64,000 bases of DNA from Clostridia bacterium (lineage in GTDB: Bacteria > Bacillota > Clostridia > Oscillospirales > Acutalibacteraceae). Each line of letters begins with the position of its first letter. The stretch's first letter is position 1. Made by a program: the position numbers and the translations under genes. The DNA lies in contig JAFQLV010000013.1 in the NCBI GenBank assembly GCA_017396515.1, positions 1,010 to 65,009 of the forward strand, given 5' to 3'. The notes below the pieces were generated by a model. It was not told the origin of the DNA and ran no database searches. It saw only the letters and a program-made list of their open reading frames with translations. This document shows, piece by piece, positions 1 through 64,000 of this stretch.

Positions 1-276
1 TCTGAAGGCCTCACGCATATCCTCACTGTGATATTTCACGGGGGTCGGCATATCTCCCGTAATTATCTCGGTCATATCGTGATAAAGGCCTAAAAATGCA
101 GCCCTTTCTGCGTTGAGCGTTCCGCCGAAGCGTATATTCTTTATCACTGCAAGGGCATGGGCAATAACTGCCACATCGTTGCTGTGCTCGCTTATATTTT
201 CAGAGCTTACATTTCTCATAAGAGCCCAGCGGTTAATATATTTCATTCTCGAGTGCATTGCAAAAAAATGACCCAT
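1..276 (-). CDS. HD-domain 5'-deoxynucleotidase (YfbR-like), N-terminal part; 3' end lies outside the window
   Basis: Own translation from ATG at 274-276 (minus strand): MGHFFAMHSRMKYINRWALMRNVSSENISEHSNDVAVIAHAL...GLYHDMTEIITGDMPTPVKYH. The H...HD pattern is typical of YfbR-type HD hydrolases. It is absent from the ORF track because it is truncated. Confidence 0.65.
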   Translation of the reverse strand, partial: MGHFFAMHSRMKYINRWALMRNVSSENISEHSNDVAVIAHALAVIKNIRFGGTLNAERAAFLGLYHDMTEIITGDMPTPVKYHSEDMREAFR

Positions 277-278
277 AG

Positions 279-1628
279 TTAACTTCCTTTCTTTGATATG
301 ACATAATCGTCCTTTACTCCCGCGGCAATGGTGAAGGGGTCAGGCGCGGTGCCGTCCCAGACATAAAGATATGCCACACCTGTCTGCTTGCCGTACCATG
401 TTTTGTAGGGATGTATTATATAAAACAGACCTTTGTCAACATATTCTATTCCCTTGGCACCGTTTGAGGCAAACCAGCCGTATATACCCGTGTTTTCATG
501 ACGAAGGCCGTCCTGATAAAGAGTGAGCACCTTCTGCACATCTTCGCCCTGCTGACCCTTGAGTGCCTGCTTTTTCGGCTTTATATCGCCGTCAACTATA
601 AACAGGTTATAATCAGGGAATTTATCTTCTTTCAGAGTGGTGTAAACATTGAGCATCCACAAATTAAGCTCAGGGAAATATGTCATAGTCTGCACACCGT
701 AATTTGTGTTGCCTGTATAAACGAAGTATTTGCCGGCGTGCTTTTCGGGGCCTTTGTGGTGTACCTTGCTTTCATTAAGCGGCTGTGCATATTTATCCCA
801 CCAGCCGCTGACATCATATTGCAGAAGTATCTGATAGTCATTATCCGTTCTCTCTGTCTGAGGTGTTGTGCCGCAGGAGATTGTAAGATAATGCCCCTTT
901 CCCGATGAAAAGGAAGGTCCGAAGCACATGGCATCGGTGCCTGAAACACCGTAACGCCTTGAATAGGTTCTGCCCCCGTTTTGCACTTTAGCGGAAAAAT
1001 CCTTCCACACCTCAGGCAGATGAACAGTGCGGACAAGACCGCTTTTTTCGCAATCAAGACACTTTTTATCAAGCTTTGCAACATCTATAATTGCAACATA
1101 GAGTGCCTTTTTGCCCACAGGATTAAGGGAAGCATAGACCTTGCCGTCTTTTTCGTTATAGCAAACATCGCCCAGGTGCCCCTCGAAGCCCGTAAGGGTT
1201 CCTAAGGCATTGCCCTCAAGGTCACACTTGACAAAGGTGTTTGTGTAGGAATAATAGGCAAAGCCGCCCTGCTTATCAATTGCCATACCCTGGCAGTGCT
1301 TGATATCCCATGAGCCGCCGTTGGCAAGAGATAAGGGAAAATAGTCAATAACCGAAAAGCCCTCGAACTCAATAACGGGTGCCGCAGTGGTGGCAGCGGT
1401 AGTTTCTTCAGGCTCGGTTGTCGTGGGCTTGGTGGTTGCAGGCTTGGTTGTCGTCGCCTTTTCTGTGGTACGCGGCTGAGTTGTTGCAGTAGTTGTCTGT
1501 GTTGTTGCCGCCACAAAGGGTGAGAGCACTCCCCCGTCACCGAAAACACTCAGGCTTATATAGCAGAATGACACCAGAGCCAAAACACATATGAAGCCGA
1601 GAGCAAAATTATGAAGCATCTTTTTCAT
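279..1628 (-). CDS. Secreted or membrane-anchored protein of unknown function (N-terminal hydrophobic segment, Thr/Pro-rich linker, globular domain)
   Basis: 449-aa ORF. It has an N-terminal hydrophobic stretch (FALGFICVLALVSFCYISL), then a TTTATTQPRTTEKATTTKPATTKPTTTEPEETT linker. I recognise no catalytic motif. Confidence 0.6.
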   Translation of the reverse strand: MKKMLHNFALGFICVLALVSFCYISLSVFGDGGVLSPFVAATTQTTTATTQPRTTEKATTTKPATTKPTTTEPEETTAATTAAPVIEFEGFSVIDYFPLSLANGGSWDIKHCQGMAIDKQGGFAYYSYTNTFVKCDLEGNALGTLTGFEGHLGDVCYNEKDGKVYASLNPVGKKALYVAIIDVAKLDKKCLDCEKSGLVRTVHLPEVWKDFSAKVQNGGRTYSRRYGVSGTDAMCFGPSFSSGKGHYLTISCGTTPQTERTDNDYQILLQYDVSGWWDKYAQPLNESKVHHKGPEKHAGKYFVYTGNTNYGVQTMTYFPELNLWMLNVYTTLKEDKFPDYNLFIVDGDIKPKKQALKGQQGEDVQKVLTLYQDGLRHENTGIYGWFASNGAKGIEYVDKGLFYIIHPYKTWYGKQTGVAYLYVWDGTAPDPFTIAAGVKDDYVISKKGS

Positions 1629-1650
1629 TTACAAAACTCCGGAGTTATAA

Positions 1651-1691
1651 TTTAAAACGGTCGCAGACAGGCAAAACCTGCACCGCGACCG
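1651..1691 (-). terminator. Putative terminator downstream of pduL
   Basis: CGGTCGC/GCGACCG outer stem with a CAGG/CCTG inner stem, then a T-rich tract on the minus strand. Confidence 0.5.
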
Positions 1692-1705
1692 AACCTTATC
1701 ATATC

Positions 1706-2296
1706 TTAGTCGATAATGTCGCCTTCCATACCGGGTACACATGAAGCAGCGTTGCTTTCGTCTGTGTCAATATGCATAGCAAGTGCATATGAGGGGCTTA
1801 CTCTTACAACAACATCACCGAAAACAAGGCTTCAGCCGTCAGTTTCAACCTTAACGGAAACGATCTGCTTGTCTTCAAGGTTATATTTTTCAGCATCAGC
1901 AGGTGTCATATGGATGTGACGCTTTGCAATGATAACGCCGTCTTCAAGCTCAACCTCACCCTTGGGGCCTACAAGCTTGCAGCCGTTGCTGCCCTTAAGG
2001 TCGCCTGATTCACGGATGGGAGCCTTAACGCCGATTGAGCGTGCATCGCCTGCGCTGAGCTCAACCTGAGTTTCGGGGCGTACAGGGCCGAGAATTGAAA
2101 CTGCGGGGAAGCTGCCCTTGGGGCCGATTACCTGCACTCTTTCCTCACAAGCGTACTGACCGGGCTGAGAGAGGTCCTTTTTTCTTGTAAGCTCATAGCC
2201 TTCACCGAAAAGGATGTCGAGCACTCTGCGGCTGACATGGATATGTCTTGCTGATGTTTCAACTAAAACAGGTCTGTTCATATTATTGTCCTCCAA
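1706..2296 (-). pseudogene. pduL: Phosphate propanoyltransferase PduL interrupted by an in-frame TGA at 1832-1834
   Basis: The 154-aa ORF carries the PduL-type motifs SARHIHVS and AKRHIHMTPADA. The same frame continues past the TGA as SLVFGDVVVRVSPSYALAMHIDTDESNAA...IID to TAA at 1706-1708, giving a normal PduL length of about 196 aa. Confidence 0.75.
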
Positions 2297-2422
2297 AAAA
2301 ATAATATAATAAATTTACAAGGGATATTTTACAACATATTTCAATTAAATTCAACATAGAAATTGAAATTTTCTGTATTTGTGTTAAAATAAATAAAAAG
2401 ACTCTGTAAAGGAGTGATTAAA

Positions 2423-2992
2423 ATGTTAGAAAAAGAATTTGAAGAGCTTAAAAACGAATGTCTCACCTGCCAAAAATGCGAGCTGTGCTCCGGCAGGCAC
2501 AATGTGGTTTTCGGTGTGGGAAGCCCCAAGGCAAAAATTATGTTTGTGGGCGAAGGCCCCGGCGAGCAGGAGGATTTACAGGGCGAGCCCTTTGTGGGCA
2601 AAAGCGGCCGGCTCCTTGACAAATATCTCTCACTTATTGACCTTTCAAGGGACGCGAACATATATATCGCAAACATTGTCAAGTGCCGCCCGCCCATGAA
2701 CCGTGACCCGAAGCCTGAGGAGCAGGACATCTGCATAGGCTATCTCCGACAGCAGGTCAGGCTCATAAAGCCGCGAATTATCGTGTGTCTCGGCAGAATA
2801 GCGGCACAAAGGCTCATTTCACCTGATTTTCGTGTGACGGCACAGCACGGTGAGTTCACCGAAAAAGGCGGCATACTCTTTATGGGCACCTTTCACCCCT
2901 CGGCACTGCTGAGAAATGAAAGCAACAAGCCTCTTGCCCTTGAGGATTTTCAAAAGCTCAGAGAGAAGATAAAAGAGGAAAAGCTTATATGA
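2423..2992 (+). CDS. Uracil-DNA glycosylase, family 4
   Basis: GEGPGEQED and FHPSALLRN motifs. AGGAG lies 8 nt upstream of the ATG at 2423. The gene ends with TGA at the expected length. Confidence 0.85.
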   Translation: MLEKEFEELKNECLTCQKCELCSGRHNVVFGVGSPKAKIMFVGEGPGEQEDLQGEPFVGKSGRLLDKYLSLIDLSRDANIYIANIVKCRPPMNRDPKPEEQDICIGYLRQQVRLIKPRIIVCLGRIAAQRLISPDFRVTAQHGEFTEKGGILFMGTFHPSALLRNESNKPLALEDFQKLREKIKEEKLI

Positions 2993-3030
2993 CAACGAAA
3001 CAGGGAGCAGTCTTGCCCCCTGTTGTGTTT

Positions 3031-6000
3031 TTAATAATGTGCCACACCGCAATCGCAGACGGCGTTTTTCTTGAAGAGCTTCTGGAAGAAGAGAATGAAA
3101 TTGAAGAAAAATTTTTTTATGCCGGATGCGTGGCAGTTGCAGCCACATTCGTCGGCTTTGTCATAGCCGCAAGAGGTGCACTTTGAGCCGTCAAAGGTGT
3201 GGCTATGTTCAACAAGCGCATAATAACTCAAATGTTCTGTCACAAACGTAGCATAATCGCCCTCAACCTTTGCACTCACGGATTCAATCGTACCATCTTC
3301 CTTATACCAATAAACCATGATATTATTTCTGTCATAACCTACTGGTATAGGTATCATAACTTTAATTTTTCCATTTGGTTGTGCTTCCTTGCCACCTTTA
3401 TAAAGAGTAATATTATAAAGTTTATATTGCTCTGACAATCCATTCAATACTTTATCAGCTTCTATAGCAACTTGATTATTTTCAGCAACAATATATGAAT
3501 GCAAAACATATTCGGGTGACAACTCTGTTTCAGGATTTACAACAACTCCGTTTGATGTATAAGCATCATCATCATTAAGAGGTGGATAAATCACAATCAA
3601 CGGTGCATTATAACTCTTTGAAAAATCGTCTGCTTGAGCAACAATATTCTGAGCATCATTGAATGCAAACATCATTTCAATTACTTTTCCTGTAGGAAGA
3701 ATATTCCAAAGAACAGACTCTGCCAAAGATATTCCAAATTCAAGATTAATTGCATCTGTTACAATTTTAACAATATCCAAATCAAGTTTTTTCATCGCTT
3801 CTGTAAACTCTGCAACATTAAGATTAATATTTTTATATGATATGTTTTTCGAAAGAGACGAAGCATATGTTTGCACTACTTGTATTAATCCAGATTCAAT
3901 TAAATCTTTAACAATACTTTTGCTCAAATCTTTTATCAAAGCACTTTTTTCAGACATTCCTATACTTGCAGAAACTGTTGAAAGTGCAACATTGGTTGTA
4001 TATTCAATCATATTAACAAGATATGCCAATTCATTTTCACTGCAATTATTCGTAATTACTACATATCCGTTTTGAGGAATTTCTAATTGAACATGGGTAT
4101 GTTTAGATATAGAATCACCTGTATAATAATACTTGTCACCAAAAAGCTTACCTAAGTCATAAATTGAGTAACCCAACTCAGCTATATTTTCAGTTAATGT
4201 TGTTTTGTATTCTTTATACGGTTCTAAAATTTCAAAGTCGTGAATTTCACCAATTGAATTGTAAGAAACCGCAACACCATAGTGATGCTTTGAATTATAT
4301 GCATTCATATTCACATAATAGTAACCGTTTTGTTGGGTATAGTTAAAGTAGTCAATACACAAACCGTTGTAATTATAAAAATTTGTTTGTCTGCCTTTTT
4401 GATATTCTTTTGAGGGCACATTATTGAAATAATATACATTCATTTTTGGGGTTGCAGTCAAAAGTACTGTAATATAAGCACCCGTCTCAGAATCACTTAT
4501 AGTGAGGTTTGTAACACCCTCTTTTTTTGCTTTTAACTCTAATGTAAAATAAGCGCCCTCACTATTAGTGTTTGAATTTGAAAAGACGACATCAAAAATA
4601 CCCGGGTTGTCAAAAGATAAGTTAAAAGTTTTTTCCTCATAAGTTTGTTTTCCATTTTTATAGAGAGCAACCCACAAAGGCAAAATTTCATCAACAGGAA
4701 TTGAATTAGAGGAATTTACTGATTCAACTTCAAGATAGCAATCTTCACCTTTTACTGTAACAGTACAACTTTCCGTAGTTCCGTCGGAAGCCGTGGCGGT
4801 AAGTGTAACTGTTCCAAGTTTTAATGCCTTTACATCTAATGTTAAAACATGATAGCCCTTTTCTCTATAATAGAAGCCACCGCTATCTGTGATTTTTAGA
4901 ATACTCTCATCGCTACAAGACCACTCAACATCTTCATAGGTCAAATTGTCAGAATACATTTTTGCGGATAATCCCGAGATTTTAAAATTGTTTTCATCAT
5001 GTAATAACATTGATGAACCTGTGTAAATATAATAATTGTTGCCGTTATCAAAAACAATTTCCGTCTCTTGGTCTTCCGGCTCATCAGTACTAGTTGAATT
5101 ATAATGAATATTAGGACTTCCATATATTTTTTTGTCTCCTATCATTTTTTCCCAATCTTCTTGTGTGCCTGCATAAAATATATCAGAAAAATTATAGCAA
5201 CCATCAAATGCATTTCCACCTATTTCAACAACTGTTTTTGGAATATACATTGTTGTCAAATTATTACAATATTGAAAAGCATTACCACTAAGCTCTTTCA
5301 CCCCTTCTTCTAATATGACATCCGTTATTTGATGATAACCTGAGAGGCATGAGCTTACTTGTTTTATTTCTTTAGGTATTACTATTTTTCCTGCTACTAA
5401 TTCATTACAAATGTAAAATTGTTCTGCAAAATACGTTGGACGATCTGGACCATAATTTGAAGAAATATTATACCATTCAGTCAATGTGCCCGAAAAATAT
5501 ACACTTTTTACACCAAAACATTCTCTAAACGCATATGTTCCCATTCTTTTTACGCTATTGGGAATATGGATAATTTCCAAGTTTTCGCATCCTTTAAAAG
5601 CAAAACCTCCTATTTCTGTAACCCCGTAAGGAATATAAATTTTTGTTAAACTTGTCATATCTGAAAAAGCGTAAGGCGTTATATAAGTAGTTCCTGAACT
5701 TATTGTAATACTAATATTTTCTGTCGGCTCGCCTTTATAGCAATAGCAAATATCGTTAATGTACACTACGCCGTCAGGTTGAGAATTGTACCATTTTGTA
5801 TGCAAAAATGCGCCTTCCCTAATTTTTCTCACACTAGTTGGTATATAAATATTTTCCAAATAATAAAAACTCATGAACGCATATGCACTAATAGATGTTA
5901 CTCCATCTTCGACAATTAAACTTTTAACATTATAGTTTAAATCCTTCCAAGGAGTTTCATATCTTGAAGTATAATTAGTCATTTCACCATTACCGCTTAT

Positions 6001-6198
6001 AAACAGTGTATCACCATCGCGATGCCAAGTTAAGTTTTCTCCACACTTCCCGCTATTTGCTCTCGCTTTACCACCAAAGCAGTTACTAAAATTAAATTCT
6101 GGCCACTCCAACCCTACAAGCCCTTGTAGCGGTGCACTTGTCAAGCATATAACCACAACAAGCAGAGAACATAAGATTTTTTTCATTGTCTTTCCCAT
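3031..6198 (-). CDS. Large surface protein: signal peptide, BspA-type leucine-rich repeats, Ig-like (Big_2-like) domains, Cys-flanked hydrophobic C-terminal tail
   Basis: Repeated I(Y/H)IP.SV..IG..AF..C units. LTATASDGTTESCTVTV is an Ig-like segment. GGAGG lies 9 nt upstream of the ATG at 6198 (MGKTMKKILCSLLVVVICL). The tail is CGCNCHASGIKKFFFNFILFFQKLFKKNAVCDCGVAHY. Confidence 0.8.
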   Translation of the reverse strand: MGKTMKKILCSLLVVVICLTSAPLQGLVGLEWPEFNFSNCFGGKARANSGKCGENLTWHRDGDTLFISGNGEMTNYTSRYETPWKDLNYNVKSLIVEDGVTSISAYAFMSFYYLENIYIPTSVRKIREGAFLHTKWYNSQPDGVVYINDICYCYKGEPTENISITISSGTTYITPYAFSDMTSLTKIYIPYGVTEIGGFAFKGCENLEIIHIPNSVKRMGTYAFRECFGVKSVYFSGTLTEWYNISSNYGPDRPTYFAEQFYICNELVAGKIVIPKEIKQVSSCLSGYHQITDVILEEGVKELSGNAFQYCNNLTTMYIPKTVVEIGGNAFDGCYNFSDIFYAGTQEDWEKMIGDKKIYGSPNIHYNSTSTDEPEDQETEIVFDNGNNYYIYTGSSMLLHDENNFKISGLSAKMYSDNLTYEDVEWSCSDESILKITDSGGFYYREKGYHVLTLDVKALKLGTVTLTATASDGTTESCTVTVKGEDCYLEVESVNSSNSIPVDEILPLWVALYKNGKQTYEEKTFNLSFDNPGIFDVVFSNSNTNSEGAYFTLELKAKKEGVTNLTISDSETGAYITVLLTATPKMNVYYFNNVPSKEYQKGRQTNFYNYNGLCIDYFNYTQQNGYYYVNMNAYNSKHHYGVAVSYNSIGEIHDFEILEPYKEYKTTLTENIAELGYSIYDLGKLFGDKYYYTGDSISKHTHVQLEIPQNGYVVITNNCSENELAYLVNMIEYTTNVALSTVSASIGMSEKSALIKDLSKSIVKDLIESGLIQVVQTYASSLSKNISYKNINLNVAEFTEAMKKLDLDIVKIVTDAINLEFGISLAESVLWNILPTGKVIEMMFAFNDAQNIVAQADDFSKSYNAPLIVIYPPLNDDDAYTSNGVVVNPETELSPEYVLHSYIVAENNQVAIEADKVLNGLSEQYKLYNITLYKGGKEAQPNGKIKVMIPIPVGYDRNNIMVYWYKEDGTIESVSAKVEGDYATFVTEHLSYYALVEHSHTFDGSKCTSCGYDKADECGCNCHASGIKKFFFNFILFFQKLFKKNAVCDCGVAHY

Positions 6199-6216
6199 TT
6201 TGTTTTTACCTCCAAA

Positions 6217-6269
6217 TATAAAAAGTGCGTCTGCAAATGAGACGCACTGCAAAAATGGTTCTCATTTGC
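6217..6269 (-). promoter_or_regulatory. Leader terminator hairpin plus a competing upstream complement, just before the RBS of the LRR surface protein gene
   Basis: The minus strand reads AGTGCGTC-tcatttgca-GACGCACT followed by TTTTTATATTT, 0-6 nt before GGAGG. GCAAATGAGA (rc of 6260-6269) is complementary to TCTCATTTGC (rc of 6233-6242), which covers the terminator loop and the edge of its stem. Confidence 0.4.
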
Positions 6270-6436
6270 TACCACACAAAATTAACAGTTTACTTCAACC
6301 GAAATATAGTTAATCAGAGAAATCCATCAATGCCGATAGTTTTCCCGGTTAAAGTAATATTAAACTGTAATTTATGTGGTGATTTTAGTTTACCACCATT
6401 CTCCCAAAAAATCAACCTTTTCTCAAACAAATAACA

Positions 6437-6471
6437 TAAAAGATAAAAGGACACAGCTTGCACCGTGTCCT
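6437..6471 (-). terminator. Terminator of the PAP2 phosphatase gene
   Basis: The minus strand reads AGGACAC-ggtgcaagct-GTGTCCT followed by TTTATCTTTT. Confidence 0.7.
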
Positions 6472-6543
6472 CATAAGTATATTTCCTTTCGGCGGGTCAA
6501 AGCTCACCACCGCCACAGGTTGGGTCGCGTACCCAAAACAGCC

Positions 6544-7275
6544 TTAAGCTGCTTTTTTCTCTTTCTTGGGCAGCTTTGTCTTTGCCCAGTCGATACCTTT
6601 TTCGATAAAGGGATAAACCAGCTTGACGATAAGCACACCGATAAGAGCGTAAATGATGCCAACAACTGTGCCGGCAATAACATCTGTGCAGTAGTGAACC
6701 TCAACATAAATTCTTGAAAAGCCCATAAGTGCGGCAAGAATTGTTGTGGGGATGCCTATCTTTCTGTCGTACCAGAGAACTGCAATAGCCGCTGCAAAGG
6801 CTGATGATGTGTGGCCTGAGGGGAATGAGTAGCTTGTGAGCTTGTCAACAAAATTCGGGAACTCGTAGGTTTCAACCCATTTTGCGGCAAATTCGGGGTA
6901 CTTCTCAATGAGAGCCGTAACTCTCTCAACAAAGTAGTCAAATCTTGCACCCTTGCCTGCTTCAAGGAAAACATCCTTGTCAGCCATAAGGCCCTCAAGG
7001 TCAAAGATATAGAAGGGTCTTACTCTTGCAAAGAGGTCCTTGAGCACCACATTGTTAAGAAGTGTCATAACAAGCAGTGAAATAAGAACTGTAAGACCTG
7101 CCTTGCGGTACTTCTTTGTGCAAAGAAGTATAAGACCAAGTGCAATAAAGATAATGCCTTCATCGCCCAGTGTGGTAATTACTACCATAATTGCGGTTAA
7201 AATTGAATTCTGAATGCTCTGAACCCACTCAAACACGCTGAGGTCGAAATTTAAAAATGCATCAAAAAATTCCAT
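6544..7275 (-). CDS. PAP2-family phosphatase (membrane)
   Basis: The three PAP2 motifs are present: KDLFARVRP, FPSGHTS and SRIYVEVHYCTDV. The protein has multiple TM segments. Confidence 0.8.
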   Translation of the reverse strand: MEFFDAFLNFDLSVFEWVQSIQNSILTAIMVVITTLGDEGIIFIALGLILLCTKKYRKAGLTVLISLLVMTLLNNVVLKDLFARVRPFYIFDLEGLMADKDVFLEAGKGARFDYFVERVTALIEKYPEFAAKWVETYEFPNFVDKLTSYSFPSGHTSSAFAAAIAVLWYDRKIGIPTTILAALMGFSRIYVEVHYCTDVIAGTVVGIIYALIGVLIVKLVYPFIEKGIDWAKTKLPKKEKKAA

Positions 7276-7352
7276 TTTTAATCCTTCTTTCTTTCATTTT
7301 TATCTATCAAAAAGTTACCTGTCAGTAACCGATGACCTTTATTCAATTATAT

Positions 7353-7817
7353 TTATATGCTTTTAAATTCTATGTCAAACTGCCCTTTTTCTATAGTGAG
7401 AACACAGTATTTTCTCTCACACAAGGCACCCGGATTAATTGCACATATGCCCGTAACAGGGTCGTTATACATATTCGCCTTATGGGTGTGGCCGTAAAGT
7501 GCTATGTTTGCCCTGACACCTTCGGCTTTTTTGAGAAGTGATGTCAATGTATATCTCACATCAAATATATGTCCGTGGCATGCCATGATTGTAACACCGT
7601 CTATGTGCTTATAGGCTTCAGTTTCAAATGAAGAATAAAAATCGTTGTTGCCCTTGACGGCAATAAAGCTTCTCTCGGGGAACATTTCAGTGAGTCTTTG
7701 CATATCTCTTGCACCGTCACCTAAAAAGAAAACCACCGGGCAATCCTTTTCAATTGTGAGCATCTCAATAGCGGCATTAAGTGCTCCGTGACTGTCTGAA
7801 AAGACCAGTGCTTTCAT
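7353..7817 (-). CDS. YfcE-family metallophosphoesterase
   Basis: Motifs SDSHG, GDG, GNND, HGH and GHTH occur in the canonical order. Confidence 0.85.
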   Translation of the reverse strand: MKALVFSDSHGALNAAIEMLTIEKDCPVVFFLGDGARDMQRLTEMFPERSFIAVKGNNDFYSSFETEAYKHIDGVTIMACHGHIFDVRYTLTSLLKKAEGVRANIALYGHTHKANMYNDPVTGICAINPGALCERKYCVLTIEKGQFDIEFKSI

Positions 7818-7884
7818 TCATATTTCACTCCCCGCAAGCATAATATTATACAGCTAATATTATCACAAGTCAGGTGGTTTTTCA

Positions 7885-8103
7885 ATGGGAAATGAAATAA
7901 ATCTTTCTAAAGAACAAATAAATTCACTTTTAGGCAGTCTCTCAGGCGGTACCCGTGACAGTGAGACACTAAAAAAAAGTCTCACACCCGGCCAGCAGGA
8001 GCAGCTGCAAAAAGTTATGTCTGACCCTGAGAAAATCAAAGCCGTATTGACCTCGCCCGAAGCAAAAAAATTGCTTGAAATGCTCAGAAAGAAAAGGGAG
8101 TAA
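7885..8103 (+). CDS. Hypothetical small protein (72 aa)
   Basis: ORF track only. It is the first of three tightly spaced same-strand small ORFs. Confidence 0.4.
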   Translation: MGNEINLSKEQINSLLGSLSGGTRDSETLKKSLTPGQQEQLQKVMSDPEKIKAVLTSPEAKKLLEMLRKKRE

Positions 8104-8106
8104 GCT

Positions 8107-8469
8107 ATGGATTTAGGCTCACTGAATATTGATAACCTTGAAAATATAATAAATTCACTGAGCCAAAGTGATATGGAACAGCTCTCTGACCTTGCACAGA
8201 CCTTTATGGGTACCCCGGGTGAGGACAAAAAGGAAAGCTCGGGCAATCAGAATCAGCCGCAGCAGGATTTTGATTTTGACCCGGCTATGCTGACAAAAAT
8301 TATGAAGCTTATGTCTAAGCTTTCCGCACAAAGAGATGACAGACGGTGCGAGCTTCTCAGGGCACTGAAGCCTCTGCTATCACCTGAAAAGCAGAAAAAA
8401 ACCGACGAAGCCATAAATATGCTGAAAATTTTATCCCTGCTGCCTCTCATTGACGAACTGAAAGGGTGA
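8107..8469 (+). CDS. Hypothetical protein (120 aa)
   Basis: ORF starts 3 nt after the preceding stop. It is an acidic/Gln-rich protein. No function is assignable. Confidence 0.5.
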   Translation: MDLGSLNIDNLENIINSLSQSDMEQLSDLAQTFMGTPGEDKKESSGNQNQPQQDFDFDPAMLTKIMKLMSKLSAQRDDRRCELLRALKPLLSPEKQKKTDEAINMLKILSLLPLIDELKG

Positions 8470-8473
8470 CGCA

Positions 8474-8623
8474 ATGGTTGATTTTTACGGCAGAGTACCC
8501 GACAAAAAGCCTGCCTCAGGCACAAATGAAGACTCGGCACTGATAATAGCACTGTTGCTGCTTTTAAAAAGTGAGCACTGTGACCAAATGCTGCTTTTTG
8601 CCCTTCTTTACATTCTCACTTGA
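8474..8623 (+). CDS. Hypothetical small hydrophobic protein (49 aa); not in the ORF track
   Basis: Own translation: MVDFYGRVPDKKPASGTNEDSALIIALLLLLKSEHCDQMLLFALLYILT. The ATG lies 4 nt after the previous stop, and AAGGGTG lies upstream. Confidence 0.3.
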   Translation: MVDFYGRVPDKKPASGTNEDSALIIALLLLLKSEHCDQMLLFALLYILT

Positions 8624-8648
8624 CAAACTGTGCCCTGTCAGCTATGAT
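8620..8648 (+). promoter_or_regulatory. Promoter of the TSCPD gene
   Basis: TTGACA at 8620-8625, a 17-nt spacer, then TATGAT at 8643-8648. Confidence 0.55.
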
Positions 8649-8677
8649 TATGTCATAACAAAAGGGAGGCAACAAAA

Positions 8678-8920
8678 ATGAAGCACACATATAAAACAAA
8701 GGGTGTTTGTGCCCAGCTCATAACCTTTGACCTTGAAGACGGCATAGTTTCAAACATCAAATTTCTCGGTGGCTGCTCAGGCAACACTCAGGGCGTGGCA
8801 ACACTTGCTGATGGCATGAAGGCTGAGGAGCTCGTTGCAAAGCTTTCGGGCATCCGTTGCGGCTTTAAGGGCACTTCCTGCCCCGACCAGCTTGCTAAGG
8901 CCGTTGCGAGCAAGATGTAA
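8678..8920 (+). CDS. TSCPD-domain small protein (TIGR03905-like)
   Basis: 80 aa with GGCSGNTQG and the literal TSCPD motif near the C-terminus. GGGAGG RBS and a consensus-like promoter lie upstream. Confidence 0.8.
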   Translation: MKHTYKTKGVCAQLITFDLEDGIVSNIKFLGGCSGNTQGVATLADGMKAEELVAKLSGIRCGFKGTSCPDQLAKAVASKM

Positions 8921-8922
8921 GC

Positions 8923-9083
8923 AATTATGAATGAGGAATTATGAATTATGAATTATGAATTGCGACTGAAATTCTGCTAAAGGATAATAGCTACACGCAG
9001 AGATAATGAAGCGTCAGCTTCATTTCATGACCATCAGGTCATTTCATGCACTCAGTGCATTTCATGCCGTCAGGCATTTCATC
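8923..9083 (+). repeat. Structured intergenic element E1: AATTATG array, GCGAC junction, CGCAGAG box and four tandem hairpins
   Basis: Array AATTATG AATGAGG AATTATG x3 AATT at 8923-8961. GCGACTGAAATTCTGCTAAAGGATAA is homologous to the left arm of copies A/B/C. Hairpins span 9006-9077. Confidence 0.8.
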
Positions 9084-9093
9084 AAAACAGCAA

Positions 9094-9123
9094 CCCGACA
9101 GAGCAATCTGCCGGGTTTTGTTG
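9094..9123. terminator. Bidirectional terminator between the TSCPD gene/E1 and the 444-aa secreted protein gene
   Basis: CCCGACAG-agcaat-CTGCCGGG with TTTTGTTG downstream and an A-rich tract upstream. Confidence 0.65.
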
Positions 9124-9133
9124 TATGTATTTA

Positions 9134-10426
9134 TCAATAGTGTGCCGCACCGCAAGCGCAGACTGCATTTTTCTTAAAGAGCTTCTGGAAGAAGAGAATA
9201 ATTTTGAAGAAGAAGGCTTTTATACCGCCTGCATGACAGTTGCAGGAGCAAGGCTCGGCAGGCTTTTCAAAAGTATAACCACAGCCGTAGTCGCATTTGT
9301 AGTCGCCGTTGGTGTCTTTGTGAGGCAGCTTATCAACACGGTCTGCCTCGTAAGCATCACCGCACTCGCAGGTGTAAACTGTGTAGCCGTATGTTGTGCA
9401 GGTGGGTGCATAGACCTTTGTCTTATAGTCGTGCTTGTGATTTAAATTATTGATATCATTAATTTTTAATGCAGGGCGAACACCGAACTCAAGTCCATCT
9501 ACCCAAAAACAGTTCGTATAGCCGGAATCTTCAATATACCAATTTTTAGCTGTATCAATACCCGGAGTACGAAGATGCCAAGGAGATCTTTGGTCATAGC
9601 CGTAAGCCGGACCGGCATCATAGACTCCCTGACACTCAGCATAATCGCTGCTTTGTGCAATTAGATTTACATGACTAACGAAACCAAAATCGCTGTTTTG
9701 TGTATCTTCATAAGACAGCAGAAATATTTTGTCTTTTGTTTCATTTCTGCTTTCTGCAGGTTCTCCAGAACATACAACATCGTTATTAAGGGTAGTAATG
9801 GAGATTTCTTTCTTTTCATTATCCGTAAAAGCCGTATTATAGAAATCATCATTGAGCCATTTTCTTATTGAGCTTGTTTCGTAATCATTTGCATAGTTTT
9901 CATAATCAGGGTCGTTGAAACAGATGTATGCACCGTCATCAGCTGTTTTAAAATAAGATGTGTTGCTGAAAGCCTGTGTGTCAATAATCGTTTCACACAA
10001 CACAAAACCTGTTTCAGGGTCAAGAACACGCCACTCAATAGGCTCAAACTTAAACCAATAGGTCATGTTGACAAAATAACCGTTATCATCTTGTCTTGTA
10101 AAACCACCATTTCTGTATTCTATAAATTTAACACCGCGATATTTATTGCCGCCATATTCTACATCGATATATCTCATCCAAGACATTTGCATTACCGCCC
10201 CATCGAGATCCCAATAATAGTCATAGCTTGTCCAGTTTTCCCACGCAGGTGCAAGTGCACCAAGCTCAGCTATCAAGGCAAAATCTTTGACCTCACTCTG
10301 CGGATATGAGCCGAACTGAATAATGTCGCCCACCTTATATTTACCACCCTCAGCATAAGCCATAGGCACTGTGCAGGCTATCATAATAACCGCTAACACC
10401 AGACTTAGTAACTTTTTTGATTTCAT
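9134..10426 (-). CDS. Secreted protein (DUF6273-like N-terminal region) with Cys-pair module and Cys-flanked hydrophobic C-terminal tail
   Basis: Signal peptide MKSKKLLSLVLAVIMIACTVPMAYA after an AGGAGG RBS. GDIIQFGSYPQ and IEWRVLD motifs are present. The tail is CSCNCHAGGIKAFFFKIILFFQKLFKKNAVCACGAAHY. Confidence 0.75.
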   Translation of the reverse strand: MKSKKLLSLVLAVIMIACTVPMAYAEGGKYKVGDIIQFGSYPQSEVKDFALIAELGALAPAWENWTSYDYYWDLDGAVMQMSWMRYIDVEYGGNKYRGVKFIEYRNGGFTRQDDNGYFVNMTYWFKFEPIEWRVLDPETGFVLCETIIDTQAFSNTSYFKTADDGAYICFNDPDYENYANDYETSSIRKWLNDDFYNTAFTDNEKKEISITTLNNDVVCSGEPAESRNETKDKIFLLSYEDTQNSDFGFVSHVNLIAQSSDYAECQGVYDAGPAYGYDQRSPWHLRTPGIDTAKNWYIEDSGYTNCFWVDGLEFGVRPALKINDINNLNHKHDYKTKVYAPTCTTYGYTVYTCECGDAYEADRVDKLPHKDTNGDYKCDYGCGYTFEKPAEPCSCNCHAGGIKAFFFKIILFFQKLFKKNAVCACGAAHY

Positions 10427-10450
10427 AAGAAAACCTCCTAATTTCTTTTG

Positions 10451-10493
10451 TGTAACAAAATGTAACATAATTATTGTAACAAACTGTTACAAT
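10451..10493. promoter_or_regulatory. TGTAACA repeat cluster (candidate XRE operator) in a divergent intergenic region
   Basis: TGTAACA at 10451, 10461 and 10475, with inverted TGTTACA at 10485. The last two form the palindrome ATTGTAACA-aac-TGTTACAAT (10473-10493). Confidence 0.5.
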
Positions 10494-10513
10494 AAAGTCA
10501 AGGGGTGTTTGTT

Positions 10514-10717
10514 ATGAAAGGGCTGAAAATTGTAAGAAAATCACGAAATCTGAACCAACAAAAGGTTGCTATGGATTTAAACATTTCACGTGAAGCTCTT
10601 TCTCACTATGAAAACGGCAAACGGGAACCAAGCCTCGATATGCTCAATAAATTATCAAAATATTTTAATGTTTCAATCGACTACCTCATTAACGGTGAAG
10701 AATTTAAAAAGCAGTAA
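10514..10717 (+). CDS. XRE-family helix-turn-helix transcriptional regulator
   Basis: The sequence QQKVAMDLNISREALSHYENGKREPSLDMLNKLSKYFNVSIDYL is a classic Cro/C1 HTH. Confidence 0.8.
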   Translation: MKGLKIVRKSRNLNQQKVAMDLNISREALSHYENGKREPSLDMLNKLSKYFNVSIDYLINGEEFKKQ

Positions 10718-10754
10718 CATCAACTTTACACTGATGCTACTGCTTTTAGTTTTT
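10710..10754 (+). terminator. Terminator of the XRE regulator gene
   Basis: AGCAGTA...TACTGCT stem followed by TTTTAGTTTTT. Confidence 0.6.
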
Positions 10755-10757
10755 ATC

Positions 10758-10877
10758 AATTATTCTTGACGGACCGTCGGGGACGCCGGTCCCTACGCAT
10801 TTACTCTGCGGAAAGACACTCCCCTTCTCGGCAGAGTACGACGCAATTCATAATTCATAATTCATACTTCATAATTA
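10758..10877 (-). repeat. Structured intergenic element E2: AATTATG-type array containing the mgtC stop, GCGTCG junction and CCGCAGAG box
   Basis: The plus strand reads ...CTCTGCGGAAAGAC...GCAGAGTACGACGC AATTCAT x3 ACTTCAT AATTA (array 10845-10877). Confidence 0.75.
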
Positions 10878-11597
10878 ATCAATATAAAGGTCTCTTATGC
10901 CCTCAAGGGCTCTGATTGCGGATATTGTCATGCTCAGGCTTTCCTCGTCCTTTGGCATAACAACTGCCTTCATAACAATTGAGTCGCTCTTGCGCTTGGT
11001 GGAGGCACTGTCGGCATAAAGCACCTCAAGGGTGTGCAGGTTGCCGCCGTACCGCTTGATGATTGCACCGATTTCAGCCGCCTGACGGGAAAGATTGTCA
11101 GCCTCAATATATATGTTTCTTGAGGGATTGCCCTTGGCAACAACACGCTTGAGAGTGTTAAGAGTTATGTAAATAACCAATGTGGTTACAAGTGCGCCCA
11201 CATAATAGCCTGCACCTACGGCAAGACCTATGCAGCTGACCGCCCAGAGAGATGCGGCTGTTGTCAGGCCCTTAACACTGAAGCCCTCACGCAGAATTGT
11301 GCCTGCACCGAGGAAACCGATGCCGCTGATAACCTGTGCACCGAGTCTTGTGGGGTCAACATTTACAAGTCCCTGATACTCCAAAAAAACATATTTCGAT
11401 GTCATCATAACAAGGGTTGAGCCTACGGCAACAAGAATGTGAGTTCTGAAGCCTGCAGGTCTGTGGGAATGCTCTCTCTCATAGCCGATAACACCGCTGA
11501 ATATAACGGCAAGCACCATTTTTATCACGGCATCAAGGGCATACTGCACGGAATCAACGGAATATAGCCCGATTAAAAAATCTTTTATCGCTTCCAT
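10875..11597 (-). CDS. mgtC: MgtC/SapB-family membrane protein
   Basis: GYEREHSHRPAGFRTHILVAVGSTLVM and the following TM pattern are typical of MgtC. AAAGGAG lies 8 nt before the ATG at 11597. Confidence 0.85.
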   Translation of the reverse strand: MEAIKDFLIGLYSVDSVQYALDAVIKMVLAVIFSGVIGYEREHSHRPAGFRTHILVAVGSTLVMMTSKYVFLEYQGLVNVDPTRLGAQVISGIGFLGAGTILREGFSVKGLTTAASLWAVSCIGLAVGAGYYVGALVTTLVIYITLNTLKRVVAKGNPSRNIYIEADNLSRQAAEIGAIIKRYGGNLHTLEVLYADSASTKRKSDSIVMKAVVMPKDEESLSMTISAIRALEGIRDLYID

Positions 11598-11763
11598 GCC
11601 ATCATCTCCTTTTATCATTATAACCAATATATTATATCACTTCTCTTGCAAAAAAGCAAATTTATTTTAATGTTTCTTACTTTTATCATTTTTGCTTGAT
11701 TATAAAGAATAACTGTTGTATAATAATAGTGTATATTCAGGAGCTGTGTATTTGTGATTTCTT

Positions 11764-11800
11764 AATTAATTCATAATTCATAATTCCTAATTCATAATTA
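11764..11800 (-). repeat. Solitary AATTCAT/AATTATG heptamer array upstream of zapA
   Basis: AATT AATTCAT AATTCAT AATTCCT AATTCAT AATTA. It is near-identical to the array at 46418-46452. Confidence 0.8.
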
Positions 11801-11818
11801 ATCGAAGGGAATGATACT

Positions 11819-12253
11819 ATGGCAGCAACAAAAGTTAAACTCTATATCGCAGGTGTGGAATATTCCATTATAACCGAAGACGATGTTAAATATGTTCAGG
11901 AGCTCGGCAGAGACCTTGACAGAACCATAACCAAAATTATGAAGGAAAGCCCACGACTTTCCACAACTCAGGCTGCAGTGCTTTCAGCTCTCAACTACGC
12001 TGATGAATGTAAGAAGGCTTCTGACTCTGCCGACCGTCTGCGTGAGCAGATCAAGGATTATCTTGACGATGCCTCAAATGCAAAGAGCAAGGCTGACTGG
12101 GCAAGACACGAGCTTGAAGAAGCAAAAAGACAGCTTGAAAGCCTCATTATTGAAAACGGCAGACTTAAAGCAGAGCTCGGCGCCGTTCTTGGCAATGTTG
12201 CCCCTGCTTCAAATATCAAGCCTATGAAGAAAAAGCCCGATGGCAATGCATAA
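11819..12253 (+). CDS. zapA: Cell division protein ZapA
   Basis: N-terminal KVKLYIAGVEYSIITEDD...YVQELGRDLD followed by a coiled-coil C-terminus. Confidence 0.8.
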   Translation: MAATKVKLYIAGVEYSIITEDDVKYVQELGRDLDRTITKIMKESPRLSTTQAAVLSALNYADECKKASDSADRLREQIKDYLDDASNAKSKADWARHELEEAKRQLESLIIENGRLKAELGAVLGNVAPASNIKPMKKKPDGNA

Positions 12254-14309
12254 GCCTGAAATACTTGCCCCGGCAGGCTCTTTCGATGCACTTGTTGCAG
12301 GAGTACGCTCAGGAGCAAATGCAGTTTATCTCGGCACCGGCAGCTTCAATGCCAGAATGAAAGCCGACAACTTTTCGGGCGAAGATCTGAAAAAAGCCAT
12401 TGACTATTGCCATGCAAGAGGCGTGAAGGTTCATATAACAATGAACACTCTTTTGCAGGACAGCGAGCTTTTGCAGGCTCTTGAAGTGGTAAAAGCAATT
12501 GCTTGTCTGGGCGCAGATGCAGTCATATTGCAGGATTTAGGTCTTGCTTCACTTATTAAAGAGTGCGCTCCCTCACTTGAAAGACACGCCTCAACCCAAA
12601 TGTCTGTGGGTACCCCCTCAGGTGTGGCCTTGCTGGAAAACCTCGGCTACCAAAGAGCAGTGCTTCCGAGGGAGCTGTCGAAAACTGAGATAAAAGAAAT
12701 AAAGAACTCTTCTGACATTGAAATTGAGATTTTTGTTCACGGCGCTCTTTGTATGTGCGTATCGGGTCAGTGCTATATGAGCAGCATTTTCGGTGGCAGA
12801 AGCGGCAACAGAGGTCTGTGTGCACAGCCCTGCCGACTCCCATTTGCAGTGGCAGGCGGCACAGGTCACGACCTGAGCCTTAAGGATTTATCTCTGACAG
12901 AATGTGCAGACGATATTCTCGGCATAGGCGTTGACTCACTTAAAATTGAGGGCAGAATGAAGCGCCCCGAATATGTGAGTGCTGCCGTAAGAAGCGTGAA
13001 GGCTTCACTCGAGGGCGAGCTAAGTGAGGAGCTGACAGAAAAGCTCCGAGCAGTTTTCTCCCGTTCAGGCTTCACTAAGGGATATTTTGAAAGCACCCTG
13101 GGCAGGGATATGTTCGGCATAAGACAAAAGGAGGATGTAACTGCCTCCACCAATAAGGTGCTCACTGAGCTGTCAAGGGCTTATGAAAAAGAAGTCCCCC
13201 TCATACCCACAGAGTTTTATCTCAGCATTATCGAGGGTGAAAAGATTTCTCTTTCAGCTTCGGCAATGGGCAAAACTGTTTTTGTTGAGGACGAAGCCAT
13301 ACCCGAAAAGGCACTGAACAAGCCCCTGACAAAAGAAGGACTCACTGAGAGAATAAGCAAATGCGGCGGCACACAGTTCTACGCCGAAAAAATAGAAATT
13401 GACCTTGATGATGGTCTTATAGTGCCTGCAAGCGTTATAAATAATCTGAGAAGGCAAGCTCTCATAGAGCTTGAAAAGAAGCTTACGAGTGTAAAGGTGA
13501 ACAGCTTTACATATAAAGAAATAAAAATCACTCCCCACGAAGCAAATAAGGAAATGAAATTCCATGTCCGGGTGGCTAAAAAGGAGCAGATTCCGAGAAA
13601 CCTTAAAAATGTTGAAAACTTATATTTACCCCTGAATATTGATGAAAATTCGGTGGAAAGCCTTAAAAACTCAGGTGTTAACATAGGTGTTGAGGTGCCC
13701 AGAGGCCTTTTCGGCAATGAAAAGGCTGTGGAAAAGCTGCTTCTCAGAGCCAAAGCTATGGGAATAAATATGGCTTACTGCTCAACCTTGGACGGTTTAG
13801 CCATTGCAAAAAGCCTCGGCTTTGACATTCACACAGGCTTTTCAATGAATGTGTCAAACAGCCTTTCCGTTGAGGCTTTAGAGAAGCTTGGTGTAAAGTC
13901 ATTGACCTTGTCACCAGAGCTCACCCTGAAGAAGCTTACGGCAATGGGCGGCAGAGTACCCAGAGGAATAATCGGCTTTGGCAGACTGCCCCTGATGCTG
14001 ACAAGGAACTGCCCCATAAAGAACGGCAAAACCTGCAGTGAATGTAAGGGCAGCTCATATCTTACAGACAGACTCGGCAAAAAATTTCCGGTTATGTGCA
14101 ATATGGGCTTTAGCGAAATTCTCAACTCGGCACCGGTCTATATGGCCGATCGCCTTGACGAAATTGAGAATATGGATTTCATCACCTTCTATTTCACAAA
14201 AGAAAAACAGGAGCTTTGCGAAGCCGTTCTTGATGCGTACCGCAAAGGTGCATCGCTCAGAGAAGGCTCCGCTTACACAAGAGGATTATATTACAGAGGT
14301 GCGGAATAA
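12240..14309 (+). CDS. Peptidase U32 family protein
   Basis: PEILAPAGS, LKIEGRMKRPEYV and a 689-aa length are typical of long U32 proteins. The start could be 12240 or 12246. Confidence 0.85.
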   Translation: MAMHKPEILAPAGSFDALVAGVRSGANAVYLGTGSFNARMKADNFSGEDLKKAIDYCHARGVKVHITMNTLLQDSELLQALEVVKAIACLGADAVILQDLGLASLIKECAPSLERHASTQMSVGTPSGVALLENLGYQRAVLPRELSKTEIKEIKNSSDIEIEIFVHGALCMCVSGQCYMSSIFGGRSGNRGLCAQPCRLPFAVAGGTGHDLSLKDLSLTECADDILGIGVDSLKIEGRMKRPEYVSAAVRSVKASLEGELSEELTEKLRAVFSRSGFTKGYFESTLGRDMFGIRQKEDVTASTNKVLTELSRAYEKEVPLIPTEFYLSIIEGEKISLSASAMGKTVFVEDEAIPEKALNKPLTKEGLTERISKCGGTQFYAEKIEIDLDDGLIVPASVINNLRRQALIELEKKLTSVKVNSFTYKEIKITPHEANKEMKFHVRVAKKEQIPRNLKNVENLYLPLNIDENSVESLKNSGVNIGVEVPRGLFGNEKAVEKLLLRAKAMGINMAYCSTLDGLAIAKSLGFDIHTGFSMNVSNSLSVEALEKLGVKSLTLSPELTLKKLTAMGGRVPRGIIGFGRLPLMLTRNCPIKNGKTCSECKGSSYLTDRLGKKFPVMCNMGFSEILNSAPVYMADRLDEIENMDFITFYFTKEKQELCEAVLDAYRKGASLREGSAYTRGLYYRGAE

Positions 14310-14335
14310 TCCGCATCGGAGAGGAAGAAAACACT

Positions 14336-14833
14336 ATGCCAAAAAGACAGGACTATTTATCATGGGATGAATACTTTATGGGAGTTGCCATGCTTTCATC
14401 CTACAGAAGCAAAGACCCCAACACTCAGGTAGGTGCCTGCATCGTCAACGACAATAACAGGATTATGTCAATGGGCTACAACGGTTTCCCCACGGGCTGC
14501 AATGACGATGAGTTTCCTTGGGAAAGAGACGGGGATGCCTATGAGACAAAATATCCCTATGTGTGCCATGCTGAGCTTAATGCCATCCTCAACTGCAGAG
14601 GTGTAAATCTTGAGGGCTGCAGAATTTATGTTGCACTTTTCCCCTGCAACGAATGTGCAAAGGCTATTATTCAAAGCGGTATAAAAGAGGTTGTTTATCT
14701 CTCTGATAAATATGCAAACACTATGGGTACGCGTGCTTCAAAGCGTATGTTCACCGCTGCAGGCGTTAAAATGACAAAGCTCGAGCCGAAGAAGGCATCG
14801 GTGCTCATTGACTTTGATGAGAAGAAAATTTAA
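14336..14833 (+). CDS. dCMP deaminase
   Basis: CHAELNAI and PCNECAK zinc-binding motifs of the cytidine/deoxycytidylate deaminase fold. Confidence 0.9.
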   Translation: MPKRQDYLSWDEYFMGVAMLSSYRSKDPNTQVGACIVNDNNRIMSMGYNGFPTGCNDDEFPWERDGDAYETKYPYVCHAELNAILNCRGVNLEGCRIYVALFPCNECAKAIIQSGIKEVVYLSDKYANTMGTRASKRMFTAAGVKMTKLEPKKASVLIDFDEKKI

Positions 14834-14853
14834 TCAAAGCAGCAAGCCTTGAT

Positions 14854-15133
14854 AAAATGCAAAATTCAAAATTCAAAATGCAAAATTGCGGTCGCGGGCA
14901 CATTTCTGCCGATAAATAATCTTCTCCCGCAAAGTGAGTTGAGATAAAATACCAACTCACAAGATTATAAAAAATAAGGCAGGTCACTACCGATTTGGAA
15001 GTGACCTGCCGTTTGTTTTAAGATTGATAAGATTTGCCGTTTCTGAGCTTTATCTACGCGGAAAGAGTCTTAAGGTTAGTCAGTGGTAAAATCGCGACCA
15101 CAATTTTGCATTTTGAATTTTGCATTTTGCATT
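14854..15133 (+). repeat. Structured intergenic element, full copy A (AAAATGC arrays)
   Basis: Left array at 14854-14886 and TGCGGTCGCG at 14887-14896. CCCGCAAAG box, then terminator hairpin at 14978-15019 and GCGGAAAGAG box. CGCGACCACA at 15093-15102, followed by the inverted array to 15133. Confidence 0.9.
14978..15019 (+). terminator. Rho-independent terminator hairpin inside element A
   Basis: GGCAGGTCAC-13 nt-GTGACCTGCC followed by GTTTGTTTT. It lies downstream of dCMP deaminase. Confidence 0.7.
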
Positions 15134-15162
15134 AAAAAAGCGACTCCTCAGAGTCGCTTTTT
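15134..15162. terminator. Bidirectional terminator next to element A (serves the acidic zinc-ribbon gene)
   Basis: AAAAAA-GCGACTC-ctca-GAGTCGC-TTTTT. Confidence 0.8.
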
Positions 15163-15163
15163 A

Positions 15164-15607
15164 TTATTCTTCGTCTTCGATTTCTTCTTCTTCAATTTCG
15201 AACTCGAGAATTTCTGCACAAGCAGGACATTCTACCTTGCCGTCATCGTCGATGTCATCAAAATCGATGCAGATTTCTGCGCCGCAAGCGGGACAAACAG
15301 CTTCGATGCAATCATCGTCGCAGCAGTCACAGTCATCGTCACAGCAATCGCAGTCACAATCGTCATAATCATAAACGAATTCTTCAACCTCGCCGAGAGC
15401 TTCGTCGATTTCTTCGATATACTCCTCAAGCTCGTCAAGATCGTCATCGATATCCTCGATATCTTCTTCGAGATCGCTTATCTCTGAAGCCATTTCATCA
15501 AGAGCGTCAACGATAGCAGCAAAGAGCTTGCCTTCCTTTGAATCGTCATCGATGTCAAGGCCTTCCATAAGTCCTCTTAAATATGCAACTTTCTCTGATA
15601 CTGACAT
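15164..15607 (-). CDS. Highly acidic zinc-ribbon protein with an Asp/Cys low-complexity run (resembles CD1247 N-terminal-domain proteins)
   Basis: MSVSEKVAYLRGLMEGLDID start, the DCDCDCCDDDCDCCDDDC run, then CPACG...CPACA. The ATG at 15607 is preferred over the GTG at 15616. Confidence 0.6.
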   Translation of the reverse strand: MSVSEKVAYLRGLMEGLDIDDDSKEGKLFAAIVDALDEMASEISDLEEDIEDIDDDLDELEEYIEEIDEALGEVEEFVYDYDDCDCDCCDDDCDCCDDDCIEAVCPACGAEICIDFDDIDDDGKVECPACAEILEFEIEEEEIEDEE

Positions 15608-15654
15608 TATGTCCACATCCTTTTCTAAAGTGTTGTTAATAGTTTGGGGTTAGC

Positions 15655-16212
15655 TTATGCTCTGCCCATATACTCGCCTGTTCTTGTGTCGATCTGAATC
15701 ATTTCGCCCTCGTCGATGAAAAGGGGAACCTTAACCTCAGCGCCTGTTTCAAGTGTAGCGGGCTTGGTTGTGTTTGTAGCTGTGTCACCCTTGAAGCCGG
15801 GGTCTGTCTTTGTTACCTGAAGCTCAACAAAGTTGGGAGGCTCAACGCCGAAAACATTGCCCTTGTAGGAAAGAATCTTACAAACCATGTTTTCCTTAAC
15901 AAACTTGAAGTTGTCTGAAAGTTCGCTTTCGTTAATGGGGATAAGCTCATAGCTTTCGGGATCCATGAAATAGTAAAGACCGCCGTCGCTGTAGGAGTAT
16001 TCCATATCCTTTCTCTCAACAAAAGCTGTGGGGAACTTTTCACTGGGGTTGAAAGTACGCTCAACAACTGAACCTGTGATAACATTTCTTACCTTTGCAC
16101 GAACAAAGGCTGCACCCTTACCGGGCTTAACGTGCTGGAATTCAATGATCTGAAGAACATTGCCGTCCATTTCAAATGTGACGCCATTTCTGAAATCGCC
16201 TGCTGATACCAT
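15655..16212 (-). CDS. efp: Elongation factor P
   Basis: 185 aa with [16 protein letters not shown] and full-length EF-P architecture. Confidence 0.95.
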
Positions 16213-16417
16213 ATTAGTATTCCTCCGAAATTTTAATTTACTTTGTTATTCTATAACAAATTCAAGCATTTTTCAAGTCTTTTTTGAAAATACAGGGAAT
16301 TTACTGAAATTAATAATGCAAATTCTTACAATTTTCATAATTTATAGCAGTTTCTCTTTTGTTTTATGCAAGTCTATGATACAATTCTATTGTTAAAGGA
16401 ACTTAAAACTTAAGGAT

Positions 16418-17269
16418 GTGATTACAATAAAAAAGCTTATTTGTGTTTTAGCCTTTCTGTCGGTACTGCTTACATTCTGTGCTTGCACAAAGGAAGACTC
16501 CCCGCATATAACCGCTGCGCCTGAGGAAACAACCACAACAAAATCTCTTACGGTGAGAGTGACCTTCCCCGAGGGTCTGACCCTTGTGCAGATTGCAGAA
16601 AAATTAGAGGAAAGCGAAGTCTGCAATGCCTCACGCTTTATAGCGTTGACAAACGATATGACTTATATTCAGACACTCCCCTACTCTTTTATAAATGAAA
16701 TTGAAAACAGACAGGAAAGGGCATTTATCCTTGAGGGATATATCTTCCCCGACACCTATGAGTTTTATCGCGGTGAAAGCGAAGAAAAAGCTCTCTCCCG
16801 CTTTCTTGACAACACAGAACGAAAGCTGACGGCAGAGTACAGACAAAGAGCCGCAGAGCTTGGCTACAGCCTTGATGAAATTATCACTCTTGCCTCAATT
16901 GTGCAGGAGGAGTCTTACACCAATGACAGTGTTAAAAATGTCTCAAGCGTCCTTCACAACAGGCTTCGCAGCCCCTCTTTTCCGCGCCTTCAGTGTGATG
17001 TTACCATTCACTATGTCAACGATTATATCACCGACTCGAAATTTCTCAGTGCCACTGACGGCTATGCCGAAAAATACAACACCTACAAGTGTGAGGGCTT
17101 GCCCGTCGGTGCAATTTGCAACCCGGGCCTCGCTTCAATTGAGGCTGCCCTTTACCCTGCCGAGACGGATTATTACTACTTTGTAACAGACAGCGATTGG
17201 GATTATTATTATGCCTCGACCTATGCAGAGCACAAGAAAAACTGCAATGCAGTGGGACTTGCGGGTTAA
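16418..17269 (+). CDS. mltG: Endolytic murein transglycosylase MltG (YceG-like)
   Basis: N-terminal TM segment, EGYIFPDTYEF, LASIVQEE and YNTY..GLP.G.I.NPG motifs. The start codon is uncertain (GTG at 16418). Confidence 0.85.
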   Translation: MITIKKLICVLAFLSVLLTFCACTKEDSPHITAAPEETTTTKSLTVRVTFPEGLTLVQIAEKLEESEVCNASRFIALTNDMTYIQTLPYSFINEIENRQERAFILEGYIFPDTYEFYRGESEEKALSRFLDNTERKLTAEYRQRAAELGYSLDEIITLASIVQEESYTNDSVKNVSSVLHNRLRSPSFPRLQCDVTIHYVNDYITDSKFLSATDGYAEKYNTYKCEGLPVGAICNPGLASIEAALYPAETDYYYFVTDSDWDYYYASTYAEHKKNCNAVGLAG

Positions 17270-17299
17270 TTATGAATTATGAATGAGGAATTATGAATG
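17268..17299 (+). repeat. AATTATG heptamer array forming the mltG/GNAT intercistronic junction
   Basis: AATTATG AATTATG AATGAGG AATTATG AATG overlaps the TAA stop at 17267-17269, GAGGAA at 17285-17290 and the ATG at 17297. Confidence 0.8.
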
Positions 17300-17758
17300 A
17301 TAACTGCTATGAATATTTCTGCCACAAAGGCTATATGCTCGTGGAAATATCCTGAGCCATATGATGTTTATAATTATGTGTCTTTTGACGAGGCGGTGAA
17401 AAACAATTCGCCTTTACTTAAAGACGAAAACAAAGATAATTACATCTGCTTTTGGGATAATGAAACCCTCTCGGCATATATTAACATCTATAAAAAGGAT
17501 GAAAATGTTTTTCTCGGTATAGGTCTTTCACCTGATTTATGCAGCAAAGGATTTGGTGAAGCTTATTTAAGACAAGGCATTGAAACAGCTAAAAGCCGTT
17601 ATCCCAAAAGTGAAATATGGGTAGAAGTACGCTCTTGGAACAAGAGGGCAATTAAATGCTATGAGAGCTGCGGATTTAAAGAAGAGTATAGAAAAATTAT
17701 TAAAGACCGATTCGGAAATGATGCGGAATTTGTTTTTATGAGATGGGAGAAAAAATGA
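17297..17758 (+). CDS. GNAT-family N-acetyltransferase
   Basis: 153 aa. The GFGEAYLRQGIE segment fits the acetyl-CoA motif. The RBS GAGGAA lies inside the heptamer array upstream. Confidence 0.75.
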   Translation: MITAMNISATKAICSWKYPEPYDVYNYVSFDEAVKNNSPLLKDENKDNYICFWDNETLSAYINIYKKDENVFLGIGLSPDLCSKGFGEAYLRQGIETAKSRYPKSEIWVEVRSWNKRAIKCYESCGFKEEYRKIIKDRFGNDAEFVFMRWEKK

Positions 17759-18270
17759 ATAAGGTAATCGTAATCGGATGTCCCGGTTCAGGCAAAACAA
17801 CCTTTGCAGAAAAACTGAATAAATGCACAGGATTACCATTATATTATCTCGATGCAATATGGCACAAGCCCGACAAAACTCACATTCCCAGAGAAGCTTT
17901 TGATGAAAGAATATCAGAAATATTTGCTACTCCCCAATGGATAATTGACGGAAATTACAAAAGAACAATCGAAGTAAGGCTTCAGCACTGCGACACCGTT
18001 TTTCTTTTTGATTTGCCTACAGACATATGTTTGCACGGTGCAACAGGAAGAATCGGAAAAACTCGTTACGACCTACCTTGGTTAGAAACAGAATTAGACC
18101 CTGAATTCAAAGTGTTTATAGAAACCTTCCCCGAAGATACCTTGCCTTATATATATGAATTGCTTGATAGATATAAAGAGGGAAAACAAGTTGTAATCTT
18201 CAAGTCAAGAGAAGAAGCGGACGAATATATAAACAAAATGAGGTGCAAAAATGAAGATAATTGTTTTTAA
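17755..18270 (+). CDS. P-loop NTPase (adenylate-kinase-like / topology-modulation-protein-like)
   Basis: MNKVIVIGCPGSGKTTFAEKL Walker A motif. ATGA start/stop overlap with the preceding gene. Confidence 0.8.
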   Translation: MNKVIVIGCPGSGKTTFAEKLNKCTGLPLYYLDAIWHKPDKTHIPREAFDERISEIFATPQWIIDGNYKRTIEVRLQHCDTVFLFDLPTDICLHGATGRIGKTRYDLPWLETELDPEFKVFIETFPEDTLPYIYELLDRYKEGKQVVIFKSREEADEYINKMRCKNEDNCF

Positions 18271-18685
18271 AGAAAAATATCGTGATGACCTTATTTTTAT
18301 GATTCTTGAAGCCAAAAATGCCCTCGGCAGAGTGCCGGGACTTAACGAAGATTTGCTTGATATTAAAAAGAATTATTTTGATAAAGGTGATATGTTCTGG
18401 ATTGCTCTTGATGATAATGACAGAGTTATAGGCAGTGTGGGTTATAATTCCACTGAGAACAGCGATGATGTTTTGCTTCACAGGCTTTTTGTAAAGTATA
18501 GCCTAAAACATCAGGGTATAGGTACTGCACTTTTGAAAACTGCAGAAGAACATCTGAAAGCTATAGGCAAAAAGACTGTCATTGTGCATCTCGGTAACAA
18601 AGAGCATTTTTATGAAAGCTGGCAGTTTTATCCGAAACACGGTTATAAAGAGTTTGAACCGGACTATATGAGAAAAGTGCTATAA
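18251..18685 (+). CDS. GNAT-family N-acetyltransferase
   Basis: LFVKYSLKHQGIGTALLKTAEEHL matches the R/Q-x-x-G-x-G/A motif. Confidence 0.8.
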   Translation: MKIIVFKEKYRDDLIFMILEAKNALGRVPGLNEDLLDIKKNYFDKGDMFWIALDDNDRVIGSVGYNSTENSDDVLLHRLFVKYSLKHQGIGTALLKTAEEHLKAIGKKTVIVHLGNKEHFYESWQFYPKHGYKEFEPDYMRKVL

Positions 18686-18688
18686 ATA

Positions 18689-18874
18689 ATGTTTTTAAAT
18701 TACCGTAATAAAGGTTTTGGTACAGCCCTTATGAATTCTGCCAAAGATTGGGCAAAAGAGCAAGGTTGCAGTTTTATAAATCTTGATGTTCTCACAAACA
18801 ACCCAAAGGCTATATCATTATATGAAAGACTTGGCTTTACACCCAAGGCACAGGAAATGTATTGTAAATTTTAA
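18689..18874 (+). pseudogene. GNAT acetyltransferase fragment (C-terminal half only)
   Basis: The 61-aa ORF starts at the acetyl-CoA motif (YRNKGFGTALMNSAKDWAKEQG) and has no N-terminal half. Stops lie immediately upstream in frame. Confidence 0.5.
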
Positions 18875-18894
18875 TCCCTATATTGAAACAAATT

Positions 18895-18929
18895 AACCGC
18901 CCGAAAAAATTCGGACGGTTATTTTTTTT
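18895..18929 (+). terminator. Terminator of the GNAT/P-loop gene cluster
   Basis: AACCGCCCGA-aaaaaa-TCGGACGGTT followed by a T8 run. Confidence 0.8.
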
Positions 18930-18996
18930 ATTATTGCAGGGCTCTGCCCCGCACCCCGCAAGCTTTTATAAAAGCTTGACCAAAATTTTGCTGCTT

Positions 18997-19914
18997 TTAT
19001 CCGAACAAATTCACACTCATATATCTTTCGCCGCTGTCGGGGAGCAGGACAACTATCTTCTTGCCCTCATTTTCGGGTCTATGTGCAATTTCTGTTGCCG
19101 CTTTTAATGCCGCACCTGAAGAAATGCCCACAAGCAGTCCCTCTGTTTCAGCAAATGCCCTGCATGCTCTGAAAGCATCGGCAGTGCGTACCGTAACAAC
19201 CTCATCAACCACACTCATGTCGAGATTATCAGGAATAAAGTTGGCACCTATTCCCTGAATACCGTGAGGCCCTGCTTTACCCTTTGTGATAAGAGGCGAA
19301 TCAAAAGGCTCAATGCCTATAACCTTTATAGTGGGATTTTTCTCCTTGAGATATCTGCCCGTACCGCTGAGAGTGCCGCCGGTGCCTATTGAGGCGACAA
19401 AAATGTCAACCTCGCCATTCATATCATCCCATATTTCGGGGCCCGTAGTGAGTGTATGCGCTTCAGGGTTATCCGGGTTATCAAACTGTGAGGGTATGAA
19501 GGAATTGGGAGTTTTATCACACAGCTCTTTAGCCTTTTCAATTGAGCCGAGCATACCCTTTGCGCCCTCTGTCAGCACTATATCAGCACCGTAGGCCTTC
19601 AGAAGCTTCTGCCTTTCCACGCTCATGGTGTCGGGCATAACAAGCACAGCCTTATAGCCAAGGGACACTGCCGCAGCGGCAAGACCTATACCCGTGTTGC
19701 CGCTTGTGGGCTCAATTATTGTTGCACCCTCAGTGATAAGACCCTTAGCTCTTGCCTTTTCAAGCATATTAACAGCCACCCTGTCTTTCACAGAGCCTGC
19801 CGGGTTAAAGCATTCCAGCTTGGCATAAAGCTCCGAAGGCAACCCCTTGCCGAAGGCGTTGAGCTTCATTAAGGGTGTGTTGCCCACAAGCTGACAAAAA
19901 TTATTATAAATCAT
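18997..19914 (-). CDS. cysK: Cysteine synthase A (O-acetylserine sulfhydrylase)
   Basis: LVGNTPLMKL, the PLP-lysine motif NPAGSVKDR and GTGGT. The ATG at 19914 (MIYNN) is preferred over the TTG at 19932. Confidence 0.9.
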   Translation of the reverse strand: MIYNNFCQLVGNTPLMKLNAFGKGLPSELYAKLECFNPAGSVKDRVAVNMLEKARAKGLITEGATIIEPTSGNTGIGLAAAAVSLGYKAVLVMPDTMSVERQKLLKAYGADIVLTEGAKGMLGSIEKAKELCDKTPNSFIPSQFDNPDNPEAHTLTTGPEIWDDMNGEVDIFVASIGTGGTLSGTGRYLKEKNPTIKVIGIEPFDSPLITKGKAGPHGIQGIGANFIPDNLDMSVVDEVVTVRTADAFRACRAFAETEGLLVGISSGAALKAATEIAHRPENEGKKIVVLLPDSGERYMSVNLFG

Positions 19915-19918
19915 AAAA

Positions 19919-20374
19919 TCAGTCCTTTGCAAGAAGCTTTGTCAGCTCGTCCATAAAGGTGTTGATATCCTTAAACTGACGGTAAACGCTGGCAAAACGA
20001 ACATAGGCAACCTCGTCAAGCTCCTTTAATTTTTCCATAACGAGCTCACCTATATGTACTGATGTAACCTCTCTGTCAAGGGAGTTCTGCAAATCTGTTT
20101 CAATCTCCGTTACCACTCTTTCAATCTGGTCAATTGAAACAGGTCTCTTTTCGCAGGCACGAAGCATACCGTTAAAGAGCTTCACTCTGTCGAAAGCCTG
20201 CCTTGATTTATCCTTTTTCACAACCACGATAGGCACACTTTCAATTATCTCATAGGTTGTAAATCTCTTAGCGCAGGAGATGCACTCTCTGCGGCGGCGG
20301 ATTTTTTCGCCCTCGTCTGTAGGTCTTGAGTCAATTACCTTGCTTTCCTCATAACCGCAAAATGGACACTTCAT
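19919..20374 (-). CDS. nrdR: Transcriptional repressor NrdR
   Basis: MKCPFCG...SKVIDSR zinc ribbon plus an ATP-cone. Confidence 0.9.
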
Positions 20375-20389
20375 AGTTTTTACCTCACT

Positions 20390-21181
20390 TTATCTGCTTT
20401 CATTCAGCACCTTTTCAAGATATTGTGCCGAATGAATAATATCCTCTATTGTTTTGAAGCCGTCGGAATACAGCTCAATAATATACTTGCCTTTATAGTT
20501 TATGCTTTTAAGCTGAGTAAACAGCTCCCCGAAATCGAAAAGCCCGTTTTCGCCCGGCGGTGCACAATCGCTGCTTTTTGTTTTATCGCTGAGATGCACA
20601 TGGGCAATGCTTTCACCTGCCGTTTTGATATACTCTATAGGTTCTATGCCGGCTTTTCTTGCCTGCTTGACATCAAGCACCATCTTAAAGCTTTCCTTGC
20701 CGTACCTTTTGAGCAGAGCCATAAACTCAGGCTTTTCACCTGAAAAGTTAACCACATTTTCGTGTGCCATAAAGCAGCCGAAGCTCATAGCAATTTCATT
20801 GAGCTTAGTGAACCTCTCTGCATATTCCTCGTCACATATGTCTGCACCGAATTTAGCACCGTGCATTACCACATATCTTGCATCTAATTCGGCGGCAACA
20901 GAGAAAAAGCGTTTGTAGTTCTCACACGCGTCCACAAAGCGGCGATAATAATTTGAAAAAAAGTTATATCCCTCGCCGAAGCTCTCATAAGGGTGAATCG
21001 ATGTGACATTTACGCCGTAGGCATCCCTGATGCTTTTCAGCTCTTTTATAAAGGATTTTTCCGTTTCGCTTGGTGAGTTGAGAAAAATTTCAATATTTCT
21101 GAAGCCGTGACTCGCCACATGCAAAAAGGCTTTTTCTGTTTCCATTGGATAAAAGCAGGATGACGATGCACCTATTTCCAT
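20390..21181 (-). CDS. Sugar phosphate isomerase/epimerase (xylose-isomerase-like TIM barrel)
   Basis: General family-level similarity pattern (HGFRNIEIF, VVMHG, HVHLSD). GGAGGG RBS precedes the ATG at 21181. Confidence 0.75.
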   Translation of the reverse strand: MEIGASSSCFYPMETEKAFLHVASHGFRNIEIFLNSPSETEKSFIKELKSIRDAYGVNVTSIHPYESFGEGYNFFSNYYRRFVDACENYKRFFSVAAELDARYVVMHGAKFGADICDEEYAERFTKLNEIAMSFGCFMAHENVVNFSGEKPEFMALLKRYGKESFKMVLDVKQARKAGIEPIEYIKTAGESIAHVHLSDKTKSSDCAPPGENGLFDFGELFTQLKSINYKGKYIIELYSDGFKTIEDIIHSAQYLEKVLNESR

Positions 21182-21331
21182 TTTCTCACCCTCCAAAAAA
21201 TCTATATATAGTTATTATATCAAAGAAATAACAAAAAAACAACTGTAAATTGTGTAAAAAAAGCATTACACCCCGGATATTTCTATCCGGGATGTAACAC
21301 CCTACTATATCTAAATACCTCAAGCTGTCAG

Positions 21332-22003
21332 TTATCTTGCAATTGATGCAAGGCTTTCAATGCCGAAAAGCGCCAGGTCATATATGCCGCTTGTTATAGC
21401 TTCAAGGTCAGTGCACAAATCGCCTGTGTAACTGCTTACACTTGTGCCTTCTATTTCAATATATGCACCAAGGTTACCAGTACCCTCGGCATCAACATAA
21501 TAATCCTCAGGGATATAGACATAATATGTCTTTCCCTTTTCTATACTCTGTGAAATAAGCCTGAAGGCAAGATTGGTCTTTTCGCAGTCAACCGTTACAC
21601 CCACACTGCCAAGGCCGCCTAAAAGAGCCGACAAGCTGTCGCTCGGGCTGACAGCATATTCCTTCTTACCTGCGAACCAGGTGGTGAGATTCTCTTTTGT
21701 TATGCTGTGAATTGCCGTAAATGTGCCGTCTTCATTTTTTGTGCAAAGCTGAATATCCTTTTCGCTTGTGCCGTAATCTGTGAAAAGGTTGTCAAGGCAA
21801 AGTGCCACTGCACCCTTTTGTGAGCCGCTGTTATAGTATGCATAATAGGTTTTCTCTTTATTTACGGCCACTCTCTGAATCTGAGGCTGTGTTGTTTCCT
21901 CACCGCTTTCCCCTATATTATCGGCCGAAGCTGAAACCACTATACCCGTGATACAGCTGATTGCAATAATAAGGGAAATAATAATGAAAAGCTTGTTTTT
22001 CAT
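21332..22003 (-). CDS. Secreted hypothetical protein
   Basis: Signal-like N-terminus MKNKLFIIISLIIAISCITGIVVSASA. It lies downstream of a sigma/anti-sigma pair. Confidence 0.5.
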   Translation of the reverse strand: MKNKLFIIISLIIAISCITGIVVSASADNIGESGEETTQPQIQRVAVNKEKTYYAYYNSGSQKGAVALCLDNLFTDYGTSEKDIQLCTKNEDGTFTAIHSITKENLTTWFAGKKEYAVSPSDSLSALLGGLGSVGVTVDCEKTNLAFRLISQSIEKGKTYYVYIPEDYYVDAEGTGNLGAYIEIEGTSVSSYTGDLCTDLEAITSGIYDLALFGIESLASIAR

Positions 22004-22043
22004 AATATGCACCTCTTTCATTAATATATCATAAGAAAAACGC

Positions 22044-22817
22044 TTATTTACTGCCCTCTTCGGCAGCCTTTACATTTTCTTCGTTTCCGTATTTTTCGGC
22101 AATTTCAAAAATACTTTTGCCGCTTGCATCCTTGAGACTGACATCAAATCCCTTTTCCATAAATTCACTTATAACCTCACTGTCACAAAAGGCTGCCGAG
22201 AAAAAGAAGGACAGCTTTTCAAGGGGTGTCATAAGCATATTTTCCCGTTCCTTCAGCTCTTTCAGTGCTTTTTCGGAATCGCCTAACAATGTGCTTTCAA
22301 GCAGTGCGTCAAGGCCCGTTGTGCCGAAGCTTTTTTCAACTGCCTTTGCAATTTCCTGTATGACCGTGTAGGAAAGAAAATCTGCACAGTCAATGGCAAA
22401 GGTCAGCACATCCTCTGTAAGGAGAATTGTATTTGTAAGCAGAGATTCAATAAGGCTCTCATTGCCCGATGAAATAGCAAGCATAAGAGGATTGTCACGC
22501 CAGCTGTTTTTATTCTGCGTTGTTGTTACCGCCGTGGTGGTTTCAGGCTCCTTTTGCGGTGAAGCAAGCTCACTGACTGCAACCACTGCACCGGCAATAA
22601 AAATAATAAGTGCCGCTGCAACGGGAATAATTTTAAATATTCTCGGGATACTTTTTTCCCTGACCTCAGGTGCAGAGTCCTCTTTTGTCAGCTGCGGAAG
22701 TGCCTTCTGCTTTATTCTTGCACTCAGAAGCATATCCTGCTGTGCATCAATACCGTCTAACAGCTCACTCATTTCCTGTGCATCAAGCTCACTTAATATT
22801 TTTTCAATATCAGCCAT
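22044..22817 (-). CDS. Putative anti-sigma factor, single TM segment with ankyrin-like C-terminal repeats
   Basis: Overlaps the stop of the ECF sigma gene. Has a central TM segment (IIPVAAALIIFIAGAVVAV). NPLMLAISSGNESLIESLL is ANK-like. Confidence 0.55.
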   Translation of the reverse strand: MADIEKILSELDAQEMSELLDGIDAQQDMLLSARIKQKALPQLTKEDSAPEVREKSIPRIFKIIPVAAALIIFIAGAVVAVSELASPQKEPETTTAVTTTQNKNSWRDNPLMLAISSGNESLIESLLTNTILLTEDVLTFAIDCADFLSYTVIQEIAKAVEKSFGTTGLDALLESTLLGDSEKALKELKERENMLMTPLEKLSFFFSAAFCDSEVISEFMEKGFDVSLKDASGKSIFEIAEKYGNEENVKAAEEGSK

Positions 22818-23355
22818 AAAAAACACCTCCTAACATTATCTTAAGCTTATCCATGCTTCTCTCAAGTCTTTTTTGCACAGCCTCAGGGGAAAGTGCCACA
22901 TATGCACTTATTTCCTTTGCTGTTTCGCCTAATATATATTTTCTCGTCACTATGGTACTGTCGGGCTCACCAAGGTCTTTAATTGCCTTGACAAGAGCCG
23001 CCTTTGTCTCATAGTCGGCAGTACCGTCAGCACCTTCTGCAGCCATGCTCTCATCAAGAGGCATATCGGCATATTGCTGTCTTTTAAGGGTATGATAGAG
23101 ATTGATTGCCCGCCTTTTTGCAATAACTGCAAGATAACCCTTGACACTGCCTCTTTCAAGGTCAACATCCTCTAAATTATTATAAAAGGCAAGGAAGGTG
23201 TCGCTTACACACTCCTCGGCATCCTCTCTTGTGCCCACGGGCAAAACCACTGAGGACACTATTTTATATATCAGGGCAGAATATGTATCCACCAGCAAAG
23301 TAAAGCCCCTGACTTTATCTTCACTGATAAGAAGCAAAAGCTCTCTGTCAGTCAT
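22810..23355 (-). CDS. ECF-type RNA polymerase sigma factor
   Basis: Sigma-70 region 2 and region 4 pattern in a 181-aa protein. Confidence 0.8.
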   Translation of the reverse strand: MTDRELLLLISEDKVRGFTLLVDTYSALIYKIVSSVVLPVGTREDAEECVSDTFLAFYNNLEDVDLERGSVKGYLAVIAKRRAINLYHTLKRQQYADMPLDESMAAEGADGTADYETKAALVKAIKDLGEPDSTIVTRKYILGETAKEISAYVALSPEAVQKRLERSMDKLKIMLGGVFYG

Positions 23356-23416
23356 TGTCCTCCACCTTTCTATATATTAATACAGTTAAAATTCACCGTT
23401 TCCGACAGATTTATTT

Positions 23417-23456
23417 TAAAAAATTAAAAAAGTTACAGAAGCGTTATATCTGTAAC
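23417..23456 (-). terminator. Terminator of the chromate transporter genes
   Basis: GTTACAGA/TCTGTAAC stem followed, on the minus strand, by TTTTTTAATTTTTT. Confidence 0.7.
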
Positions 23457-23468
23457 CTTTTATAGACT

Positions 23469-24062
23469 TTACATTTTGAATATTATTCCTATAACCGCAG
23501 ACAGAGCAATAAGTGCTATAGGGTGAAGCTTTTTAAATTTAGTTATAAGGAAAAATATAACAGCACTGAGTATGAGACTCTTGTAATCCACAGCCATAAA
23601 GAAATTGCCGCTTTCTGCCATAGTCTCTGCGTTAAAAAAGGCAATCTTTGCAACGCCTAAAAGAGCGGCAGCAATAAGACCCACACTGGCAGCACGAAGT
23701 CCGTAAAAAGCATACTCAACATATTTTGAATCGCGGAATTTTACAAGTATTTTTGAAACTATCATAATAACTATCACGCAGGGGGTCACTTCACCAAGGG
23801 TTGCAACAACACTGCCTAAAATGCCGAAGCCTGCACCGCCGAAATTACTGCCCACCTGATAGCCGATATAGGTTGCCATATTTATACCTATAGGTCCGGG
23901 AGTGGACTCGGAGATAGCAACCATATTTGAAATATCCATAGATGTGAACCAGCCTGTTGTCTCACCCATTGCCGTCAGGAAGGGCAAGGTGGCAAGTCCT
24001 CCGCCCACGGCAAACAGACCGACCATGGCAAATCTGATATAAAGCTCGAGGAAAATCATCAT
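23469..24062 (-). CDS. Chromate transporter family protein (ChrA half)
   Basis: FGGGLATLPFL-type motif. Paired half-size genes overlap by 4 nt. Confidence 0.8.
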   Translation of the reverse strand: MMIFLELYIRFAMVGLFAVGGGLATLPFLTAMGETTGWFTSMDISNMVAISESTPGPIGINMATYIGYQVGSNFGGAGFGILGSVVATLGEVTPCVIVIMIVSKILVKFRDSKYVEYAFYGLRAASVGLIAAALLGVAKIAFFNAETMAESGNFFMAVDYKSLILSAVIFFLITKFKKLHPIALIALSAVIGIIFKM

Positions 24063-24619
24063 TTTTTCTTTTCCTCCTTTGCTTTTCTTATGCCTGTCAG
24101 GTTAAGCACAAGACCGAGAAGACCTGCCGACACAACAAAAATAACAGGTGAAAGGTCCGTGAAAAATGAAACAAGGGCAACCACAAGGAATATGGCAATT
24201 GCAAAAATATCAACAAGTGACTTCTTGGCAATTTTCCACATTGAGCTGAGTATAAGTGCAACAACTGCGGCACGAATACCGGAAAATGCCCACTGCACCG
24301 GCTCATAATCCTGAAAGCCGCTGATAAACATAGCAATTGAACCCACAATTATAAGCGAAGGTGTAACCATGCCCAAAGTGGCAAAAATTGCACCTAAAAC
24401 ACCTTTTTTCTTAAAGCCGATAAAGGTTGCAACATTAACGGCAATTACACCGGGGGTGCACTGACCTATGGCATAATAGTCAATAAGTTCCTCATTAGTT
24501 GTCCACTTTTTATTTTCAACCAATTCCTTCTGAAGCATAGGCAGCATTGCATAGCCGCCGCCGAAGGTGAATCCGCCTATACGGGCGAAAATAAGAAATA
24601 GCTGTAAAAGAATTTTCAT
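24059..24619 (-). CDS. Chromate transporter family protein (ChrA half)
   Basis: FTFGGGYAMLPMLQKELVE motif. Confidence 0.8.
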   Translation of the reverse strand: MKILLQLFLIFARIGGFTFGGGYAMLPMLQKELVENKKWTTNEELIDYYAIGQCTPGVIAVNVATFIGFKKKGVLGAIFATLGMVTPSLIIVGSIAMFISGFQDYEPVQWAFSGIRAAVVALILSSMWKIAKKSLVDIFAIAIFLVVALVSFFTDLSPVIFVVSAGLLGLVLNLTGIRKAKEEKKK

Positions 24620-25527
24620 TATATTATTTCTTCCTGTTTTTCATATTTTTTAAAGAATGCGAGCATCTCGTCAATTGTCTTTCCTGAGGGCTCACTTTCA
24701 GGGTAAAGCACGGGGAAAACATGAGGCAGAGCCTTGCCGTCAAATTTATCCCAATTCATCAGCTTATGCTCTATGCCCTTTTCTTCAAAGAGCTTTGCTG
24801 TTTTCAAGGTCTGACTGAGAGCCAGAGTGTCGCCCGATGAAGTAACCAGAAAGGCGGGTGGCATTTTGCCTAAGTCAACTATTTTATCCGCGTTCACATA
24901 AGGTGCCCACTTTTGTTTTTTATAATTTTTTCCGCCCAGAATATGCTTTGTGTAAACACTTATAAGTGAGCCGTCATCCATATATGTTACGGGGGAAGTC
25001 AGGGCAACGGCATTAAAGCTGAGGCCAAAATCCTCAACATCATAGATTTTACGCAGTTCTTCACTGACACTGAGCATTGCCGTAAAGCAGGCAAGCATAC
25101 CGCCGGCAGAGTCGCCTGTCAGGCAGATGCTTCTCTTATCGCAGGGGTAATTGTCGAGATTTGCGGCAATCCACTGCAAAGCCCGGCTTATATCACGCAG
25201 CTGCTCGTCAGGTGTAACCTCGGGGAAAAGCCTGTAGCTCATATTAAAAACCACATTGCCCCTTTTTGCAAGGGTGAGACAGTAGGGCTTGTTCAACTCC
25301 TTGTCGCCGTACATCCAACCGCCGCCGTGAATATCTATAATCACGGGAAGCTTCTGCGCAGCACCCTCGGGATAATAAACATCAAGTTGATGATATTTAT
25401 GTCCGTCAGACATATATTCGTGATTGTTGCTCTCATAAACACCCTCGGGCATAGTGAGAGTGGCAATTCTTTTGTCGTCCATTCTTTTTGTGTTTGCCCA
25501 GAAGGCAGCTAAAATTTTATTGAGCAC
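24619..25527 (-). CDS. Alpha/beta hydrolase (esterase/lipase, HGGG type)
   Basis: HGGGW oxyanion motif and the GDSAGG nucleophile elbow. GTG start follows AAAGGAGAG. Confidence 0.8.
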   Translation of the reverse strand: MLNKILAAFWANTKRMDDKRIATLTMPEGVYESNNHEYMSDGHKYHQLDVYYPEGAAQKLPVIIDIHGGGWMYGDKELNKPYCLTLAKRGNVVFNMSYRLFPEVTPDEQLRDISRALQWIAANLDNYPCDKRSICLTGDSAGGMLACFTAMLSVSEELRKIYDVEDFGLSFNAVALTSPVTYMDDGSLISVYTKHILGGKNYKKQKWAPYVNADKIVDLGKMPPAFLVTSSGDTLALSQTLKTAKLFEEKGIEHKLMNWDKFDGKALPHVFPVLYPESEPSGKTIDEMLAFFKKYEKQEEII

Positions 25528-25544
25528 AGTTCTCTCTCCTTTCA

Positions 25545-25580
25545 GAAAAAAACATTCGGCCGCAAGATAAGCTGCGACCG
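25545..25580 (-). terminator. Terminator downstream of the 298-aa hypothetical gene
   Basis: The minus strand reads CGGTCGC-agcttatctt-GCGGCCG followed by AATGTTTTTTT. Confidence 0.6.
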
Positions 25581-25610
25581 TTTGTATTATTATTCAGACC
25601 GCAACAGCAA

Positions 25611-26507
25611 TTACTGAATCGGGGGCTGCATTCCGCCTGCACCTGCCATTGCCTGAGCAAACATGCCGGGCTTCTTTTGCTTCTTAGGCTTGTACGCGGG
25701 AGGATTAAGGAGCTTTTTCTTAGCCTTTTTGCCCGCCCCTGAAGCAAGATATCTGTTCACCTCAATTACGGGAGGAGCCATGGTTTCGCTCATATAGTCT
25801 ACACAGCGTGCAAGAAGAATCTGGTCATTGCCCAGCTCACCGAGAATTGTTACGGCAATAAGACTCTGTGTATCGTTTGTGCCGTCGTCATATATCTCAT
25901 TAAGCACCTGAAAAAGCTTTTTCATAGTCTGAGGGTCATTTGCCTTTATAGCATCAATTACCTTTTTTGTGCCGTATTTTGTAAAGAACTCTTCACAAAG
26001 GAACTCGCCGTATCTTGCGATATTATCTTTATAATAAGGTCTCAGCTCAGGGAAAACAAGGCAGAGCTTGCTTGCAAGAGTGTTGGGGTCATAGAAAGAG
26101 CCGTTCTTGACAGCAGCCTTTGAAACAGTCTGAGCTGCCTTTGCCTGCTGTGCCTTCTTCTGCACGGGAGCCTTTGTGCCGAACTTATCGGCTAAGGTCT
26201 CTGCACAGTCGCTTACTGCATACTTGATATCTCTGTCATCTGCATCCTCACTGAAAAGTGAAGCGGAAAGCTTTTTGGGTGTTTCTTCGGGGTTTTCTGC
26301 GTCTTCACCTGAGAAAATGGTGATTTTTCCGTCGGCGACACAAAAAGCAACTACGCCCTTTTCACCCACATATCTTGCCCAGAGAGCACCGCCCTTTTCA
26401 TAGAGGACTTCTCCCTTTTCGTTTTTATAAGCCGAAAAGCCAAGCTTTTCAATATCCTGTGAAAGATTGTCAAGAACCTTTCTGAAATTTTCATTTAAGC
26501 TGCTCAT
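25611..26507 (-). CDS. Hypothetical protein
   Basis: 298-aa ORF with a good RBS (AAAGGAG). No motif recognised. Confidence 0.5.
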   Translation of the reverse strand: MSSLNENFRKVLDNLSQDIEKLGFSAYKNEKGEVLYEKGGALWARYVGEKGVVAFCVADGKITIFSGEDAENPEETPKKLSASLFSEDADDRDIKYAVSDCAETLADKFGTKAPVQKKAQQAKAAQTVSKAAVKNGSFYDPNTLASKLCLVFPELRPYYKDNIARYGEFLCEEFFTKYGTKKVIDAIKANDPQTMKKLFQVLNEIYDDGTNDTQSLIAVTILGELGNDQILLARCVDYMSETMAPPVIEVNRYLASGAGKKAKKKLLNPPAYKPKKQKKPGMFAQAMAGAGGMQPPIQ

Positions 26508-26594
26508 AGGATAGCTCCTTTAATAAGTTTATTGTCAGGTATTATATCATACCTTCAGTAATTTATCATTATAAAAATTAAAATAATCTGTTTG

Positions 26595-27539
26595 TTACCA
26601 CTCTTTGATAATTTCAGGATTTTCAAATATTTCGTCAAGCTTTCTGATGAAAGGCATAACATCAGCAAAGCCGCCTATTCTGTGGTCAAAAACAAGAGTG
26701 ATGGGAAGCACCTTCTTTGTGCCTATATCAACTACACCGTCATCATTTTTGAAAACATATTCTCTGTCTCTGATACATCCCACAGCCATAAGGAAAACCT
26801 GAGGATAAAGAAGAGGTGTATAGGTAACATCACCTGTGATTTTATCGTTAAGGGGGCCCCAGTTTGTAAGGCAGACAGTGCCTTCATTCATATCCAGAGG
26901 CTCAAGTGACTCAGGGTCACGGGGTGCCTTCTTTGCAAAAAGACCTGAAAGCTTTGCAACCTTATATTTGCCGAAATAGCCTGAGCTTATCTGTGACACT
27001 GTGGAAATAAGCTTGCCCTTGAGCATAAAGCCCACCATTCTCTGCGCAATAAGATCAAAAAGAATACTGTCCATATCAGTCTTATCAACTCTTGCAATAA
27101 GATTATCTGTCAGCTCAGCAATTTCTTTAAGAGATTTATCCTCAACACCTCTGACCTTAATGGGGAAGGTCTCTCCGCTTTCAAGGAAAATGGGCATAGC
27201 AACATCAATATGCTTTTTGACAATAAGTCTGCCGCAGGAAGCGGTATGATTATACTGAAGATGTGCATTGAGTCTGGGAGCAGCCTTAAGACCTTCAACA
27301 AGCACTCTCATCATAAGAGCGTTAAAGGAAAGGTGATAGCCGCAGTCTTTCTTGAGCTCCTTATAAATCTCAAGAAACTTTGTGATGTCTGCCTCGTAGG
27401 CATATGCGGGGCTGGGAATGTTTCTCTGTGCGTTTGTCAGAACATTGCCTGAAACCCTTGCTTTAAGGTTAAAATACTCAACGGTGTCGCCCTCTTCAGG
27501 CTCACATAATGCGCCCCTGATAAATTCTTTGAAGTCCAT
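26595..27539 (-). CDS. 2-oxoacid dehydrogenase E2-type acyltransferase catalytic domain protein (no lipoyl domain)
   Basis: DHRIGGFADV catalytic His motif near the C-terminus. The start at MDFKEF follows AAAAGGAAG. Confidence 0.7.
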   Translation of the reverse strand: MDFKEFIRGALCEPEEGDTVEYFNLKARVSGNVLTNAQRNIPSPAYAYEADITKFLEIYKELKKDCGYHLSFNALMMRVLVEGLKAAPRLNAHLQYNHTASCGRLIVKKHIDVAMPIFLESGETFPIKVRGVEDKSLKEIAELTDNLIARVDKTDMDSILFDLIAQRMVGFMLKGKLISTVSQISSGYFGKYKVAKLSGLFAKKAPRDPESLEPLDMNEGTVCLTNWGPLNDKITGDVTYTPLLYPQVFLMAVGCIRDREYVFKNDDGVVDIGTKKVLPITLVFDHRIGGFADVMPFIRKLDEIFENPEIIKEW

Positions 27540-27689
27540 TTTTTTATACTTCCTTTTCATTATTTTTAGATATAGCATTGGAATCGGGACTTTTTCCCGT
27601 GGGGTCATCTTTTTTCATACCAAATAAATATACACCTTTTTTTTAAAAAAGTAAATACTTTTACGCCTTTACAGCAATAGGTTTACAGT

Positions 27690-28280
27690 TTATTTACCAA
27701 CAGAAAGCACAACTCTTGCATTTATTCCGAACTCGCCTAAAGCCCTTGCCGCCTTGGCAACAGGCAGCCCCATAACGGAAAAATAATCTCCCTTTATCTC
27801 TTTTACCAGTACACTGCCGTAGCCCTGAATGCCGTAAGCACCTGCTTTATCACTGCATTCGCCTGTTGCAATATAGCTTCTTACGGTTTCGTCACTGAGC
27901 TGATAAAAGGTGACCTGCGTTGTGTCACAAAAGCAAATTTCTTTTTCTTCTGATATTATACATACTCCCGTTGAAACTCTGTGTGTTCTGCCCGAAAGCA
28001 TTTTCAGCATATTGAAAGCAGCTTCGTCGTTTTCGGGCTTGCCCAATATTTTGCCGTCAACTGCCACAACTGTGTCACAGCCGAAAACTATTCTGCCGGG
28101 ATATCTGCTGAGTATATACCGGGCCTTTCTTTTTGCAAGCTCCTTTACCGTTTCCTCATCGCTGAGATCTCCGGCAATATTTTCATCTGCATCAGAGGGG
28201 ATAGTCTCAAAGGAAAAGCCTGCATTAGTCAGTATTTCCTTTCTTCTGGGTGACGCTGAGGCTAAAATAAAATCTGCCAT
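27690..28280 (-). CDS. maf: Maf-like nucleoside triphosphate pyrophosphatase
   Basis: LASASPRRKEIL start and GAYGIQG motif. Confidence 0.85.
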   Translation of the reverse strand: MADFILASASPRRKEILTNAGFSFETIPSDADENIAGDLSDEETVKELAKRKARYILSRYPGRIVFGCDTVVAVDGKILGKPENDEAAFNMLKMLSGRTHRVSTGVCIISEEKEICFCDTTQVTFYQLSDETVRSYIATGECSDKAGAYGIQGYGSVLVKEIKGDYFSVMGLPVAKAARALGEFGINARVVLSVGK

Positions 28281-28825
28281 TAAAGCACACCTTCCTCTTT
28301 AAGCTTTGCCACCTTAAGTATAGCGGCAACGGTTTTCGCATCTCTTATTTCGCCTTCCATTACCATTTTAAGGGCATCGCTGAATTTAATTTTTTCAACG
28401 CCCAAGAACTCACCTTCGTCAAGGTGCTGATGGGTCTTATGCAGGGATGTGGCCGCAAACATACGGATAATCTCGCTGCAATAAGCAACAGTGGGATAGA
28501 TTTCGCCTAAGGATATAATCTTATCGGCAACCACTCCGCATTCCTCCTCAAGCTCTCTTATCCCCGCGGCAAGGGGGTCTTCACCCTTCTCAAGCTTACC
28601 CGCCGGTACCTCTAAAAGCTCACGGGAAAAGGGGTAGCGGAACTGCCTGACCATAAGCAGCTCGTCATTGTCCGTCAGCGGTGCAACACATACTCCGCCG
28701 CTATGCTCAACCACTTCTCTCACAGACCTTTTGCCGTCGGAAAGCTCCACATCGTCAACATGAACATTAATTATTCTGCCCTCAAAAATTGTTTTCACAT
28801 TTAATGTTTTTTCGCTGAAAGCCAT
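28280..28825 (-). CDS. NUDIX hydrolase (ADP-ribose pyrophosphatase-like)
   Basis: Nudix box GKLEKGEDPLAAGIRELEEECG. Confidence 0.85.
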   Translation of the reverse strand: MAFSEKTLNVKTIFEGRIINVHVDDVELSDGKRSVREVVEHSGGVCVAPLTDNDELLMVRQFRYPFSRELLEVPAGKLEKGEDPLAAGIRELEEECGVVADKIISLGEIYPTVAYCSEIIRMFAATSLHKTHQHLDEGEFLGVEKIKFSDALKMVMEGEIRDAKTVAAILKVAKLKEEGVL

Positions 28826-28883
28826 AGTTTATTTCCTCTTTTCATCATATTGCGGTTATTGCTTTAATATATATCACTAAGGA

Positions 28884-29798
28884 TTGGTGATAAAATTGAA
28901 TTACATAGTAAAACCGTGTACTTATGATTATAACACAAATAAAAGAATAATAGAAGAGCTAATTTCGGAATATCCCTTTATAAATGCAGAGCTTTGCGGC
29001 AGAACGGCTCTGGGCAGAGGCATTTTCGCTCTGAACATAGGCAACCGCGACAACTGTGTTGTTTATGCCGCCGCCTTTCACGGCAGTGAGTGGCTGACAA
29101 GCCTTGTGCTTTTGCTTTTCACCGAAAGACTGTGCCGCAGCATAAAAGACGGCAGGCTTCTTTGCGGTGTGAATATGAAGCGTGCTCTTACACAGTTAGG
29201 TGTTACAATAATTCCTTGCGTGAACCCTGACGGAGTTGAAATAGCCGTTCACGGCACAGACAGTGCCAAAAACCTCAAAGGCTTTGTCAAAGGTATAAAA
29301 TGCGAGGATTACAGCAAATGGAACGCAAACGCAATGGGCGTTGACATCAATCACAACTTCAATGCAGGCTGGCACACCTTAAGGCAGATGGAAGAGGAGC
29401 AGGGCATACACTCACCCTCACCACGACAGTTTGGGGGCACCTACCCCGAAAGTGAAGCGGAAACCAAGGCTCTCACCCGCCTTTGCAGAATAAGGCAGTT
29501 CAGGCAATGCATGGCCCTGCACTCTCAGGGTGAGGAGCTCTATTGGCAGTACGGTGAAAACACTCCGCCCCAGGCTGATATGATGGCAAAAATTCTCGCA
29601 GATTCCTGCTCATATCAGCTTATAAGCAACAGCGGTCTTGCCTCCCACGGCGGATTTAAGGATTGGTTTATAGATGAATTTCACCGACCCGGCTTCACCT
29701 TAGAAATAGGCAAGGGAGAAAACCCTTTGCCCGCAAGTGAGCTATATGAAATCTACTGCGGAATTGAAGAAGCGCGGACACTTTTTTCACTTATGTGA
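28884..29798 (+). CDS. M14-family zinc carboxypeptidase-like protein
   Basis: FHGSEW (HxxE zinc motif) and a later conserved His region. The start codon is uncertain (TTG at 28884 or GTG at 28887). Confidence 0.7.
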   Translation: MVIKLNYIVKPCTYDYNTNKRIIEELISEYPFINAELCGRTALGRGIFALNIGNRDNCVVYAAAFHGSEWLTSLVLLLFTERLCRSIKDGRLLCGVNMKRALTQLGVTIIPCVNPDGVEIAVHGTDSAKNLKGFVKGIKCEDYSKWNANAMGVDINHNFNAGWHTLRQMEEEQGIHSPSPRQFGGTYPESEAETKALTRLCRIRQFRQCMALHSQGEELYWQYGENTPPQADMMAKILADSCSYQLISNSGLASHGGFKDWFIDEFHRPGFTLEIGKGENPLPASELYEIYCGIEEARTLFSLM

Positions 29799-29805
29799 AA
29801 AAAGT

Positions 29806-30139
29806 AATGCAAAATGCTAAAAAAATGCAAAATGCAAAATTGTGGTCGCGGGGAATTTTCTGCTGATAAGTAGTTTTCTCCCGCAAAAGGAGTGGGGACG
29901 AGATGGTAAGTCTGTAGATTATAATCCTCATCCGTCACTGCGTGACACCTTCCCCTTAACTCAAGGGGAAGGTATAAATAAGGCAGGTCACTACAAGTTT
30001 TCAGTAGTGACCTGCCGTTTGTTTTAAGATTGATGAGATTTGCCTCCTCTGAGCTTCATCTATGCGGAAAGAGGCTTAAGGTTAGTGGGCGGTGAAATCG
30101 CGACCACAATTTTGCATTTTGCATTTAGCATTTTGCATT
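29806..30139 (+). repeat. Structured intergenic element, full copy B (AAAATGC arrays, extra internal hairpins)
   Basis: TGTGGTCGCG at 29841-29850 and CGCGACCACA at 30099-30108. Terminator hairpin at 29982-30025. A 71-nt block (30011-30081) is identical to the reverse complement of 56692-56762. Confidence 0.9.
29982..30025 (+). terminator. Rho-independent terminator hairpin inside element B
   Basis: GGCAGGTCACTAC-9 nt-GTAGTGACCTGCC followed by GTTTGTTTT. Confidence 0.75.
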
Positions 30140-30143
30140 CAAA

Positions 30144-31870
30144 TTACCATCCGAAGCCGAAGTATTCGTTGAAGAAATCCTCAAAGCTGCTTGCACCGCC
30201 GTAGTAGTAATCGTTGCCGCCTGAAGGCATAGTTGTTGTTTCCTCCTGCTGTGACGAGCCCTTATCCTCAACGAGGGTGATTGTCACATCAAAGGTTTTG
30301 GTTTTATAGGTACGGTTATCAACTCTGCAAAGGGTGAGAGTGAGGGTGTCACCAACTGCACCTGTGTCAATAAGGTCAAGAAGCACGCTGGAATCGTCCA
30401 TATCCTTGCCGTTGACTGCTATAATAAGGTCGCCTACCTGTGCATCTGTATCCTTAAGTGAGCTGTCCTGAGAAATGCCTGCAATTACAAGTGATCCCTG
30501 AGGAAGACCCTTAATGGAAACAACAAGTGAATAAAGCTGATATGCACTTACGGGTGCATACTCAATGCCCAGCTTAGGTCTGTTAGGCACATATTTATAC
30601 TGAATGAGTGCATCTACAACAGGCACCGCAATTGATGTCGGCACCGCAAAGCCCATGCCCTCATACTCGGTTGAGGCTATCTTTGAGGAGTTGATGCCCA
30701 CTATCTGACCTGCCATATTGACCAGTGCACCGCCCGAGTTGCCCGGATTAATGGCAGCACTGTGCTGAATACAGGTCATTGTATAGGTTGCATCCACACT
30801 TCTGTCAATGGCTGAAACTATGCCGTCAGTAATTGAGCCGAAGAAGGCTGCACCGCCCGGGTTGCCGATAGCATAAATGGGCTCGCCTATTTTAAGCGCA
30901 GAGGAATCGCCTATTCGGCAAGAGGAAGTCCTGTTTCCTTAATTTTGAGCACACCTATATCTGTTCTGGTGTCACTTGCCACCATCTCTGCCTCAAAGCT
31001 TTTGCCGTTTTCAAGAAGCACACCGTAGGTGACACCGCTTTCGTTAATAACATGGGCACAGGTGACAACATAGGTATATTTGCCTGTTTCATCTGTTGCC
31101 CAGAGAACGCCCGAGCCTTCACCGTAAAGCTGACCGTTTTTATAGGTCATAACACCCACAACACTGGGACGAACCTTTTCAGCTATAACAATTGAATTAA
31201 TCTGTGACAGCTCCTCACTGCCCTGTGTGGTTCCGATTATGGGCTTGATTGTTGTGGGAGCTTCTGTGGTTGAAGTGTTTGCATCGGTTTTTCCCACATC
31301 GGGAGCACCGCCCGTAAACGCATTGACAATTGCAATAACAGCTATAACAATGCATGCCGCCACTATGCCTAAGGCAATCTTTTTACCGCTACCCTTCTTT
31401 TTGGGAGGCATATTGTTGCCCACCTGATAGTATGAATAATTCTGCTGTTGCTGATTAAAGGGAGGGGTCTGACCGTAGTGATTGAACTGCTGCGTGTTGT
31501 TAGGTGCAGCATAAGGGTTGAATGAAGGAGGTGTTTCTTTTGAGTCTGTCACCCTTTGGGCACCCACAGGCTCTGCCTTTACACTTTCCTGCTTGTTTCC
31601 TGCATCGGCATAAGAATTATACTCCTGCTGATTTGCACCATCGGAATAAGGGTTGTAATCGGAATAAACGCCTTGTTCGCCCTCTTTGAAATATCCCTCG
31701 TAATTCTTTGCATCTTCACCTGAAAAGCTTATTTCCTCACCTGAAACATTAGGGTCAGAAAAAATATCCGTGCTTTCATGAGCCTTAGCTTCATCTGCAG
31801 TGTCAGGGGCAATACCCTCGCTGTGCTCAGGCTCCTGTGAAGGATTGTAGTTTGTTTCGTTATCGTTCAT
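30144..31870 (-). pseudogene. htrA: HtrA/DegP-type serine protease with PDZ domain, split by a 1-nt frameshift near 30909-30913
   Basis: The upstream ORF ends ...DIGVLKIKETGLPLAE-TAG. The next frame continues GDSSALKIGEPIYAIGNPGG...INPGNSGGALV plus a PDZ domain. Only 2 nt (TA) separate the GAA and GGC codons. Confidence 0.75.
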
Positions 31871-31979
31871 GGTAACTGTCTCCTTTCTGCATAAAAAGCA
31901 GAAAAATTATTTTATCTTTAAAAGCTTGATGTAAGGATACACCTATTCATTTAAAGAAAGTTAAAAATTTATAATAAAT

Positions 31980-33452
31980 TTATTCAGCAAAGGGAATTTC
32001 AAATGAAAACTCAGTATATTCTCCCTTTTTGCTTGCGGCACTGATATCGCCGTCATGCATATTTATGATTGTTTTAACTATATATAGACCTAATCCCACA
32101 CCTTTTGTGTCAAAGCTTCTGGATTTATCAACCTTATAGAACCGCTCAAAAATTCTTGATATTTCATCCTCGGAAACACCTGCGCCCGAATTTCTTATCG
32201 TCACCTTGGTGCTTTCATCATTACTGCTTGCAAACACTGTTATTGTTCCCTTTTCGGGGGTAAACTTAACTGCATTGTCTATAAGATTATAAACTACCTG
32301 CTGAACAAGGTCACGGTCTGCCTCAATTATAACCTCACCCATATTTTCAAAGCCGGCAATTTCAATGTGCTTTTCGTCGATTTTCTTTTCAAATGACAGC
32401 AGAGTTTCAAAAATCTGCTTGCCTATATCGTACCGCTGAGGTGAGAGCTGGACCTCGCCTGCCTCAATTTTTGAGAGATTGAGCATGGAAACAACCATTC
32501 TTGAAAGCCTCTTGACCTCACTTGAAACGACAGTGAGATACTTCTTTTCCTCCTCAGGTGCAATAGTACCGTCAAGAATGCCGTCAATAAAGCCGCCGAT
32601 TGAGGTCATAGGTGTTTTCAGCTCGTGAGACACATTTGCAATAAAGCTCTTTTGTGCTTCGTCGTCTATTTTCAGCTCATAAGCCATTTTATTAAGAGCC
32701 TTTGCAAACTCCCTGAAGTCACGCTTTTTATACTCCTCATTTGCCCTGAACTCAAATTCTCCCTTTGCAAAATGAGTGGTTACCTCTTTCATTTCATTAA
32801 GGGGCTTTGTTATGCCTCTTGTTATGAAATAAATGGCAATAAACACTATAACAAGAGCAAAAAGCATAAAGTAAAGTATGGCTGTAACGATATTTATAAC
32901 ATAAGGTACGAGCCCCGTAACAGCATCCTCAACAGCAAAAACTATAACCTGCGTTTCGCCGTCAGAAGCTTTTACGGGCAAAGAGGCAACAAACTTACCG
33001 ATACCGAAATCCTCGTCTGTTATATAGTCAGAGAAGCCGCCGTCTTTTGCTCTTTCAAGGGTTTCCTTCGCAATAACAAGATTTTTGTGGTTATCGCACT
33101 TTTTGCTCAGACCGCTTTCACAGTCACCGCATAAAAGCACTGTTCCGTCAGCATCAGTCAGAAAATATTCTGACTTGGTTGCCGAAGACATAATCTGCAG
33201 GGTACCGACAACACTTTCAGTATCAAATGGCTCTTCGTCTGACAAGCGCTGGTATATAGCCGCTATATCATGAGCGTTGCTGACAAGAACATCAACCTTA
33301 TCGGTCCACCACTGTGCAGAAATGAAAAAAACCATAGCCAGTGCAATAAAAACAAAGCTCATAAATACTGTCAGTGCAGATATGCCGAAGTACCTCATGA
33401 AAAGGCTGCTGCCTCTGATTCTCTTTTTGAGTTTTCGATTTGTTTTTTTCAT
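31980..33452 (-). CDS. Sensor histidine kinase (2 TM, HAMP, HisKA, HATPase)
   Basis: H-box SHELKTPMTSI plus N and G boxes. GGGAGG RBS precedes the ATG at 33452. Confidence 0.85.
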   Translation of the reverse strand: MKKTNRKLKKRIRGSSLFMRYFGISALTVFMSFVFIALAMVFFISAQWWTDKVDVLVSNAHDIAAIYQRLSDEEPFDTESVVGTLQIMSSATKSEYFLTDADGTVLLCGDCESGLSKKCDNHKNLVIAKETLERAKDGGFSDYITDEDFGIGKFVASLPVKASDGETQVIVFAVEDAVTGLVPYVINIVTAILYFMLFALVIVFIAIYFITRGITKPLNEMKEVTTHFAKGEFEFRANEEYKKRDFREFAKALNKMAYELKIDDEAQKSFIANVSHELKTPMTSIGGFIDGILDGTIAPEEEKKYLTVVSSEVKRLSRMVVSMLNLSKIEAGEVQLSPQRYDIGKQIFETLLSFEKKIDEKHIEIAGFENMGEVIIEADRDLVQQVVYNLIDNAVKFTPEKGTITVFASSNDESTKVTIRNSGAGVSEDEISRIFERFYKVDKSRSFDTKGVGLGLYIVKTIINMHDGDISAASKKGEYTEFSFEIPFAE

Positions 33453-33510
33453 AGGATTTCCTCCCTGCTTCAACAAAACGCCTGACAAAAATATCAGGCG
33501 CTTATTTTAA

Positions 33511-34200
33511 TTATTCTTTTGTTTCAAACTTGTAGCCTACGCCCCAAACGGTTCTGAGCTCCCACTTATCAGAGGTGCCCTCAAGCTTTTCACGAAGACG
33601 CTTTACATGCACGTCAACGGTTCTTGAATCGCCGTAATAGTCATAGCCCCATACCTCATCAAGAAGCTGATCTCTTGTGAAAACTCTGTTGGGGTTCTTT
33701 GCAAGGTGGAAAATAAGCTCCATCTCTTTGGGCGGTGTGTCAATCTGAACACCTGCAACCTTAAGCTCATAGTTTGTCAGGTTAATTGACAGCTTATCGT
33801 AGTGCACTTCCTTAACCTCTTCGCTTGCTGAGGCTGCACTGCGGCGAAGAACTGCCTTTATTCTTGCAACAATTTCCTTTGTGTCAAAGGGCTTTACCAC
33901 ATAGTCATCGGCACCCAGCTCAAGACCGAGCACTCTGTCGAAAACCTCTCCCTTTGCCGTGAGCATAATAATGGGAGTTTCGGAAAACTTTCTTATTTCT
34001 CTGCACACCTGCCAACCGTCAAGCTTGGGAAGCATTATGTCAAGCAGCACCAGTGAGGGGCTTTCCTCCTGGAACATTGTAACGGCACTGACACCGTCGT
34101 TTGCTATAACCACATTATAGCCTTCCTTTGTAAGATAAAGTCTGAGAAGTTCGCAGATATTAAGATCATCATCAACAACAAGAATTTTTTCTGAGTTCAT
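33511..34200 (-). CDS. OmpR-family response regulator
   Basis: Receiver domain (VVDDD...DIMLP) plus a winged-helix C-terminus (RTVWGVGYKF). Confidence 0.9.
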   Translation of the reverse strand: MNSEKILVVDDDLNICELLRLYLTKEGYNVVIANDGVSAVTMFQEESPSLVLLDIMLPKLDGWQVCREIRKFSETPIIMLTAKGEVFDRVLGLELGADDYVVKPFDTKEIVARIKAVLRRSAASASEEVKEVHYDKLSINLTNYELKVAGVQIDTPPKEMELIFHLAKNPNRVFTRDQLLDEVWGYDYYGDSRTVDVHVKRLREKLEGTSDKWELRTVWGVGYKFETKE

Positions 34201-34301
34201 AACTTTACTCCTTTTCTTTTAATTATATTAATGACAGTATAGCATACTAACCTTAACTGTTAATTAATTTTATTTTTCTCAAATTCTTTCCGAAAAATTC
34301 A

Positions 34302-36041
34302 TTACATTCTGTCGGGAGCATCAACCTTAAGCATACTCAGTATGCTCTTCATTGTGTCTTTGACACATATGCAAAGGAAAAATCTTGCCTGCATAAGCTC
34401 CTCATCCTCCACGCTGACACGGCAGGCGTTATAGAACTTATGGAAATGTGTTGCAAGGTCAACGGCATAATGTGTGACCTTAGCGGGGTCATAGTTTTTA
34501 GCTGCATTGATTATTACATCACCCAAGGTTGAAAGATAGCGTATAAGCTCTCTTTCCTCAGGGCAGGTGAGCTTCTTAAGCTCATCCTTTGTGCAGGCTC
34601 TCACTTCTTTGCCCTCAGAAGCAAGCTTTGAGAGAATACTGCATATTCTTGCATGGGCATACTGACAATAGTAAACAGGGTTCTGTGAGCTTTCCTCAAC
34701 TGCAAGGTCAAGGTCAAAATCCATAAGTGAGCCCGGCTCTCTCATATTAAACAGGAAGCGCACCGCATCAATTGGCACCTCATTAAGAAGGTCAACAAGA
34801 GTAATTGCTTTGCCTGTTCTCTTTGACATTCTGACAACCTCGCCGTCACGCACAAGACGCACGAACTGCATAAGCAGAATATCAAGTCTGTCAGGGTCAA
34901 TGCCCACTGCCTTCATTGCGCCCTTCATTCGTGCAACATGACCGTGGTGGTCTGCACCCCAGACATCAATTGCTTTATCGAAGCCTCTTTTTTCCAGCTT
35001 ATTTCTGTGATAAGCAATATCGGCGGCAAAATATGTGGGGTTGCCGTTGGCTCTTATGAGAACATCGTCTTTCAGCTCAAGCTTATCGATATATTCCTGA
35101 GTCTTGCCCTGAGCGAGAAGCATTTCAGTCTGCACCTCAATGTTTTTGTACCACAGAGCACCGTCCTTTTCATAAGTGTAACCTTTTTCGGTGAGTATGT
35201 CAATGGTTTCCTTAAGCTCACCGCCGTTATGAAGTGTGAGCTCGCTGAACCAAAGGTCATAATCTATGCGGTACTTTGCCATGGCTGCCTTCATATTCTC
35301 AAGATTTTTAGGCAGTGCAAATTCAACGAGAGCCTTTCTTCTTTCTTCCTCGCTCTTGCTGAGATAGCTGTCACCGAAAGCCTCTTTGAATTCACCGGCT
35401 CTTTCGATAATATCCTCACCGTGATAGCTGTCCTCGGGAAGTTCAACATCTCTGCCCAGAAGCTGCTGATATCTTATATCAAGCGAAAGACCGAATTTAT
35501 CAATCTGATTGCCTGCATCGTTGACATAAAACTCTCTTGAAACATTGAAGCCTGCATAGTCCAGAACTGCTGCAAGACAGTCACCGAGTGCACCGCCTCT
35601 TGCGTTACCCATATGCATGGGGCCTGTGGGGTTTGCCGAAACGAACTCAACATTTACGCTCTTGCCCTTACCCCAGTCACTTCTGCCGTAGCTGTCACCT
35701 GCTTCGTTTATTTCAAGAAGTATGTCGGCATAATAATCGTCACAAAGGAAGAAGTTGATAAAGCCGGGGCCTGCAATTTCCACCTTTTCAAAATATGTTC
35801 CCTCAAGGCACATATTGTCACATATTGCTTCGGCAATTTTTCTCGGCGGCAGGCGGAAGGCTCTTGCACCAACCATAGCGGCATTTGTTGAAAAATCACC
35901 GTTAGCTCTGTCGGCGGGAACCTCCACACCGAAAACAGGAGCCTCAGCACCTGCAAGAAGCTCTTTTTCCCGAGCCTTTGCAATTGCACCGAGAACAAGG
36001 TCTTTTATCTGATTTTGTGCTTTATTTACAGTTTTTGACAT
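34302..36041 (-). CDS. argS: Arginine--tRNA ligase
   Basis: SANPTGPMHMGNARGG and MSKRTGK class I signatures, 579 aa. Confidence 0.95.
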   Translation of the reverse strand: MSKTVNKAQNQIKDLVLGAIAKAREKELLAGAEAPVFGVEVPADRANGDFSTNAAMVGARAFRLPPRKIAEAICDNMCLEGTYFEKVEIAGPGFINFFLCDDYYADILLEINEAGDSYGRSDWGKGKSVNVEFVSANPTGPMHMGNARGGALGDCLAAVLDYAGFNVSREFYVNDAGNQIDKFGLSLDIRYQQLLGRDVELPEDSYHGEDIIERAGEFKEAFGDSYLSKSEEERRKALVEFALPKNLENMKAAMAKYRIDYDLWFSELTLHNGGELKETIDILTEKGYTYEKDGALWYKNIEVQTEMLLAQGKTQEYIDKLELKDDVLIRANGNPTYFAADIAYHRNKLEKRGFDKAIDVWGADHHGHVARMKGAMKAVGIDPDRLDILLMQFVRLVRDGEVVRMSKRTGKAITLVDLLNEVPIDAVRFLFNMREPGSLMDFDLDLAVEESSQNPVYYCQYAHARICSILSKLASEGKEVRACTKDELKKLTCPEERELIRYLSTLGDVIINAAKNYDPAKVTHYAVDLATHFHKFYNACRVSVEDEELMQARFFLCICVKDTMKSILSMLKVDAPDRM

Positions 36042-36477
36042 TTTTCTTTTCCTCTCTTAAAGTTATGCCTTTTCTCTTCACCCTGATGTAAAAATCTGAT
36101 TTACTGACAGGCATATTATCCTGATAGGTTGCATATGAGAATTTCAGCTCGACACCGTTTTCACCGAAGTCACTGCTTATGCTTTTGCCAATGACCTCAA
36201 GCTGAAAGCAGCCGAAGGGCAGCTTGTGCTCGGAAATGTGCTTAATGCCTGCCTCGATTATCATATCAGTCTGCATTTCTGCTTTTCGTCTGACAGTGAC
36301 ACATTCACCCTTCAGCACCCTGATGGTTGTTTCAGCAGGAAAGCCGTCGGTTTCTTCCGTATACACCACAGTGTAATCATCCTTATCCCCCGAAAGAGAG
36401 GCATGGGTGATAATTTCCTGCTTTGTTACATCGCCGTCAATTTCATTCAAAGATCGGACCTTTATAAGATAATCCAT
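36022..36477 (-). CDS. DUF1934-domain protein
   Basis: Small beta-rich protein immediately upstream of, and overlapping, argS. This arrangement is common for DUF1934 in Firmicutes. Confidence 0.7.
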   Translation of the reverse strand: MDYLIKVRSLNEIDGDVTKQEIITHASLSGDKDDYTVVYTEETDGFPAETTIRVLKGECVTVRRKAEMQTDMIIEAGIKHISEHKLPFGCFQLEVIGKSISSDFGENGVELKFSYATYQDNMPVSKSDFYIRVKRKGITLREEKKNVKNCK

Positions 36478-36604
36478 GTTTTTCTTTGTCCTTCACATAA
36501 ATATACATTATATATAATAACACACACTTTGTAAAAAATCAATTTTTATTTTCATTTTTTAAAGTCGATTTTTAACAAGCTTTTGACCATATTTTTGGTA
36601 CTTC

Positions 36605-36634
36605 TTGACATAATATGCAAATTGAGGGTATAAT
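36605..36634 (+). promoter_or_regulatory. Promoter of the GH95 gene
   Basis: TTGACA at 36605-36610, an 18-nt spacer, then TATAAT at 36629-36634. Confidence 0.55.
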
Positions 36635-36669
36635 TGAAAGCAGTTCATTATGTTTTATGAGGTGAAAAT

Positions 36670-39102
36670 ATGTTTTTATGCTATAAAGAGCCTGCTCACA
36701 TGAGCTACTACGGCTGGGAAAACGAGGCTCTCCCCTTGGGCAACGGCAAAATAGGTGCAAAGGTTTTCGGCGGTGTGGACTGTGAGCTTATTCATTTCAA
36801 CGAGAAAACCCTCTGGTCAGGCGGCAAGGATGTAAAAGGCTTCAACTACGGAGTGAAAAACGGTGACAAGGGTGCCGCCTTCAGAGAACTACAGGAGCTT
36901 CTGAGCAATGGCAATGTAAAAGCCGCCACTGAAAAAATGAAAGGCTTAGAGGGCGATATGACGGGCTTCGGTGCCTATCAGTCCTTCGGCAACCTTTATA
37001 TTCAGTTCCCCAAGCCCAAAAACGAAAAAGATAAATATACCCGCGACTTAGAGCTTGACACCGCTTCTTCAATGGTGAGCTATCACCTTGACGGTGCCAA
37101 CTACACCCGTCACTATTTCTGCAGCTATCCCGACAATGTTTTTGTGGGCAGAATAAAGGCTGAGCCTCTGCCTGTAAAGGAAGGCGAAGAGGCACCCGAG
37201 ATAAAAATCAACCTTGAGGCATATTTTATTTCGGACCAGAAAGCACCCTGCAAAGCCGAAAACGGCACAATCACAGTGGAGGGCACTGTTATGGCTAATG
37301 TGGGTGCCGACAGTGATGCAGGTGCAGACAAAAACTCTATGAGATTTGCAGGAGCCTTTAAATTTATAACAGACGGCGAAATGCGTGAAACCGCCGACGG
37401 ACACATTATTATAAAAAATGCCGGCAGTGTTACTGTCATAGCTTCACTGGCAACAAACTATGTCAACAGCTTCCCCGAGTATTTTTCAGAGGAAAATCCT
37501 CTTGACAAAGCACTTTCCTGTGTCACCTCTGCCGCAGAAATGAGCTTCGGCGAGCTTTACAGAAGGCATCTTGCCGACTATAAGACACTTTATGACAGAG
37601 TTAAATTCACCTTAGGCGAAAGCGATGCCATCCTCACAACAGACTATATGCTAAGCCGTTTTGAAAAGAAGGGCGAAAACAAAAGAAACCTTATCACCCT
37701 TTTGTTCCAATATGCAAGATATCTGCTTATTGCCTCCTCACGAGACGGCTCACTGCCCGCAAATCTTCAGGGTATATGGAATGCAAAAAACGACCCCAAA
37801 TGGTGCTGCGACTATCATTTCAATGTCAATGTGCAGATGAATTACTGGGGTGCTTATGCGGCAAACCTTGCAGAGACGGCACTGCCCTATATCGACTTTG
37901 TCAATTCCCTTAAAAAGCCCGGCAGACTCATTGCAAACAAAACTCTCGGCATAGGTCAGAATAGGGCTGACGGCACTCCCGACACTGATAAAGCAACAGG
38001 CTTTATGATTCATACAATGGTTACCCCCCTCGGCTTTGTGGGTCCCGGAAGCCAATGGCGTTGGGGCTGGGCACCCACAAACGGTGCATGGGCACTTCAG
38101 GGAATGTATGACTATTTCCTTTTCACAAGAGATAACGAAAAGCTCAGAAACGATATTTATCCCGCAATGGAAGAATGTGCCCTTATGTGGACTCAGCTGC
38201 TGACAGAGGATAAAAAAAGCGGCAGACTCGTCTGCTCACCGGGCTATTCACCCGAGCACGGCCCCGTTGCAGCAGGTAACACCTATGACCAGTGCATTAT
38301 CTATAACCTTTATGAAGACCTTATCTCTGCGGCAGAGTACATGAAAAAAGCAGGCTTCGGCAGCGATGTAAACGAAAGCCTTATTGAAACCGTAAAGCAG
38401 CAGATAACCCGATTAAAGCCCCTGCATATCGGCAAGTGGGGCCAGATTAAGGAATGGTATGACGAGGATAAGTTCTTTATGCGCGGCTTCTATAATCAGG
38501 GTGTGCAGAAAAAGCACAGGCACATTTCCCACCTGCTGTCACTTTATCCCTTCAGACAGATTTCACCCGATGATAAGGCACTCTCTGAGGCGGCACTGAC
38601 CACACTTAAAGACAGAGGCAACAAGAGCACCGGCTGGGGACTCGCCATAAGGCTTCTCAGCTATGCAAGACTTCTCAGAGGCAACGAGTGCGATGAAATT
38701 ATCACTCAGATAATGAAAACAACTATACTCAAAAACCTTTTCGGCACTCACCCGCCCTTCCAGATCGACGGCAACTTCGGTCTGCTTGCAGGCATATGTG
38801 AAATGCTTCTTCAGAGCCACGAAGACTATATCCGTATTCTCCCTGCCCTGCCCGAAAGCTGGCACGAGGGTGAAATTGAGGGTCTTATGGCAAGAGGCGG
38901 CTTTGAGCTTAAGCTCGTGTGGAAAGATAACAAGCTTAAAGAGGGCTGTGTAAAATCAAATCACGGCGGCAAGTGCCCACTTAAATATGACGGCAAAATT
39001 ATGCTCATTTATGACCGGGACGGAAAAGAGGTAGAAACGGAATTTTCTGACGGTGTGACATCATTTATCAGCGAAAAAGGAAAAGCATATAAATTCAGCT
39101 GA
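36670..39102 (+). CDS. Glycoside hydrolase family 95 (alpha-L-fucosidase-like)
   Basis: N-terminal W..EALPLGNGKIGAKVFGG...NEKTLWSG, then LQGIWN and the HFNVNVQMNYW pattern. Confidence 0.85.
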   Translation: MFLCYKEPAHMSYYGWENEALPLGNGKIGAKVFGGVDCELIHFNEKTLWSGGKDVKGFNYGVKNGDKGAAFRELQELLSNGNVKAATEKMKGLEGDMTGFGAYQSFGNLYIQFPKPKNEKDKYTRDLELDTASSMVSYHLDGANYTRHYFCSYPDNVFVGRIKAEPLPVKEGEEAPEIKINLEAYFISDQKAPCKAENGTITVEGTVMANVGADSDAGADKNSMRFAGAFKFITDGEMRETADGHIIIKNAGSVTVIASLATNYVNSFPEYFSEENPLDKALSCVTSAAEMSFGELYRRHLADYKTLYDRVKFTLGESDAILTTDYMLSRFEKKGENKRNLITLLFQYARYLLIASSRDGSLPANLQGIWNAKNDPKWCCDYHFNVNVQMNYWGAYAANLAETALPYIDFVNSLKKPGRLIANKTLGIGQNRADGTPDTDKATGFMIHTMVTPLGFVGPGSQWRWGWAPTNGAWALQGMYDYFLFTRDNEKLRNDIYPAMEECALMWTQLLTEDKKSGRLVCSPGYSPEHGPVAAGNTYDQCIIYNLYEDLISAAEYMKKAGFGSDVNESLIETVKQQITRLKPLHIGKWGQIKEWYDEDKFFMRGFYNQGVQKKHRHISHLLSLYPFRQISPDDKALSEAALTTLKDRGNKSTGWGLAIRLLSYARLLRGNECDEIITQIMKTTILKNLFGTHPPFQIDGNFGLLAGICEMLLQSHEDYIRILPALPESWHEGEIEGLMARGGFELKLVWKDNKLKEGCVKSNHGGKCPLKYDGKIMLIYDRDGKEVETEFSDGVTSFISEKGKAYKFS

Positions 39103-39106
39103 CAGG

Positions 39107-39150
39107 TTGCAGGGGCTGCGAGGAAACAGCCCCTGCAAAACATTTGATGC
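39107..39150 (+). terminator. Terminator of the GH95 gene
   Basis: 12-bp stem TTGCAGGGGCTG/CAGCCCCTGCAA. The T tract is weak. Confidence 0.6.
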
Positions 39151-39228
39151 TTTTCTATTGCTTTTTTCAGCATAACAATGTATAATTAGAACATTATACA
39201 ACTATTATTAACCCAAGGAGTGAATTTA

Positions 39229-40998
39229 ATGGAACCTATTAAAGTTGATTTTACCGGCGGCGGTGACAACACCAAGGGTAGCGGCAAGAGTGCTTACCTT
39301 GCCCCTGAAAAAGCAGGCCTTAAGCTTATCATAAGCATTATCGGCACAATTATCGGTGCTGTTGTTGCCTACTATTTTATGCTTCCGCCCCTTAATTTCA
39401 AGAGCACGGACACTTATATGTATTTCGGCCTTGTTGCCGCTATGTTTATAGGCCTTCTCTTTATTACAAGCGGTGCATTCATAAGACCCGAATATACTGC
39501 CTATGTTAAAAAACGCAGCATTGTGTCAATTGCTGTCATTGCTCTGTTAGTTGCAGTTGTCGGCGTGGGCATGCTCACCTCAACAGTGGTTTTCAGAGCT
39601 AAAACCTACAGTGACATTATTGAGGTAAACGAAGACACAAGCTTTGCAAAGGATATTGAGGAAGCAGACTTCTCCTCAGTACCCGTTCTTGATAACCTTG
39701 CAGCAGGCGTGCTTGCAAACCGCACTCTCGGTGACCTTGCCTCAATCAATGCAATTTCTCAGTTTGAGGTTTCAAACCAGATGACACAGATCAACTATAA
39801 AAACGAGCCTGTCAAGGTTACAACCCTTGCTTACGGCGACGTTTTCAAATGGCTGAAAAACACAAAGGAAGGTCTGCCCGGCTATATTGTTGTCAATATG
39901 GTAACACAGAAGGCTGAGCTTGAAATCCTTCCCGAGGGCGAATATATCAGATATTCAATTCACGAGCATTTCGGCAAGTACCTGATGAGACATGTGCGTT
40001 TTGCTTATCCCACCTATATTTTTGACACACCTCACTTTGAAATTGACGAGGAAGGCAATCCCTACTGGCTCTGCCCCGTGCTTGATAAGACTATCGGTCT
40101 TTTCGGCGGCACCGATGTAAAGGGTCTTGTTATTGTTGATGCTGTTACAGGTGATATGACCGAGTACACTGCCGATGAAGTGAAAAGCAGTGCTGAACTT
40201 CAGTGGATTGACGGTATTTACTCAAAGGATCTTCTCGTTGAGCAGTTCAACTACTACGGTCAGTATCAGAACGGCTTTATCAACTCCATCCTCGGTCAGG
40301 ACGGCGTTAAGATGGCTACAGAGGGTGAAAACTTCCTTGCACAGAATGACGACGTTTATATGTATACAGGTGTTACCTCGGCAGGTAATGACCAGGCTAT
40401 CATAGGCTTCGTGCTTATCAACATGAGAACCAAGGATGCCAGCTTCTATGCAGTTTCAGGTGCTAAAGAAAATTCGGCACAGTCATCCGCACGCGGTGAG
40501 GTTCAGGACTATGCTTACGATGCAACCTTCCCCATTCTGCTCAACATCAGCGGTGAGCCCACCTACTTTATGTCACTTAAGGATAAGGATAACCTTGTCA
40601 AGCGTTATGCTATGGTTAATGTTGAGAATTATCAGGTAGTTGTCACCGGCACAACAATAGCAGAATGCACCGACGCTTATGTCAGAAAGCTCAAGCAGAA
40701 CAACATCAACATCGATGTTGACATTGATAAGATTGAGGATGCCACAAATAATAACGAGGGTGAAAGCACTACTCCCGAGGCGGAGCTTATAACTGTCAAG
40801 GGTGCAATCACAGACATCCGCACAGCTGTTATGAACGGCGAAAGCGTATACTTCCTCGAGCTTGACGGCAAGGGCGTTTATTACAGCATCAAGGCCTCTG
40901 ACGAGGAAATGGTTGTTATTATGTCAAAGGGCGACAGCGTCACAATCACCCATGAGGAAAGCACAGCAAAAATTATTGATATCGTGACAATCAAATAA
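39229..40998 (+). CDS. Membrane protein of unknown function (3 N-terminal TM segments plus a large extracytoplasmic domain)
   Basis: AAGGAG lies 8 nt before the ATG at 39229. Hydrophobic segments occur at roughly residues 30-130. No motif recognised. Confidence 0.5.
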   Translation: MEPIKVDFTGGGDNTKGSGKSAYLAPEKAGLKLIISIIGTIIGAVVAYYFMLPPLNFKSTDTYMYFGLVAAMFIGLLFITSGAFIRPEYTAYVKKRSIVSIAVIALLVAVVGVGMLTSTVVFRAKTYSDIIEVNEDTSFAKDIEEADFSSVPVLDNLAAGVLANRTLGDLASINAISQFEVSNQMTQINYKNEPVKVTTLAYGDVFKWLKNTKEGLPGYIVVNMVTQKAELEILPEGEYIRYSIHEHFGKYLMRHVRFAYPTYIFDTPHFEIDEEGNPYWLCPVLDKTIGLFGGTDVKGLVIVDAVTGDMTEYTADEVKSSAELQWIDGIYSKDLLVEQFNYYGQYQNGFINSILGQDGVKMATEGENFLAQNDDVYMYTGVTSAGNDQAIIGFVLINMRTKDASFYAVSGAKENSAQSSARGEVQDYAYDATFPILLNISGEPTYFMSLKDKDNLVKRYAMVNVENYQVVVTGTTIAECTDAYVRKLKQNNINIDVDIDKIEDATNNNEGESTTPEAELITVKGAITDIRTAVMNGESVYFLELDGKGVYYSIKASDEEMVVIMSKGDSVTITHEESTAKIIDIVTIK

Positions 40999-41012
40999 AA
41001 AGCAAAAATTGA

Positions 41013-41043
41013 AGACAGGCTCATGTGAGCCTGTCTTTATTTA
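41013..41043. terminator. Bidirectional terminator between convergent genes (membrane protein / GH38)
   Basis: AGACAGGCTCA-tg-TGAGCCTGTCT flanked by A-rich and T-rich tracts. Confidence 0.8.
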
Positions 41044-43962
41044 TATTCCTATTGTCACAATCTCAAAGGGGCTGTATTCGATCACATCGGTTTCACCTGT
41101 GACCTCCTCAAGCATATTGAGGAGTCTGACTTTTCTTCCGAGTGCTATTCTTCCGCGTTTGCCGTCCTGCTCGCTGAGTCTCACAACGGTCATGGTACCG
41201 TCCTCACTCAGCTTTGCCGCCTGAAGATAAAGAGGCTCAAAGGTGGGCAGAGTCCACTCACAGTCCGCCTTTATCAGTGGCACATTATACTCAAGGGCAA
41301 GCTTGTTTATCCCTGCCGTAACAGCATCATTTTCGTGGGGCACAATCATATACGAGAAGCTGTGCATTCCCATATCCGAGGTGACATCGGGTCTTATGGT
41401 GGCACGAAGCAGTGACAGACCTATTGTGTTTTCTTCAAAGGACGCGCCGTACTTGCCGTCATTTATTATGGCTATGCCGCCGCCTGCCTCACTGAGGTCG
41501 CACCATTTGTGGTGACAGCACTCAAAGCGTGCCTGCTGCCAGGTGGTGTTGCGGTGAGTTTCACGCTCAATATAGCCTGCACTTGTGTCACAAAGAGCCT
41601 TTCTTGTGAGCACATTGCACGAGAACTGTGCCTTGGCAAGCTTGTGCTTTTCCTGCCAATCAACTATATTCTCAACCTCAATGCCTCTGCTTCTTCTGAA
41701 AAGGCGAATAAGCATGGTCCACTGTGATTTTTCTGTGGCAAGCACTGCTTCAAATGTGGCACACTCACCGTCTTTTTCAACAAGGTGAAGGGGTGTTTTA
41801 ACCTTAAGTGCAATCTGCTTATCCTTATAGTTGGGCAGAATATCCCAAGCATCATAGTTGCCCGGGTTATCTGTATAAATTTTAAGCTTGTTGAAATCTC
41901 CCTTGACCCACTCACGGCAAAGCTCCTTATCCCAAAGGCTCTCAATAGAGCCGTCCTCACGGAATTTAAGGGTATAATAAGGAGTTTGCACTGTGTCATC
42001 CACGCTTATCCATTCGGCAGAGTACCTTGCCGAACGAAGTGCCGCCGAGGAAAGCGGTGCCATATGGGGAATGAGCCAGTTGCCCTTTTCGCCGTAGCGT
42101 GTGGAAGTGCCTTTTTTGTTTGGCACAAAGGTAAGAGCATCACGCTTTATATTAAGGGTGTTGAAATATTTTGTGCCCTTGCCGATAATGCTGTCAAGAG
42201 CCTTTTCTATTTCGGCGTAATCGGCCAAAGCATCCTCATAAACAGGATGAATATGTGAGCCGGGGATAATATCGTGGAACTGGTTGACCAGAAACCTTTT
42301 ATAAAGGTCACGGATAGTGTCGGCATTGCCGTCTTTTTTCATAAGAGAGAGCATTTCTGCCGTGCGGAATTTGAACTCAAGACGACGGTTATATCTTTTG
42401 AGAACACTCTTTGTGGTGAAGGTGCCTCTGTGCATTTCAAGATATAGTTCTCCGTCCCATGTTTCAAGGCTGTCATTGTTTTTAAGGTTTTTCTCAAGGA
42501 ACTCGTCACCTCTCATATGCTGACATTTGGGCATAATGCTGAGCTTATCAAAGCGGTGCATAAGCTCAATCATCTCCTCTGTGCAGCCTGAGCCGCCGTC
42601 ACCGTAACCGAACATATTGAGAGTCTGTCCGCCCCTGTCTTTATCGATATATGCTTCCCAGTTTTCCTGAATCTGTGAGGGCATATTCCATGTTATAAAG
42701 TGTGTGGGCGGCACGCAGGCTAAAACCTCACTGCCGTCAATACCTCTCCACCTAAAGTTATTGTGGGGAAAACGGTTAGTGTCATTCCATGTTGACATTT
42801 TGTTGGATACAAAATAATCCACACCGCTTTTTTTGAGTATCTGAGGCAATATCCATGAGTTTCCGAAAACATCAGGCAGCCATGCATTGTTTACGGTTTT
42901 GCCGAACATTCTTTTATAGGTCTGCTGACCGTAAAGGCACTGTCTTATAAGCGATTCAGCCGAAGGAACATTGCAGTCAGGCTCAACATACATTGCACCT
43001 ACAGGCTCAAACTGACCTGCGGCAACCTTCTCCTTCAGCTCCTCAAAAACCTCAGGATAATATTTTTCAAGGGTCTCATAAACATAAGGCTGTGTATGAG
43101 TATATCTGAAGTCGGGATATTTATCCATAAGGCGAAGCTGAATGAGCACTGTGCGAAGGTTTTTCTGCACTGAATGGATTCTTCTCCAATAATAAGCTAT
43201 ATCAAGGTGAGAGTGTGAAATAAGTGCCACATCACCGCTGCCCTTGTAGTTATCATTGCCATAGATTACTTCGTCAACATATTTTTTTGCCTCAGCTACG
43301 CCTGTGAGTTCTTCACTGTCAAAATCAATGAGATTCATTGCATTGCAAAGCTCCCTGTTAAGAAAAGCTCTGTAGTCCTCATTAAAAAGCTCACTTTTGG
43401 CTATATCGAGCAAAAGCTCAAAGTCCCACACCAAATCCTGCACCTCGTGATTAACGGTGCAGATGTAAGCCCCCTCAAAAACCTGACGGCATCCGCGTAC
43501 GGAAAGGGACTCCGGGTTTCTTTCATCGTCGGGCTTTGAACGGTTATAGCCCATCATCTCAAAATGAAGCACTTCGTTTTCGTTTATATAAGGCGAAAGC
43601 AACATTCTTTCTCTGTTAGGGTCAACACCGCCGATATATCTGCCGTTGACCTTAACGCAGATTTCTGCCGCTGTTTTAAGGCTGAACCACAGCTCCTTGC
43701 CCTTTAACTGCTCGGGAAGTGTCACATCAGCCTTTATAAATGCAGTGCCGTCGGGAGTAAAATACATATCACCCTTATTAAGAGGTCTGTAATCCTCAGA
43801 GTAATACTCAAATTTCATCTCACTTACCTGACGGGCATCTCTTATCATCAGATTTTCAATTTCCCACTTAAAGGAATAAATATGTCTTTTAAGCCAGCCG
43901 AAACGAAGATCAGTCCACTCCTCAGGGCGCATTGAACGGCGGATAACTTTAATATGTGCCAT
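41041..43962 (-). CDS. Glycoside hydrolase family 38 alpha-mannosidase
   Basis: ISHSHLDIAYYW metal-binding motif, WLPDVFG and a 973-aa length. Confidence 0.85.
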   Translation of the reverse strand: MAHIKVIRRSMRPEEWTDLRFGWLKRHIYSFKWEIENLMIRDARQVSEMKFEYYSEDYRPLNKGDMYFTPDGTAFIKADVTLPEQLKGKELWFSLKTAAEICVKVNGRYIGGVDPNRERMLLSPYINENEVLHFEMMGYNRSKPDDERNPESLSVRGCRQVFEGAYICTVNHEVQDLVWDFELLLDIAKSELFNEDYRAFLNRELCNAMNLIDFDSEELTGVAEAKKYVDEVIYGNDNYKGSGDVALISHSHLDIAYYWRRIHSVQKNLRTVLIQLRLMDKYPDFRYTHTQPYVYETLEKYYPEVFEELKEKVAAGQFEPVGAMYVEPDCNVPSAESLIRQCLYGQQTYKRMFGKTVNNAWLPDVFGNSWILPQILKKSGVDYFVSNKMSTWNDTNRFPHNNFRWRGIDGSEVLACVPPTHFITWNMPSQIQENWEAYIDKDRGGQTLNMFGYGDGGSGCTEEMIELMHRFDKLSIMPKCQHMRGDEFLEKNLKNNDSLETWDGELYLEMHRGTFTTKSVLKRYNRRLEFKFRTAEMLSLMKKDGNADTIRDLYKRFLVNQFHDIIPGSHIHPVYEDALADYAEIEKALDSIIGKGTKYFNTLNIKRDALTFVPNKKGTSTRYGEKGNWLIPHMAPLSSAALRSARYSAEWISVDDTVQTPYYTLKFREDGSIESLWDKELCREWVKGDFNKLKIYTDNPGNYDAWDILPNYKDKQIALKVKTPLHLVEKDGECATFEAVLATEKSQWTMLIRLFRRSRGIEVENIVDWQEKHKLAKAQFSCNVLTRKALCDTSAGYIERETHRNTTWQQARFECCHHKWCDLSEAGGGIAIINDGKYGASFEENTIGLSLLRATIRPDVTSDMGMHSFSYMIVPHENDAVTAGINKLALEYNVPLIKADCEWTLPTFEPLYLQAAKLSEDGTMTVVRLSEQDGKRGRIALGRKVRLLNMLEEVTGETDVIEYSPFEIVTIGI

Positions 43963-43974
43963 AATTATACCCCC

Positions 43975-44214
43975 TTAAACATCCTGAAAATAAGGCTTTT
44001 TGCGTATAGCCTGCACCTTGACCGTCTTTTTTAAATCCAGCTTTATCTGCTGCTCAATCCAATCGGTACAGCGGTGAAGAATAAGACATTTTGAACATTC
44101 ACCACGGAAAATGAGGGTGAGCTTCTCACCCTCAAGACCCGCATATTCCACCCAACCGCCGTCGCCCTGAAGCTTGGGCTGAAGGATATTTTCAACATAA
44201 CTCTGAACTGTCAT
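43975..44214 (-). CDS. NifU-like domain protein
   Basis: 79 aa with LQGDGGWVEY...GECSKC, the NifU C-terminal-domain pattern. Confidence 0.7.
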   Translation of the reverse strand: MTVQSYVENILQPKLQGDGGWVEYAGLEGEKLTLIFRGECSKCLILHRCTDWIEQQIKLDLKKTVKVQAIRKKPYFQDV

Positions 44215-44223
44215 AATTTCCTC

Positions 44224-45846
44224 TTATTTAATAATGTTATCAATAACACTCTTATATCCGGCAAGCTTTGCCTTTGATTCTTCTCTTGTCTGAGCCTGAA
44301 CACTGTAATAAACCTTTATCTTAGGCTCTGTACCTGAGGGTCTTACTGCCATCCATGTGCCGTCCTTCCAGAGGAATTTGAGCACATTTTCCTTAGGCAG
44401 GTCTGCAACGCCCTTGCTGTAGTCAATAACCTCACTCAGACCCTCAAAGAGATCCATACCCTTTTCTCTGAAATAAACCATAAGGTCTGCTATTTTCTCT
44501 GCACCGTCCTTACCCTTAAGCACAAATGAATCAAGGTGGTCAAGGTAATAGCCGTATTCCTCATAAATATCCTCAAGTGCCTGAACAAGAGTTTTGCCCT
44601 GATTGTAATAATAAGCAGCCATCTGGCAAATAAGCATTGATGACACAACAGCATCCTTATCTCTTGCGTGAGTGCCCACAAGATAGCCGTAGGACTCCTC
44701 ATAGCCGATGATAAATTCCTGCTCACCGCTTGCTTCATACTTATTGATTTTGTCACCGATATATTTGAAGCCTGTGAGAGTTTCTTCACACTTGAGACCG
44801 TAGCTTCTGCCGATATTTGCACCAAGCTCTGAGGTAACGATAGTCTTGACAAGAGTGCTCTTTGATGAAAGAGTAGCCTTCTTCATTTCAAGGATAAACT
44901 TAACAAGAAGTGCACCTGTCTGATTACCGGTGAAAAGCACATATTCATCACCGTTTTTAACTGCAATGCCGACTCTGTCGCAGTCCGGGTCTGTGCCGAG
45001 AACAAGGTCAGCACCGATTTCCTTTGCTTTTTCAATTGCAATTGTCAGCGCATCCTTTTCCTCAGGATTCGGGCTTCTGACAGTTGAGAAGTTTCCGTCG
45101 GGCATTTCCTGCTCTTTAACAACGGTCACATTCATACCCTCAAGCATTCTTCTGACGGGAATATTGCCTGTGCCGTGAAGGGGTGTGTAAACAATTTTAA
45201 GCTCTGAGGGCTCCTCATAAACACTCTGCTGCTTAACCTTGGCAAGGAAAGCTGAAAGCACATCTTCACCAACATAGCTGATATTTTCTGCCTTGCCCTC
45301 AAAGGGAATAGAAGTGTAATCCTCAATAGCATTTATACATTCAATTGCGCCCTTGGCATCCTCTGTGCAGAACTGGCAGCCCTTGCTGTCATAGACCTTA
45401 TAGCCGTTGTACTCCTTGGGGTTGTGAGAAGCGGTAAGCATTACGCCTGCTGTGCAGCCGAGATGTGATGTGGCAAAAGAAAGCACCGGGACGGGTACAA
45501 GAAACTCAAAAAGGTAAACCCTGAAGCCCTGACCCGAAAAGATATCGGCGGCAACCTTGGCAAAGTAGGATGAATTGTTTCTTGAGTCATAGGCGAGAAC
45601 TACGCTGAGCTCGCCGCTGTTTTTGCTTTTTATATACTGTGCAAGACCGTAGGTTGCCTTGCCGACAGTGTATTTATTCATGCGGTTTGAGCCGGCACCC
45701 ATAATGCCGCGAAGACCGCCTGTACCGAAAGCAAGGTCCTTATAAAATCTGTCTTCAATTTCTTTTTCGTCAGTGACAGCACTGAGCTCTGCCTTTGTTT
45801 CCTCGTCAAAAGTGAGCCACTGCTGATATTTTGCCTTATAATCCAT
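44224..45846 (-). CDS. Phosphoglucomutase/phosphomannomutase family protein
   Basis: Active-site loop TASHNPKEYNGYK, GTDPDCDR metal loop and GYEESYG. Confidence 0.85.
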   Translation of the reverse strand: MDYKAKYQQWLTFDEETKAELSAVTDEKEIEDRFYKDLAFGTGGLRGIMGAGSNRMNKYTVGKATYGLAQYIKSKNSGELSVVLAYDSRNNSSYFAKVAADIFSGQGFRVYLFEFLVPVPVLSFATSHLGCTAGVMLTASHNPKEYNGYKVYDSKGCQFCTEDAKGAIECINAIEDYTSIPFEGKAENISYVGEDVLSAFLAKVKQQSVYEEPSELKIVYTPLHGTGNIPVRRMLEGMNVTVVKEQEMPDGNFSTVRSPNPEEKDALTIAIEKAKEIGADLVLGTDPDCDRVGIAVKNGDEYVLFTGNQTGALLVKFILEMKKATLSSKSTLVKTIVTSELGANIGRSYGLKCEETLTGFKYIGDKINKYEASGEQEFIIGYEESYGYLVGTHARDKDAVVSSMLICQMAAYYYNQGKTLVQALEDIYEEYGYYLDHLDSFVLKGKDGAEKIADLMVYFREKGMDLFEGLSEVIDYSKGVADLPKENVLKFLWKDGTWMAVRPSGTEPKIKVYYSVQAQTREESKAKLAGYKSVIDNIIK

Positions 45847-45953
45847 GTTTCTTCATCCTTTCCGGAAATTTATTCACAACAATTATATCACAAGGCTTTT
45901 GTCGAAACAATATAAATAATAAAATTTCTGCAATAAAAATTAATACTGCGGCA

Positions 45954-46002
45954 ACTAAAAAAAGAACACAGGCTCCCGTGCATAAAGCACAAGCACCTGT
46001 GT
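45954..46002 (-). terminator. Terminator after the 29-aa candidate ORF
   Basis: ACACAGG...CCTGTGT stem with an inner GTGC/GCAC stem, then GTTCTTTTTTT on the minus strand. Confidence 0.6.
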
Positions 46003-46017
46003 CCCTTTGTCTTTCAA

Positions 46018-46107
46018 TCAGAAGGGTAAGATTATTTTAAGCCCTAATTTAAGCATAAGCTTAGTGAAAACACCTGCAAGATGTAATATTAATTCAGGCA
46101 GCCACAT
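46018..46107 (-). CDS. Candidate 29-aa hydrophobic/cationic peptide; not in the ORF track
   Basis: Own translation: MWLPELILHLAGVFTKLMLKLGLKIILPF. AAAGGAG lies 9 nt upstream. A stem-loop plus T-run follows at 45954-46002. Confidence 0.35.
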   Translation of the reverse strand: MWLPELILHLAGVFTKLMLKLGLKIILPF

Positions 46108-46246
46108 AATATTTTTCTCCTTTATTTGTAAATTCAGGTTATTTATTCCTATAATTTTATTTTATCCTAAAGAATTATATCCTTGCTATAACTTTTTTAA
46201 TTTTTCTTGAATTCTATTTCAGTTAGTGCAAACAACTTTTTAAACA

Positions 46247-54920: not shown

Positions 54921-56015
54921 TTACTGCAGACTTCCGTCAAAGACTGTTATTTCACCTAAGTATTCATCTTCAACGGCACAGACATAAATGTAAGCATACC
55001 TTTGAAAATCACTGTCACCCGAATAGCTTTTCACATAAAATCTGTAATATGGCAGGTAATATTCCTGATTACCCATAGTGTAATAAATGAGATCCGCTTT
55101 TGCTATTACATCTTCGGTGATTTTTCCACCCTCGACATAGTTTTCAGCCGCAGTGCTTATATATTCGCCCCTGAGGAGCTTTTCTTTGGCCTTGTTGAGA
55201 CTTATAACAGGATAGTCCCCTATTTTTTCTGAGCCGTTTAAATAATTATCGCTGCTGCCTGTGATATAATTTCCGCTTTCGGTGAGATAGTGACTTTGCA
55301 TATTAAAGCTGATAATATCTTCGGTAATATTGCCGCTTTTATAATAGGTGCGTGTTTTACTTGTCAGCAGCTCCCCGTCTACGGAATATTCATTATATAC
55401 ACCGGTTTCGGCTTTACTGTTGCTGTTTTTGCTGCAGGCGGACTGCATATGCTTTTCTATGAGAGTAAAATCGCTTTCCCTTACGGTTATGTTGCTTCCC
55501 TTCGGGAAGGCTCTGACAGTTCCCTTTTCCGTTTCAAGGCTGAAGGAATATATCTCCTGATCATGACTGATACTTATCTGTGTGTTACCGTAGTGCATAC
55601 CTAATTTATCTGCAAGGTCCTCTGCCTGCTTTTTAAGCTCAAGAATATTAAAATATGTCTGCGACAGCTTACCCTCATTGTAACAGAGATTTTTATAAAC
55701 TGGCAGCTTATCAAGCTTTATATCCTCATTCCAAGGGTTAATATCCTGAGAATTTGAAAGTGCCAGCTCGTCAGTACCCTCATAGCCCATACCTTCCATA
55801 ACAAGGGTATAGCTTATTTCGGGTAAATTCCCGTCTCTTGCCGTAAGCACCGAGGCAACACTGTAGCCGCCTGCTATAAGACAAAGGCAGGCTGCAGCAG
55901 CCACAGCTCCTTTAAAAACACTCTTGCGGTAAAAGGCAACCTTTTTCGGTGCGGCGGCCTCAACATATTTTTCATCAATTTTGCCTAAGGCATTAAATAA
56001 GTCTTCACCTTTCAT
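54921..56015 (-). CDS. Putative anti-sigma factor / membrane protein with extracytoplasmic domain
   Basis: Overlaps the stop of the ECF sigma gene by 4 nt. It has a single TM segment (GAVAAAACLCLIAGGYSVASVL). Confidence 0.5.
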   Translation of the reverse strand: MKGEDLFNALGKIDEKYVEAAAPKKVAFYRKSVFKGAVAAAACLCLIAGGYSVASVLTARDGNLPEISYTLVMEGMGYEGTDELALSNSQDINPWNEDIKLDKLPVYKNLCYNEGKLSQTYFNILELKKQAEDLADKLGMHYGNTQISISHDQEIYSFSLETEKGTVRAFPKGSNITVRESDFTLIEKHMQSACSKNSNSKAETGVYNEYSVDGELLTSKTRTYYKSGNITEDIISFNMQSHYLTESGNYITGSSDNYLNGSEKIGDYPVISLNKAKEKLLRGEYISTAAENYVEGGKITEDVIAKADLIYYTMGNQEYYLPYYRFYVKSYSGDSDFQRYAYIYVCAVEDEYLGEITVFDGSLQ

Positions 56016-56569
56016 ATTAGTTCCTCGCTTTCTAAGTGTTCCTTCAGCTTCATTCGCTGACGGTAAAGAATGGATGCCACCTTACTTTCGCTCACGGAAA
56101 AATCTCTTGCTATATCGCTTATTGAAGAGCAGTACCAATAGCGCCTGAGGAAAATATTTCTCTTTTCGGTACTCTGCCGTCTGAGAAAGTCTTCAATTGA
56201 TTTTAAAAGAAGCTTCTCATCAAGTGAGTCCTCCACCCTCATTTGTGAGGGTATACAGCCTTCAAGCTCTGAGAAAACTATATCTGCGGTGCTGCCGCCT
56301 CTTTTTTCGGCAGAGTACAGCTTATAGCGGTTTATGGCAAGACCTCTCGTTATCCTGCCGAGATAAGTGCGAAGGTTCGACGGCTCCTTAGGCGGTATAG
56401 AGTTCCACGCACGAAGGTATGTATCGTTGACACACTCCTCGCTGTCCTGCTGATTGCACAGAATGTTGTGAGCTATGCACTTGCAGTAGGCACCGTATTT
56501 GATATTGGTTTCGTCAATGGCTTTTTCCGAGCGGGCAAAGTAAAGCTTTATGATATCGATATCTTTCAT
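56012..56569 (-). CDS. ECF-type RNA polymerase sigma factor
   Basis: Sigma-70 region 2/4 pattern. AAAGGAGG lies 6 nt before the ATG at 56569 (MKDIDI). Confidence 0.8.
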   Translation of the reverse strand: MKDIDIIKLYFARSEKAIDETNIKYGAYCKCIAHNILCNQQDSEECVNDTYLRAWNSIPPKEPSNLRTYLGRITRGLAINRYKLYSAEKRGGSTADIVFSELEGCIPSQMRVEDSLDEKLLLKSIEDFLRRQSTEKRNIFLRRYWYCSSISDIARDFSVSESKVASILYRQRMKLKEHLESEELI

Positions 56570-56633
56570 ATCTATCCTCCTTTCACTTATATACACCGCA
56601 AATCTTTAAAAAAATTGCAATTTTTTTAAAGAT

Positions 56634-56910
56634 AATGCAAAATGCTAAATGCAAAATGCAAAATTACGGTCGCGACTCCACCACCCGCTGACCTTAAGCC
56701 TCTTTCCGCATAGATGAAGCTCAGAGGAGGCAAATCTCATCAATCTTAAAACAAACGGCAGGTCACTTCCAATTCGGTAGCGACCTGCTGATGCATTATA
56801 ATCTACAGAGTGGGAATTTCATCCCCACTCCCTTTGCGGGAGAGGATTGCTTATCAGTAGAAATGTGCCCGCGACCACAATTTTGCATTTTGCATTTAGC
56901 ATTCTGCATT
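56634..56910 (-). repeat. Structured intergenic element, full copy C (inverted relative to A and B)
   Basis: The reverse complement aligns end to end with A/B. GGTCGCG at 56668-56674, CGCGACCACA at 56870-56879, hairpin at 56757-56788. Confidence 0.9.
56748..56788 (-). terminator. Terminator hairpin inside element C (slightly degenerate stem)
   Basis: The minus strand reads GCAGGTCGCTACCGAATTGGAAGTGACCTGCC followed by GTTTGTTTT. It lies downstream of ridA. Confidence 0.6.
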
Positions 56911-56913
56911 TAA

Positions 56914-57288
56914 TCACACGATTGCAACTGCTTCCACTTCACAAAGCACACCCTTGGGAAGTGCCTTAACGGCCACACAGCTTCTTGCAGGTGCTGAGGT
57001 GATATATTTGGCATAAACCTCATTGAAAGCTGCGAAATCGCCCATATCGGCAATAAAACAGGTGGTCTTGACCACATTGTCAAAGCTTGTTCCCGCCTCT
57101 TCAAGAACAGCTTTAAGGTTAACCATAACCTGCTCTGTCTGAGCAGTGATGCCCTCAGCATCAACATTGCCTGTAGCAGGATTAATGGGAATCTGTCCCG
57201 ATGTAAAAAGAAAGCCGTTTGCCATTATAGCCTGTGAATAGGGGCCGATAGCAGCAGGTGCCTTGTCTGTTGAAATCTTTTTTAGCAT
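56914..57288 (-). CDS. ridA: RidA-family reactive-intermediate deaminase
   Basis: 124 aa with APAAIGPYSQA, GQIP and the RSCVAV...LPKGVLCEVEA pattern. Confidence 0.85.
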   Translation of the reverse strand: MLKKISTDKAPAAIGPYSQAIMANGFLFTSGQIPINPATGNVDAEGITAQTEQVMVNLKAVLEEAGTSFDNVVKTTCFIADMGDFAAFNEVYAKYITSAPARSCVAVKALPKGVLCEVEAVAIV

Positions 57289-57301
57289 AGTAAATTCTCC
57301 T

Positions 57302-58483
57302 TTATTTGAAAGATTTTATAAACTGCTGTGCAGCTCTGGGCGAACGAGAGCCCTTTGCAAGAGCAAATGCCTCTGCCTTAAGGTAAAGCTCTTTTTCGTC
57401 AATGTTGAGCCTTTCCTTTTTAGCCAGCTCGTGAACGATGTCAAGATAGAGCTTTTTGTTAGGCTTTGAGAAGTACACAACAAGACCGAAGCGGTCGGAA
57501 AGCGAAAGCAGCTCCTGAACCGTGTCACTGTGGTGAATATCGTCCTCGTGGCCTCTCTCAGAGAATCGCTCCTTGACAATATGTCTGCGGTTGCTTGTGG
57601 CATAAATAACGGCATTTGATGCCTTGGCGCTTGCCGAGCCTTCCAGAGCCGCCTTAAGCATTGAGAAGCAGTCATCGTTTTTGTTGAAGGAAAGGTCGTC
57701 GATAAAGATAATGAACTTCAGGGGGTTATCGGCAATTCTGCCCATAATATGCGAAAGGGAGAAAAGCTGATCCTTGCGAACTTCAATAAGTCTCACGCCC
57801 TTATCAAAGCAGGCATTTGCCACAGCTTTGACAGTGGAGGACTTACCCGTACCCGCATCACCGCAGAGAAGCACATTCTGTGCGTACCTGCCCTCAGTGA
57901 GTGCAAGGGTGTTATCCATAACCTGCTGTCTTTCTGCCTCATAGCCGATAAAGCTTTCGGTGGTGATATCGTCGGCAGCCTCAACGGGAACGATCTCATC
58001 CTTTTCCACTCTGAACATACCTGCCGTGGCAAAAATGCCATAGCCGTAGCGGTGAATATGGCTGAGTCTTTCTTTGTACACTGCCGAAAAGTCTACTTTT
58101 TCGTTTTCAAACAGAGGGATATATCCCTCATAGTCCGTATCTTCAAAAAGGCTTTCTGCTGTCAGAGACGTAAGGGAAGAAAATATATCAAGCTCCTTTT
58201 CTGCATTAGCCTTAAGTGAAGCGGACACCTCTTTATTTTTAGCCACAGAGGTAATATAAGTATTTTCATCCTCACACACTGCCTTGGTTAAAAAGGCTGA
58301 AAACGAGCCGCCGTATGCACCGAGAGAGCTGACAAACTCACCGTAAAAGCTGAGCTTTTCATATATATCCTCACTTCTGAGGAAGTTAAGGAAGGCCGTC
58401 ATTTCTTTTTTGTCTGTCAGCCCTCTGAAAACACTCAGAGCCGAGAGCTGACAGGCAAGTAATTTTAAATCTGTCTTTTTCAT
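57302..58483 (-). CDS. AAA-type ATP-binding protein (DUF815-like)
   Basis: Walker A motif LCGDAGTGKSS and Walker B motif FIIFIDDLSF. Confidence 0.7.
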   Translation of the reverse strand: MKKTDLKLLACQLSALSVFRGLTDKKEMTAFLNFLRSEDIYEKLSFYGEFVSSLGAYGGSFSAFLTKAVCEDENTYITSVAKNKEVSASLKANAEKELDIFSSLTSLTAESLFEDTDYEGYIPLFENEKVDFSAVYKERLSHIHRYGYGIFATAGMFRVEKDEIVPVEAADDITTESFIGYEAERQQVMDNTLALTEGRYAQNVLLCGDAGTGKSSTVKAVANACFDKGVRLIEVRKDQLFSLSHIMGRIADNPLKFIIFIDDLSFNKNDDCFSMLKAALEGSASAKASNAVIYATSNRRHIVKERFSERGHEDDIHHSDTVQELLSLSDRFGLVVYFSKPNKKLYLDIVHELAKKERLNIDEKELYLKAEAFALAKGSRSPRAAQQFIKSFK

Positions 58484-58487
58484 AATA

Positions 58488-60152
58488 TCAGAACTTGTTG
58501 ATAATTGCGCCCTTGTCAGCTGAGCTTACCATTGCGGCATAACGGGCAAGATAACCTCTCACATCGGTCTTGACCTTAATAGGCATTTCCTGCTTACGCC
58601 TCTCAATTTCCTCATCGCTGACCTTGAGTTCAATTTTATATTCGGGAATGTTGATTGAAATTATGTCTCCGTCCTTGACATAGGCAATAAGTCCGCCTCT
58701 GACAGCTTCAGGTGATACGTGACCTATGGATGCACCTCTTGTTGCACCTGAGAATCTGCCGTCTGTGATAAGAGCAACATCCTTGTCAAGACCCATACCT
58801 GCAATAGCTGAGGTGGGTGAAAGCATTTCTCTCATGCCGGGGCCGCCTGAGGGGCCTTCATAGCGGATAACAACCACATCACCCTTGACAATTTTGCCGC
58901 CGTATATAGCTGCGATGCATTCCTCTTCACTGTCAAAAACCTTGGCAGGACCTTCGTGAATAAGCATTTCGGGAGCCACTGCACTTCTCTTGACAACACA
59001 GCCGTCAGGGGCAATATTACCTCTGAGCACAGCTATGCCGCCTGTTTTTGAATAGGGGTTATCTACTGTTCTTATAACAGTTTCATCCTTGTTGAAGGCA
59101 TTTTCGATGTTTTCGCCTAAGGTCTTACCTGTACAGGTCATAACACTTGTGTCAAGAAGACCCAGCTTTGCAATTTCTCTGAGTACGGCATAAACACCGC
59201 CTGCTTCGTTAAGGTCTTCCATATAGGTGTGACCTGCAGGTGCAAGGTGGCAGATGTTAGGTGTTTTTTCGCTTATTTCGTTTGCCATATCAAGGTTGAA
59301 GTCAATACCGCATTCATTTGCAATAGCAGGCAGATGAAGCATACTGTTGGTGCTGCAGCCTATAGCCATATCGGCAGTTACGGCATTTCTCATAGCAGCC
59401 TCAGTCATAATGTCACGGGGACGGATATTCTTTTTGACAAGCTCCATAATCTGCATACCTGCGTGCTTTGCAAGCTCAATTCTTGCCGAATAAACAGCAG
59501 GAATGGTACCGTTGCCCTGAAGGCCCATGCCCAGCACCTCTGTCAGACAGTTCATTGAGTTAGCGGTGTACATACCTGAGCATGAGCCGCAGGTGGGGCA
59601 GGTGTTTTCCTCGCATATGCGAAGCTGCTCATCATCAATTTTGCCTGCAGTGTAAGCGCCTACTGCCTCAAACATACTTGAAAGGCTTGTCTTTTTGCCG
59701 TCAACTCTGCCTGCAAGCATAGGGCCGCCTGAAACGAAAATAGTGGGGATATTGAGTCTTGCCGCAGCCATAAGAAGACCGGGCACATTTTTATCGCAGT
59801 TGGGAATCATAACAAGGCCGTCAAAGCCGTGAGCCATAACCATAGCCTCAGTTGAATCGGCAATAAGGTCTCTTGTTACAAGTGAATACTTCATACCGGT
59901 GTGGCCCATGGCAATGCCGTCACAGACTGTAATTGCAGGGAAAACTATAGGAGTACCGCCTGCCATAGCAACGCCAAGCTTGACCGCATCGGCAATTTTA
60001 TCAAGATTTATGTGACCGGGCACTATCTCATTGAATGAGCTGACAATACCGATAAGAGGGCGTGACTGCTCCTCTTTTGTCATGCCCAGAGCGTGATAGA
60101 GACTGCGGTGAGGGGCATTGTGAAATCCGTCGACTATTGTGTCTTTTATCAT
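58488..60152 (-). CDS. ilvD: Dihydroxy-acid dehydratase
   Basis: [19 protein letters not shown] and PNCDKNVPG motifs. AAGGAG lies 9 nt before the ATG at 60152. Confidence 0.95.
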
Positions 60153-60199
60153 TGAAAGCATCTCCTTAAAATTAAAGTAGCGGTGGAGTAAAAAGTCAA

Positions 60200-60458
60200 G
60201 AGTGAGGAGTGAGGAGTTAGGAGTTAGTAGTTAGGAGTTAGGAGTTAGGAGTTGTGGTCGCGGGTTAACTCTATACTAACCTTAAACTCGTTGCCGCAAG
60301 CACAAAACTCGCAAGCGGAAAATTCCGTCGATCATAAAATGTGCTTTTAAATTGCATTATTTTGGCGGAATATAGGGTTCGTTTAAATAAGTTTAAAACG
60401 GATATAATCGGAGCGAAGCGACCCTTAACTCCTAACTCCTAACTCCAAACTCCTAACT
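60200..60458 (-). repeat. Variant element D with GGAGTTA/TAACTCC arrays between ilvC and ilvD
   Basis: GAGTGAG x2 and GAGTTAG-type x5 at 60200-60252. TGTGGTCGCGGG at 60253-60264. The CTAACCTTAA segment is shared with A/B/C. GCGACCC then TTAACTCC TAACTCC TAACTCC AAACTCC TAACT to 60458. Confidence 0.8.
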
Positions 60459-60500
60459 TATTAAAGCTGCTGCACAAACGCACAGCAGCCCTGCAAATTC

Positions 60501-61538
<1,038 letters not shown>

Positions 61539-62039
61539 TTATTCCTGATTAATCATTGTGTCTGTGCCTCTTTCAATGGCAACTATACCTGTGCGGCACA
61601 TCTCGAGTATGCCCAGAGGCATCATTATTTTGATGAATGCATCAAGCTTTACGGGTTCACCTGTCAGCTCAACACTCATAACATCCGTAGAATAGTCTAT
61701 AATTTTGGCTCGGTATATTTCAGCCGCAGCCATAATGTCAGGTCTTGTTTCAGGTGTGTTTTTCACCTTTATGAGCATAAGCTCTCTCTTGACCGTAACA
61801 TCATCATCAAGCACCTTAACCTTTTTAACATTATAGAGCTTTTTCATCTGGCTCACAAACTGGTTTTTGGTGTTTTCGTCACCGCTTATGGTGATTGTGA
61901 TTCTTGAATAATTGGGGTCTTCAATGGTACTTACCGTAAGTGCATCAATATTGAATGCCCTTCTTGTAAACATACTTGTTACTCTCATAAGCACGCCCGG
62001 CTTATTATCTACGAGGACAGCTATAACAAACTTACTCAT
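61539..62039 (-). CDS. ilvN: Acetolactate synthase small (regulatory) subunit
   Basis: ACT-domain start VLVDNKPGVLMRVTSMFTRRAFNI. The ATG at 62039 lies 1 nt after the ilvB stop. Confidence 0.9.
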   Translation of the reverse strand: MSKFVIAVLVDNKPGVLMRVTSMFTRRAFNIDALTVSTIEDPNYSRITITISGDENTKNQFVSQMKKLYNVKKVKVLDDDVTVKRELMLIKVKNTPETRPDIMAAAEIYRAKIIDYSTDVMSVELTGEPVKLDAFIKIMMPLGILEMCRTGIVAIERGTDTMINQE

Positions 62040-62040
62040 A

Positions 62041-63729
62041 TCACTCTCCCCTTTCCTTTGAAACGATAATATCATCAATTGAGCCGCCGGGAGGTAGCAT
62101 GGGAAGCACAAATTCATCTTTATCGATAAGCACTTCTATTATATATGTACCCTCACCCTGAGAGGCCTCACTGAAGGCTGATCTGAAATCTTCGGGGGTT
62201 GATACTCTCATACCTTTGGCACCGAAGGCATCGGCAAGCTTCATAAAATCGGTCTTTCTGCCAAGAACGGTGTTGGAATATCTTTCACCGTAGAAAAGAG
62301 TCTGCCACTGTCTTACCATACCGAGAACTCCGTTATTGAGAAGCACTATTGTAACCGGCAGATTATAGCTGACAGCCGTTGCCACCTCATTGAGGTTCAT
62401 GCCGAAGGAGCCGTCACCTGTTATAAGAACAGTTCTCTCTTTTTTAGCGGTAGCCGCACCTATTGCCGCACCCAGGCCGTAGCCCATTGTGCCCAGACCG
62501 CCGCTTGAGATGAAGGTTCTGTTTTCTTTAAATGAAAGATACTGAGCTGCCCACATCTGATGCTGACCCACATCCGTTGCAACAACTGTGGAATCAAGCT
62601 TGATTTCATTGATTATATCAAAAACCTGCTTGGGTGTCAGGGGTACTTCAGCAGAAAGCTCTGCCTTTTCGGCAATCGCCCTTTCTTCGGCTCTGAGAAT
62701 CTCTATGCGTTCTTTCCACTGAGGTCTTTCGTCAGAGTTGACCCTGGCGGAGATACGCTTGAGGGAATCTCTCAGATCCCCGTGTACACCAACATCAACG
62801 CCTATATTTTTGCCAAGCTCGGATATATCCACATCAAGCTGAATAAACTGAGTGTTTTTGACATATTTTTCTGTGTTGCCCGTGGCTCTGTCACTGAAGC
62901 GCACACCTATGCCGATAACTAAATCAGCCTCTTTGTTCGCCATAGAGGAAGCATAATGGCCGTGCATTCCCTGCATGCCGAGAAAGCGCTCGTGGTCGCT
63001 GGGGAATGCCGAAAGACCCATAAAGGTGCAGCCGATATAGCCGCCGATTTTTTCTGCAAAGGCAGCCACCTCATCAGCCATTCCCTGGCCGAGAACACCG
63101 CCGCCGATGTAAATATAAGGTCTTTCACTTTCATTGATAAGCTTAGCAGCTTTCTCAATATATATATCCTTTGCCTTTTTGTTTTCAAAGGGTGCAACAA
63201 CCTCTGCCTTTTCATAATCTGCCTTGGCTATCTGCACATCCTTGGGGATATCAATAAGCACCGGGCCGGGTCTGCCGCTTTTTGCAATGCGGAAGGCCTC
63301 TCTTATAGTGTCGGCAAGGTCATTTACATCACTGACAAAGTAGTTGTGCTTGGTTATGGGCAGAGTTATGCCCGTAATATCAATTTCCTGAAAAGAGTCG
63401 CGGCCGATAAGTGCGTTCGGCACGTTACCCGTAATAGCAACCATAGGCACCGAATCCAGCATTGCCGTTGCTATGCCTGTTACGAGATTTGTGGCACCGG
63501 GGCCTGAGGTGGCAATAACCACACCGACCTTACCCGTGCTTCTTGCATAGCCGTCAGCGGCATGAGAAGCACCCTGCTCGTGAGCAGTGAGGACATGGTT
63601 TATTCTGCCCTGCGCCTTGTAAAGCTCGTCATAGATATTGAGCACCTGACCGCCGGGATAGCCGAAAACATCGGTAACGCCCTGCTCTATCAGGGTTTCT
63701 ATAACAATTTGTGAACCTGTGAGTTTCAT
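62041..63729 (-). CDS. ilvB: Acetolactate synthase large subunit
   Basis: ThDP enzyme with GYPGG, HEQGA.HAADGYAR and GDGSF.MN motifs. Confidence 0.95.
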   Translation of the reverse strand: MKLTGSQIVIETLIEQGVTDVFGYPGGQVLNIYDELYKAQGRINHVLTAHEQGASHAADGYARSTGKVGVVIATSGPGATNLVTGIATAMLDSVPMVAITGNVPNALIGRDSFQEIDITGITLPITKHNYFVSDVNDLADTIREAFRIAKSGRPGPVLIDIPKDVQIAKADYEKAEVVAPFENKKAKDIYIEKAAKLINESERPYIYIGGGVLGQGMADEVAAFAEKIGGYIGCTFMGLSAFPSDHERFLGMQGMHGHYASSMANKEADLVIGIGVRFSDRATGNTEKYVKNTQFIQLDVDISELGKNIGVDVGVHGDLRDSLKRISARVNSDERPQWKERIEILRAEERAIAEKAELSAEVPLTPKQVFDIINEIKLDSTVVATDVGQHQMWAAQYLSFKENRTFISSGGLGTMGYGLGAAIGAATAKKERTVLITGDGSFGMNLNEVATAVSYNLPVTIVLLNNGVLGMVRQWQTLFYGERYSNTVLGRKTDFMKLADAFGAKGMRVSTPEDFRSAFSEASQGEGTYIIEVLIDKDEFVLPMLPPGGSIDDIIVSKERGE

Positions 63730-63779
63730 TTTCCTACTCCTTTTAGAGTATAAGTCTTCATTTAAAAATCTATTGGGCT

Positions 63780-63808
63780 ATTATATCACGAGAGTCAAGG
63801 CTTGTCAA
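63780..63808 (-). promoter_or_regulatory. Consensus sigma-A-type promoter of ilvB-ilvN-ilvC
   Basis: The minus strand reads TTGACA (63803-63808), a 17-nt spacer, then TATAAT (63780-63785), about 50 nt upstream of the ilvB ATG. Confidence 0.65.
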
Positions 63809-63862
63809 CGGGTTTGTAACAATTTAAAGCGGTGAAATGATAATGTTTTGTACGCGTTTCAG

Positions 63863-63891
63863 ACAAACAAAAAGGCGAGCCGAAGCCCGCC
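63863..63891 (-). terminator. Terminator of the partial gene upstream of the ilv operon
   Basis: The minus strand reads GGCGGGC-ttcg-GCTCGCC followed by TTTTTGTTTG. Confidence 0.7.
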
Positions 63892-63899
63892 GAATAAGT

Positions 63900-64000
63900 T
63901 TATTTGATTTTCACACTTTTTGCACTGCTGAAAGAGCCGTATATTGTTTTGCCGTCAGCCTTTTTATAGGCTCTGACTTTGAAATAATAGGTTTTGCCGC
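63900..64000 (-). CDS. C-terminal end of an unidentified protein (5' part outside the window)
   Basis: Own translation: ...GKTYYFKVRAYKKADGKTIYGSFSSAKSVKIK-stop. This resembles the end of a beta-sandwich repeat. A terminator follows. Confidence 0.4.
   Translation of the reverse strand, partial: GKTYYFKVRAYKKADGKTIYGSFSSAKSVKIK

Follow-up and report, generated by a model that had tools for sequence, protein, structure and literature searches.

The Correia elements of Neisseria and the ERIC (IRU) sequences of enterobacteria are MITEs that carry terminators or promoters, are cut by RNase III and are often co-transcribed with neighbouring genes. REP/BIME sequences occupy intergenic or operon-internal sites near terminators, form inverted clusters and turn over rapidly between strains, the REP unit itself being an imperfect palindrome of 20-40 nt with a conserved tag (GTAG or CGTC). 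Tandem arrays of heptamers are known in cyanobacteria as STRR, and the eukaryotic Foldback and Galileo transposons, which are much larger and have known or suspected transposases, carry long terminal inverted repeats composed of short tandem repeats, with unequal arms and an association with inversions. REP/BIME and REPIN-RAYT systems are among the subjects covered by Di Nocera et al. (2013, PMC3733652). RNase III cuts the 28-bp terminal stem of the IVS in the Coxiella 23S rRNA (Warrier et al. 2016, PMC4990558), and PF05635 proteins have been linked to Avd (PMC10053308). The TAACTGA repeats, intergenic arrays of a 7-nt unit that often abut start or stop codons, are known but unexplained; they are mostly single direct arrays, with one inverted set among 170 (MacGregor 2015, PMC4679880).

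Here we describe an element, designated D, in the spacer between ilvC and ilvD of a Clostridia genome, within the 64-kb stretch of DNA that was analysed (hereafter the window, meaning that stretch as a whole). D (60186-60466) is probably a non-coding foldback/MITE-like insertion of ~280 bp that is co-transcribed in the ilv mRNA and whose stem is a plausible target for RNase III; we regard it as, most likely, a repeat element that was inserted here, and not as a dedicated ilvD switch. D is a degenerate, terminator-less member of a repeat family that is represented in the window by copies A, B and C.

In function the closest parallels appear to be the transcribed bacterial MITEs (Correia, ERIC) and the REP/BIME clusters, and in architecture the 23S rRNA IVS panhandles and, by analogy, the eukaryotic Foldback elements. 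Similar to the Correia and ERIC MITEs, the family is small, non-coding and dispersed in intergenic regions, with inverted ends predicted to form a long stem in the transcript. In contrast to these MITEs, its arms are tandem heptamer arrays, variable in sequence and length, outside a short conserved core; it shows no consistent target duplication, and no parent IS was found in the window. D shares with REP/BIME an intergenic, operon-internal site near terminators, inverted clusters and rapid turnover between strains; moreover, the ilvC-ilvD spacer of relatives holds GTAG...CTAC hairpins, none of which was found in the window, and allelic units of a heptamer plus a small hairpin resemble tagged palindromes. 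The units of D itself, however, are plain, non-palindromic 7-nt repeats without a hairpin of their own, the family element carries a conserved cargo of 170-260 nt, and no RAYT was present among the ORFs checked. Like the 23S rRNA IVSs, D is sporadically distributed and is a panhandle in which complementary termini enclose a cargo; an allelic PF05635 cassette folds likewise, and the ilvC-ilvD spacer of sister strains, like the IVSs that contain a PF05635 ORF, includes a PF05635 gene, with pairing arrays to either side. D differs from an IVS in its location in the ilvC-ilvD mRNA spacer, its lack of an ORF and its heptamer-array arms, and there is no rRNA in the window. The TAACTCC unit of D shares TAACT with the TAACTGA repeat, but the arrays of the family, unlike STRR and TAACTGA arrays, are inverted pairs fused to a conserved element. 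The complement of the TAACTGA repeat, TCAGTTA, has AGTTA in common with the D unit. Tandem-repeat inverted ends, unequal arms and inversions are features that the D family shares with Foldback and Galileo, by analogy only. In the literature searched we found no description of a bacterial element with inverted ends of tandem heptamers outside a conserved core, and none of PF05635 cassettes that occupy the same insertion sites as heptamer-array elements.

TRF located a GAGTTAG array of 7.7 copies at 60200-60253 (93% matches) and a TAACTCC array of 4.7 copies at 60426-60458 (92% matches), confirming the report in an earlier note on this DNA that inverted heptamer arrays flank the locus; the two are mutual reverse complements separated by 172 nt, and the left array reaches ~60186 once degenerate units are counted. 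The same note described a junction and an internal segment common to A, B and C, and both were indeed found in D, the TGTGGTCGCGGG junction at 60253-60264 and CTAACCTTAA at 60276-60285. Read on the minus strand, on which its orientation is that of A, D opens with a 5' arm of five heptamer units (60425-60459; AAGTTAG GAGTTTG GAGTTAG GAGTTAG GAGTTAA, from TRF and the fold); these had been counted as five GGAG repeats, and the number of units stands, but only four GGAG motifs are present. The arm is followed by a degenerate 5' inner junction (60410-60424), which reads GGGTCGCTTCGCTCC, or alternatively GGGTCGCTTCGC, where the alignment places TTGTGGTCGCGGG in the other copies, and by a D-specific interior (60340-60409) that takes the place of two parts present in A, B and C, namely the 5' module and the central terminator hairpin. 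No second copy of this ~70-nt interior was found among the loci compared, a small sample of these genomes. Next come the 3' module (60263-60339; ..GCGG.AA.....TTAAGGTTAG plus 13 nt), homologous to that of A, B and C by alignment and nhmmer, and the conserved inner terminal inverted repeat core (60252-60262; CGCGACCACAA on the minus strand, TTGTGGTCGCG on the plus strand), which A, B and C carry at each end. The 3' arm (60186-60251; TRF) comprises eight clean and two degenerate units of the AACTCCT type, with outer units CTCACTC, and exceeds the 5' arm by at least three units. D contains no ORF of more than 33 aa and is non-coding.

On its ilvC side the 5' arm is adjoined, on the minus strand, by CTTTAAT (60460-60466; ATTAAAG on the plus strand), a flank in common with other alleles, and then, just after the ilvC stop codon, by a weak terminator-like stem, GGCTGCTGTGC-GTTT-GTGCAGCAGC (60466-60491, minus strand), which bounds the variable cassette site on the left. 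A second minus-strand CTTTAAT lies at 60171-60177 beside the ilvD RBS, AAGGAG at 60163-60168; the duplication had been noticed earlier, with this copy placed one position too high, at 60172-60178. No such flanking duplication accompanies A, B or C, and the CTTTAAT pair is a possible 7-bp target duplication, or else reflects chance or a degenerate terminal unit. Gene calls make the ATG at 60150-60152 the probable start of ilvD. The 3' arm of D ends 17-31 nt from AAGGAG, and the last clean repeat is ~31 nt away, given the ATG at 60152, not ~45 nt as had been stated.

The layout of the family is, in order, a tandem heptamer array, the inner core TTGTGGTCGCG, a 5' module containing the invariant GATTATAA and a pair of small hairpins, a central G+C hairpin with T-runs, a 3' module of ~100 nt that ends TTAAGGTTAG-N13-CGCGACCACAA, and an inverted heptamer array. 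In A, B and C the first array leads into the core TTGYGGTCGCGGG; the 5' module consists of a GCGGG/CCCGC stem, a GAGTTGG/CCAACTC hairpin and GATTATAA; the central hairpin, GGCAGGTCAC-loop-GTGACCTGCC followed by GTTTGTTTT, is an intrinsic terminator; and the 3' module ends CTTAAGGTTAG-N13-CGCGACCACAA ahead of the inverted array. Copy A (14854-15133, plus strand) has AAAATGC arms, a full interior and a bidirectional terminator hairpin, which scores on both strands; B (29806-30139, plus strand) is like A with an additional 50-nt internal insertion; and C (56634-56911, minus strand) lies between ridA and a sigma-factor gene. A core copy without arrays (54812-54915, plus strand), comprising the central hairpin and its flanks only, is located between convergent genes, and remnants resembling the 5' module lie beside ATGAATT arrays at 10801-10872 and 8931-8990. 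The family copies are 79-86% identical and share the invariant motifs GATTATAA, TTAAGATTGAT and CTTAAGGT. D aligns with the family over the 3' module, core and arm only (nhmmer 42.7 bits, E = 4.8e-13); it is without the 5' module and terminator and retains the arrays, 3' core and 3' module. The GGCAGGTCRC..GYGACCTGC hairpin, for which chance would predict 0 matches, is present in A, B and C and at 54861-54889 but not in D, and no terminator-like site was predicted in 60100-60560, so the earlier remark that D is missing the family terminator holds. The copies that lie between or after genes (A, B, C and the core copy) have the terminator, and D, the one operon-internal copy, lacks it. The family has several attributes of a MITE: it is small (~280 bp) and non-coding, it has inverted arms, and A-D and the partial copies are dispersed in 64 kb. 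No transposase or recombinase was detected among the ORFs checked beside the arrays, which encode DUF6273, TSCPD, HTH_3, GNAT, ZapA and similar families or are unmatched (no record was found for the protein right of copy B); the search for a cognate enzyme covered the 64-kb window plus scattered loci.

Additional variation was observed within and around the copies. B and L009 carry extra insertions (50 nt at 29923-29972 and 27 nt at L009:3730-3760) at one common position, where GATTATAA gives way to the central hairpin, and that of B forms its own hairpin, CCTTCCCCTT..AAGGGGAAGG. The outer ends of elements usually lie within 0-6 nt of a palindrome or hairpin that belongs to the neighbouring gene (14833-14853, 15135-15162, 29779-29805, 56611-56630 and 60466-60491), which suggests either that elements insert next to terminator-like hairpins or that the hairpins are part of the elements.

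The window contains 14 period-7 arrays of at least 3.5 copies, compared with 0 in 100 dinucleotide-Markov simulations; all 14 are intergenic and they often lie a few bases from a stop or start codon. Five ATGAATT (AATTCAT) arrays were observed, at 8923-8961, 10845-10876, 11767-11799, 17268-17298 and 46418-46449. Those at 11767 and 46418 are identical over 34 nt, variant unit included, and that at 17268 fills the whole yceG-GNAT spacer, with a variant unit, AATGAGG, as the apparent RBS; its orthologue at L009:6957-6992 has AATTCCG in place of AATTCAT. At 9021-9082, 60 nt from the 8923 array, are 3.5 units of CATTTCATG plus a hairpin (period ~18), the kind of unit found on either side of the L002 PF05635 gene, with no gene between the arrays here. 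At 46337-46368 an array of the AGTGCAG type, a flavour also seen in L009 and L010, is 50 nt from an AATTCAT array, and the intervening stretch is faintly like the family 3' module; this region may be a decayed copy with mismatched arms.

With the heptamer register set from the core, the unit is AAAATGC in A, B and C; AGAATGC, AGAGTGC and AAAGTGC in L009 and L011; GGAGTGA and GGAGTCA in L007; GGAGTTA, with outer units GGAGTGA, in D; GYAATTA (including GCAATTA) in the C-site copy of L001; and TGAATTA in the remnants at 8923 and 10845. The family has at least six such flavours, which form a near-continuous mutational series with neighbours 1-2 substitutions apart, and the comparison substantiates the earlier observation that the heptamer differs between copies that keep the same junction. 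A change of heptamer is always mirrored on the opposite arm. In an alignment of 10 copies, the two arm helices comprise 37 pairs, 17 of which display compensatory changes, and pairing over the whole structure is retained in 93% of cells, a value reached in none of 500 shuffles. In each arm, B and C have the variant unit TAAATGC at matching positions, indicating that the arrays were copied along with the element. We infer that concerted evolution, through point mutation, homogenisation within arrays, and arm-to-arm exchange and/or selection for pairing, accounts for the heptamer pattern, which had been thought hard to explain by simple duplication. A heptamer unit would mutate, slippage would spread the change through its array, and the arms would stay complementary via exchange between them and/or selection for pairing.

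The long stem anticipated in the ilv sense RNA was recovered in the minus-strand fold of 60150-60500 (-110.1 kcal/mol, z = -6.35), in which the arms of D pair as 20 + 11 bp. A and C fold as panhandles with outer stems of 40-46 bp (z = -12 and -11). The family element as a whole is weakly self-complementary. The predicted fold is more stable for its forward strand (-94 kcal/mol; interior -52.8) than for its reverse strand (-82 kcal/mol; interior -41.4), and it is on the forward strand that G-U pairs are concentrated. It could be argued, on the basis of this asymmetry, that the family is a functional structured RNA or sRNA gene in which selection acts on the conserved interior, represented in D by the 3' module, the arrays serving to close the structure or direct processing. 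The few compensatory pairs in the interior helices and the invariant motifs listed above point in the same direction. It should be emphasized, however, that half of the interior is missing in D, that the copies are only 79-86% identical and amount to 10 sequences from one narrow clade, and that no consistent promoter was found; furthermore, a search of Rfam 15 gave no match at gathering thresholds, only chance eukaryotic matches with E above 2. We consider such a gene unlikely. Conservation is higher in the interior motifs than in the arms, and the forward strand gives the more stable fold, so that the cargo may nonetheless have a function of its own; the folding bias and G-U clustering, as modelled from 10 related sequences, fit a role for it at the RNA level.

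Contigs fetched through exact and near IlvC proteins revealed that the ilvC-ilvD spacer is a hot spot at which cassettes turn over. D gives a spacer of 339-348 nt in the window, L003, L004, L034 and L035. The spacer is empty (28-31 nt) in the L057 group, L068 and L076; holds one REP-like GTAG...CTAC hairpin (57-73 nt) in L067 and L069-L075, at ~2318-2390, in strains whose IlvC is 93% identical and with a stem that varies by compensatory changes; and contains the ilvC hairpin plus two mini-hairpins (113 nt) in L084 and L085. A 283-nt allele with inverted arrays of ATATCGA plus a variable hairpin, and almost no cargo, occurs in L080 (2318-2600) and, identically, in L082; 4-5 units of ATATCGA with a perfect variable hairpin face 4-5 inverted TCGATAT units across ~15 nt. 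This allele resembles a repeat-spacer mini-array in which each spacer is a palindrome. The largest alleles (~600-670 nt) consist of a PF05635 gene (117-120 aa, E ~1e-27) between inverted arrays of AATTCATG/CATTTCATG plus a hairpin and were found in L001, L002, L017, L037-L046, L077-L079, L081, L083 and L086, with cassettes spanning, for example, L001:7020-7625, L002:7020-7692 and L037:1328-1960. PF05635 is the 23S rRNA IVS protein or Avd-like family, and its spacer gene is present in strains with identical or 99% identical IlvC. The flanking units, of 16-20 nt, combine a conserved heptamer (AATTCAT or ATTTCAT) with a small variable hairpin, and the arrays pair as a panhandle. As the GGCTGCTGTGC..GTGCAGCAGC hairpin and TTTAAT precede both D and the different cassettes of L037, L078, L083 and L084, the variable part runs from just after TTTAAT to (T)TYAAGGAG.

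The strain with the L002 PF05635 allele is conspecific with the D-bearing strain (96-97% ilvC/ilvD DNA identity), and the other cassette alleles belong to sister species (87-93%). Comparison of relatives for an empty site, as the earlier note had envisaged, did yield spacers of 28-31 nt, but only at 77-84% ilvC/ilvD DNA identity, that is, in more distant relatives; no strictly empty spacer was found within the species among the contigs compared. Some of the diversity of alleles could therefore have arisen through homologous recombination in ilvC/ilvD that exchanged the entire spacer. Among the spacers compared D is confined to one lineage, and the presence of other cassettes, or of nothing, in the spacers of relatives indicates that D is neither conserved with ilvD nor needed for it. 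A second presence/absence polymorphism of arrays was observed between the DUF815 gene and ridA, where L002 (10543-10731) has a 190-nt block of ATGAATT units and units of ATGAAATG plus a hairpin, and the D-bearing conspecific has a 13-nt spacer (L003:7385-7397).

These comparisons bear on the proposal, made in the earlier note, that D is an SD/anti-SD riboregulator whose GGAG and CUCC repeats compete with the ilvD SD or with ribosomes and so tune ilvD translation. The arms do pair in the predicted fold, at least three surplus CUCC units lie by AAGGAG, and in the MFE structure the ilvD SD takes part in a weak CUCC:GGAG pairing of 4 bp; in addition, a promoter-like TTTAAA-17-TATATT (60397-60369) in the D interior, directed toward ilvD, could yield a transcript without the GGAG arm. 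This promoter-like match, however, scores 9/12, no better than shuffles, and D is absent or replaced in strains with identical IlvC protein. GGAG is, moreover, just one flavour among at least six in the family and is lacking from A, B, C and others. The GGAGTGA-flavoured full copy of L007 lies between convergent gene ends, with no RBS involved, and thus the GGAG content looks incidental. A device dedicated to ilvD is therefore, in our view, very improbable. A side effect on ilvD translation is possible, as the ~3 surplus CUCC units of the modelled structure could pair with AAGGAG.

Both orientations of the element occur at orthologous sites. At the A site, downstream of a dCMP deaminase gene, it is forward in L026 and L030-L032 and reversed in L024, L027, L029 and L025 (= L009), with flanks that are 97-99% identical and outer flanks alike for both orientations; at the C site in L001 the copy is inverted and diverged. 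The element is missing downstream of an identical deaminase in L028, where synteny is broken. It might be proposed from such alleles that the family is an invertible switch (inverton), in which a site-specific recombinase acting at the inverted TTGTGGTCGCG cores flips a terminator or promoter cargo, and the conserved inverted cores and directional cargo (the terminator and a promoter-like ATGAAA-16-TATAAT or TTGAGA-18-GATTAT) would suit that role. Forward and reverse interiors are, however, only 82-86% identical (14-18% different) even though the flanks are 97-99% identical, which points to old inversions or replacements and not to fast switching. Furthermore, no recombinase gene was found near any copy among the ORFs checked beside the arrays, the 5' core of D is degenerate, and D is identical and in a single orientation in all five contigs that carry it. 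We regard an inverton as highly unlikely. The inversions at orthologous sites fit the arm-to-arm exchange invoked above. The remaining candidates were rejected: a retron or integron attC, as there is no RT or integrase nearby and heptamers of other flavours do not fit GTTRRRY; a riboswitch or T-box, as there is no Rfam match; a CRISPR-like array, as the 'spacers' of the hairpin-type arrays are palindromes; and P-nucleotide excision footprints (for arrays of heptamer plus palindrome), as the palindromes are unrelated to the adjacent heptamer.

If D is an inserted foldback element, as we favour, it would be transcribed within the ilv polycistron in the element-forward orientation, and the arm duplex (20 + 11 bp) would bring the 3' end of ilvC close to the 5' end of ilvD. 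A duplex of at least 20 bp would be a plausible RNase III substrate. The element would persist in the ilv operon because it is without a terminator, only a terminator-less copy being tolerated there, and A, B, C and the core copy would supply intrinsic, partly bidirectional terminators at gene ends. Any influence of D on ilvD would be a by-product.

On available evidence the family appears narrow, being found in Acutalibacteraceae assemblies only among the sequence collections scanned. The junction pattern TTAAGGTYAG-N12-14-CGCGACCRYAA, scanned over one genome per species for 185,579 species, returned five true loci in two Acutalibacteraceae MAGs and three chance matches in coding DNA. No family member was found in JGI metagenomes, viral contigs, phage or plasmid records; one JGI metagenome contig gave a candidate match to the junction pattern, and the repeats that TRF reports on it are unrelated. 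BLAST against phages and plasmids likewise found no element, only unrelated (GGAGTTA)n arrays. Single direct arrays of this kind lie at L087:1170-1235 (a Sulfurovum mangrovi plasmid) and L088:1110-1240 (Nostoc plasmid pNPM1), the Nostoc array being mixed with GAGTGCT, GAGTTAA and GAATTAG units, very close to the family flavours. The repeats break metagenome assemblies, and many contigs end at them.

A broader interpretation can be advanced tentatively, and we consider it doubtful: that inverted arrays, of plain or hairpin units, define a new class of bacterial panhandle cassette, moved or exchanged by machinery that recognises structure or periodicity; that the PF05635 cassettes are the mRNA-spacer counterparts of the 23S IVS; and that the same process lies behind the STRR, TAACTGA and GGAGTTA arrays of cyanobacteria, Beggiatoaceae and others. 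If such a class exists, its members would carry a terminator/ncRNA module in A-D and a PF05635 Avd-like gene in other cassettes, and would be without cargo in L080.

The interest of the locus lies in the family and the hot spot and not in the regulation of ilvD, and annotators should treat D as a repeat element, not as a leader or riboregulator of ilvD. The end structure of the family, with tandem heptamers outside a conserved core and both arms evolving in concert, is unusual. The ilvC-ilvD spacer brings together three poorly understood features, namely arrays of heptamers, arrays of REP-like hairpins and PF05635 'IVS protein' genes that stand alone, and may provide a natural test bed for the spread of such elements and for the splitting of operon mRNAs by long spacer stems.
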